From Escherichia coli (GTDB lineage Bacteria; Pseudomonadota; Gammaproteobacteria; Enterobacterales; Enterobacteriaceae), in the NCBI RefSeq assembly GCF_048403405.1, contig NZ_CP183129.1: a stretch of 64,000 nucleotides of DNA; one strand, given 5' to 3'. Shown here one piece after another: positions 1 through 64,000 of the stretch. Positions within the stretch are counted from its first letter, which is position 1. Each line of letters starts with the position of its first letter. The position numbers were made by a program, and so were the translations under genes. The notes under the pieces were generated by a model. It saw only the letters and a program-made list of their open reading frames with translations. It made no database searches and was not told the DNA's origin.

Positions 1-634
1 CAGCGATTTTGCCAGTAACCCGGAACCACGTTGCCCCTGCATTTTGCTGCTGGATGTTTCTGGTTCTATGAACGGTAGACCTATTAATGAACTTAACGCC
101 GGATTGGTTACCTTTCGCGATGAGCTGCTTGCCGATTCGCTGGCCTTAAAAAGAGTGGAACTCGGCATTGTGACGTTCGGCCCGGTGCATGTGGAACAAC
201 CCTTTACCAGCGCCGCTAATTTTTTCCCGCCCATCCTGTTTGCCCAGGGCGATACACCAATGGGCGCTGCCATTACCAAAGCCCTGGATATGGTAGAGGA
301 GCGGAAACGTGAGTATCGTGCAAATGGTATTTCGTATTATCGCCCGTGGATTTTCCTGATCACCGATGGCGCTCCAACCGATGAGTGGCAGGCTGCCGCC
401 AACAAAGTGTTTCAGGGGGAAGAAGATAAGAAGTTTGCCTTCTTTTCCATCGGTGTTCAGGGGGCGGATATGAAGACTTTGGCACAAATCAGCGTTCGTC
501 AGCCTTTGCCACTGCAGGGATTACAATTCCGTGAACTGTTTAGCTGGTTATCCAGTTCGCTGCGTTCGGTTTCCCGCTCCACGCCGGGAACGGAAGTTGT
601 GCTGGAAGCGCCAAAAGGCTGGACGTCAGTGTGA
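1..634 (+). CDS. yegL: VWA (von Willebrand factor A / TerY-like) domain protein YegL, 5' end cut by window edge
   Basis: The frame is open from nt 2 ([23 protein letters not shown]...). It has a MIDAS-type DxSxS motif (DVSGSM) and ITDGAPTD. The TGA stop at 632-634 overlaps the GTG start of the next gene (GTGA). Matches E. coli YegL as recalled. Confidence 0.9.
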
Positions 635-1392
635 GCTGGCGTCTGGTCTATGCATCAACCGTTGGAACGTCGCACATCAGCGCGGACTTGCCTTGCCAGG
701 ATGCCTGCCAGATGCAGGTTGCCTGGTTAAATGACCAGCAGCCATTATTGTCGGTATTTGTCGCCGATGGCGCAGGTAGCGTCTCGCAGGGTGGCGAAGG
801 TGCGGAGCTTGCCGTTAATGAAGCGATGGCTTATATGATGCAAAAATTGCAGGGCGGGGAATTGGGGCTTAATGATGTCCTCGCAACGGATATTGTGCTG
901 ACCGTTCGTCAGCGACTTTTTGCCGAGGCGGAAGCCAAAGAATTAGCTGTTCGCGATTTTGCCTGCACGTTTATGGGATTGATTTCATCAGCTAATGGCA
1001 CCCTGATTATGCAGATTGGCGATGGCGGCGTGGTGGTAGATTTGGGGCACGGTCTGCAACTGCCGCTCACGCCGATGGTAGGTGAATATGCCAATATGAC
1101 ACACTTCATTACTGATGAAGATGCCGTTTCCAGACTGGAAACTTTCACCAGCACTGAGCGTGCGCATAAAGTTGCAGCATTTACGGATGGTATCCAGCGG
1201 CTGGCGTTAAATATGCTGGATAATTCTCCCCATGTGCCTTTCTTTACCCCGTTTTTCAATGGGCTGGCGTCAGCAACGCAGGAACAACTCGATTTATTAC
1301 CTGAATTGTTAAAGCAGTTTTTGTCCAGCCCGGCGGTAAACGAGCGTACGGATGATGATAAAACGTTGGCACTGGCGCTGTGGTTACCATGA
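631..1392 (+). CDS. yegK: PP2C-like Ser/Thr protein phosphatase YegK (PphC)
   Basis: 253 aa. PP2C_2-like acidic/Gly motifs ([19 protein letters not shown]). GTG start overlaps the yegL stop, and its TGA stop overlaps the yegI ATG (ATGA at 1389-1392). Confidence 0.9.
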
Positions 1393-3329
1393 AACCCACT
1401 TTATATACTGCTACTGGTGAGTGCGTTACGCCAGGCTGTGAACTGGGCAAAGGTGGCGAAGGCGCGGTTTATGATATCGAGGAGTTTGTCGATAGCGTCG
1501 CCAAGATTTATCACACGCCGCCACCCGCCTTAAAACAGGACAAACTTGCCTTTATGGCTGCGACAGCTGACGCACAGTTGCTGAATTATGTCGCCTGGCC
1601 GCAGGCAACGCTTCACGGTGGACGAGGCGGAAAAGTTATCGGTTTTATGATGCCAAAAGTTTCTGGTAAAGAACCGATTCATATGATCTATAGCCCGGCA
1701 CATCGTCGCCAGAGTTACCCTCATTGTGCGTGGGATTTTCTACTCTATGTTGCGCGTAATATTGCTTCATCTTTTGCTACGGTTCACGAGCACGGGCATG
1801 TCGTGGGTGACGTAAACCAGAACAGCTTTATGGTAGGCCGTGACAGCAAAGTGGTGTTGATTGATAGCGACTCCTTTCAGATTAACGCCAACGGCACACT
1901 GCATTTATGCGAAGTCGGCGTGTCGCATTTTACGCCGCCAGAGCTGCAAACCTTGCCATCATTTGTCGGCTTTGAACGCACCGCGAATCACGATAATTTT
2001 GGCCTTGCGTTGCTGATTTTTCACGTCTTGTTTGGTGGTCGGCATCCTTATTCCGGTGTACCGCTTATCTCTGATGCGGGTAATGCGCTGGAGACGGATA
2101 TTGCCCATTTCCGTTATGCCTACGCGTCAGATAATCAGCGACGTGGTTTAAAACCGCCGCCACGATCTATTCCGCTGTCGATGTTACCGGGCGATGTTGA
2201 AGCCATGTTTCAGCAGGCATTCACGGAAAGTGGCGTGGCAACCGCGCGTCCGACGGCAAAAGCGTGGGTAGCGGCACTTGATTTACTACGCCAACAGTTA
2301 AAGAAATGTACCGTTTCGGCAATGCATGTTTACCCCGGTCATTTGACTGACTGCCCGTGGTGTGCGCTGGATAATCAAGGCGTTATCTATTTTATTGATC
2401 TCGGCGAAGAGGTCATTACCACCGGCGGTGATTTTGTGCTGGCGAAAGTCTGGGCAATGGTGATGGCGTCAGTAGCACCACCAGCATTGCAACTGCCATT
2501 ACCCGATCATTTCCAACCGACTGGCAGGCCGCTTCCTTTAGGCCTGTTACGGCGTGAATACATCATTCTGATTGAGATCGCACTGTCAGCGTTATCGCTG
2601 CTGCTTTGCGGCCTTCAGGTAGAACCGCGTTATATCATTTTGGTTCCCGTGCTGGCGGCTATCTGGATTATTGGCAGCCTGACAAGCAAAGCGTACAAAG
2701 CAGAAATCCAGCAACGTCGTGAGGCGTTTAATCGCGCGAAAATGGACTATGACCATTTAGTAAGCCAGATCCAACGGCTGGGCGGGCTGGAAGGTTTTAT
2801 CGCCAAACGGGCGATGATCGAAAAAATGAAGGACGAAATTCTCGGGTTACCGGAAGAGGAGAAACGCGCTCTGGCAGCACTTCATGACACTGCAAGGGAA
2901 CGGCAGAAGCAGAAGTTTCTGGAGGGATTTTTTATTGATGTTGCCTCTATTCCCGGCGTTGGCCCTGCGCGTAAAGCGGCGTTACGGTCTTTTGGTATTG
3001 AAACAGCCGCAGATGTTACCCGTCGTGGCGTTAAGCAAGTGAAAGGGTTTGGCGACCATCTGACCCAGGCGGTTATCGACTGGAAAGCGAGTTGTGAACG
3101 CCGTTTTGTGTTCAGGCCGAACGAAGCGGTAACGCCTGCAGACAGACAAGCGGTACTGACTAAAATGGCCGCCAAACGACATCGGCTGGAATCGACGTTG
3201 ACTGTCGGCGCGACAGAGTTGCAGCGATTCCGCCTTCAAGCTCCAGCACGGACCATGCCGTTGATGGAACCGTTACGTCAGGCGGCAGAAAAACTGGCTC
3301 AGGCGCAGGCTGAATTAAGCCGTTGCTGA
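1389..3329 (+). CDS. yegI: Eukaryote-like Ser/Thr protein kinase YegI with TM hairpin, coiled coil and C-terminal tandem HhH motifs
   Basis: Kinase motifs: G-loop GKGGEG, VAKIY lysine, catalytic loop VVGDVNQNSF, DSD (DFG-equivalent) and TPPE. Then CPWC, two hydrophobic helices (IILIEIALSALSLLLCGL, IILVPVLAAIWIIGSL), and IPGVGPARKAALRSFGI plus VKGFGDHLTQAVIDW. The start is taken at ATG 1389 (ATGA coupling). An in-frame GTG at 1380 is an alternative. Confidence 0.9.
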   Translation: MKPTLYTATGECVTPGCELGKGGEGAVYDIEEFVDSVAKIYHTPPPALKQDKLAFMAATADAQLLNYVAWPQATLHGGRGGKVIGFMMPKVSGKEPIHMIYSPAHRRQSYPHCAWDFLLYVARNIASSFATVHEHGHVVGDVNQNSFMVGRDSKVVLIDSDSFQINANGTLHLCEVGVSHFTPPELQTLPSFVGFERTANHDNFGLALLIFHVLFGGRHPYSGVPLISDAGNALETDIAHFRYAYASDNQRRGLKPPPRSIPLSMLPGDVEAMFQQAFTESGVATARPTAKAWVAALDLLRQQLKKCTVSAMHVYPGHLTDCPWCALDNQGVIYFIDLGEEVITTGGDFVLAKVWAMVMASVAPPALQLPLPDHFQPTGRPLPLGLLRREYIILIEIALSALSLLLCGLQVEPRYIILVPVLAAIWIIGSLTSKAYKAEIQQRREAFNRAKMDYDHLVSQIQRLGGLEGFIAKRAMIEKMKDEILGLPEEEKRALAALHDTARERQKQKFLEGFFIDVASIPGVGPARKAALRSFGIETAADVTRRGVKQVKGFGDHLTQAVIDWKASCERRFVFRPNEAVTPADRQAVLTKMAAKRHRLESTLTVGATELQRFRLQAPARTMPLMEPLRQAAEKLAQAQAELSRC

Positions 3330-3341
3330 GCCAGTTTTCAA

Positions 3342-4694
3342 TTAACGAAACACCACTTCCGCCCAGCGTGCCAGCCCGGCGGTGACGGAGCCAAAGTCAT
3401 CGCCGCCTGCAATCGGAATGCCCGGCAACTGTTCTGCCAGCGCCTTTTTAATCAGCGGTGAACGGGCGCTACCGCCGGTCAGGTAGATAACGTCCGGTTT
3501 TTCCTGGGCGTTATCCAGGGCCAGTTGCACCTGTTCCAGAATCCGCGCCAGTGGCTGGCTGAGGGCGCTTTCCAGCCCTTGCTGGCTAATCAGCGTAGCC
3601 AGTTCATCGCTGATAAACGGCAGTGAGGCGCGGGTTTCCGCTACGCTTGAAAGCGCAATTTTGCTCTCTTCTGCGCTACGTACCAGGCGATAGCTTAAAC
3701 GCTGACGCCAGACTTTCTGTAACAGGGCCACTTTTTCCGGTTCGCGGGCATCGCGTACCAGATCGTTAAGCAGACGACCGTTGGCACTACTGTAGAAATC
3801 ACTTTGCGCAGGGACGTCGTTGATGGCAACCGCATTCCACCACGGCAGAATCGGCAGGGCGATGCCTTTTTCGGTTTCGCCCCCCATGCCCAGTAACGGC
3901 ATCAGGTTTTTAAACGCCAGTGCGATATCCAGATCGTTACCGCCAATACGGCAACCACTGTGACCCAGCAGGCTGGCTTCACGATCGAGACGCGAACGCC
4001 ACTGCGGCCCCATCAGCAGCAATGAACAGTCAGTCGTACCACCGCCGATATCCACCACCAGCACCCGTTTTTCTTCCTGCAAGGTGGCTTCGTAATCCAG
4101 CCCAGCCGCGACCGGCTCGTACTGGAATACCACATCCTTAAACCCGGCACGCTTCGCCGCGCGTTCCAGAATCCCCTGCGCCTGGGTGTTTGCTTCATCG
4201 CCGCCAAGCCCCTGGAAGTTGATAGGGCGACCAATTACCGCCTGAGTAATCGCATCCGGCAGCTGTGCCTGCGCCTGCTGGCGAATGTGCAACATCATTG
4301 CGCAGACCAGATCCTCAAACAGCGCTACCTGCTGCGGTTTTAAGCCGCTGGCACCGAGGAACGATTTTGGTGATTTCACAAACCACACTTCTTCTGGATC
4401 ATCAATGTACTGTGCCAGTGAGGAAAGACCGAACTGCACGCTTTTCGCCGTAACATCGATATCTTCTTCGCGGTTATAACGAATCGCCCGACGCAACAGC
4501 GCCTGCGTTTCATCGTCGTCTGCCGGAACATCATGATGGCGGTACAGCCATTCGCTTACCGCTTCACGCGTTGGCGCGCAAAGCATTGAAGGCAGCAGCG
4601 TGCTGTCGTTTTCCATTTTCAGTAATTGCGGCTTACCGTCGCGCATGACCGCCACTGAACAGTTTGCTGTACCGTAATCAAAACCAATAAACAC
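3342..4694 (-). CDS. yegD: Hsp70/actin-fold ATPase (DnaK-like nucleotide-binding domain only) YegD
   Basis: N-terminal FIGFDYGTANCSVA phosphate-1 motif, VVDIGGGTTD phosphate-2 motif and YLTGGSARSP adenosine motif. Choosing the internal GTG start gives 450 aa, matching K-12 YegD. The ORF-track N-terminal extension was trimmed. Confidence 0.88.
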   Translation of the reverse strand: MFIGFDYGTANCSVAVMRDGKPQLLKMENDSTLLPSMLCAPTREAVSEWLYRHHDVPADDDETQALLRRAIRYNREEDIDVTAKSVQFGLSSLAQYIDDPEEVWFVKSPKSFLGASGLKPQQVALFEDLVCAMMLHIRQQAQAQLPDAITQAVIGRPINFQGLGGDEANTQAQGILERAAKRAGFKDVVFQYEPVAAGLDYEATLQEEKRVLVVDIGGGTTDCSLLLMGPQWRSRLDREASLLGHSGCRIGGNDLDIALAFKNLMPLLGMGGETEKGIALPILPWWNAVAINDVPAQSDFYSSANGRLLNDLVRDAREPEKVALLQKVWRQRLSYRLVRSAEESKIALSSVAETRASLPFISDELATLISQQGLESALSQPLARILEQVQLALDNAQEKPDVIYLTGGSARSPLIKKALAEQLPGIPIAGGDDFGSVTAGLARWAEVVFR

Positions 4695-4767
4695 GAAATA
4701 ATCCCCATGCCGGTGAAGAAGGGGCGTGACTTTAGCGAAATGTTGCCGTCGCGACAACCGGAATATG

Positions 4768-4780
4768 AAAGCAAAGCGTA
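4768..4780 (+). promoter_or_regulatory. Candidate Ada-box in alkA promoter (AAAGCAAAGCGTA)
   Basis: Lies about 50 nt upstream of the alkA ATG. Resembles the AAAGCGCA-type Ada binding sequence described for alkA. Recalled from memory, not verified. Confidence 0.35.
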
Positions 4781-4827
4781 GCGTCTGAATAACGTTTATG
4801 CTGAAAGCGGATTAACAAGGAGATGCG

Positions 4828-5685
4828 ATGTATACCCTGAACTGGCAGCCGCCGTATGACTGGTCGTGGATGTTGGGATTTCTCGCCGCCCGTGCGGTGA
4901 ACGGTGTGGAAACGGTCGCTGACGATTATTATGCCCGTAGTCTGGCGGTGGGCGAATATCGCGGCGTGGTGACTGCTATTCCGGATATAGCCCGCCATAC
5001 TCTGCACATAAATTTAAGTGCAGGTTTAGAACCTGTTGCCGCAGAGTGTCTGGCGAAAATGAGCCGCCTGTTTGATCTGCAATGTAACCCGCAGATTGTT
5101 AACGGTGCGTTGGGCAAGTTAGGCGCGGCGCGGCCCGGATTGCGTTTACCCGGCAGTGTTGATGCTTTTGAGCAGGGCGTGCGGGCGATTTTAGGCCAAC
5201 TGGTGAGCGTGGCGATGGCGGCAAAATTGACCGCCAGAGTGGCACAGCTTTATGGCGAACGGCTGGATGATTTTCCGGATTATGTCTGCTTCCCCACGCC
5301 TCAGCGGCTGGCAGCAGCCGACCCGCAGGCATTAAAAGCGTTAGGTATGCCGTTGAAACGGGCAGAGGCGCTGATTAATCTGGCAAATGCGGCGCTGGAG
5401 GGCACCTTACCAATGACAATTCCGGGCGACGTAGAGCAAGCGATGAAAACGCTGCAAACTTTTCCGGGTATCGGGCGCTGGACGGCGAATTATTTCGCCT
5501 TACGTGGCTGGCAGGCGAAAGATGTTTTCCTGCCGGATGATTATCTGATTAAACAGCGATTTCCGGGAATGACACCGGCACAAATCCGCCGTTATGCCGA
5601 ACGCTGGAAGCCCTGGCGTTCTTATGCGCTGTTGCATATCTGGTATACGGAAGGCTGGCAACCAGACGGAACGGACGAATTGTAG
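4828..5685 (+). CDS. alkA: 3-methyladenine DNA glycosylase II
   Basis: 285 aa. MYTLNWQPPYDWSWMLGFLAARAV... matches AlkA. Contains the HhH-GPD motif region (FPGIGRWTANYFALRG). Confidence 0.95.
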   Translation: MYTLNWQPPYDWSWMLGFLAARAVNGVETVADDYYARSLAVGEYRGVVTAIPDIARHTLHINLSAGLEPVAAECLAKMSRLFDLQCNPQIVNGALGKLGAARPGLRLPGSVDAFEQGVRAILGQLVSVAMAAKLTARVAQLYGERLDDFPDYVCFPTPQRLAAADPQALKALGMPLKRAEALINLANAALEGTLPMTIPGDVEQAMKTLQTFPGIGRWTANYFALRGWQAKDVFLPDDYLIKQRFPGMTPAQIRRYAERWKPWRSYALLHIWYTEGWQPDGTDEL

Positions 5686-5706
5686 GCCTGATACGCCGCA
5701 TCAGGC
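5686..5706. repeat. REP-like hairpin between convergent alkA and dgcE
   Basis: gcctgat-acgccgc-atcaggc is a perfect 7-bp stem directly after the alkA stop. It is a typical REP-type sequence and probably a bidirectional transcript-end structure. Confidence 0.5.
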
Positions 5707-5722
5707 GATGGGGAAGCACGCC

Positions 5723-8700
5723 TCAGTTAATCGCGAAATAACTGCTATTCACCAGCAAATCCAGCGGTTGGGCATCGGCAATCACATCGCCATAAATCAG
5801 ATCGACGCCGATGCCAGAAAGCGTATCCATCACCAGGGGTAAAACTACTGGCCCGGCGATGGTCTTCATCCCGAGCCGCTGAGCGTGCCCCTGAATGATC
5901 GTAATCAGCATCTCATCCATCAAATTTCCCTGCACGTTGGCGCATAACTCACCATCAAGTAGCAGGTAATCTGCCATATTCGCTTTCAGCGAGTTGAAGA
6001 TTTGCAGATCGCGGCCCACCTGACTGAATACGATCCGACATCCCGCCAGCCGCAGTTTTTGCACGTTTTCTGCGTGATCTAAAATCGCGTCTGCCGGAAT
6101 AATCAGATGTAATAACCGTGGTGGTAGAGGGCTATTTTCCAGCTGCTCAATTAGTTCATTCACCAGCGTGGCGCTACTCAAACCGGCAACGGAAAGCGGG
6201 AGGGCGATGCTTATACCTTTACTGGCAACCGCTTTGGCGGCCTGCTGGAAAAAATCGTGGAATACCCGTCGGTCAAGAGCATGGCTAAGTGCCGGATCGC
6301 TGAAGCTACGACGAAATGTTTGTTCATCAATAATCTCGCCTTCGCAACTCCAGAGCTTAAGTGAAATCAGCCACAAATTACGCGCTTGCGGGATCCGCGG
6401 CGAAGCGACACCGTGGGCGATCATCATCAACTGATTCTCTTTAATCATCCGCCACTGTTCATCAAGCGACATCACCGCCCGTTCGCTATTTGTGGCAGCT
6501 TGCTGCGGTTCGTAAACCGTCACCCGGCCCCGTCCACCATTTTTGGAGGCATAACAGGCGATATCGGCCTGCGACATCACTTCAGCCGCCTGATGATTGT
6601 TGTCATCAATCAAGGTAATCCCGGCACTGGCACCTACCCGATGTACTCGTCCTTCCCAGATAAAGTGATAGTCATTCACGGCGCTGATAATGCGTGTAGC
6701 GATAAAACGCGCACTTTCGACATTACAATCTGGCAGCAGCAGACCAAATTCATCGCCACCGAGTCGCGCCAGCACGTCGCTGGAGCGCAGCATACTCAGC
6801 ATCAATGACGCCAGTTCGCGCAGTAAAGCGTCGCCAGCGGCGTGCCCGGCGCTGTCATTCACCGCTTTAAAGCGATCAAGATCGATAAACACCAGTGCAT
6901 GTCGCTGATGTGTACTGTTTACCGTTTGCAGCAGGATGCGTAGTTGCTTCTCAAAACTGGCGCGATTGGCGAGATGCGTCAGTGCATCATGGGAGGCGCT
7001 GTAGCTCAGCTGGCGCAGCATTTTGCGCGATTCGGTGACGTCCTGAATCACCAGAACCGAACCAATATTGCTGCCGTCCAGAGTACTTAACGGCGTAATA
7101 CTGTAATGCACGTCGTAGCTGCCGCCGCTTCGGCAGTGCAACACCACATCTTGTTCAATCGCGGAACGTGAGGTGTCGGCACTGTAAATGTTCTCCATTA
7201 ATGGTCCGTTGTCGCCAAAAGTAATATGCAACACCGTCAGGAGCGGAACACCTAACGCTTCTTCCTGCGTCCAGCCGCTCATCTTCTCCGCCACCGGATT
7301 CATAAAGGTAATTTTCATCGCCATATCAATACAGACCACGGCTTCACCGATGGAATCAAGCGTAATGTGCAGGCGCTCTTTTTCCTGAAACAATGCCTCG
7401 TTAAGCTGTTTAACCTCGGTCATATCCATATTAATGCCGAGCAGACGTTCGACTTCGCCTTCTTTATTCAGTACCCGGTTGGCGAGGGCGCGGATATGGC
7501 GGATGCCATCTTTCACGGCAATGCGAAATTCCAGCTTAAAGGGCGAGCGTGATTGCAATGAATCGCGAATCACTTTTTCGGCGTGCTGGCGATCTTCCGG
7601 CAGCACGCACTCGTACCACACCTGCCAGTTCGGTTTGATATGCGGAGGAATTTCATACAGCTCGAACATCCGCTTATCCCAGCTAAAAATATTCGGCTTT
7701 AGCTCCCACTCCCAGATGCCAATCCCGCCCGCTTCGTTAGCCAGCGTGATGCGCTCCATCAGTTGCTGATTCACCTGTTCGGTGCGTTTTAGCTCGTTAA
7801 TGTCTTCAATCTGAGCGATAAAATAGAGCGGCGTACCATCGGTGTGGCGCACCAGTGAGACGGCAAGCAACGCCCAGACAACATCGCCATTGCGGTTGTA
7901 GTAGCGTTTTTCCATTGAATAGGTGTTTATTTCACCGCTGATCAGCTTTTCAACCTGTTGCAGATCTTTATTGAGATCCTCCGGCCAGGTCAGTTGCTGA
8001 AAGGTGAGTCCGCGCAGCTCTTCCTGACTGTAACCGAGAAACTGGCAGAGTGCTTTGTTGGATTGCAGCCATTGCCCCTCGGTGCCCACTAATGCCATGC
8101 CGATGGCGGAATATTCCATGGCGTTACGAAAACGGGTTTCGCTTTCGGAAATGTGTTTGCGTTCCGCACGAAAGGCATACATCACCATGGTCATGATGTT
8201 GGCGGGCAGCAGGATCAGCAAAAACGGTAGCCACGGCATATGGCTCATCAGGTATGTACGCGGCGTAGCAAGCAGGGAGGGATCCGCGGCCATCATCAGT
8301 GACACCATCATCACCGTGGTAAGGAAGATCAAAAAGGCTTCCATTCGTGGCAGGCGCACGGCGCTCCACATCAACAGCACAATAATGAAAGTAAAAGGCC
8401 ACGGCAGATACAGCATCGAAAGCCAGCTTAACGTCAGTGTGATGGCTAACGTGAGCAGCGACTCAAAAAGCAACCGTGGGTTGCGATGGCGCAGCAGATA
8501 GTGTGGTTTAAATAACAATCCCAGCGGCACCAGTGCCAGTGCGCCGATGGATTCTGACAGTACCCATATCAAAAATGCCCTGAGAGGATCGTCTCCGGGC
8601 GTCAGCAGGATAACCAGAACACCCCCTAACAGAGGTGGAACAATGGCGCTGCCGAGTGCCAGACGCAGCCAGTCAGCCAGATTTTGCAATGGGTTATACC

Positions 8701-9040
8701 ACGGCAGCAATTTACGCAGTAGCACTGCCCCGACCACGGCTTCAACAATATTGATGGTCGTCCAGGTCATGTTCAGCGAGCTGGTGGAAAAAAGCAGGAT
8801 GGATGCGGCGATATTTCCCAGCGAGCAGCTCAGCGCAATCCCCGGCCACATGCGCCCGGCATGGCGATAAAACGCCACCATCATGATGGACGTCGGGAAC
8901 CACAGTGGGGCGAGTTGGGTGCCAAACTGCGAAAGCTCAAGCGAGAAAAGGGTAAAGATAAACGAGACTAAACCTAAACTGACCAGGTGAAGCAGCGGGT
9001 GGGGCAGGGCAATTAATACATGCTGTGATTGTTTGCTCAT
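5723..9040 (-). CDS. dgcE: Diguanylate cyclase DgcE (MASE1 - PAS x3 - GGDEF - degenerate EAL)
   Basis: 1105 aa with a polytopic N-terminal membrane domain and PAS-like repeats. The GGDEF motif is RLGGDEFGLLL, with RSSD five residues upstream (I-site). No EAL signature was found in the C-terminal domain. Length equals K-12 YegE/DgcE. Confidence 0.93.
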   Translation of the reverse strand: MSKQSQHVLIALPHPLLHLVSLGLVSFIFTLFSLELSQFGTQLAPLWFPTSIMMVAFYRHAGRMWPGIALSCSLGNIAASILLFSTSSLNMTWTTINIVEAVVGAVLLRKLLPWYNPLQNLADWLRLALGSAIVPPLLGGVLVILLTPGDDPLRAFLIWVLSESIGALALVPLGLLFKPHYLLRHRNPRLLFESLLTLAITLTLSWLSMLYLPWPFTFIIVLLMWSAVRLPRMEAFLIFLTTVMMVSLMMAADPSLLATPRTYLMSHMPWLPFLLILLPANIMTMVMYAFRAERKHISESETRFRNAMEYSAIGMALVGTEGQWLQSNKALCQFLGYSQEELRGLTFQQLTWPEDLNKDLQQVEKLISGEINTYSMEKRYYNRNGDVVWALLAVSLVRHTDGTPLYFIAQIEDINELKRTEQVNQQLMERITLANEAGGIGIWEWELKPNIFSWDKRMFELYEIPPHIKPNWQVWYECVLPEDRQHAEKVIRDSLQSRSPFKLEFRIAVKDGIRHIRALANRVLNKEGEVERLLGINMDMTEVKQLNEALFQEKERLHITLDSIGEAVVCIDMAMKITFMNPVAEKMSGWTQEEALGVPLLTVLHITFGDNGPLMENIYSADTSRSAIEQDVVLHCRSGGSYDVHYSITPLSTLDGSNIGSVLVIQDVTESRKMLRQLSYSASHDALTHLANRASFEKQLRILLQTVNSTHQRHALVFIDLDRFKAVNDSAGHAAGDALLRELASLMLSMLRSSDVLARLGGDEFGLLLPDCNVESARFIATRIISAVNDYHFIWEGRVHRVGASAGITLIDDNNHQAAEVMSQADIACYASKNGGRGRVTVYEPQQAATNSERAVMSLDEQWRMIKENQLMMIAHGVASPRIPQARNLWLISLKLWSCEGEIIDEQTFRRSFSDPALSHALDRRVFHDFFQQAAKAVASKGISIALPLSVAGLSSATLVNELIEQLENSPLPPRLLHLIIPADAILDHAENVQKLRLAGCRIVFSQVGRDLQIFNSLKANMADYLLLDGELCANVQGNLMDEMLITIIQGHAQRLGMKTIAGPVVLPLVMDTLSGIGVDLIYGDVIADAQPLDLLVNSSYFAIN

Positions 9041-9357
9041 TACCGCTTTATCCGCAAGACCAGGTCGCCAGTATTCGTTTCTGTGTTTATGCTAGTACAA
9101 AAGTTTTACATTTTATATGCGAATTGCTCATAAAGTGACGTAAAGGCGGATAATTTGCGCAACTGCGTATAACAATTTTTACCTTGTATAAAACTGATCA
9201 ACGTAATTTGCCACCGGGAATTCTTCGTCAACAATTAACTCTGAGCGCGCGGCAACGCTATTCGACTGGTATCAGGCGGATGAAATCCCTATAATTGCCG
9301 CGTTTGGCGCTTCGTCGCCCCCTTCCTAACATCCAGGTTAATCAGGTCGCTAAATAT

Positions 9358-9999
9358 ATGACTGATCAGTCTCATCAGTGCGTCATTATCGGTATCGCTG
9401 GCGCATCGGCTTCCGGCAAGAGTCTTATTGCCAGTACCCTTTATCGTGAATTACGTGAGCAAGTCGGTGATGAACACATCGGCGTAATTCCCGAAGACTG
9501 CTATTACAAAGATCAAAGCCATCTGTCGATGGAAGAACGCGTTAAGACCAACTACGACCATCCCAGCGCGATGGATCACAGCCTGCTGCTTGAGCATTTA
9601 CAAGCGTTGAAACGCGGCTCGGCAATTGACCTGCCGGTTTACAGCTATGTTGAACATACGCGTATGAAAGAAACGGTGACGGTTGAGCCGAAGAAGGTCA
9701 TCATTCTCGAAGGCATTTTGCTGCTGACGGATGCGCGTTTGCGTGACGAACTTAACTTCTCAATTTTCGTTGATACCCCGCTGGATATCTGCCTGATGCG
9801 CCGCATTAAGCGTGACGTTAACGAGCGTGGGCGTTCAATGGATTCAGTGATGGCGCAATATCAAAAAACCGTGCGTCCGATGTTCCTGCAATTCATTGAG
9901 CCTTCTAAACAATATGCGGACATTATCGTGCCGCGCGGCGGGAAAAACCGCATCGCCATCGATATATTGAAAGCGAAAATAAGTCAGTTCTTTGAATAA
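9358..9999 (+). CDS. udk: Uridine/cytidine kinase
   Basis: [22 protein letters not shown] includes a P-loop. 213 aa from the internal ATG. The ORF-track upstream extension was rejected. Confidence 0.95.
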
Positions 10000-10090
10000 G
10001 CTTGATAAATTGTGTACCGTTCAGTGATAACCTGGTATGCCCTTGACGTAATTGGCGTTAAGGGAGTGATGCGCGAAAGGAGAAAATGCC

Positions 10091-10672
10091 ATGCGTCTGT
10101 GTGACCGAGATATTGAAGCCTGGCTTGATGAAGGCCGTTTGTCGATCAACCCACGTCCGCCAGTGGAGCGTATTAACGGCGCGACGGTGGATGTGCGCCT
10201 GGGCAATAAATTTCGTACCTTCCGTGGTCACACGGCAGCGTTTATCGATCTGAGCGGTCCCAAAGATGAAGTGAGCGCCGCGCTTGACCGCGTGATGAGC
10301 GATGAGATCGTTCTCGATGAAAGCGAGGCGTTCTATCTTCACCCAGGAGAGCTGGCGCTGGCGGTGACGCTGGAGTCGGTGACGCTGCCAGCCGATCTGG
10401 TGGGCTGGCTGGACGGGCGTTCTTCACTGGCGCGTCTGGGGCTGATGGTGCACGTCACCGCGCACCGTATCGATCCGGGCTGGTCTGGCTGCATTGTGCT
10501 GGAGTTCTACAACTCCGGTAAGCTGCCGCTGGCGCTGCGTCCGGGCATGTTAATTGGTGCGCTGAGCTTTGAGCCGCTTTCCGGCCCGGCGGCGCGACCT
10601 TACAACCGCCGTGAAGATGCGAAATATCGCAACCAGCAGGGCGCGGTAGCCAGCCGAATCGATAAAGACTAA
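10091..10672 (+). CDS. dcd: dCTP deaminase
   Basis: 193 aa. [23 protein letters not shown]... matches Dcd. Confidence 0.96.
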
Positions 10673-10693
10673 TTCAGGCCCATTGAGGATACC

Positions 10694-12547
10694 ATGAGAC
10701 GATTTCTGACGACGCTGATGATACTCCTGGTCGTGCTGGTGGCCGGGTTATCTGCGTTAGTGTTGCTGGTGAATCCGAATGATTTCCGCGACTATATGGT
10801 CAAGCAAGTTGCTGCACGTAGCGGTTATCAATTGCAGCTCGACGGGCCACTGCGTTGGCACGTCTGGCCGCAGCTTAGTATCCTCTCCGGGCGAATGTCT
10901 CTCACCGCCCAGGGCGCGAGCCAGCCACTGGTTCGCGCCGACAACATGCGTCTGGACGTGGCGCTTTTACCACTACTGAGTCATCAACTGAGCGTTAAGC
11001 AGGTGATGCTAAAAGGGGCAGTGATCCAACTGACGCCGCAGACGGAAGCGGTGCGCAGTGAAGACGCTCCGGTTGCACCGCGCGACAATACCTTGCCGGA
11101 TCTGTCAGACGATCGCGGATGGTCGTTTGATATATCCAGTCTTAAGATGGCGGACAGCGTGCTGGTGTTCCAGCATGAAGATGACGAGCAGGTGACAATC
11201 CGCAATATCCGCCTGCAAATGGAACAAGATCCCCAACATCGTGGCTCATTTGAGTTCTCCGGGCGGGTTAATCGCGATCAGCGCGACCTCACGATATCCC
11301 TTAACGGTACGGTAGATGCTTCTGATTATCCGCATGATTTAACGGCGGCTATTGAACAAATTAACTGGCAGTTGCAGGGTGCAGATTTACCAAAACAAGG
11401 TATTCAGGGGCAGGGGAGTTTCCAGGCCCAGTGGCAGGAGTCACATAAACGCCTTTCATTTAACCAAATTAGTTTGACCGCCAATGACAGTACGCTGAGC
11501 GGGCAAGCACAGGTCACGCTGACAGAGAAACCGGAATGGCAGCTGAGACTGCAATTCCCGCAACTGAATCTTGACAACCTCATCCCGCTTAAAGAAACAG
11601 CGAACGGTGAAAACGGTGCCGCGCAGCAAGGGCAGAGCCAATCCACGTTGCCGCGCCCGGTCATTTCTTCGCGTATTGATGAACCGGCCTATCAGGGATT
11701 GCAAGGCTTTACGGCTGATATTTTGTTGCAGGCCAGTAACGTGCGCTGGCGCGGAATGAATTTTACAGATGTTTCCACGCAAATGACCAACAAGTCGGGT
11801 TTGCTGGAAATTACTCAACTGCAGGGCAAGCTTAACGGTGGACAGGTTTCGCTGCCGGGCACGCTGGACGCGACATCAATAAATCCGCGGATAAACTTCC
11901 AGCCACGGCTGGAAAACGTTGAGATTGGCACCATTCTGAAGGCGTTTAACTATCCGATTTCGTTGACTGGAAAGATGTCACTGGCTGGTGATTTCTCCGG
12001 TGCTGACATAGATGCCGACGCATTCCGCCACAACTGGCAAGGACAGGCACATGTCGAAATGACCGACACACGCATGGAAGGGATGAACTTCCAGCAGATG
12101 ATTCAGCAAGCGGTAGAACGTAATGGTGGTGATGTGAAGGCCGCTGAAAACTTCGATAACGTAACGCGTCTTGACCGCTTTACCACCGATTTGACGTTGA
12201 AGGATGGCGTCGTGACGTTAAACGACATGCAAGGTCAATCGCCAGTGCTGGCGCTGACAGGGGAAGGCATGTTGAATCTGGCAGATCAAACCTGCGACAC
12301 CCAGTTTGACATTCGTGTGATTGGTGGCTGGAACGGAGAAAGCAAACTGATTGATTTCCTCAAAGAAACGCCAGTACCGCTGCGGGTTTATGGCAACTGG
12401 CAGCAACTCAATTACAGCCTGCAAGTGGATCAGTTACTGCGCAAACATCTACAGGACGAAGCGAAACGTCGCCTGAATGACTGGGCCGAGCGGAATAAAG
12501 ATTCCCGCAATGGCAAAGATGTGAAGAAGTTGCTGGAGAAGATGTAA
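10694..12547 (+). CDS. asmA: AsmA (outer-membrane assembly / lipid-transport AsmA-family protein)
   Basis: 617 aa with an N-terminal TM anchor (LTTLMILLVVLVAGLSALVLLV). Sequence and position downstream of dcd match K-12. Confidence 0.94.
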   Translation: MRRFLTTLMILLVVLVAGLSALVLLVNPNDFRDYMVKQVAARSGYQLQLDGPLRWHVWPQLSILSGRMSLTAQGASQPLVRADNMRLDVALLPLLSHQLSVKQVMLKGAVIQLTPQTEAVRSEDAPVAPRDNTLPDLSDDRGWSFDISSLKMADSVLVFQHEDDEQVTIRNIRLQMEQDPQHRGSFEFSGRVNRDQRDLTISLNGTVDASDYPHDLTAAIEQINWQLQGADLPKQGIQGQGSFQAQWQESHKRLSFNQISLTANDSTLSGQAQVTLTEKPEWQLRLQFPQLNLDNLIPLKETANGENGAAQQGQSQSTLPRPVISSRIDEPAYQGLQGFTADILLQASNVRWRGMNFTDVSTQMTNKSGLLEITQLQGKLNGGQVSLPGTLDATSINPRINFQPRLENVEIGTILKAFNYPISLTGKMSLAGDFSGADIDADAFRHNWQGQAHVEMTDTRMEGMNFQQMIQQAVERNGGDVKAAENFDNVTRLDRFTTDLTLKDGVVTLNDMQGQSPVLALTGEGMLNLADQTCDTQFDIRVIGGWNGESKLIDFLKETPVPLRVYGNWQQLNYSLQVDQLLRKHLQDEAKRRLNDWAERNKDSRNGKDVKKLLEKM

Positions 12548-12558
12548 GACAAGTTATG

Positions 12559-12595
12559 CAGATGGCGGCGTCAATTTGTCGCCATCTGTATTTAT
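12559..12595 (+). terminator. Rho-independent terminator after asmA
   Basis: cagatggcg / cgccatctg is a 9-bp stem with a 12-nt loop, followed by tattta. It sits 5 nt from the stop of the convergent antitoxin gene and may act in both directions. Confidence 0.6.
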
Positions 12596-12599
12596 AGCA

Positions 12600-12890
12600 C
12601 TAAGCAGCATGTGGATATTGAATTTCAATACGTTGAATATGCAATCCTGCATGAGCCATCATGGTGATCAATTTATCGATACTAAAGATCTGGATCTTAC
12701 CTCTGGCAAGTTCAGATATGCGAGGTTGAGTGACCCCTAAAGCAGACGCTGCCTGGGCCTGGCTAAACCCTTGTTGTTCAATCCAGTTATTAATGATCGT
12801 TACAAGTTCGGCACGGATCCGCATATTTTCCGCTTGTTCAGGGGTGTCACTCACCGCATCCCACACACTATCAAAGGTTTCAATTTTCAT
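12600..12890 (-). CDS. XRE-family HTH antitoxin (HigA-like)
   Basis: MKIETFDSVWDAV...QAQAASALGVTQPRISELARGKIQIFSIDKLITM is a typical HTH_XRE antitoxin. The ATG at 12890 overlaps the toxin stop by 11 nt (ATGAAAATTGA). The ORF-track start at 12908 is less likely. Confidence 0.8.
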   Translation of the reverse strand: MKIETFDSVWDAVSDTPEQAENMRIRAELVTIINNWIEQQGFSQAQAASALGVTQPRISELARGKIQIFSIDKLITMMAHAGLHIQRIEIQYPHAA

Positions 12891-13218
12891 TTTTCCGCTC
12901 CTGAACAAGTTCTTTATAGCGTCGTTTGGCTAAATCAACATCCGATTGACTGGTAGTCTGTGTTTTCTTTTGAAAACAATGCAATACGTAAACCGCTTCT
13001 TCAAATTTTGCGATATACATGACGCGATAGATCCCATCAGCATCGCGAGTACGAATCTCTCGCACACCAGGGCCGATAGTTGAAAAAGGTTTCCAGTCGT
13101 ATGGGTTTAACCCTTGTTGGATCCTGTCGAGTTGATAGCCAATTTCCTGTCGAGACGATTCTGGAAATGCGCGTAAATCGTCAAGACTGGTATCAAGAAA
13201 AGCCAGCTTTTTTCTCAT
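12880..13218 (-). CDS. RelE/HigB-type (Gp49-like) type II toxin
   Basis: 112 aa. GIYRVMYIAKFEEAVYVLHCFQKKTQTTSQSDVDLAKRRYKEL is characteristic of the Gp49/HigB-like RelE superfamily. The toxin lies upstream of the antitoxin, which is the HigBA order. Confidence 0.8.
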   Translation of the reverse strand: MRKKLAFLDTSLDDLRAFPESSRQEIGYQLDRIQQGLNPYDWKPFSTIGPGVREIRTRDADGIYRVMYIAKFEEAVYVLHCFQKKTQTTSQSDVDLAKRRYKELVQERKNEN

Positions 13219-13253
13219 TACTCCATCCTTAGATTATACTAAATTTTGTATAA

Positions 13254-13286
13254 ATCAAATGCGCAGTTTGAACCTGCGCATTTGAT
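13254..13286 (-). terminator. Perfect 13-bp palindrome (probable yegH terminator; possible TA operator)
   Basis: atcaaatgcgcag - 7 nt - ctgcgcatttgat, starting 7 nt after the yegH stop. On the minus strand it is followed by UUAUACAAAAUUU and lies about 35 nt upstream of the toxin ATG. Confidence 0.5.
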
Positions 13287-13292
13287 GTTTTA

Positions 13293-14876
13293 TCACACTT
13301 CGTACTCCATCTCGCCATCCTTACGTAGCGGAATAATTTGCACCTTCTGCACGCGATGGCTTTCCACCTGCAACGTTTTAAGCAAATAATCCCCCACCTG
13401 AACTTCTTCGCCAGGTTTTGGAATACGCTGCAAATATTCCATCAATAGCCCGGCAATGGTGTGATATTCACGTTTTTCATCCAGCGGCAGCGGCACATAT
13501 TGCACCAGATCTTCCAGCGGCATATGACCATTCGCCGTCCAGGAACCGTCGGCATTCTTCTGAATATCATGGCGGGCGTCGATCTCTTCCACTTCATTCG
13601 GTAAGTTACCGGCAATGGTTTCTGTGACGTCACTTAATGTCACAATCCCTTCCACCGAGCCAAACTCATCCACTACAAAAGCAAAGTGTGTGCGGGCATT
13701 ACGGAACTGCTCCAGGGCAGGTAACAACGGCAAGGTTTCCGGGAACACCAGCGGCTGGCGAATCAACACCCGCAGGTTGAGCGGTTCGCCGCGCAGTGAC
13801 TGTTGTAGCAGGTCGATAACGTGAACAACACCGAGCAAATCTTCCGCGTCATCGCCATCAGTAACCACCAGTCGCGTGTGCTGATTTCGCTCCAGCAACT
13901 GGCGGATCTCGTCTTCCGGCGCGTTGAGATCGATATGCTCAATATCGTGGCGCGACGTCATAATGCTGCTGACGGTACGCTGGTTAAGATTAAGTACCCG
14001 CTCAATCATCCGCCGTTCCTGCGGATTAAAGATTTGCTGGTTACCATGATCCACCAGCATAGACGCGGTTTCGGCGTCCAGTTCCGCATCTTCTTTTTGC
14101 CCGCTAAGCAGGCGCATTACCGCTTCGGTAGTCCGCTGGCGCAGCGTCTGGTTAGCGGAAAGAAAACGTCGCCGGTTAAAGATAGCCAACTGATTGAGCG
14201 CCTCGATCATCACCGAGAAACCAATAGCAGCGTACAGGTAGCCTTTCGGAATGACGAAGCCGAAACCTTCTGCCACCAGGCTAAAGCCAATCATCAACAG
14301 GAAGCTTAAGCAGAGAATAACGATCGTCGGGTGACTGTTAACAAATTGCGTTAACGGCTTGCTGGCCATCAACATCAGGCTGATAGCGATAACGACGGCG
14401 GCCATCATGACCAGTAAATGGTCGACCATCCCGACGGCGGTAATCACCGAGTCGAGTGAGAAGATGGCGTCCAGTACCACAATTTGTGTCACCACCCCCC
14501 AGAACTTCGCACCTTTGCGTTGTGTGGGGTTATTGCTGTCTTTCCCCTCCAGCCGTTCGTTCAGCTCCATCGTGGCTTTGAACAGCAGGAAGAAACCACC
14601 AAACAGCATGATTAAATCGCGGGCGCTAAAGGTAAACGAGCGGAAGCTGAACAGCGGTTGAGTCAGGGTGACCAGCCAGGAGATTGACGCCAGCAGTAAC
14701 AGGCGCATTAACATCGCCAGCAGCAGCCCGGTAACCCGTGCGCGGTCGCGCTGCTTCGGCGGTAGTTTTTCGGCGAGGATGGCAATAAAGACCAGGTTAT
14801 CAATGCCGAGGACCAGTTCGATCACAATCAGCGTGATTAACCCGGCCCAGATAGACGGATCGGCAATCCATTCCAT
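13293..14876 (-). CDS. yegH: Inner membrane protein YegH (TerC-like membrane domain + CBS pair + CorC/HlyC C-terminal domain)
   Basis: The internal start [13 protein letters not shown] gives 527 aa, equal to K-12 YegH. The 22-codon ORF-track extension was rejected. Confidence 0.92.
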
Positions 14877-15037
14877 AGTAAGTACAAAACCTATTCGTTG
14901 TATGACAAATGTCACAATTCGATCATGGATAAATCGGGGCAAAAATGCAATGTTGCAGCACTATTTATCTCATATTATTTGAGGGTAATAACCTCACATT
15001 ACCCCTGAATTAAAAGTGGTAATAATAAAACATTATT

Positions 15038-15051
15038 TAAGAAATATCGCA
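15038..15051. promoter_or_regulatory. Candidate RcsAB box upstream of the colanic acid (wza) promoter
   Basis: TAAGAAATATCGCA matches the recalled consensus TaAGaatatTCctA at 9 of 14 positions. It sits in the AT-rich yegH-wza intergenic region about 480 nt upstream of wza. A second weak candidate lies on the other strand near 15112-15130. Confidence 0.3.
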
Positions 15052-15317
15052 TGTGGAGACACTATATTAAATATTGTCAACCTAAAGAAACTCCTAAAAA
15101 CCATATTGAATGACACTTAATATAATTCTTAAAAATAGCCAATTGCCGAATTGTTACCTTGCCTGCTATTCCGTTAGCTGTAACACTTCCTCCTGCATTA
15201 TTGGAGAGCCAATATTCAATTACCATAATGTCACCTTATATTCGGAAGTTAATTTCCGCAATAACCCTTTCTCATCAACGACTGTATGTTGAGAGGGTTT
15301 TAAAAATTAAGCTAAAT

Positions 15318-15356
15318 CAGTGTATTGGTAGCTAAAAAGCCAGGGGCGGTAGCGTG
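15318..15356 (+). promoter_or_regulatory. JUMPStart element with ops site (GGCGGTAGCGTG, 15345-15356), RfaH-dependent antitermination
   Basis: cagtgtattggtagctaaaaagccaggggcggtagcgtg lies in the wza 5' leader. The ops core is exact. Confidence 0.85.
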
Positions 15357-15534
15357 TCTGGATGCCTGAAAGACCAGTCTGAATTATTCTGTCAATAGCC
15401 TGCGGATGAAATCAATTTTTTTAGGACTGATGCCAGTTAAATTTTTATTCAATTAACTGCAAGGTAAATGTGCATGGCGACATTGCTATTAATAGTGCAC
15501 AGGATAATTACTCTGCCAAAGTGATAAATAAACA

Positions 15535-16674
15535 ATGATGAAATCCAAAATGAAATTGATGCCATTATTGGTGTCAGTAACCTTGATAAGCGGTTGCACA
15601 GTACTTCCGGGCAGCAATATGTCGACGATGGGGAAAGACGTCATCAAACAGCAGGACGCTGATTTCGATCTCGACAAAATGGTGAATGTTTATCCGCTGA
15701 CCCCGCGCCTGATTGATCAATTACGCCCACGCCCCAACGTAGCGCGCCCCAATATGACGCTGGAAAGCGAGATCGCGAATTACCAGTATCGCGTCGGGCC
15801 GGGGGACGTTCTTAATGTCACCGTCTGGGATCACCCGGAACTCACCACGCCAGCCGGTCAGTACCGCAGCTCCAGCGACACCGGCAACTGGGTACAGCCT
15901 GACGGCACCATGTTCTACCCGTATATCGGCAAGGTTCACGTCGTGGGGAAAACGCTCGCTGAAATCCGCAGTGATATTACCGGGCGCTTAGCGACGTACA
16001 TCGCTGACCCGCAGGTGGACGTTAATATCGCCGCCTTCCGCTCGCAAAAAGCCTATATCTCCGGTCAGGTGAATAAATCCGGTCAACAGGCGATTACCAA
16101 CGTGCCACTGACCATTCTCGATGCCATCAACGCCGCAGGTGGCCTGACCGACACCGCTGACTGGCGCAACGTGGTGCTAACACACAATGGTCGTGAAGAG
16201 CGCATTTCTTTGCAGGCGCTGATGCAAAACGGCGACCTCAATCAGAACCGACTGCTTTACCCCGGCGATATTCTTTACGTGCCACGTAATGATGATCTGA
16301 AAGTGTTTGTGATGGGTGAAGTGAAGAAACAGAGCACCCTGAAAATGGACTTTAGCGGTATGACCCTGACTGAAGCCCTGGGTAATGCTGAAGGCATCGA
16401 CATGACCACCTCCAACGCCAGCGGCATCTTTGTCATTCGTCCGCTGAAAGGCGAGGGCGGGCGTAATGGCAAGATTGCCAATATCTACCAGCTGGATATG
16501 TCCGATGCCACGTCGCTGGTGATGGCGACAGAATTCCGCCTGCAACCTTATGACGTGGTGTATGTCACCACCGCCCCGGTTTCCCGCTGGAACCGTCTGA
16601 TCAATCAGTTGCTGCCAACTATTAGCGGTGTCCGTTACATGACGGATACAGCCAGCGACATTCATAACTGGTAA
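15535..16674 (+). CDS. wza: Outer membrane polysaccharide export lipoprotein Wza
   Basis: 379 aa with a lipobox LISGC. Matches K-12 Wza. Confidence 0.96.
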
Positions 16675-16679
16675 TCGTC

Positions 16680-17123
16680 ATGTTTAACAACATCTTAGTT
16701 GTCTGTGTCGGCAATATTTGCCGTTCTCCGACGGCGGAACGCTTACTGCAACGTTATCACCCGGAGCTAAAAGTGGAGTCCGCTGGACTCGGCGCGCTGG
16801 TCGGTAAGGGCGCTGATCCTACCGCTATCAGCGTCGCCGCAGAACATCAACTGTCTCTGGAAGGTCACTGTGCACGGCAAATCAGCCGCCGCCTGTGTCG
16901 CAACTACGACCTGATTTTGACCATGGAAAAGCGCCATATCGAACGCTTATGCGAGATGGCACCCGAGATGCGCGGCAAAGTGATGCTGTTTGGTCACTGG
17001 GATAACGAATGTGAAATCCCCGATCCGTATCGCAAAAGCCGGGATACGTTTGCAGCGGTGTACACATTACTTGAACGGTCTGCCCGCCAGTGGGCGCAGG
17101 CATTGAACGCAGAGCAGGTATAA
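16680..17123 (+). CDS. wzb: Low-molecular-weight protein-tyrosine phosphatase Wzb
   Basis: 147 aa with the CX5R(S) motif CVGNICRS. Confidence 0.96.
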   Translation: MFNNILVVCVGNICRSPTAERLLQRYHPELKVESAGLGALVGKGADPTAISVAAEHQLSLEGHCARQISRRLCRNYDLILTMEKRHIERLCEMAPEMRGKVMLFGHWDNECEIPDPYRKSRDTFAAVYTLLERSARQWAQALNAEQV

Positions 17124-17125
17124 GA

Positions 17126-19288
17126 ATGACAGAAAAAGTAAAACAACATGCCGCTCCGGGAACGGGCAGTGATGAAATCGATATTGGTCGCCTGGTCGGC
17201 ACCGTCATTGAAGCGCGCTGGTGGGTAATTGGCATCACCGCCGTATTTGCCCTCTGTGCCGTGGTTTACACCTTCTTCGCCACGCCGATTTATAGTGCCG
17301 ACGCACTGGTACAAATCGAGCAAAACAGCGGCAATTCGTTAGTGCAGGACATTGGTTCGGCATTAGCCAACAAACCGCCAGCATCGGACGCCGAGATCCA
17401 GTTGATTCGTTCGCGTCTGGTGCTTGGTAAAACGGTGGACGATCTCGACCTCGATATTGCAGTGAGCAAAAACACGTTCCCGATTTTCGGTGCGGGCTGG
17501 GATCGCCTGATGGGACGCCAGAACGAGACGGTAAAAGTGACCATCTTTAACCGCCCGAAAGAGATGGCGGATCAGGTGTTTACGCTTAATGTGCTGGACG
17601 ATAAAAACTACACTCTGAGCAGCGATGGCGGCTTTAGCGCCCGTGGGCAAGCGGGCCAGATGCTGAAAAAAGAAGGCGTCACGCTGATGGTTGAAGCTAT
17701 TCACGCCCGCCCGGGCAGTGAGTTTACCGTCACCAAATACTCCACGCTGGGGATGATCAATCAACTGCAAAACAGCCTGACGGTAACGGAGAACGGCAAA
17801 GACGCAGGCGTACTGAGCCTGACTTATACCGGTGAAGATCGCGAACAGATCCGCGACATTCTTAACAGCATCGCCCGTAACTATCAGGAACAAAATATTG
17901 AGCGCAAATCGGCGGAAGCGTCGAAAAGCCTCGCTTTCCTCGCGCAACAGTTACCGGAAGTACGTAGCCGCCTTGATGTTGCCGAAAACAAACTGAATGC
18001 CTTCCGTCAGGATAAAGATTCTGTTGATCTGCCGCTGGAAGCGAAAGCGGTGCTCGATTCGATGGTGAACATCGACGCGCAGTTGAACGAACTGACCTTT
18101 AAAGAGGCGGAAATCTCCAAGCTGTACACCAAAGTTCACCCGGCGTACCGCACGCTGCTGGAGAAACGGCAGGCGCTGGAAGACGAAAAAGCCAAACTTA
18201 ATGGTCGCGTAACGGCGATGCCGAAAACCCAGCAGGAAATTGTCCGTCTGACCCGCGATGTCGAGTCTGGTCAGCAGGTCTATATGCAACTGCTGAATAA
18301 AGAGCAGGAGCTGAAAATCACCGAAGCCAGCACCGTCGGCGATGTGCGCATTGTTGACCCGGCAATCACCCAGCCTGGTGTGCTAAAACCGAAGAAAGGG
18401 CTGATTATCCTTGGGGCGATTATCCTCGGCCTGATGCTCTCTATCGTGGGTGTGCTGCTGCGCTCGTTGTTTAATCGCGGCATTGAAAGCCCGCAAGTGC
18501 TGGAAGAACACGGCATTAGCGTTTATGCCAGCATCCCGCTGTCGGAGTGGCAGAAAGCGCGCGATAGCGTCAAAACCATCAAAGGGATTAAACGCTATAA
18601 ACAGAGCCAGCTACTGGCGGTGGGGAATCCAACCGATCTGGCGATTGAAGCCATCCGTAGTCTGCGTACCAGTCTGCACTTTGCGATGATGCAGGCACAG
18701 AACAATGTGTTGATGATGACCGGGGTTAGCCCGTCAATCGGTAAAACCTTTGTCTGCGCCAACCTGGCGGCGGTGATTAGCCAGACCAATAAACGGGTGT
18801 TGTTGATCGACTGCGATATGCGCAAAGGCTACACCCACGAGCTGTTGGGCACTAATAACGTTAATGGCCTGTCGGAAATTCTGATTGGACAGGGCGATAT
18901 TACTACCGCTGCTAAACCGACCTCTATTGCCAAATTTGACCTGATCCCGCGCGGTCAGGTGCCGCCAAATCCTTCTGAACTGTTAATGAGCGAACGCTTT
19001 GCCGAACTGGTGAAGTGGGCGAGTAAAAACTACGACCTGGTGTTGATTGATACGCCGCCGATTCTGGCAGTGACCGATGCGGCAATTGTTGGTCGTCATG
19101 TCGGAACCACGTTGATGGTGGCGCGTTATGCGGTCAACACATTGAAAGAAGTGGAAACCAGTCTGAGCCGCTTTGAGCAAAACGGTATTCCGGTGAAAGG
19201 GGTGATTCTGAACTCCATCTTCCGCCGCGCCAGCGCGTATCAGGATTATGGCTATTACGAATACGAATATAAGTCGGATGCGAAATAA
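17126..19288 (+). CDS. wzc: Tyrosine autokinase / polysaccharide co-polymerase Wzc
   Basis: 720 aa from MTEKVKQH. Walker A is GVSPSIGKT, and the C-terminal tail is Tyr-rich (YQDYGYYEYEYKSD). The ORF-track start at 17090 was rejected. Confidence 0.95.
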   Translation: MTEKVKQHAAPGTGSDEIDIGRLVGTVIEARWWVIGITAVFALCAVVYTFFATPIYSADALVQIEQNSGNSLVQDIGSALANKPPASDAEIQLIRSRLVLGKTVDDLDLDIAVSKNTFPIFGAGWDRLMGRQNETVKVTIFNRPKEMADQVFTLNVLDDKNYTLSSDGGFSARGQAGQMLKKEGVTLMVEAIHARPGSEFTVTKYSTLGMINQLQNSLTVTENGKDAGVLSLTYTGEDREQIRDILNSIARNYQEQNIERKSAEASKSLAFLAQQLPEVRSRLDVAENKLNAFRQDKDSVDLPLEAKAVLDSMVNIDAQLNELTFKEAEISKLYTKVHPAYRTLLEKRQALEDEKAKLNGRVTAMPKTQQEIVRLTRDVESGQQVYMQLLNKEQELKITEASTVGDVRIVDPAITQPGVLKPKKGLIILGAIILGLMLSIVGVLLRSLFNRGIESPQVLEEHGISVYASIPLSEWQKARDSVKTIKGIKRYKQSQLLAVGNPTDLAIEAIRSLRTSLHFAMMQAQNNVLMMTGVSPSIGKTFVCANLAAVISQTNKRVLLIDCDMRKGYTHELLGTNNVNGLSEILIGQGDITTAAKPTSIAKFDLIPRGQVPPNPSELLMSERFAELVKWASKNYDLVLIDTPPILAVTDAAIVGRHVGTTLMVARYAVNTLKEVETSLSRFEQNGIPVKGVILNSIFRRASAYQDYGYYEYEYKSDAK

Positions 19289-19312
19289 CGACGCCTGCAT
19301 TCGCACCGCCCC

Positions 19313-19350
19313 GTAGGCCGGATAAGGCGTTCACGCCGCATCCGGCAAGC
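19313..19350. repeat. REP element between wzc and wcaA
   Basis: gtaggccggataaggcgttcacgccgcatccggcaagc is a canonical E. coli REP palindrome. Confidence 0.8.
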
Positions 19351-19380
19351 AAACCAGCTCATAAGCCGGGAGAACAACCT

Positions 19381-20220
19381 ATGAAAGACAATCCGCTGAT
19401 TTCAATCTATATGCCGACCTGGAACCGTCAACAACTGGCGATTCGGGCGATAAAATCGGTCCTGCGCCAGGACTACAGTAACTGGGAGATGATCATCGTG
19501 GATGATTGCTCCACCTCCTGGGAACAACTACAACAGTACGTCACCTCCCTCAACGATCCGCGTATCACTTACATTCACAACGACATTAACAGCGGGGCGT
19601 GCGCGGTACGTAACCAGGCGATTATGCTGGCGCAAGGGGAATACATCACCGGGATCGATGATGATGATGAATGGACACCCAACCGCCTGAGCGTCTTCCT
19701 CGCCCATAAACAGCAACTGGTCACTCACGCCTTTTTGTACGCTAACGACTACGTTTGCCAGGGCGAAGTCTATTCCCAACCGGCAAGCTTGCCGCTGTAT
19801 CCCAAATCGCCGTATTCACGCCGCCTGTTCTACAAACGCAATATCATTGGCAATCAGGTCTTTACCTGGGCGTGGCGTTTCAAAGAGTGCTTGTTCGATA
19901 CCAAACTGAAAGCGGCACAGGATTACGACATCTTCCTGCGGATGGTGGTGGAGTACGGCGAACCGTGGAAAGTGGAAGAGGCGACGCAGATCCTGCATAT
20001 CAATCATGGTGAAATGCAGATCACCTCGTCACCGAAAAAATTCTCCGGATACTTCCACTTTTACCGCAAGCACAAAGACAAATTCGACCGCGCCAGCAAA
20101 AAATATCAGCTGTTTACCCTCTACCAGATCCGCAATAAACGCATGACCTGGCGCACTTTGCTGACGCTGCTGTCGGTGCGTAACGGCAAACGTCTGGCTG
20201 ATGGTATTCGGGGGCGCTAA
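19381..20220 (+). CDS. wcaA: Colanic acid GT2 glycosyltransferase WcaA
   Basis: 279 aa. Starts ISIYMPTWNR and has a GIDDDDEW DXD region. Position fits the cluster order. Confidence 0.93.
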   Translation: MKDNPLISIYMPTWNRQQLAIRAIKSVLRQDYSNWEMIIVDDCSTSWEQLQQYVTSLNDPRITYIHNDINSGACAVRNQAIMLAQGEYITGIDDDDEWTPNRLSVFLAHKQQLVTHAFLYANDYVCQGEVYSQPASLPLYPKSPYSRRLFYKRNIIGNQVFTWAWRFKECLFDTKLKAAQDYDIFLRMVVEYGEPWKVEEATQILHINHGEMQITSSPKKFSGYFHFYRKHKDKFDRASKKYQLFTLYQIRNKRMTWRTLLTLLSVRNGKRLADGIRGR

Positions 20221-20222
20221 AG

Positions 20223-20711
20223 ATGCTGGAAGATCTGCGCGCCAACAGCTGGAGTTTACGTCCGTGCTGCATGGTTCTTGCCTATCGCGTCGCTCATTTT
20301 TGTTCGGTGTGGCGCAAAAAGAACGTCCTCAACAATCTGTGGGCGGCCCCGCTGCTGGTGCTGTATCGCATTATCACCGAATGCTTTTTCGGTTATGAAA
20401 TCCAGGCCGCCGCGACCATAGGCCGACGCTTTACTATCCATCACGGTTACGCCGTGGTGATCAATAAAAACGTGGTCGCGGGGGATGATTTCACCATTCG
20501 TCACGGCGTCACTATCGGCAATCGTGGTGCCGATAACATGGCATGTCCACACATTGGCAACGGCGTCGAACTCGGTGCCAACGTCATTATTCTTGGTGAT
20601 ATCACGCTTGGTAACAACGTCACCGTGGGCGCGGGCAGCGTGGTGCTCGACTCTGTCCCGGACAACGCGCTGGTGGTGGGAGAAAAAGCGCGAGTGAAGG
20701 TAATTAAATGA
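20223..20711 (+). CDS. wcaB: Colanic acid O-acetyltransferase WcaB (hexapeptide repeat)
   Basis: 162 aa with left-handed beta-helix repeats (IGNGVELGANVIILGDITLGNNVTVGAGSVV). Confidence 0.93.
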   Translation: MLEDLRANSWSLRPCCMVLAYRVAHFCSVWRKKNVLNNLWAAPLLVLYRIITECFFGYEIQAAATIGRRFTIHHGYAVVINKNVVAGDDFTIRHGVTIGNRGADNMACPHIGNGVELGANVIILGDITLGNNVTVGAGSVVLDSVPDNALVVGEKARVKVIK

Positions 20712-21925
20712 ATATTCTGCAATTCAATGTGCGACTGGCGGAAGGCGGGGCAGCAGGTGTGGCGTTAGATCTCCACCAGCGTGCGCTGCAACAGGGGCTG
20801 GCATCACATTTTGTCTACGGCTACGGCAAAGGCGGCAAAGAGAGCGTCAGCCATCAGAACTATCCGCAGGTCATCAAACATACGCCGCGGATGACCGCGA
20901 TGGCGAACATTGCGTTGTTTCGTCTGCTTAATCGCGATCTGTTCGGCAATTTCAATGAGTTATATCGTACCATTACTCGCACACCGGGCCCGGTGGTTCT
21001 GCATTTTCATGTGCTGCACAGCTACTGGTTGAATCTTAACAGCGTGGTGCGCTTTTGCGAAAAAGTGAAAAACCATAAACCGGATGTCACTCTGGTCTGG
21101 ACACTGCACGACCACTGGAGCGTTACCGGACGCTGCGCCTTTACCGACGGTTGCGAAGGCTGGAAAACGGGCTGCCAGAAATGCCCGACCTTAAATAATT
21201 ATCCGCCGGTGAAGATTGATCGCGCACACCAACTGGTGGCGGGTAAACGCCAGTTATTCCGCGAGATGCTGGCACTGGGCTGTCAGTTTATTTCCCCCAG
21301 CCAGCATGTGGCTGATGCTTTCAATAGTCTGTACGGTCCAGGGCGTTGCCGGATTATCAATAACGGTATTGATATGGCAACCGAAGCGATTCTGGCGGAC
21401 TTGCCTCCGGTACGCGAAACCCAGGGCAAGCCGAAAATCGCGGTGGTGGCGCATGACCTGCGTTACGACGGCAAAACTAACCAGCAACTGGTACGCGAGA
21501 TGATGGCGCTGGGCGACAAAATCGAACTGCATACTTTCGGTAAGTTCTCGCCGTTCACCGCTGGTAACGTTGTTAATCACGGCTTTGAAACTGACAAACG
21601 TAAACTGATGAGCGCGCTCAACCAGATGGATGCGCTGGTGTTCAGTTCTCGCGTCGATAACTACCCGCTGATTTTGTGTGAGGCGCTATCAATTGGTGTG
21701 CCGGTGATTGCCACCCATAGCGATGCGGCGCGTGAAGTGCTGCAAAAATCCGGCGGTAAAACCGTCAGCGAAGAAGAGGTGCTGCAACTGGTGCAGTTAA
21801 GCAAACCGGAAATTGCGCAGGCGATATTTGGTACCACGCTGGCTGGGTTTAGCCAACGCAGCCGCGCCGCCTACAGTGGACAACAGATGCTGGAGGAGTA
21901 TGTCAACTTCTATCAGAATCTGTAG
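20708..21925 (+). CDS. wcaC: Colanic acid glycosyltransferase WcaC
   Basis: 405 aa. Overlaps the wcaB stop. Length and position match K-12. Confidence 0.93.
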   Translation: MNILQFNVRLAEGGAAGVALDLHQRALQQGLASHFVYGYGKGGKESVSHQNYPQVIKHTPRMTAMANIALFRLLNRDLFGNFNELYRTITRTPGPVVLHFHVLHSYWLNLNSVVRFCEKVKNHKPDVTLVWTLHDHWSVTGRCAFTDGCEGWKTGCQKCPTLNNYPPVKIDRAHQLVAGKRQLFREMLALGCQFISPSQHVADAFNSLYGPGRCRIINNGIDMATEAILADLPPVRETQGKPKIAVVAHDLRYDGKTNQQLVREMMALGDKIELHTFGKFSPFTAGNVVNHGFETDKRKLMSALNQMDALVFSSRVDNYPLILCEALSIGVPVIATHSDAAREVLQKSGGKTVSEEEVLQLVQLSKPEIAQAIFGTTLAGFSQRSRAAYSGQQMLEEYVNFYQNL

Positions 21926-23117
21926 CTACCTACTGCTGCCGCTGATTTACCTGCTGGTTAACGTCAAAATAGCCCAGCTTGGCGAAAGTTTCCCCATTAC
22001 CATCGTCACTTTTTTACCCGTCTTGTTACTGCTGTTTTTAGAGCGCATCAACGTTAAAAAATTGATGATTGCCTTAGGGGTTGGTGCGGGACTCACGGCG
22101 TTTAACTACCTGTTTGGTCAGTCGTTGGATGCCAGTAAATACGTCACTTCAACCATGCTGTTTGTCTATATTGTGATCATTATTGGCATGGTGTGGAGTA
22201 TTCGTTTTAAAACAATTTCGCCACACAACCATCGCAAGATATTACGTTTCTTTTATCTGGTGGTCGGGCTGGTGGTGGCGCTGGCGGCGGTGGAGATGGC
22301 GCAAATTATCCTCACCGGCGGTAGCAGTATTATGGAGTCGATTTCGAAATATCTGATTTACAGCAACAGCTATGTGCTGAATTTCATTAAATTCGGCGGC
22401 AAGCGCACGACAGCACTTTATTTCGAACCGGCATTTTTCGCTCTGGCATTAATCTCAATTTGGCTCAGCATCAAACAGTTTGGTATCAAAACGCCTAAAA
22501 CCGATGCTATGATTCTCGCAGGGATAATATTATCCGGATCGTTTTCAGGGGTTATGACCTTTATCCTTTTTTATTTGCTGGAGTGGGCATTTCAATATCT
22601 GAATAAAGAGGCGATTAAGAAAAAGTTACCGTTAGCATTGGTTTCTCTGGCTGTATTCCTGGTTGGTGTGGTAATCGCGTTTCCTTATATTTCCACCCGT
22701 CTGGGTGATTTAGGCACGGAAGGTTCGTCATCGTATTATCGTATTGTCGGTCCGCTGGTGATGGTCGGTTATTCTTTGACCCATATTGACGGTGTAGTCA
22801 GATTTGGCTCACTTTATGAATATGTCGCATCATTCGGAATATTTAACGGTGCGGATGTCGGAAAAACCATAGACAATGGTTTGTATCTGCTGATTATTTA
22901 TTTTTCCTGGTTCGCAGTGTTTTTATCGCTGTGGTACATGGGGAAAGTGATAAAAATGATGATCAACGCTTTTGGTGATAACCGCAATTTTCGCGTGCAA
23001 TTATATTTTTTTACTCCGGTATCGCTGTTTTTTACCGGTTCGATATTTAGCCCGGAATATGCATTTTTAATCGTCTGTCCGTTTATTTTGCGAAAAGCGT
23101 TAAATATTACGAGGTAA
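21900..23117 (+). CDS. wcaD: Colanic acid polymerase WcaD
   Basis: Polytopic membrane protein, 405 aa from [12 protein letters not shown]. The ORF-track start at 21813 lies inside wcaC and was rejected. Confidence 0.9.
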
Positions 23118-23127
23118 GAATAAGAAC

Positions 23128-23874
23128 ATGTTGCTTAGCATAATCACTGTCGCGTTTCGTAACCTCGAAGGGATAGTCAAAACACATGCCTCGCTGGCGC
23201 ATCTAGCGCAGGTGGACGATATCAGCTTCGAATGGATTGTTGTCGATGGCGGTTCCAACGACGGTACCCGTGAGTATCTGGAAAATCTCAAGGGTATCTA
23301 TAACCTACGCTTTGTCAGCGAGCCAGATAACGGTATCTACGACGCCATGAACAAGGGCATTGCGATGGCACAAGGCAAGTTCGCGTTGTTTCTCAACTCG
23401 GGCGATATTTTTCATCAGGATGCCGCAAATTTTGTCCGTAAGTTAAAAGTGCAAAAAGATAACGTGATGATCACCGGCGATGCGCTGCTGGATTTTGGCG
23501 ACGGGCATAAAATTAAACGTAGCGCCAAACCGGGCTGGTATATTTACCACAGCCTGCCCGCCAGTCATCAGGCGATATTTTTCCCGGTGTCCGGCTTGAA
23601 GAAATGGCGTTATGACCTGGAATATAAAGTTTCTTCCGACTACGCGCTGGCGGCCAAAATGTATAAAGCCGGTTATGCATTTAAAAAACTCAATGGCCTG
23701 GTGTCTGAATTTTCCATGGGTGGGGTATCTACCACCAATAATATGGAATTGTGTGCTGATGCCAAAAAAGTCCAACGGCAAATATTACATGTGCCTGGCT
23801 TCTGGGCAGAATTATCCTGGCATTTACGCCAGCGTACTACCTCAAAGACGAAAGCCTTATATAACAAAAGCTGA
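23128..23874 (+). CDS. wcaE: Colanic acid GT2 glycosyltransferase WcaE
   Basis: 248 aa with an N-terminal [10 protein letters not shown] motif and DGGSNDGT. Confidence 0.93.
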
Positions 23875-23889
23875 ATATAAGGGAAAACG

Positions 23890-24438
23890 ATGCAGGATTT
23901 AAGTGGGTTCTCGGTGCCGAAAGGGTTCCGGGGCAGCAATGCTATTAAAGTGCAATTATGGTGGGCGGTACAGGCAACAATATTTGCCTGGTCGCCACAA
24001 GTATTGTATCGCTGGCGGGCATTTTTATTACGTTTATTCGGCGCAAAAATAGGAAAAAACGTAGTTATTCGTCCGTCAGTAAAAATTACCTATCCGTGGA
24101 AATTAACCTTAGGTGATTACGCGTGGGTCGGCGATGAGGTCAATTTATATACCCTCGGTGAAATAACCATTGGCGCACATTCGGTGATATCGCAAAAAAG
24201 TTATTTATGCACCGGGAGCCACGACCATGCAAGTCAACATTTCACCATTAACGCCACGCCTATTGTGATTGGCGAGAAATGCTGGCTGGCGACAGATGTT
24301 TTTGTTGCCCCTGGCGTCACGATCGGCAACGGCACCGTCGTGGGTGCGCGAAGCAGTGTTTTTAAATCGCTTCCGGCAAATGTGGTTTGCCGGGGGAACC
24401 CCGCAGTGGTGATACGCAAACGCGTTGAAACTGAATAA
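23890..24438 (+). CDS. wcaF: Colanic acid O-acetyltransferase WcaF (hexapeptide repeat)
   Basis: 182 aa with hexapeptide repeats near the C-terminus. Confidence 0.93.
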   Translation: MQDLSGFSVPKGFRGSNAIKVQLWWAVQATIFAWSPQVLYRWRAFLLRLFGAKIGKNVVIRPSVKITYPWKLTLGDYAWVGDEVNLYTLGEITIGAHSVISQKSYLCTGSHDHASQHFTINATPIVIGEKCWLATDVFVAPGVTIGNGTVVGARSSVFKSLPANVVCRGNPAVVIRKRVETE

Positions 24439-24464
24439 ATTCAAAAAATACAGAGGAATAAGAC

Positions 24465-25586
24465 ATGTCAAAAGTCGCTCTCATCACCGGCGTAACCGGA
24501 CAAGACGGTTCTTACCTGGCAGAGTTTCTGCTGGAAAAAGGTTACGAGGTGCATGGTATTAAGCGTCGCGCATCGTCATTCAACACCGAGCGCGTGGATC
24601 ACATTTATCAGGATCCGCACACCTGCAACCCGAAATTCCATCTGCATTATGGCGACCTGAGTGATACCTCCAACCTGACGCGCATTTTGCGTGAAGTGCA
24701 GCCGGATGAAGTGTACAACCTGGGCGCAATGAGCCACGTTGCGGTTTCTTTTGAGTCACCGGAATATACCGCTGACGTCGACGCGATGGGTACGCTGCGT
24801 CTGCTGGAGGCGATCCGCTTCCTCGGTCTGGAAAAGAAAACCCGTTTCTATCAGGCTTCCACCTCTGAACTGTATGGTCTGGTGCAGGAAATTCCGCAGA
24901 AAGAAACCACGCCGTTCTATCCACGCTCTCCGTATGCGGTCGCCAAACTGTACGCCTACTGGATCACCGTTAACTACCGCGAATCCTACGGCATGTACGC
25001 CTGTAACGGTATTCTCTTCAACCATGAATCCCCGCGCCGCGGCGAAACCTTCGTTACCCGCAAAATCACCCGCGCAATCGCCAACATCGCCCAGGGGCTG
25101 GAATCGTGCCTGTACCTCGGCAATATGGATTCCCTGCGTGACTGGGGCCATGCCAAAGACTACGTAAAAATGCAGTGGATGATGCTGCAACAGGAACAAC
25201 CGGAAGATTTCGTTATTGCCACCGGCGTTCAGTACTCCGTGCGTCAGTTCGTGGAAATGGCGGCAGCACAACTGGGCATCAAACTGCGCTTTGAAGGTAC
25301 GGGCGTTGAAGAGAAGGGCATTGTGGTTTCCGTCACCGGGCATGACGCGCCGGGCGTTAAACCGGGTGATGTGATTATCGCCGTTGATCCGCGTTACTTC
25401 CGTCCGGCTGAAGTTGAAACGCTGCTCGGCGACCCGACCAAAGCGCACGAAAAACTGGGCTGGAAACCGGAAATCACCCTCAGAGAGATGGTGTCTGAAA
25501 TGGTGGCTAATGACCTTGAAGCGGCGAAAAAACACTCTCTGCTGAAATCTCACGGCTACGACGTGGCGATCGCGCTGGAGTCATAA
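24465..25586 (+). CDS. gmd: GDP-mannose 4,6-dehydratase
   Basis: 373 aa. Rossmann motif [17 protein letters not shown] and YAVAKLY catalytic YxxxK. Confidence 0.97.
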
Positions 25587-25588
25587 GC

Positions 25589-26554
25589 ATGAGTAAACAA
25601 CGCATTTTTATCGCTGGCCATCGCGGGATGGTCGGTTCCGCCATCAGGCGGCAGCTCGAACAGCGCGGTGATGTGGAACTGGTATTACGCACCCGCGACG
25701 AGCTGAACCTGCTGGACAGCCGCGCGGTGCATGATTTCTTTGCCAGCGAACGTATTGACCAGGTCTATCTGGCGGCGGCGAAAGTGGGCGGCATTGTTGC
25801 CAACAACACCTATCCGGCAGATTTCATCTACCAGAACATGATGATTGAGAGCAACATCATTCACGCCGCGCATCAGAACGACGTGAACAAACTGCTGTTT
25901 CTCGGATCGTCCTGTATCTACCCGAAACTGGCAAAACAGCCGATGGCAGAAAGCGAGTTATTGCAGGGTACGCTGGAGCCGACTAACGAGCCTTATGCTA
26001 TTGCCAAAATCGCCGGGATCAAACTGTGCGAATCTTACAACCGCCAGTATGGACGCGATTATCGCTCGGTCATGCCGACCAACCTGTATGGCCCGCATGA
26101 CAACTTCCACCCGAGTAATTCGCATGTGATCCCTGCATTGCTGCGTCGCTTCCACGAGGCGACGGCACAGAATGCACCGGACGTGGTGGTGTGGGGCAGC
26201 GGTACACCGATGCGCGAATTTCTGCACGTCGATGATATGGCGGCGGCGAGCATTCATGTGATGGAGCTGGCGCACGAAGTCTGGCTGGAGAACACCCAAC
26301 CGATGCTGTCGCACATTAACGTCGGCACGGGCGTTGACTGCACTATCCGCGAGCTGGCGCAAACCATCGCCAAAGTGGTGGGTTACAAAGGTCGGGTGGT
26401 TTTTGATGCCAGTAAACCGGATGGTACACCGCGCAAACTGCTGGATGTGACACGCCTGCATCAGCTTGGCTGGTATCACGAAATCTCACTGGAAGCGGGG
26501 CTCGCCAGCACTTACCAGTGGTTCCTTGAGAATCAAGACCGCTTTCGGGGGTAA
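25589..26554 (+). CDS. fcl: GDP-L-fucose synthase (WcaG)
   Basis: 321 aa. [12 protein letters not shown]ossmann motif and YAIAKIAG YxxxK. Confidence 0.97.
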
Positions 26555-26556
26555 TG

Positions 26557-27036
26557 ATGTTTTTACGTCAGGAAGACTTTGCCACGGTAGTGCGCTCTAC
26601 TCCGCTTGTCTCTCTCGACTTTATTGTCGAGAACAGTCGCGGCGAGTTTCTGCTTGGCAAAAGAACCAACCGCCCGGCGCAGGGTTACTGGTTTGTGCCG
26701 GGAGGGCGCGTGCAGAAAGACGAAACGCTGGAAGCCGCATTTGAGCGGCTGACGATGGAGGAACTGGGGCTGCGTCTGCCGATAACAGTAGGCCAGTTTT
26801 ACGGTGTCTGGCAGCACTTTTATGACGATAACTTCTCCGACACGGATTTCACCACTCACTATGTGGTGCTCGGTTTTCGCTTCAGAGTCGCTGAAGAAGA
26901 TCTGTTACTGCCGGATGAGCAGCATGACGATTACCGCTGGCTGACGCCGGACGCGTTGCTCGCCAGTGACAATGTTCACGCTAACAGCCGCGCCTATTTT
27001 CTCGCTGAGAAGCGTGCCGGAGTTCCCGGATTATGA
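26557..27036 (+). CDS. gmm: GDP-mannose mannosyl hydrolase (Nudix; WcaH/NudD)
   Basis: 159 aa from MFLRQEDF with a Nudix-like region ([23 protein letters not shown]). Confidence 0.94.
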
Positions 27037-28256
27037 AAATACTGGTCTACGGCATTAACTACTCGCCGGAGTTAACCGGCATCGGCAAGTACACCGGCGA
27101 GATGGTGGAATGGCTGGCGGCACAAGGTCATGAGGTGCGGGTTATTACCGCACCGCCTTACTACCCGCAATGGCAGGTGGGCGAGAACTATTCCGCCTGG
27201 CGGTACAAACGAGAAGAGGGGGCCGCCACGGTGTGGCGCTGCCCGCTGTACGTGCCAAAACAGCCGAGCACCCTGAAACGCCTGTTGCATCTCGGCAGTT
27301 TTGCCGCCAGCAGTTTCTTTCCGCTGATGGCGCAACGTCGCTGGAAGCCGGATCGCATTATCGGCGTGGTGCCAACGCTGTTTTGCACGCCGGGAATGCG
27401 CCTGCTGGCGAAACTGTCTGGTGCGCGCACGGTGCTGCATATTCAGGATTACGAAGTGGACGCCATGCTGGGGCTGGGCCTTGCCGGAAAAGGCAAAGGC
27501 GGCAAAGTGGCACAGCTGGCGACGGCGTTCGAACGTAGCGGACTGCATAACGTCGATAACGTCTCCACGATTTCGCGTTCGATGATGAATAAAGCCATCG
27601 AAAAAGGCGTGGCGGCAGAAAACGTCATCTTCTTCCCCAACTGGTCGGAAATCGCCCGTTTTCAACATGTTGCAGACGCCGATGTTGACGACCTTCGTAA
27701 CCAGCTTGCCCTGCCGGATAACAAAAAAATCATTCTTTACTCCGGCAATATTGGTGAAAAGCAGGGGCTGGAAAACGTTATTGAAGCTGCCGATCGCCTG
27801 CGCGATGAACCGCTTATTTTTGCCATTGTCGGGCAGGGCGGCGGCAAAGCGCGGCTGGAAAAAATGGCGCAGCAGCGTGGACTGCGCAACATGCAATTTT
27901 TTCCGCTGCAATCATATGACGCTTTACCCGCACTGCTGAAGATGGGCGATTGCCATCTGGTGGTGCAAAAACGCGGCGCGGCAGATGCCGTATTGCCGTC
28001 GAAACTGACCAATATTCTGGCGGTAGGCGGTAACGCGGTGATTACTGCTGAAGCCCACACAGAACTGGGACAGCTTTGCGAAACCTTTCCGGGCATTGCG
28101 GTTTGCGTGGAACCGGAATCGGTCGAGGCGCTGGTGGCGGGGATTCGTCAGGCGCTCCTGCTGCCCAAACACAACACGGTGGCACGTGAATATGCCGAAC
28201 GCACGCTCGATAAAGAGAACGTGTTACGTCAATTTATAAATGATATTCGGGGATAA
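27033..28256 (+). CDS. wcaI: Colanic acid GT4 glycosyltransferase WcaI
   Basis: 407 aa. Overlaps the gmm stop. Matches K-12 WcaI. Confidence 0.93.
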
Positions 28257-28258
28257 TT

Positions 28259-29695
28259 ATGGCGCAGTCGAAACTCTATCCAGTTGTGATGGCAGGTGGC
28301 TCCGGTAGCCGCTTATGGCCGCTTTCCCGCGTACTTTACCCCAAGCAGTTTTTATGCCTGAAAGGCGATCTCACCATGCTGCAAACCACCATCTGCCGCC
28401 TGAACGGCGTGGAGTGCGAAAGCCCGGTGGTGATTTGCAATGAGCAGCACCGCTTTATTGTCGCGGAACAGCTGCGTCAACTGAATAAACTCACCGAGAA
28501 CATTATTCTCGAACCGGCAGGGCGTAACACTGCACCTGCCATTGCGCTGGCGGCGCTGGCGGCAAAACGTCATAGCCCGGAGAGCGACCCGTTAATGCTG
28601 GTCTTGGCGGCGGATCATGTGATTGCCGACGAAGACGCGTTCCGTGCCGCCGTGCGTAATGCCATGCCGTATGCCGAAGCGGGTAAGCTGGTCACCTTCG
28701 GCATTGTGCCGGATCTACCTGAAACCGGATATGGCTATATTCGTCGCGGTGAAGTGTCGGCGGGCGAGCAGGATACGGTGGCCTTTGAAGTGGCGCAGTT
28801 TGTCGAAAAACCGAATCTGGAAACCGCTCAGGCCTATGTGGCAAGCGGCGAATATTACTGGAACAGCGGTATGTTCCTGTTCCGTGCCGGACGCTATCTC
28901 GAAGAACTGAAAAAATATCGCCCGGATATTCTCGATGCCTGCGAAAAAGCGATGAGCGCCGTCGATCCGGATCTCGATTTTATTCGTGTGGATGAAGAAG
29001 CGTTTCTGGCCTGCCCGGAAGAGTCGGTGGATTACGCGGTCATGGAACGCACGGCAGATGCCGTTGTGGTGCCGATGGATGCAGGCTGGAGCGATGTCGG
29101 CTCCTGGTCCTCTTTATGGGAGATCAGCGCCCACACCGCCGAGGGCAACGTTTGCCATGGCGATGTGATTAATCACAAAACTGAAAACAGCTATGTGTAT
29201 GCCGAATCTGGCCTGGTCACCACCGTCGGGGTGAAAGATTTGGTGGTAGTGCAGACCAAAGATGCGGTGCTGATTGCCGACCGTAATGCGGTGCAGGATG
29301 TGAAAAAAGTGGTCGAGCAGATCAAAGCTGATGGTCGCCATGAGCATCGGGTGCATCGCGAAGTGTATCGTCCGTGGGGCAAATATGACTCTATCGACGC
29401 GGGCGACCGCTATCAGGTGAAACGCATCACCGTGAAACCGGGCGAAGGCTTGTCAGTACAGATGCACCATCACCGCGCGGAACACTGGGTAGTGGTCGCG
29501 GGAACGGCAAAAGTCACTATTGACGGTGATATCAAACTGCTTGGTGAAAACGAGTCCATTTATATTCCGCTGGGGGCGACGCACTGCCTGGAAAACCCGG
29601 GGAAAATTCCGCTCGATTTAATTGAAGTGCGCTCCGGCTCTTATCTCGAAGAGGATGATGTGGTGCGCTTCGCGGATCGCTACGGACGGGTGTAG
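28259..29695 (+). CDS. cpsB: Mannose-1-phosphate guanylyltransferase (ManC)
   Basis: 478 aa. Nucleotidyltransferase motif [11 protein letters not shown] and a C-terminal cupin domain. Confidence 0.96.
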
Positions 29696-29795
29696 CCGTT
29701 GAATAATCAACCGGATTAATTCTCCGGTAAATAACGAAAAAACAAAATTGGCCGTTTCGGTCAGGGCCAACTATTGCCTGAAAAAGGGTAACGAC

Positions 29796-31166
29796 ATGAA
29801 AAAATTAACCTGCTTTAAAGCCTATGATATTCGCGGGAAATTAGGCGAAGAACTGAATGAAGATATCGCCTGGCGCATTGGTCGCGCCTATGGCGAATTT
29901 CTCAAACCGAAAACCATTGTGTTAGGCTGTGATGTCCGCCTCACCAGCGAAACCTTAAAACTGGCGCTGGCGAAAGGTTTACAGGATGCGGGCGTCGATG
30001 TGCTGGATATTGGCATGTCCGGCACCGAAGAGATCTATTTCGCCACGTTCCATCTCGGCGTGGATGGTGGCATTGAAGTTACCGCCAGCCATAACCCGAT
30101 GGATTACAACGGCATGAAGCTGGTGCGCGAGGGGGCCCGCCCGATCAGCGGTGATACCGGACTGCGCGATGTCCAGCGTCTGGCAGAAGCCAACGACTTC
30201 CCTCCCGTTGATGAAACCAAACGCGGTCGCTATCAGCAAATCAATCTGCGTGACGCTTACGTTGATCACCTGTTCGGTTATATCAACGTCAAAAACCTCA
30301 CGCCGCTCAAGCTGGTGATCAACTCCGGGAACGGCGCAGCGGGTCCGGTGGTGGACGCCATCGAAGCCCGCTTTAACGCCCTCGGCGCACCTGTGGAATT
30401 GATCAAAGTGCACAACACGCCGGACGGCAATTTCCCCAACGGTATTCCTAACCCGCTGCTGCCAGAATGTCGCGACGACACTCGCAATGCGGTCATTAAA
30501 CACGGCGCGGATATGGGCATTGCCTTTGATGGCGATTTTGACCGCTGTTTCCTGTTTGACGAAAAAGGGCAGTTTATCGAGGGTTACTACATTGTCGGTT
30601 TGCTGGCAGAAGCGTTCCTCGAAAAAAATCCCGGCGCGAAGATCATCCACGATCCGCGTCTCTCCTGGAACACCGTTGATGTGGTGACTGCCGCAGGCGG
30701 TACGCCGGTAATGTCGAAAACCGGACACGCCTTTATTAAAGAACGTATGCGCAAGGAAGACGCCATCTACGGTGGCGAAATGAGCGCCCACCATTACTTC
30801 CGTGATTTCGCTTACTGCGACAGCGGCATGATCCCGTGGCTGCTGGTCGCCGAACTGGTGTGCCTGAAAGGAAAAACGCTGGGCGAACTGGTGCGCGACC
30901 GGATGGCGGCGTTTCCGGCAAGCGGTGAGATCAACAGCAAACTGGCACAACCTGTTGAGGCGATTAACCGCGTGGAACAGCACTTTAGCCGCGAGGCGCT
31001 GGCGGTGGATCGTACCGATGGCATCAGCATGACCTTTGCCGACTGGCGCTTTAATCTGCGCTCCTCCAACACCGAACCGGTGGTGCGGTTGAATGTGGAA
31101 TCACGCGGTGATGTGCCGCTGATGGAAGCGCGAACGCGAACTCTGCTGACGTTGCTGAACGAGTAA
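29796..31166 (+). CDS. cpsG: Phosphomannomutase (ManB)
   Basis: 456 aa from [14 protein letters not shown] with the active-site TASHNP motif. The ORF-track start at 29748 was rejected. Confidence 0.96.
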
Positions 31167-31220
31167 TGTCGGATCTTCCCTTACTCCACTGCGGGTAAGG
31201 GGTTAAAAACAGGAACAACG

Positions 31221-32615
31221 ATGACAAATCTAAAAAAGCGCGAGCGAGCGAAAACCAATGCATCGTTAATCTCTATGGTGCAACGCTTTTCAGATATCAC
31301 CATCATGTTTGCCGGACTATGGCTGGTTTGCGAAGTGAGCGGACTGTCATTCCTCTACATGCACCTGTTGGTGGCGCTGATTACGCTGGTGGTGTTCCAG
31401 ATGCTGGGCGGCATCACCGATTTTTATCGCTCATGGCGCGGTGTTCGGGCATCGACAGAATTTGCTCTGTTGCTACAAAACTGGACGTTAAGCGTGATTT
31501 TCAGCGCCGGACTGGTGGCGTTTAACAATGATTTCGACACGCAACTGAAAATCTGGCTGGCGTGGTATGGACTGACCAGCATCGGACTGGTGGTTTGCCG
31601 TTCGTGTATTCGCATTGGGGCGGGCTGGCTGCGTAATCATGGCTATAACAAACGCATGGTCGCCGTAGCGGGGGATTTAGCCGCCGGACAAATGCTGATG
31701 GAAAGCTTCCGTAATCAGCCGTGGTTAGGGTTTGAAGTGGTGGGCGTTTACCACGACCCGAAACCGGGCGGCGTTTCTAACGACTGGGCGGGCAATCTGC
31801 AACAACTGGTCGAGGATGCGAAAGCGGGCAAGATTCATAACGTCTATATCGCGATGCAGATGTGCGACGGCGCGCGAGTGAAAAAACTGGTCCATCAACT
31901 GGCGGACACCACCTGTTCGGTGCTGCTGATCCCCGATGTCTTTACCTTCAACATTCTCCATTCCCGTCTCGAAGAGATGAACGGCGTACCGGTGGTGCCG
32001 CTGTATGACACGCCGCTTTCCGGGGTTAACCGCCTGCTAAAACGTGCGGAAGATATTGTGCTGGCGACGCTTATTCTGCTGCTGATCTCCCCGGTGCTGT
32101 GCTGTATTGCGCTGGCGGTAAAACTCAGTTCACCAGGACCGGTTATTTTCCGCCAGACTCGCTATGGCATGGATGGCAAACCGATCAAAGTGTGGAAGTT
32201 CCGTTCCATGAAAGTGATGGAGAACGACAAAGTGGTGACTCAGGCGACGCAGAACGATCCGCGCGTCACCAAAGTGGGGAACTTTCTGCGCCGCACCTCG
32301 CTGGATGAATTGCCGCAGTTTATCAATGTGCTGACCGGGGGGATGTCGATTGTCGGTCCACGTCCGCACGCTGTAGCGCATAACGAACAGTATCGCCAGC
32401 TCATTGAAGGCTACATGCTGCGCCATAAGGTGAAACCGGGCATTACCGGGTGGGCGCAGATTAACGGCTGGCGCGGCGAAACCGACACACTGGAGAAAAT
32501 GGAAAAACGCGTCGAGTTCGACCTTGAGTACATCCGCGAATGGAGCGTCTGGTTCGATATCAAAATCGTTTTCCTGACGGTATTCAAAGGCTTCGTTAAC
32601 AAAGCGGCATATTGA
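31221..32615 (+). CDS. wcaJ: Undecaprenyl-phosphate glucose-1-phosphate transferase (initiating PGT)
   Basis: 464 aa with N-terminal TM helices and a C-terminal bacterial sugar transferase domain (SIVGPRPHAVAHNEQY). Confidence 0.95.
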   Translation: MTNLKKRERAKTNASLISMVQRFSDITIMFAGLWLVCEVSGLSFLYMHLLVALITLVVFQMLGGITDFYRSWRGVRASTEFALLLQNWTLSVIFSAGLVAFNNDFDTQLKIWLAWYGLTSIGLVVCRSCIRIGAGWLRNHGYNKRMVAVAGDLAAGQMLMESFRNQPWLGFEVVGVYHDPKPGGVSNDWAGNLQQLVEDAKAGKIHNVYIAMQMCDGARVKKLVHQLADTTCSVLLIPDVFTFNILHSRLEEMNGVPVVPLYDTPLSGVNRLLKRAEDIVLATLILLLISPVLCCIALAVKLSSPGPVIFRQTRYGMDGKPIKVWKFRSMKVMENDKVVTQATQNDPRVTKVGNFLRRTSLDELPQFINVLTGGMSIVGPRPHAVAHNEQYRQLIEGYMLRHKVKPGITGWAQINGWRGETDTLEKMEKRVEFDLEYIREWSVWFDIKIVFLTVFKGFVNKAAY

Positions 32616-32616
32616 T

Positions 32617-34095
32617 ATGAGCTTACGTGAAAAAACCATCAGCGGCGCGAAGTGGTCGGCGATTGCTACGGTGATCATCATCGGCCTCGGGCTGGTGCAG
32701 ATGACCGTGCTGGCGCGCATTATCGACAACCACCAGTTCGGTTTGCTTACCGTGTCGCTGGTGATCATCGCGCTGGCAGATACGCTTTCTGACTTCGGTA
32801 TCGCTAACTCGATTATTCAGCGAAAAGAAATCAGCCACCTGGAACTCACCACGCTGTACTGGCTGAACGTCGGGCTGGGGCTTGTGGTGTGCGTGGCGGT
32901 GTTTTTGTTGAGTGATGCCATTGGCGACGTGCTGAATAACCCGGACCTGGCACCGTTGATTAAAACATTGTCGCTGGCGTTTGTGGTGATCCCCCACGGG
33001 CAACAGTTCCGCGCGTTGATGCAGAAGGAGCTGGAGTTCAACAAAATCGGCATGATCGAAACCAGCGCGGTGCTGGCGGGCTTCACTTTTACAGTGGTTA
33101 GCGCCCATTTCTGGCCGCTGGCGATGACCGCGATCCTCGGTTATCTGGTCAATAGTGCGGTGAGAACGCTGCTATTTGGCTACTTTGGCCGGAAAATTTA
33201 TCGCCCCGGTCTGCATTTCTCGCTGGCGTCTGTTGCGCCGAACTTACGCTTTGGTGCCTGGCTGACGGCGGACAGCATCATCAACTATCTCAATACCAAC
33301 CTTTCAACGCTGGTGCTGGCGCGTATTCTCGGCGCGGGCGTGGCAGGGGGATACAACCTGGCGTACAACGTGGCCGTTGTGCCGCCGATGAAGCTGAACC
33401 CGATCATCACCCGTGTGTTGTTTCCGGCATTCGCCAAAATTCAGGACGATACCGAAAAGCTGCGCGTCAACTTCTACAAGCTGCTGTCGGTGGTGGGGAT
33501 TATCAACTTTCCGGCGCTGCTCGGGCTGATGGTGGTGTCAAATAACTTTGTACCGCTGGTATTTGGCGAAAAGTGGAACAGCATTATTCCGGTGCTGCAA
33601 TTGCTGTGTGTGGTGGGTCTGCTGCGCTCCGTAGGTAACCCGATTGGTTCGCTGCTGATGGCGAAAGCGCGGGTCGATATCAGCTTTAAATTCAACGTAT
33701 TCAAAACATTTCTGTTTATTCCGGCGATTGTTATTGGTGGGCAGATGGCGGGCGCAATCGGCGTCACGCTCGGTTTCCTGCTGGTGCAGATTATCAACAC
33801 CATTCTGAGTTACTTCGTGATGATTAAACCGGTTCTTGGTTCCAGTTATCGCCAGTACATCCTGAGTTTGTGGCTGCCGTTTTATCTCTCGCTGCCGACG
33901 CTGGTGGTCAGTTATGCACTGGGCATTGTGCTGAAAGGGCAACTGGCGCTGGGGATGCTGCTGGCGGTGCAAATAGCCGCGGGCGTGCTGGCGTTTGTGG
34001 TGATGATTGTGCTGTCGCGCCATTCGTTGGTGGTGGAAGTGAAGCGTCAGTTTTGTCGCAGCGAAAAAATGAAAATGCTTTTACGGGCGGGGTGA
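32617..34095 (+). CDS. wzxC: Colanic acid repeat-unit flippase WzxC
   Basis: 492 aa polytopic MOP-family membrane protein at the K-12 position. Confidence 0.94.
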   Translation: MSLREKTISGAKWSAIATVIIIGLGLVQMTVLARIIDNHQFGLLTVSLVIIALADTLSDFGIANSIIQRKEISHLELTTLYWLNVGLGLVVCVAVFLLSDAIGDVLNNPDLAPLIKTLSLAFVVIPHGQQFRALMQKELEFNKIGMIETSAVLAGFTFTVVSAHFWPLAMTAILGYLVNSAVRTLLFGYFGRKIYRPGLHFSLASVAPNLRFGAWLTADSIINYLNTNLSTLVLARILGAGVAGGYNLAYNVAVVPPMKLNPIITRVLFPAFAKIQDDTEKLRVNFYKLLSVVGIINFPALLGLMVVSNNFVPLVFGEKWNSIIPVLQLLCVVGLLRSVGNPIGSLLMAKARVDISFKFNVFKTFLFIPAIVIGGQMAGAIGVTLGFLLVQIINTILSYFVMIKPVLGSSYRQYILSLWLPFYLSLPTLVVSYALGIVLKGQLALGMLLAVQIAAGVLAFVVMIVLSRHSLVVEVKRQFCRSEKMKMLLRAG

Positions 34096-34166
34096 ATGGT
34101 TGTTTTAGGCTCCGGCAATAAAAACAACAACATAACCTCACCTGGCACCAAATTTATGAGGAAAAA

Positions 34167-35447
34167 ATGAAATTACTTATTCTGGGCAACCACACTTGCG
34201 GCAATCGTGGCGACAGCGCCATCTTGCGCGGCTTACTTGATGCCATCAACATCCTCAATCCACATGCCGAAGTGGACGTGATGAGCCGCTATCCGGTCAG
34301 TTCTTCCTGGCTGCTCAACCGCCCGGTAATGGGCGATCCGCTGTTCCTGCAAATGAAACAACACAACAGCGCGGCGGGCGTTGTCGGGCGCGTTAAAAAA
34401 GTCCTCCGTCGCCGCTATCAGCACCAGGTATTGCTCTCACGCGTCACCGACACTGGCAAGCTGCGTAATATCGCCATCGCCCAGGGATTCACCGACTTCG
34501 TGCGCCTGCTGTCAGGTTACGACGCCATTATTCAGGTCGGCGGATCGTTTTTTGTCGATCTCTATGGCGTTCCGCAGTTTGAACATGCGCTTTGCACTTT
34601 CATGGCGAAAAAGCCGCTGTTTATGATTGGTCACAGCGTCGGCCCGTTCCAGGATGAGCAATTTAACCAACTGGCGAACTACGTTTTTGGTCACTGTGAC
34701 GCGCTGATCCTGCGCGAATCGGTCAGCCTTGATTTGATGAAACGCAGCAATATCACCACCGCAAAAGTGGAACATGGCGTCGATACCGCGTGGCTGGTCG
34801 ATCACCACACAGAAGACTTCACCGCCAGCTATGCCGTTCAACATTGGCTGGACGTTGCCGCACAACAGAAAACGGTGGCAATTACCCTGCGCGAACTGGC
34901 ACCGTTCGACAAACGTCTCGGCACCACTCAACAAGCGTATGAAAAAGCCTTTGCCGGGGTGGTCAATCGCATTCTCGACGAAGGCTATCAGGTTATTGCG
35001 CTCTCCACCTGTACGGGCATCGACAGCTATAACAAAGACGACCGCATGGTGGCGCTCAACCTGCGCCAGCACATCAGCGATCCTGCCCGTTACCACGTGG
35101 TGATGGATGAACTCAACGATCTGGAAATGGGCAAAATTCTCGGTGCCTGTGAACTCACCGTCGGTACGCGCCTGCACTCAGCCATTATCTCAATGAACTT
35201 TGCTACTCCGGCGATTGCCATCAACTATGAACATAAATCCGCCGGGATTATGCAACAACTGGGGCTACCAGAGATGGCAATTGATATCCGTCATTTACTG
35301 GACGGCAGCCTGCAAGCGATGGTTGCGGATACCTTAGGCCAGCTTCCGGCGCTGAACGCACGACTTAACGAAGCTGTCAGTCGTGAGCGTCATACAGGAA
35401 TGCAGATGGTGCAATCTGTGCTTGAACGCATCGGGGAGGTGAAATGA
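34167..35447 (+). CDS. wcaK: Colanic acid pyruvyl transferase WcaK
   Basis: 426 aa. Starts MKLLILGNHTCGNRGDSAIL, typical of the polysaccharide pyruvyl transferase family. Confidence 0.93.
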   Translation: MKLLILGNHTCGNRGDSAILRGLLDAINILNPHAEVDVMSRYPVSSSWLLNRPVMGDPLFLQMKQHNSAAGVVGRVKKVLRRRYQHQVLLSRVTDTGKLRNIAIAQGFTDFVRLLSGYDAIIQVGGSFFVDLYGVPQFEHALCTFMAKKPLFMIGHSVGPFQDEQFNQLANYVFGHCDALILRESVSLDLMKRSNITTAKVEHGVDTAWLVDHHTEDFTASYAVQHWLDVAAQQKTVAITLRELAPFDKRLGTTQQAYEKAFAGVVNRILDEGYQVIALSTCTGIDSYNKDDRMVALNLRQHISDPARYHVVMDELNDLEMGKILGACELTVGTRLHSAIISMNFATPAIAINYEHKSAGIMQQLGLPEMAIDIRHLLDGSLQAMVADTLGQLPALNARLNEAVSRERHTGMQMVQSVLERIGEVK

Positions 35448-36664
35448 AGGTCGGCTTCTTTTTACTGAAATTTCCGCTGTCGTCGGAAACCTTCGTCCTC
35501 AATCAAATTACCGCGTTTATTGATATGGGCTTTGAGGTGGAGATTGTCGCGCTGCAAAAAGGCGACACCCAGAACACCCACGCGGCATGGACGAAATACA
35601 ACCTTGCTGCCAGAACCCGCTGGTTACAGGACGAACCTACGGGCAAAGTGGCGAAACTGCGCCACCGCGCCAGCCAGACGTTACGCGGCATTCATCGTAA
35701 AAATACCTGGCAGGCGCTCAACCTCAAACGCTATGGCGCCGAGTCGCGGAACCTGATTTTGTCTGCCATTTGTGGTCAGGTCGCAACACCGTTTCGCGCC
35801 GATGTGTTCATCGCTCATTTTGGCCCTGCGGGGGTAACCGCAGCAAAACTACGCGAACTGGGTGTCATTCGCGGCAAAATTGCCACTATCTTCCACGGTA
35901 TTGATATCTCCAGTCGGGACGTGCTCAACCACTACACTCCCGAATATCAACAACTGTTTCGCCGTGGCGACCTGATGTTACCGATAAGCGATTTGTGGGC
36001 CGGAAGGCTGCAAAAAATGGGCTGTCCGAGGGAAAAAATCGCCGTATCGCGTATGGGCGTGGACATGACGCGCTTTAGCCCGCGTCCGGTGAAAGCGCCC
36101 GCAACGCCGCTGGAAATCATCTCCGTCGCACGCTTAACCGAGAAAAAAGGCCTGCATGTGGCGATCGAAGCCTGCCGGCAGTTGAAAGAGCAGGGCGTGG
36201 CATTTCGCTATCGCATCCTCGGCATTGGCCCGTGGGAACGACGCCTGCGCACGCTCATCGAACAATATCAACTGGAAGATGTGGTAGAGATGCCGGGCTT
36301 TAAACCGAGCCATGAAGTGAAAGCGATGCTCGACGACGCGGATGTCTTCCTGTTGCCATCGATAACGGGTGCGGATGGCGATATGGAAGGTATTCCGGTG
36401 GCGCTAATGGAAGCGATGGCGGTCGGCATTCCGGTTGTTTCAACTCTGCATAGCGGAATACCAGAACTGGTGGAGGCCGATAAATCCGGCTGGCTGGTGC
36501 CTGAGAACGATGCTCGCGCACTGGCGCAACGACTGGCGGCGTTTAGCCAACTGAACACCGACGAACTGGCTCCGGTCGTCAAACGTGCGCGCGAAAAAGT
36601 CGAACACGATTTTAACCAGCAGGTGATTAATCGAGAACTCGCCAGCTTGCTGCAGGCTTTATAG
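35444..36664 (+). CDS. wcaL: Colanic acid GT4 glycosyltransferase WcaL
   Basis: 406 aa with an E-x7-E region ([19 protein letters not shown]). Confidence 0.93.
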
Positions 36665-36674
36665 AGGAGAACGT

Positions 36675-38069
36675 ATGCCATTTAAAAAACTCTCCCGACG
36701 CACCTTCCTGACGGCAAGCTCCGCGCTTGCCTTCCTCCATACCCCTTTCGCCCGTGCACTTCCCGCCCGACAAAGCGTTAACATTAACGACTACAACCCA
36801 CACGACTGGATCGCCTCATTTAAACAAGCCTTCGGCGAAGGGCAAACGGTCGTCGTGCCTGCCGGATTGGTTTGCGACAATATCAACACCGGCATCTTCA
36901 TTCCTGCAGGTAAAACGTTACACATCCTTGGAAGCCTGCGCGGCAACGGCAGAGGGCGATTTGTCTTACAGGACAGCAGCCAGGTGACAGGGGAGGAGGG
37001 TGGCAGTATGCATAACATCACCCTGGATGTGCGTGGCTCTGACTGCACCATCAAAGGGCTGACGATGAGCGGCTTTGGTCCGGTAACGCAGATTTATATC
37101 GGCGGCAAAAACAAACGAGTAATGCGTAACCTCTCCATCGATAACCTGACCGTTAGCCACGCTAATTACGCCATCTTACGCCAGGGATTTCATAACCAGA
37201 TTATCGGTGCCAACATCACCAACTGTAAATTTAGTGATTTACAGGGCGACGCCATTGAATGGAACGTGGCGATTAACGACCGTGATATTTTGATATCTGA
37301 CCATGTCATCGAGCGCATCAACTGTACCAACGGCAAAATCAACTGGGGTATCGGCATAGGCCTTGCGGGAAGTACCTACGATAATAACTACCCGGAAGAC
37401 CAGGCAGTGAAAAACTTTGTCGTGGCGAATATCACGGGATCGGATTGTCGGCAGTTGATCCATGTTGAAAATGGTAAACATTTTGTTATTCGTAATATCA
37501 AAGCCCGCAATATCACGCCGGATTTCAGCAAGAAAGCAGGCATTGATAACGCGACAGTTGCTATTTACGGTTGTGACAATTTCGTGATTGATAATATTGA
37601 AATGATTAATAGCGCTGGGATGTTAATCGGCTATGGGGTAATTAAAGGCAAATATCTCTCAATACCGCAAAATTTCCGAGTGAATAATATTCAAATGGAT
37701 AACACCCATCTTGCTTATAAATTGCGCGGTATCCAAATCTCTGCCGGGAATGCTGTCTCCTTTGTGGCGCTGACTAACATTGAGATGAAGCGTGCGTCGC
37801 TGGAGTTACACAACAAACCGCAACATCTTTTTATGCGAAATATCAAGGTGATGCAGGAATCCTCAGTTGGACCCGCATTGAGCATGAACTTCGACATGCG
37901 CAAAGACGTTCGCGGCGTCTTTATGGCGAAAAAAGAAACACTGCTGTCACTTGCAAATGTTCATGCGGTGAATGAAAAAGGGCAAAGCTCCGTCGATATC
38001 GACAGAGTTAATCACCACATTGTTAATGTGGAAAAGATTAACTTTAGATTGCCAGAACGGAGGGAGTAG
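36675..38069 (+). CDS. wcaM: Colanic acid biosynthesis protein WcaM (Tat-signal, beta-helix-like)
   Basis: 464 aa with an N-terminal [14 protein letters not shown] twin-arginine-like signal. It is the last gene of the cluster, as in K-12. Confidence 0.92.
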
Positions 38070-38226
38070 ATTTGCGACCATTCATAAACTTACTGGATAT
38101 AATGTTCTAAAAGATTATAATCCTCACACTAACTGTTAAAGCTGGGGCTGGGCAGCATTGACTACTCAGGGAAGGTACTCATCTTTATCTTGTGTTTCTT
38201 ACGTAACAACCAGACTAAAGTGATTT

Positions 38227-39222
38227 ATGAACGATAACGTTTTGCTCATAGGAGCTTCCGGATTCGTAGGAACCCGACTACTTGAAACGGCAATTGCTGA
38301 CTTTAATATCAAGAACCTGGACAAACAGCAGAGCCACTTTTATCCAGAAATCACACAGATTGGCGATGTTCGTGATCAACAGGCACTCGACCAGGCGTTA
38401 GCCGGTTTTGACACTGTTGTACTACTGGCAGCGGAACACCGCGATGACGTCAGCCCTACTTCTCTCTATTATGATGTCAACGTTCAGGGTACCCGCAATG
38501 TGCTGGCGGCCATGGAAAAAAATGGCGTTAAAAATATCATCTTTACCAGTTCCGTTGCTGTTTATGGTTTGAACAAACACAACCCTGACGAAAACCATCC
38601 ACACGATCCTTTCAACCACTACGGCAAAAGTAAGTGGCAGGCAGAGGAAGTGCTGCGTGAATGGTATAACAAAGCACCAACAGAACGTTCATTAACTATC
38701 ATCCGTCCTACCGTTATCTTCGGTGAACGCAACCGCGGTAACGTCTATAACTTGCTGAAACAGATCGCTGGCGGCAAGTTTATGATGGTGGGCGCAGGGA
38801 CTAACTATAAGTCCATGGCTTATGTTGGAAACATTGTTGAGTTTATCAAGTACAAACTGAAGAATGTTGCCGCAGGTTATGAGGTTTATAACTACGTTGA
38901 TAAGCCAGACCTGAACATGAACCAGTTGGTTGCTGAAGTTGAACAAAGCCTGAACAAAAAGATCCCTTCTATGCACTTGCCTTACCCACTAGGAATGCTG
39001 GGTGGATATTGCTTTGATATCCTGAGCAAAATTACGGGCAAAAAATACGCTGTCAGCTCAGTGCGCGTGAAAAAATTCTGCGCAACAACACAGTTTGACG
39101 CAACGAAAGTGCATTCTTCAGGTTTTGTGGCACCGTATACGCTGTCGCAAGGTCTGGATCGAACACTGCAGTATGAATTCGTTCATGCCAAAAAAGACGA
39201 CATAACGTTTGTTTCTGAGTAA
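38227..39222 (+). CDS. gne: SDR-family UDP-GlcNAc/GalNAc 4-epimerase (Gne; Z3206-type)
   Basis: 331 aa. LLIGASGFVGTRLL Rossmann motif and YGKSKWQAE YxxxK. It lies between wcaM and galF, as in serogroups whose O unit contains GalNAc. Absent from K-12 as I recall. Confidence 0.8.
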   Translation: MNDNVLLIGASGFVGTRLLETAIADFNIKNLDKQQSHFYPEITQIGDVRDQQALDQALAGFDTVVLLAAEHRDDVSPTSLYYDVNVQGTRNVLAAMEKNGVKNIIFTSSVAVYGLNKHNPDENHPHDPFNHYGKSKWQAEEVLREWYNKAPTERSLTIIRPTVIFGERNRGNVYNLLKQIAGGKFMMVGAGTNYKSMAYVGNIVEFIKYKLKNVAAGYEVYNYVDKPDLNMNQLVAEVEQSLNKKIPSMHLPYPLGMLGGYCFDILSKITGKKYAVSSVRVKKFCATTQFDATKVHSSGFVAPYTLSQGLDRTLQYEFVHAKKDDITFVSE

Positions 39223-39464
39223 TGCAGACGAGTCAGAGAAATAAGGACCAGGTTGGACTACGATTATTCGGAAAGAGGTACTGATTAAATTATCAGTATG
39301 CGGAATTCCGAGTAATCCGAGTAACCCAGATGCTGATGGTGTGTAGTGTTATTCTAAGGTTTAAGCAAAGTTATGCGGAACTAAGCTTTGGTATATAGCC
39401 ATAACGTTTGGCTAACCTATGGCAATAATTTACGCACTATCAGCCACTTAGAGGTAGGAAAAGA

Positions 39465-40358
39465 ATGACGAATTTAAAAGCAGTTATACCGGTAGCAGGT
39501 CTTGGGATGCATATGTTGCCTGCCACTAAGGCGATTCCCAAAGAGATGCTACCGATCGTCGACAAGCCAATGATTCAGTACATTGTTGACGAGATTGTGG
39601 CTGCAGGGATCAAAGAAATCCTCCTGGTAACTCACGCGTCCAAGAACGCAGTCGAAAACCACTTCGACACCTCTTATGAATTAGAATCTCTCCTTGAACA
39701 GCGCGTGAAGCGTCAACTGCTGGCGGAAGTACAGTCTATCTGTCCGCCGGGCGTGACCATTATGAACGTGCGTCAGGGCGAACCTTTAGGTTTAGGCCAC
39801 TCCATTTTGTGTGCACGACCCGCCATTGGTGACAACCCATTTGTCGTGGTATTGCCGGACGTTGTGATCGACGACGCCAGTGCCGACCCGCTGCGCTACA
39901 ACCTTGCTGCCATGATTGCACGTTTCAACGAAACGGGCCGCAGCCAGGTGCTGGCAAAACGTATGCCGGGTGACCTCTCTGAATACTCCGTCATTCAGAC
40001 TAAAGAGCCGCTGGATCGTGAAGGTAAAGTCAGCCGTATTGTTGAATTCATAGAAAAGCCGGATCAGCCGCAGACGCTGGACTCAGACATCATGGCCGTT
40101 GGTCGATATGTGCTTTCTGCCGATATTTGGCCGGAACTTGAACGCACTCAGCCTGGTGCATGGGGGCGTATTCAGCTGACTGATGCCATTGCCGAACTGG
40201 CGAAAAAACAGTCCGTTGATGCCATGCTGATGACTGGTGACAGCTATGACTGCGGTAAAAAAATGGGTTATATGCAGGCGTTTGTGAAGTATGGACTGCG
40301 CAACCTCAAAGAAGGGGCGAAGTTCCGCAAAGGCATTGAGAAACTGTTAAGCGAATAA
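39465..40358 (+). CDS. galF: UTP-glucose-1-phosphate uridylyltransferase-like GalF
   Basis: 297 aa. [43 protein letters not shown] matches GalF. Confidence 0.96.
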
Positions 40359-40618
40359 TGAAAATCTGACCGAATGTGACGGTTGGCAAGGAAACTATAA
40401 CAGCAGTGAAGATTCGTGGCGAAAGTAATTTGTTGCGAATATTCCTGCCGTTATTTTGTATAAACAATCAGAATAACAAATAGTTAGCAATAGGCTTTTC
40501 GTCAAAGTTTTCCTGGATTTTCCTTGTTTCCAGAACGGATTGGTAAGACAATTAGCGTTTGAGTTTCGAGGGAGATGCAGCAATGTCTCTCAGTAACAGT
40601 ACGCAATATCAATGAGTT

Positions 40619-40657
40619 CAGTGCACTGGTAGCTGTTAAGCCAGGGGCGGTAGCGTG
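40619..40657 (+). promoter_or_regulatory. JUMPStart element with ops site (GGCGGTAGCGTG, 40646-40657) heading the O-antigen cluster
   Basis: cagtgcactggtagctgttaagccaggggcggtagcgtg is nearly identical to the wza copy at 15318-15356. Confidence 0.88.
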
Positions 40658-40667
40658 GATTGATGGA

Positions 40668-41489
40668 ATGAAAAATAAGTGCCCACGAATTGCAGTAATA
40701 ATGTCGGTTTATATTAATGATAAATTTAATGAGTTTAAAGAGGCTTTTGACAGTATTATTAATCAAACATACTCTAACTTTGTTTTCTTTATTTATGCCG
40801 ATGGCAAGATAAATCCAGATATTGAAAGTTTTTTGCAAAATTATAATTCGCAACATGTGATTTTCATTAGAAGTGAAAAAAATAAGGGATTAGCTTATGC
40901 TTTGAATAAATTAATATCAGTGGCGCTAGTTAATAATGAATTTGATTTTATTGCCAGAATGGATGCTGATGATATAAGTTTAGAAGATAGATTTCAACGA
41001 CAAATAGATTTTTTTATGGCTAACCCTGAGTTAGATGTTGTTGGTGGGTTGTGTCAAGAGTTTGGTGGTGAGTCAGCAAGAGAAAAATGCAAGATCTATT
41101 TTACAGATGAAGCCATTAAAAACAATGCCTTTAAAAAATGTCCTTTCGTTCATCCAACCGTGATGTTTAAATCGTCTGTATTTAATAACGGGATGCGATA
41201 CCCTGAAAATCAGCCACTGACAGAAGATATGTGCTTATGGCTCGAGTTAATATCCGCGAATAAAAAGTTTGCAAATATTGACTCCGTTCTTCTAAAGTAC
41301 AGAATTAATGAGCAGACGCTAAAAAGAAGAAGAGGTTTGAATAAGGCTGTAACCGAATTATCCACAAGATTGTATTACGCCAAGAAACTTAAAATGCTTA
41401 GCGTACGGAATTTGTTATATATATTAATCCATTTTGGTGTCAGAGTCCTTTCTTCAAATATATTTAAACTTGTACATAAGTTAAATTAA
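40668..41489 (+). CDS. O-antigen GT2-family glycosyltransferase
   Basis: 273 aa from MKNKCPRIAVIMSVYIND (GT2 N-terminal signature) with the DXD region ARMDADDIS. The start was chosen downstream of the ops element. The ORF-track start at 40575 spans JUMPStart and was rejected. Confidence 0.8.
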   Translation: MKNKCPRIAVIMSVYINDKFNEFKEAFDSIINQTYSNFVFFIYADGKINPDIESFLQNYNSQHVIFIRSEKNKGLAYALNKLISVALVNNEFDFIARMDADDISLEDRFQRQIDFFMANPELDVVGGLCQEFGGESAREKCKIYFTDEAIKNNAFKKCPFVHPTVMFKSSVFNNGMRYPENQPLTEDMCLWLELISANKKFANIDSVLLKYRINEQTLKRRRGLNKAVTELSTRLYYAKKLKMLSVRNLLYILIHFGVRVLSSNIFKLVHKLN

Positions 41490-41490
41490 A

Positions 41491-64000: not shown

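Follow-up and report, generated by a model that had tools for sequence, protein, structure and literature searches.

The yegL-pphC-yegI locus of Escherichia coli, a three-gene cassette with TerY-P architecture

Genes and proteins of the locus

The window analyzed here is a 64,000-nucleotide stretch of Escherichia coli DNA (contig NZ_CP183129.1, assembly GCF_048403405.1), in which three open reading frames on the plus strand occupy positions 1–3329. They are a 100% match to E. coli WP4-S18-ESBL-07, where they are annotated yegL, pphC (yegK), and yegI. The first, yegL (1–634, plus strand), encodes a cytoplasmic TerY-family VWA protein; nucleotide 1 of the window is nucleotide 27 of the gene, which is therefore cut by the window edge, its first 26 nt preceding the window. 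It is followed by pphC (631–1392, plus strand, GTG start), the gene for an Mn-dependent PP2C-type Ser/Thr phosphatase (RefSeq PphC), and by yegI (1389–3329, plus strand, ATG start), which encodes a 646-aa inner-membrane atypical Hanks-type Ser/Thr kinase (RefSeq ‘protein kinase YegI’).

The first-pass annotation described three same-strand genes joined by 4-nt overlaps into one tightly packed operon of VWA, PP2C, and Ser/Thr kinase genes. The overlaps, GTGA at 631–634 and ATGA at 1389–1392, were read directly from the sequence, and the overlapping frames together with the domain matches described below bear out this view. The overlaps are no product of chance: among 56 related loci of other species, yegL and pphC overlap by 4 nt in 50, while pphC and yegI do so in 15 and are 1–13 nt apart in 40. 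Reading frames are intact for all three genes, with dN/dS values relative to K-12 of 0.05–0.14 (0.05 for yegL and 0.14 for pphC). The scan for promoters and terminators yielded counts no higher than those in shuffled controls, and the sequence immediately before yegL contained no promoter-like site. The convergent neighbor yegD (3342–4694, minus strand) encodes an Hsp70/actin-like ATPase (NCBIfam PRK11678, E = 3e-244), and its stop codon lies 12 nt from that of yegI; in E. coli, the triad has as neighbors the mdtABC efflux genes, ibs/sib, yegD, alkA, and dgcE.

YegL matches the Pfam VWA family (E = 7.7e-10) and, in tblastn searches, the TerY and TerY-C genes of plasmid ter clusters (E = 1e-10 to 1e-16); the phmmer score with IncHI2 TerY1 is 77.5 bits. 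Its MIDAS consists of D27-x-S29-x-S31 (nt 53–67), T94 (254–256), and D131 (365–367), all invariant in the alignment even against plasmid TerY proteins, so that the motif is intact, as had been noted previously. Judging by sequence comparison, YegL genuinely belongs to the TerY family of VWA proteins. Within the triad it is also the best conserved, its median identity across phyla being 71%. A sequence search of the PDB with YegL found nothing, and a full-text literature search for yegL returned unrelated papers only.

The PP2C-like character of YegK, likewise proposed in the first-pass annotation, is confirmed by a match to Pfam PP2C_2 (PF13672) with E = 1.6e-50; the score of 172 bits exceeds the cut-off of 24. 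Homologs conserve both the DGAGS motif, which contains D46, and the C-terminal RTDDDK cluster. The phosphatase activity of PphC has been published, the D46N mutant being inactive (Rajagopalan & Dworkin), and PphC has also been reported to dephosphorylate YegI.

The kinase domain of YegI (aa 1–300; 1389–2288, plus strand) was delineated by residue conservation in alignments of 15, 62, and 54 homologs, in which the landmarks, namely, the G-loop G20–G25, K39, D141 with N143, D159-S160-D161-S162, and TPPE at 182–185, are invariant or at least 95% conserved; N145 and S146 are not conserved in the wider family. The earlier statement that YegI keeps every catalytic kinase motif holds as far as the quoted strings GKGGEG, VAKIY, GDVNQNSF, DSD, and TPPE, all of which occur in the protein, but is overstated because the catalytic loop is non-canonical. 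In the published alignment (Rajagopalan & Dworkin), YegI keeps 7 of the 10 invariant kinase residues; the departures include VGD for HRD, Ser for the catalytic-loop Asn, DSD for DFG, and Asp for the motif III Glu. Of the three Pfam families to which the triad had been provisionally attributed, VWA and PP2C_2 were recovered with the E-values given above, whereas the search of YegI with Pkinase (PF00069) produced no match even at E ≤ 10. Pkinase matches are weak and present in only 4 of 62 close relatives, and a Pseudomonas homolog that is 41% identical to YegI passes, its score of 33.8 bits lying above the cut-off of 31.7. The Foldseek matches of YegI are protein kinases, including PknB; a PDB search with the YegI family profile matched no sequence. 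The AlphaFold2 model, built from 62 sequences, has a pLDDT of 68.6, with values below 50 in the kinase C-lobe, and for this reason our statements on the active site rest on the alignments and on published mutants. According to Rajagopalan & Dworkin, YegI is an Mn-preferring inner-membrane kinase that autophosphorylates on serines around the DSD motif with second-order (dimer-type) kinetics, these phosphates being removed by PphC; the K39D and D141N mutants are inactive, and the DSD motif is essential. These assays agree with the previous description of YegI and YegK as an active kinase/phosphatase pair. The allele in the window carries R17C, just before the glycine loop, at a position where Arg is nearly invariant across the family.

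From the N-terminus, YegI appears to consist of the kinase domain, a putative CHCC zinc knuckle, two transmembrane helices, a coiled coil, and a helix-hairpin-helix (HhH) region. The candidate zinc knuckle or ribbon (C307-x5-H313-x8-C322-x2-C325; 2307–2363, plus strand) has its four residues each at least 95% conserved across phyla and is modeled as a β-hairpin followed by a helix (pLDDT 63–78); since no Pfam zinc-ribbon family matches at the motif, metal binding is what we infer for it. The membrane anchor (about aa 389–435; 2553–2693, plus strand) corresponds to Kyte-Doolittle peaks at 391–411 and 413–435, with a short QVEPR loop between the two helices; their sequence varies among homologs, and their hydrophobicity is kept. 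Published PhoA-LacZ fusions place both termini of this two-pass protein in the cytoplasm. The C-terminal coiled-coil module (about aa 440–646) encloses the HhH region (aa 515–575; 2931–3113, plus strand), which contains IPGVGPARKAALRSFGIETAADV and VKGFG, conserves ‘GIxTAAD’ among homologs, and is modeled with a pLDDT of about 85–94. The match to Pfam HHH_5 is below the gathering cut-off for YegI itself (E = 1.1e-3); of the 62 family members, 24 have an HHH_5 match. Pfam showed no OB-fold family in YegI.

Spread of the cassette and its state in E. coli

The three-gene cassette occurs in at least 78 species spread over many phyla, and conjugative plasmids carry it as well. Gene order is unchanged, and the set complete, in 78 of 80 loci, the remaining two being truncated contigs. 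The flanks are unrelated: among the 705 flanking ORFs of 67 loci, the largest family is represented in 5 loci, and no conserved fourth gene or effector was detected beside the cassette. Thus, yegL-pphC-yegI is a self-contained three-gene cassette. YegD was considered as a further member and rejected because its homolog adjoins the triad in Escherichia and Shigella loci only (0 non-Escherichia loci).

Plasmid-borne homologs of the cassette come from Pseudomonas, Cupriavidus, and Rhizobium, with Agrobacterium contributing the largest number of plasmid records. A match was obtained for 83 plasmids, 46 of them conjugative. Most Enterobacteriaceae lack the cassette, and the identity of YegI, at least 91% within Escherichia, is about 62% for a few Klebsiella and about 60% for Burkholderiales. 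This patchy distribution and the drop in identity are more in keeping with horizontal acquisition than with a housekeeping circuit of long standing. Outside E. coli, the flanks are variable, with genes for HerA/FtsK-like, DUF262, and DUF4236 proteins only occasional. Defense and mobile-element genes are found among the neighbors (JetA, QatA, PifA, TIR, WYL, DUF262, PIN, integrases, and transposases), each defense-type family appearing once among 150 neighbors, as raw counts with no baseline. Phage genomes yielded only one weak match.

Within E. coli, 5423 of 5426 complete genomes contain the triad locus, so that it belongs to the core genome, as the first-pass annotation had it, and occupies a fixed position rather than a variable island. 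The proposal that the genes are contiguous here and separated by yegJ in K-12 is borne out by BLAST comparison with MG1655. A 50-bp junction (1384–1433, plus strand) is replaced in K-12-type strains by a 785-bp segment of 37% GC, which carries yegJ (a match to Pfam DUF2314) on the opposite strand and brings a different pphC 3′ end and different first ~15 codons of yegI. The uninterrupted junction was identified in 3471 of the 5426 genomes (about 64%) and the yegJ segment in 1899–1934. The uninterrupted arrangement is the ancestral state; as the majority form, published in 2018–2020, it is no special find.

The proteins encoded in the window are about 95–99% identical to their K-12 counterparts, and the locus is 96–97% identical to that of most E. 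coli strains. Unusual divergence of the locus within the species was rejected: the neighboring dgcE shows the same identity, which thus reflects the lineage of the strain and not the locus. The triad is fragmented in two Shigella flexneri assemblies. Expression of yegLKI in E. coli has been described as barely detectable, the operon being almost silent under laboratory conditions. In a published genome-wide overexpression screen, overproduction of either YegL or YegI raised endogenous DNA damage; this phenotype stems from overproduction and could be non-specific.

A candidate phospho-switch and the alternatives

We consider it fairly probable that the ancestral, uninterrupted yegL-pphC-yegI is a self-contained phospho-switch of TerY-P architecture, with YegI activated by clustering, PphC resetting the system, and YegL as a partner or adaptor. 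Clustering of the membrane-tethered YegI would switch the kinase on, possibly upon nucleic-acid binding by its cytoplasmic HhH/zinc module; PphC would then reset YegI, and YegL, as a phospho-regulated partner or adaptor, might engage the target through its MIDAS metal site. Biologically, the operon most likely mediates a response to stress or to foreign DNA. The abortive-infection-like role suggested in the first-pass annotation is pure inference.

A rival reading, which we consider rather less likely, is that yegLKI serves in anti-phage or anti-plasmid defense as a distinct HhH-type branch of TerY-P. Incoming foreign DNA would turn YegI on at the membrane, and YegL-mediated phosphorylation would then stop the invader or cause DNA damage. 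The three-domain logic is that of TerY-P systems active against T7-like phages and, in the case of a Pseudomonas aeruginosa variant that HMM tools also missed, against Autographiviridae, and the cassette is patchy, moves horizontally, and is carried by plasmids; the presence of defense or mobile-element genes among some neighbors and the DNA damage caused by overproduction of YegL or YegI point the same way. Against this stand the failure of the PADLOC TerY-P models to match either the three proteins or their distant relatives, the core status and fixed position of the E. coli locus, the single occurrence, with no baseline, of each defense-type neighbor family, and the lone weak match in phage genomes. 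Furthermore, the locus is carried by both E. coli B and K-12, on which T-phages, T7 among them, are routinely grown as permissive hosts, so that the native copy gives no obvious protection. We regard as unlikely the more specific proposal that yegLKI is a separate, uncatalogued TerY-P branch, an inner-membrane sensor of foreign nucleic acid with anti-phage or anti-plasmid activity whose E. coli copy has been domesticated and is normally silent. Were this the case, about a third of the strains, K-12 included, would carry the version split by yegJ.

Two other readings carry less weight. Housekeeping Ser/Thr signaling in the stationary phase or under envelope stress, with YegL as a mere scaffold and no relation to foreign DNA, could account for some of the Ser/Thr phosphates on the many E. 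coli proteins that have no assigned kinase. We find it improbable given that the cassette is missing from most Enterobacteriaceae and YegI shows the steep identity gradient from Escherichia to Klebsiella and Burkholderiales; a conserved host substrate is unlikely because the flanks and the host lineages are so varied. That the E. coli operon is a cryptic, functionless remnant is hardly credible: very low expression, the toleration in the K-12 lineage of an insertion that splits the operon, and the broken copies in Shigella flexneri are what such decay would leave, but the frames are intact and evolve at low dN/dS, nearly all genomes keep the locus, and the purified enzymes are active according to the published assays.

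The phospho-switch that we favor matters in that E. coli has very few Ser/Thr kinases. Assigning the operon to a widely transferred cassette, in which the partner is of the TerY family and the kinase tail probably binds nucleic acid, narrows the search for trigger and substrate and provides a cheap, testable defense hypothesis for yegLKI.

Relation to known systems

Rajagopalan & Dworkin (bioRxiv 10.1101/303594 and 10.1101/819920; J Bacteriol 2018 and FEBS Lett 2020) studied the same genes, and the REL606 and O157:H7 form that they described is a 646-aa YegI with the ATGA overlap, from which the window allele differs by R17C. Their work thus already covers the enzyme activities, the ATGA overlap, and the difference in yegJ between strains; added here are the spread of the cassette, the TerY kinship of YegL, the domain order of YegI, and the negative PADLOC results for TerY-P. 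For the latter, the three proteins were run with E-value limits of 0.01 and 10: YegL reached 13 bits (E = 0.013) with the TerY model, YegK matched no PADLOC model, and YegI matched the PD-T4-6 and MkoA kinase models only. Hence the PADLOC check proposed in the first-pass annotation gave no TerY-P call, nor did it for three distant plasmid triads, from Pseudomonas, Rhizobium, and Sphingomonas. A search for the P. aeruginosa TerY-P variant with the published cloning and sequencing primers gave no match in the fetched loci, viral contigs, or metagenome contigs, and in the literature we found no report linking yegI to a phage phenotype.

The TerY-P triad was defined (Anantharaman, Iyer & Aravind 2012; as summarized in PMC11090510 and PMC4978471) as a TerY-like VWA protein, a PP2C phosphatase, and a Ser/Thr kinase, the latter fused C-terminally to a zinc ribbon (PMC11090510). 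As far as these summaries go, yegLKI has the same operon composition. The conserved Cys/His motif directly after the kinase domain of YegI may correspond to the zinc ribbon; YegI has in addition two TM helices, a coiled coil, and the HhH region. At the E. coli locus, we found a TerY-family VWA gene with MIDAS, an adjacent PP2C gene, and a kinase gene in the same operon and, unlike the triads in these summaries, no linkage to ter genes, McrBC/CoCoNuT, FtsK/WXG100, or other DNA-processing or restriction modules. The proposed assignment to a TerY-P-type module thus agrees with the tblastn, phmmer, and alignment results for YegL. Since YegL is of the TerY family and the PADLOC models miss all three proteins, TerY-P architecture is supported, whereas membership in a validated defense family is not shown.

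The earlier statement that a TerY-P member is an experimentally supported anti-phage system is correct for systems elsewhere: TerY-P protects against T7-like phages (Gao et al. 2020), and a P. aeruginosa variant protects against Autographiviridae (Costa et al. 2024). These systems share with yegLKI the three domain types and the stand-alone three-gene format, but they belong to the accessory genome; yegLKI is part of the E. coli core. The Gao-type kinase carries an OB fold (a kinase-OB fusion in PMC11090510, which lists OB or ZnR at the kinase C-terminus of other TerY-P types), in contrast to the putative zinc knuckle, two TM helices, and HhH of YegI. A Sphingomonas homolog of YegI combines a C-terminal HhH with a topoisomerase-type C4 zinc ribbon; the kinase C-terminus is thus a site where predicted nucleic-acid-binding modules (HhH, HhH with C4 ribbon, OB, and ZnR) are swapped or added.

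The TerY and TerY-C proteins of plasmid ter clusters (e.g., IncHI2) align with YegL over the full length at 27–28% identity and share with it the MIDAS residues and the C-terminal motif F-x-W-[LVI]-[ST]-x-S...S-x-S. YegL differs from them in an extra N-terminal ‘NPEPRxP’ segment and in its partners, a kinase and a phosphatase, in place of the TerD-family or TerW genes of the ter clusters.

The yegL-pphC-yegI operon and its two junction types

The first 5 kb of the window are 100% identical to the chromosome of E. coli WP4-S18-ESBL-07, and the RefSeq gene order is yegL, pphC (yegK), and yegI, followed by the convergent yegD, alkA, and dgcE. The ORF list and the raw sequence bear out the three overlapping genes described in the first-pass annotation: yegL, with its 5' end outside the window (window nt 1 is yegL nt 27), ends at 634, pphC starts with GTG and spans 631–1392, and yegI spans 1389–3329, the overlaps being GTGA (631–634) and ATGA (1389–1392). 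Both the observation and its annotation hold. Between the window and K-12, yegL has a dN/dS of 0.05, and yegK and yegI each have 0.14, so the triad genes are kept by selection.

As the first-pass annotation stated, the genes are contiguous here and split by yegJ in K-12: on alignment to MG1655, window 1384–1433 (50 bp) corresponds to 785 bp. In K-12, this stretch has therefore been replaced rather than merely interrupted by an insertion. The 785-bp segment (37% GC, vs 51–52% in the triad) contains yegJ (DUF2314), altered last three codons of pphC, and about 15 diverged first codons of yegI. The triad locus is present in 5423 of the 5426 complete E. coli genomes; 3471 of the 5426 (about 64%) have the contiguous junction and 1899–1934 (about 35%) the yegJ segment, so that the uninterrupted operon is the majority type rather than a special form. 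Because other Escherichia species and Klebsiella spallanzanii also have the 4-nt overlap, the contiguous form is ancestral, and the K-12 form derives from imported DNA. The uninterrupted form is no new observation, since Rajagopalan & Dworkin (bioRxiv 10.1101/303594, 10.1101/819920) already reported the ATGA overlap for B strains and O157:H7 and the separation of pphC from yegI by yegJ in K strains. A 2026 paper restates both, adds possible binding of YegJ to RNase E, and reports an increased yegD level on yegJ overexpression. The locus and most points of the first-pass annotation are thus already known.

Several features surround the operon. Directly upstream of yegL (5023–5828 of the fetched locus L002) lie three tandem Ibs toxin/SIB antitoxin RNA loci (type I toxin-antitoxin), compared with two in MG1655; a scan picked up no sigma-70-like promoter between these loci and yegL. 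The convergent yegI and yegD stop codons are 12 nt apart (3330–3341), no terminator-like hairpin was found between them, and polymerases arriving from opposite directions could collide there. RefSeq flags alkA as frameshifted in this strain; within 4828–5722 (the 3' end of alkA plus the spacer to dgcE), colinearity with K-12 is lost at 5669–5693, where 25 nt stand against 87 nt in K-12, so that about 62 bp are missing across the last alkA codons and the spacer, and alkA is a 285-aa ORF with a changed C-terminal tail. About 9.5 kb downstream of the triad, yegH (12839–14422) is annotated as a TerC-family membrane protein; both this family and TerY are named after tellurite-resistance genes, and the proximity may be coincidence. 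Further along, the colanic acid genes are succeeded by an O7-type O-antigen cluster (39057–52000; rfbBDAC, O7 wzx and wzy, vioAB), and the end of the window falls within the his operon; this synteny is ordinary for E. coli.

YegI as a strongly diverged kinase

Pfam yielded two of the three expected domains, VWA in YegL (E=7.7e-10) and PP2C_2 in YegK (E=1.6e-50), but Pkinase did not match YegI even at E≤10, the sole Pfam match of this protein being a sub-threshold HHH_5 (residues 515–550); sequence searches of the PDB also gave no match. Nevertheless, a Pseudomonas homologue 41% identical to YegI passes the Pkinase cut-off across the whole domain, and a moderate AF2 model of YegI matches protein kinases including PknB. 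The YegI family is best read as a Hanks-type kinase that has diverged strongly.

The biochemistry is published, and the kinase/phosphatase pair named in the first-pass annotation is right. PphC is an Mn-dependent PP2C phosphatase inactivated by D46N, and YegI is an active kinase that prefers Mn, requires K39 and D141, and autophosphorylates in trans, a modification that PphC reverses (Rajagopalan & Dworkin). The statement that YegI keeps every catalytic motif was too strong: it retains only 7 of the 10 residues invariant among bacterial Hanks kinases, the catalytic loop reads VGDxxQxS, compared with the canonical HRDxxPxN, and an essential DSD replaces DFG (Rajagopalan & Dworkin). Across phyla, the G-loop, K39, D141, N143, D159, D161, S162, and HFTPPELQ are conserved whereas positions 145 and 146 vary, so that the canonical Asn of the catalytic loop is missing from this family. 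The role of this Asn may be taken over by the second Asp of DSD, in agreement with the loss of activity in D161G (Rajagopalan & Dworkin).

Just before the glycine-rich loop, codon 17 (1437–1439) encodes Cys in this strain (GCELGKGGEG). This position is Arg or His in all other full-length Escherichia sequences inspected and at least 90% Arg across the family, Cys recurring only in an identical database entry (P0001).

The cassette beyond E. coli

YegI homologues share at least 91% identity within Escherichia; a few Klebsiella reach about 62%, and in Burkholderiales the value is about 60%. Scanning one genome per species turned up 173 relatives, and the 80 best were retrieved. They represent Beta- and Gammaproteobacteria, Desulfobacterota, Nitrospira, Planctomycetota, Verrucomicrobiota, Acidobacteriota, Sericytochromatia, and Methanoregula MAGs, and the YegL-YegK-YegI order is kept in all 78 of these loci with sufficient upstream DNA. 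Clean gene models were available for 56 loci, in 50 of which the L and K genes overlap by 4 nt. At the K-I junction, 15 loci show a 4-nt overlap and 40 a gap of 1–13 nt, a long gap being confined to the K-12 type. YegL is the most conserved member (median identity to E. coli 71%, vs 52% for YegK and 50% for YegI). In two Shigella flexneri assemblies (L003, L051), the yegL, yegK, yegI, and yegD homologues are broken into several frame-shifted pieces, which could reflect gene decay or sequencing error.

The flanks are unrelated: the biggest family among 705 flanking ORFs (67 loci) reaches 5 loci, and YegD adjoins the triad only in Escherichia and Shigella. Among the 150 nearest neighbours are integrases, transposases, and PIN domains (two each), along with single JetA, QatA, PifA, TIR, and WYL genes and several PADLOC candidate families, a set in keeping with a mobile or island location in some of the genomes, although the counts have no baseline and we claim no enrichment. 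The commonest neighbour is DUF4236 (6 of 150). In three of four Oxalobacteraceae loci (L016, L017, L021, L023), it lies divergently about 100–150 nt upstream of the YegL homologue, whereas the L023 match lies 3' of the cassette at a distance of about 0.5 kb. Inside an IncHI2 ter cluster (L087, 5838–7046), another DUF4236 gene neighbours terW and terY.

Large plasmids from Pseudomonas, Cupriavidus, Rhizobium, and Sphingomonas also carry homologues, and Agrobacterium accounts for the most plasmid records; 46 of the 83 plasmids with a match are conjugative, and phage genomes gave one weak match only. On a Rhizobium rhizogenes plasmid (L084, 1392–4494 and 9643–11343), hxsB, hxsC, and hxsA (His-Xaa-Ser radical-SAM genes) directly precede a distant triad, and downstream of it come an SH3-domain gene and a DUF262 (GmrSD-like) gene. 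The Sphingomonas triad is preceded by a gene for a HerA/FtsK-like ATPase.

Relation to TerY-P triads and possible role

Judging from its sequence, YegL is a genuine TerY-family VWA protein: it matches TerY/TerY-C-annotated genes from ter clusters on about 2300 plasmids (tblastn, E=1e-10 to 1e-16) and the IncHI2 TerY1 (phmmer, 77.5 bits), and the proteins, aligned over their full length, share the MIDAS residues and, at the C-terminus, a Ser-rich motif. Homologue alignments also reveal a conserved CHCC motif, a putative zinc knuckle or ribbon, immediately C-terminal to the YegI kinase domain, so that the operon, with its TerY-type VWA, PP2C, and kinase, has the architecture by which TerY-P triads are defined (PMC11090510, PMC4978471). 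The proposed assignment to a TerY-P-type module thus stands, as supported by these comparisons, for the architecture, but did not extend to the validated defence family: PADLOC made no TerY-P call, its TerY model giving YegL only 13 bits (E=0.013) and its TerY-P models matching neither YegK nor YegI, nor the distant triads from three plasmids. This failure weakens TerY-P membership, but a similar mechanism could still apply because the functional P. aeruginosa TerY-P is a variant likewise missed by HMM tools (Costa et al. 2024).

A putative defence role of yegLKI is not supported by the available HMMs. A strong native anti-phage role is at odds with the core status and fixed position of the triad in E. 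coli. Furthermore, E. coli B and K-12 are fully permissive to T-phages although both carry it. Finally, expression of the triad in E. coli is barely detectable (Rajagopalan & Dworkin; 2026 paper).

We propose that membrane-tethered YegI would be switched on by clustering, plausibly through putative nucleic-acid binding by its cytoplasmic HhH/zinc module, with YegL as a regulated partner that would work through its MIDAS site. A genome-wide screen that scored endogenous DNA damage upon overproduction had both YegL and YegI among its hits, one independent sign that hints at a DNA-related output. The interest of the operon lies mainly in an easily testable hypothesis on a poorly understood E. coli kinase module. 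In place of the OB fold of the TerY-P kinase validated by Gao et al. (2020), YegI has two TM helices, a coiled coil, and HhH; other TerY-P types carry OB or ZnR at the same end of the kinase, where related kinases swap or add nucleic-acid modules, such as the topoisomerase-type C4 zinc ribbon in Sphingomonas.

Follow-up and report, generated by a model that had tools for sequence, protein, structure and literature searches.

The kinase YegI of Escherichia coli carries a conserved, membrane-tethered cytoplasmic (HhH)2 tail that may bind nucleic acid

What does the C-terminal half of the Ser/Thr kinase YegI do? YegI, PphC and YegL are near-universal in Escherichia coli, and the tail of YegI is the sole pointer to a ligand for this system. 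We analyzed the locus in a 64,000-nucleotide stretch of E. coli contig NZ_CP183129.1 (hereafter, the window), where yegI is the final gene of an operon that also encodes a vWA protein (yegL) and a PP2C phosphatase (pphC). Translation of positions 1389-3326 gives the 646-aa YegI, and the DNA is 100% identical to annotated E. coli chromosomes. The pphC gene shares 4 nt with yegL upstream and 4 nt (ATGA) with yegI downstream. The part of yegL in the window, where the locus is annotated as such, matches Pfam VWA (E-value = 2e-9), as does a full-length copy of 219 aa at another locus, L006 (E-value = 8e-10). Within Escherichia the operon is a core chromosomal locus, found in 5423 of 5426 genomes. 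PphC is a published enzyme that dephosphorylates YegI. The operon is hardly expressed in laboratory conditions and no phenotype has been reported.

A sequence-only reading of the window had listed a CPWC knuckle, two hydrophobic helices, a coiled coil and two helix-hairpin-helix (HhH) motifs downstream of the kinase domain. All of these features were confirmed in YegI and are conserved across bacteria and archaea, to a degree that chance does not explain. In the arrangement that we propose, an active Ser/Thr kinase is followed by a predicted CHCC zinc module, a linker, an inner-membrane hairpin, a basic stalk, an (HhH)2 domain and a final pair of helices (Table 1). This architectural part of our explanation, taken alone, is highly probable. 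Conservation counts given below refer to 70 diverse genomes, locus context to 80 sampled loci and Pfam domain counts to 34 relatives.

Table 1. Features of the yegL-pphC-yegI operon and of the YegI protein, in coordinates of the window
Feature	Position (nt)	Strand	Description
yegL, 3′ part	1..634	+	vWA/TerY-like protein with DxSxS MIDAS; first gene of the triad; start lies outside the window
pphC (yegK)	631..1392	+	PP2C-type phosphatase; Pfam PP2C_2 E-value 1.6e-50
yegI CDS	1389..3329	+	646 aa plus stop; the published protein also has 646 aa
Hanks-type Ser/Thr kinase domain	1389..2288	+	aa 1-300; atypical VGDxxQxS and DSD motifs
Zinc-binding module (predicted)	2295..2378	+	aa 303-330; beta-hairpin, then a helix beginning at CPWC
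Cytoplasmic linker	2379..2552	+	aa 331-388; helix at about aa 351-360 (W355), proline-rich P-L-P motifs
Transmembrane hairpin	2553..2687	+	TM1 aa 389-409, periplasmic turn aa 410-414, TM2 aa 415-433
Helical stalk adjoining the membrane	2688..2924	+	aa 434-512; TM2 is continuous with a long helix; two further helices come after it
(HhH)2 domain	2925..3134	+	aa 513-582; ends with the conserved DW..CERRFVF
C-terminal helices	3135..3326	+	aa 583-646; AF2 helices 583-605 and 607-645, the last with a heptad pattern

The N-terminal domain is a Hanks-type kinase that retains the catalytic Lys and Asp, and K39, D141, N143, D159, D161 and S162 are invariant. The YegI preprint describes its kinase activity, the DSD loop, autophosphorylation with second-order kinetics and the phosphosites. 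We consider the domain divergent because Pfam Pkinase matches just 11 of the 34 relatives, with E-values down to 1.6e-5. A Foldseek search of the PDB with the full-length model returned only weak kinase matches, because the alignment is shallow over the N-lobe, and was uninformative on the tail.

Directly after the kinase, the predicted zinc module holds four putative ligands, C307, H313, C322 and C325, in the arrangement C-x5-H-x8-C-P-W-C. All four, and W324, are conserved in 70 of 70 genomes. The AF2 model has strands at residues 304-306 and 314-316 and a helix at 323-329. The CPWC knuckle of the earlier reading (nt 2351-2362) is present, one base downstream at nt 2352-2363 (aa 322-325), and is half of a four-ligand site instead of a lone knuckle. 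We considered H318 as a fifth ligand and rejected it, as it is conserved in only 40 genomes. This definition of the zinc site is new here: neither the site nor the wider family appears in the abstract, two Results sections and Discussion of the YegI preprint. In the linker that follows, W355 is kept in 69 of 70 genomes, P381-L-P383 is conserved and the short helix is modeled with pLDDT of 86-96.

Relatives are encoded in 241 species genomes, and vWA and PP2C genes lie directly upstream of the kinase in nearly all of the 80 loci, with the exceptions on short or fragmented contigs. This makes the YegI operon a variant TerY-P triad. TerY-P phosphorylation triads consist of a TerY-like vWA protein, a PP2C phosphatase and a Ser/Thr kinase whose C-terminus bears a zinc ribbon (Anantharaman et al., 2012, cited by PMC11090510). 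The three genes adjoin here as well, and the predicted zinc site directly after the YegI kinase domain corresponds to the zinc ribbon fusion that PMC11090510 describes. The YegI operon and TerY-P thus have in common the gene order, the domain set, the zinc module after the kinase and a predicted nucleic-acid-binding domain at the kinase C-terminus, and both families behave as mobile cassettes with variable, sometimes defence-rich neighbors. In the anti-phage TerY-P-like system (Gao et al., 2020) the kinase carries an OB fold; in YegI an (HhH)2 domain stands where the OB fold would be, and a transmembrane hairpin is added. The authors of PMC11090510 suggest nucleic-acid binding for the OB fold and possibly for the zinc ribbon. 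The PADLOC TerY-P models did not recognize the YegI system significantly: YegI matched neither TerY nor STK_OB, YegL matched TerY with E-values of 0.009-0.013, and one archaeal kinase gave a marginal match to STK_OB (E-value = 1.2e-3). No fourth conserved gene was found by clustering of flanking ORFs, by inspection of the immediate downstream gene or by Pfam and PADLOC searches of 126 flanking ORFs.

The sequence-only reading called a membrane-anchored kinase with a DNA-binding tail an odd combination. This does not hold, as the pairing of kinase and HhH defines COG4248, long annotated in databases, and the full-length architecture is kept in many bacterial phyla, from Proteobacteria to Paenibacillus, and in Methanoregula archaea. 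In this respect, and for the topology described below, our findings largely re-derive published results and old database annotation.

Two HhH motifs had been placed at nt 2949-3083, and they lie exactly there: IPGVGPARKAALRSFGI at aa 521-537 (nt 2949-2999) and VKGFGDHLTQAVIDW at aa 551-565 (nt 3039-3083). The first hairpin, G523-V-G525, is followed by the dibasic R528-K529 and, after the connector SFGIETAADV, the second is G553-F-G555. Both G-h-G hairpins are well conserved (G525 in 65, G553 in 69 and F554 in 69 of 70 genomes), position 528 is basic in 69 genomes and position 529 in 68, and L532, S534, G536, T539, A540, A541, D542, W565 and F573 occur in all 70. The block around the first motif is the best-conserved part of the protein, with a mean column identity of 0.77 compared with 0.65 for the kinase domain. 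In the AF2 model, which has high confidence over the tail, the region forms a compact fold of five helices and superposes on HhH2 domains of solved structure, in agreement with the HhH assignment of the earlier reading. Sequence matches are below family thresholds: Pfam HHH_5 matches YegI with an E-value of 1.1e-3 and 19.9 bits (gathering cut-off 27) and is sub-threshold in 28 of the 34 relatives, and a profile search of the PDB returned HhH proteins only at E-values of 0.05 to 1. A Foldseek search with the tail gave no match with an E-value <0.1, and ComEA was among the weak matches. The top PDB profile matches to “DW..ERRFVFNP” were to CROP repeats of the clostridial toxins TcsH and TcdA; we rejected these as a repeat-summing artefact because none of the individual stretches reaches significance and AF2 models the region as helices.

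(HhH)2 domains that bind DNA include the N-terminal domain of Rad51/RadA, the C-terminus of UvrC, and those of Hef/XPF, LigA, DisA and ComEA. That of YegI differs from these in lying between long helices in a membrane-tethered kinase. DisA, which scans DNA integrity, likewise joins an enzymatic domain to a C-terminal HhH domain by a helical spine; it is, however, a soluble octameric diadenylate cyclase, whereas YegI is a membrane kinase, and there is no homology between the two outside the HhH domain. The abstract, two Results sections and Discussion of the YegI preprint do not mention HhH motifs and give the C-terminal domain no role.

The HhH fold alone is no proof of DNA binding, because it also serves protein binding, as in NusA-AR2, the alpha-CTD and SAM domains. 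We weighed a reading in which the (HhH)2 domain binds protein, like NusA-AR2, the RNA polymerase alpha-CTD, SAM domains or the HhH2 pair of ERCC1-XPF, and would recruit YegL, PphC or a substrate, or dimerise the kinase, with no part for DNA. The connector SFGIETAAD, with its two acidic residues, is invariant, which exceeds the needs of non-specific DNA binding and suggests a protein interface. An acidic residue usually comes after the second hairpin, and the domain itself is only mildly basic (about +3). Against this reading, the dibasic motif is kept along with the two G-x-G hairpins, whereas protein-binding HhH relatives usually lose them, and the tail is consistently basic (mean net charge among relatives +9.5, range +3 to +16). 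The OB fold of related triads occupies the equivalent position, and YegI and YegL both belong to a published set of 208 E. coli proteins whose overproduction increases DNA damage and the SOS response. We consider a purely protein-binding tail rather unlikely. The overproduction effect could be indirect, arising from membrane-protein stress.

Alternatively, the tail may be mainly a scaffold, with basic amphipathic helices lying on the anionic inner leaflet or forming a bundle that sets the oligomeric state of the kinase, and with the HhH motifs as a relic of the fold without a ligand. The helices on either side of the (HhH)2 domain bear on this. In the AF2 model, which builds the tail region as helical hairpins, the stalk helices span residues 415-465, 467-485 and 487-512 with pLDDT of 96-98, and E439, R443, R505 and Q506 are conserved. 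The charged stretches of the earlier reading are KAYKAE...QRL (aa 434-464) and EEEKRAL...KQKF (aa 489-510). The coiled coil proposed there holds in two helices of the tail, the first (aa 434-465, p about 0.007) and the last (aa 607-645, p about 0.018), whose heptad pattern exceeds that of shuffled controls. Helices 467-485, 487-512 and 583-605 do no better than such controls, and we rejected a coiled coil spanning the whole stalk. Near the C-terminus, L611, Q638 and D/E642 are conserved. S602 and S644, published autophosphorylation sites, are not conserved, and their removal lowers autophosphorylation only modestly. The periodicity of the first and last helices, the net positive charge, the modeled hairpins and the modest effect of these serines all fit a scaffold. 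On the other hand, the first HhH motif tops the conservation of the whole protein, the kinase included, with many residues invariant from archaea to E. coli, a level of constraint not expected of a relic, and one relative, P0247, reuses the tail module without a kinase. A tail that is mainly a scaffold is thus very unlikely.

The position of the tail relative to the membrane follows from the hairpin. The two strongly hydrophobic helices with a short loop noted in the sequence are present at aa 391-409 and 415-431 (nt 2559-2681), with Kyte-Doolittle 19-mer peaks of 2.31 and 2.07, and AF2 models helices at 389-408 and from 415 onwards. Across the family their hydrophobicity is kept and their sequence is not (mean column identity 0.29 and 0.28), and basic residues flank both helices on the cytoplasmic side. 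Published PhoA-LacZalpha fusions put residues 340 (in the linker), 390, 439 and 646 in the cytoplasm; at 414 and 432 the fusions are PhoA-positive and lie in the periplasm or the membrane. In some relatives the tail is followed by one extra transmembrane helix and then, typically, by periplasmic domains (TonB_C, bacterial SH3 and LprI with good E-values, PG_binding_2 weakly, and TPR repeats), which likewise places the tail in the cytoplasm. Hydropathy, the fusions and the domain logic of relatives thus agree on two passes with both termini inside. The proposal that the hairpin returns the chain to the cytoplasm was therefore correct, yet already published. As both chain ends are cytoplasmic, the (HhH)2 domain is held on the side of the kinase, within a few nanometres of the inner membrane. 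An extracytoplasmic C-terminal half, whose HhH motifs would meet only periplasmic or incoming DNA as in ComEA, the membrane-anchored periplasmic HhH2 protein among the weak Foldseek matches, is hardly credible, being refuted by the cytoplasmic fusions at 439 and 646 and opposed by the basic cytoplasmic flanks of the two hydrophobic helices and by the third transmembrane helix that separates the tail from periplasmic TonB_C, SH3 or LprI in relatives.

Our preferred reading is that YegL, PphC and YegI form a self-contained phospho-switch of three genes, with YegI as its kinase, and that this switch is a variant TerY-P triad anchored in the membrane and equipped with a nucleic-acid-binding tail. 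The two G-x-G hairpins, together with the dibasic motif, would let the tail bind the backbone of duplex nucleic acid independently of sequence. Where several tails sit on the same DNA molecule, with the heptad helices assisting, the local concentration of kinase would rise, and this would drive the trans-autophosphorylation, a second-order reaction, of S162 in the activation loop. PphC would reset the switch, and YegL, the most conserved partner, may be a metal-dependent adaptor or output. That the tail binds DNA, and that it senses DNA at the membrane as the sequence-only reading also put forward, are plausible proposals because of the near-invariant dibasic motif after the first hairpin, the basic tail and the DNA damage seen on overproduction of YegI and YegL. 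Overall, the evidence tips towards the preferred reading as a whole, nucleic-acid binding included. DNA-dependent activation, considered by itself, is doubtful.

A further extension, which we regard as unlikely, is that the switch senses DNA at the inner leaflet, with DNA bound by several (HhH)2 tails, clustering and trans-autophosphorylation of the kinases, and a YegL-dependent response. The DNA could be that of an injected phage or plasmid, or the nucleoid after damage or changes in transertion, and the response could be defence or a growth arrest tied to DNA damage. If the (HhH)2 domain does bind DNA and control the kinase, the orphan Ser/Thr kinase of E. coli would gain an input, the increased DNA damage on overproduction of YegI and YegL would be tied in, and the TerY-P conflict and stress modules would gain a membrane-tethered branch, across bacteria and archaea, that reads dsDNA.

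The relatives vary in what surrounds the tail. That the tail is a separate cytoplasmic module adjoining the membrane, that variants add a transmembrane helix and periplasmic domains, and that one relative lacks the kinase are new here. Relatives with periplasmic TPR, SH3 or TonB_C domains would add an envelope signal to DNA sensing. Defence and mobile genes occur sporadically near the loci. The yegD (Hsp70-like) and alkA genes are neighbors of the operon in Escherichia and Shigella only.

Over its first 5 kb the window matches, at 100% identity, E. coli chromosomes annotated yegL, pphC, yegI, yegD and alkA, and 5423 of the 5426 complete E. coli genomes contain the region. Pfam assigned VWA to YegL and PP2C_2 to PphC; for YegI, the only match was a sub-threshold HHH_5 at residues 515-550. 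The 4-nt gene overlaps indicate that yegL, pphC and yegI are tightly coupled. The yegJ gene, a K-12-specific insertion in opposite orientation between pphC and yegI, is absent, and with these overlaps the window therefore has the B-strain/pathogen arrangement. The convergent yegD (Hsp70/actin-like; stop at 3342) ends 12 nt from the yegI stop at 3329 (gap 3330-3341), leaving no space for an intergenic terminator. Further along, 5723-9040 (minus strand) encodes a 1105-aa membrane protein with PAS, GGDEF and EAL-type motifs recognized by eye, presumably the YegE/DgcE diguanylate cyclase and unrelated to the YegI finding.

The sequence-only reading gave the C-terminal half of YegI a CPWC knuckle, a transmembrane hairpin, a coiled coil and two helix-hairpin-helix (HhH) motifs. 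All the motifs that it quoted are present, at positions right to within one base.

Features of the yegI locus and of the YegI protein, with positions in the window
Feature	Residues	Nucleotides	Remark
yegI	646 aa	1389 (ATG) to stop 3327-3329	plus strand
yegL/pphC overlap		631-634	4 nt, GTGA
pphC/yegI overlap		1389-1392	4 nt, ATGA
Zinc region	304-306, 314-316		beta-hairpin, then helix beginning at CPWC; AlphaFold2
CPWC	322-325	2352-2363	
TM1	389-408		AlphaFold2
Hydrophobic helix 1	391-409	2559-2615	
Hydrophobic helix 2	415-431	2631-2681	
TM2 and continuing single helix	415-465		AlphaFold2
Following helices	467-485, 487-512		AlphaFold2
HhH region	521-571		AlphaFold2
HhH motif 1	521-537	2949-2999	
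HhH motif 2	551-565	3039-3083	
Last helices	583-605, 607-645		AlphaFold2

We gathered relatives in three ways: searching a protein database with the C-terminal half (152 matches); scanning 1.84 billion cluster representatives, profile-free, with only the tail, the part after the hairpin (2030 matches at E ≤ 1e-3, 1239 at E ≤ 1e-10); and scanning one genome per species (241 species positive, 80 loci fetched). Relatives with the full-length architecture (about residues 1-644 of the query) occur in beta-, gamma- and deltaproteobacteria, Acidobacteria, Nitrospira, Verrucomicrobia, Planctomycetes, Chlorobi, Paenibacillus and the archaeon Methanoregula.

Across 70 aligned non-Escherichia genomes, C307, H313, C322, W324 and C325 never vary, and H318 does (kept in 40/70). 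CPWC therefore supplies the latter half of a C-x5-H-x8-C-x2-C zinc site; the motif holds, but not as a stand-alone knuckle, since it is half of a predicted four-ligand site. The tail shows no variation at L532, S534, G536, T539, A540, A541, D542, W565 and F573, it keeps G553 and F554 in 69/70, and a basic residue occurs at R528 in 69/70 and at K529 in 68/70. Block conservation is highest in the protein at the first HhH (0.77), and the kinase domain scores 0.65. In the transmembrane hairpin, hydrophobicity is conserved (mean Kyte-Doolittle 1.8 and 1.6) and sequence is not. A heptad a/d test with 2000 shuffles was significant only at residues 434-465 and 607-645, so the proposed coiled coil is confined to these parts of the tail. 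The conserved DW..CERRFVFNP..AV motif (residues 564-580, window 3078-3128) gave summed HMM matches to the cell-wall-binding-type CROP repeats of clostridial toxins. The resemblance is striking, but we judged it an artefact because no single repeat was significant and the AlphaFold2 model is helical there.

In that model, built from an 85-sequence alignment, the tail (residues 440-646) has a pLDDT of 93-98; the kinase N-lobe was modelled poorly because most metagenomic relatives are truncated there. Fold comparison scored AF1548 at 7.9, the yeast Rad51 N-terminal domain at 7.5 (21% identity), NusA-AR2 at 6.5, Dbh/Dpo4 at 6.2, SAM domains at about 6, RNAP alpha-CTD and REV1 at 6.0 each, DisA at 5.8, the UvrC C-terminal half at 5.7, Hef HhH at 5.6 and LigA at 5.5. 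Foldseek gave no match at E < 0.1, and nearly all of its matches were HhH domains (alpha-CTD, Rad51/RadA/Dmc1, Hjm, Dpo4, DisA, ComEA, BAF). Model and comparisons support the forecast (HhH)2/SAM-like fold, which by itself does not tell DNA binders from protein binders.

The suggestion that the hairpin returns the chain to the cytoplasm is right and already published. Rajagopalan and Dworkin report a Phobius prediction of two transmembrane helices, with PhoA-LacZalpha fusions cytoplasmic at 340, 390, 439 and 646 and periplasmic or membrane-located at 414 and 432. They also report that YegI is active as a kinase, that its autophosphorylation follows second-order kinetics, that its phosphosites are S153, S160, S162, S602 and S644, and that PphC dephosphorylates it; HhH motifs go unmentioned in their text. 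The protein, its activity, its two-pass topology and a "kinase + HhH" label are on record. We add the CHCC zinc-site definition, support from a predicted structure for an (HhH)2 fold, the modularity of the tail with its variant architectures, the strict linkage of the triad in bacteria and archaea alike, and the connection to a DNA-damage screen.

In several relatives the tail leads into a third transmembrane helix and then into further domains, which independently supports a cytoplasmic tail. These are TPR repeats in P0150 (Pfam-confirmed), P0173 and P0213 (both by eye), and bacterial SH3 in P0183 and P0146. P0261 carries LprI and EGF-like repeats, without a transmembrane hairpin between zinc site and stalk; P0172 has a weak PG_binding_2 match below the Pfam cut-off. 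Through such added domains the cell envelope may supply a second input. Longer relatives also include P0211 and locus L084 2807-5467. P0247 and P0187, and with them locus L083 209-2395, carry the stalk-(HhH)2-helix module without a kinase domain, behind a cysteine-rich, zinc-ribbon-like N-terminus and with no transmembrane hairpin ahead of the module; P0247, on a contig too short to include neighbouring genes, continues with a transmembrane helix and periplasmic TonB_C, and P0187 ends in a hydrophobic region. Stalk, (HhH)2 and helical hairpin are therefore a separable cytoplasmic module adjoining the membrane.

Homologues of yegL and pphC lie directly upstream of the kinase gene in almost all 80 loci; the few exceptions come from contigs that are short or fragmented. 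P0150, with its TPR extension, also lies within a vWA-PP2C-kinase triad. The combination of kinase and HhH, called odd in the sequence-only reading, is not odd: relatives are already named [quoted passage not shown]. Among loci L007-L080, outside Escherichia, identity to E. coli is 60-85% for YegL, 35-62% for the kinase and 31-65% for PP2C; yegL homologues lie about 1.4 kb upstream of the kinase and encode a complete DxSxS MIDAS motif. By sequence identity YegL is the most conserved member, which suggests that constraint is strongest here and that YegL may be the effector or ligand-binding part.

No conserved fourth gene was found beside the triad in the fetched loci, and yegD and alkA adjoin it only in Escherichia and Shigella. 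Flanking genes vary and are sometimes defence or mobile genes (an AAA_15 and UvrD pair, Fic, NmeDI-type endonuclease, integrase, JetA, MADS genes, Mrr, PIN and a caspase-like peptidase); we claim no enrichment. One triad is on a 58 kb plasmid (L073, Methylomicrobium lacus plasmid unnamed2), and another (L082) adjoins an integrated element, with downstream genes for integrase and DnaB- and IstB-like proteins; both fit a cassette that spreads horizontally. L082 also has a downstream DnaJ-TPR gene (11845-12999), and one Oxalobacteraceae relative is mislabelled "molecular chaperone".

The TerY-P triad, in the published account (Anantharaman et al. 2012, as cited in PMC11090510), combines a TerY-like vWA protein and a PP2C phosphatase with a Ser/Thr kinase bearing a zinc ribbon at its C-terminus, the same set of vWA, PP2C and zinc-module kinase as yegL-pphC-yegI; a related version, whose kinase has an OB fold, is a stand-alone anti-phage system. 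PADLOC TerY and STK_OB models matched only marginally, and the locus is therefore a TerY-P-like variant, not a PADLOC family member.

The features noted in YegI do exist and are conserved, and what was inferred about structure and topology was right. YegI is a membrane-anchored active kinase that has a cognate phosphatase; it carries an invariant zinc module and a tail that is cytoplasmic, basic and strongly conserved, with an (HhH)2 fold. Sensing of DNA is a reasonable, cheaply testable hypothesis, not a finding. On balance we slightly favor a tail that binds the nucleic-acid backbone. Both G-x-G hairpins are kept, the near-invariant dibasic pair (R528-K529) is placed where HhH proteins touch phosphate, the tail's net charge is +3 to +16, and related triads have an OB fold at the position of the YegI tail. 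Moreover, a genome-wide screen places both YegI and YegL in a set of 208 E. coli proteins (roughly 5% of the genome) that raise SOS and DNA damage when overproduced; two of three operon genes would rarely fall into this set by chance (a probability of order 1%). Against binding, HhH family matches are sub-threshold, protein-binding HhH cousins reach fold scores just as high, an acidic residue follows hairpin 2, the invariant SFGIETAAD stretch points to a protein interface, the operon is hardly expressed and without known phenotype, and the overproduction effect may be indirect. A purely protein-binding role seems rather improbable, and a full "DNA sensor at the membrane" is unlikely. Given second-order autophosphorylation, the simplest model would have DNA as a template that clusters YegI kinases, with PphC resetting the switch and the MIDAS-containing YegL acting as adaptor or output.
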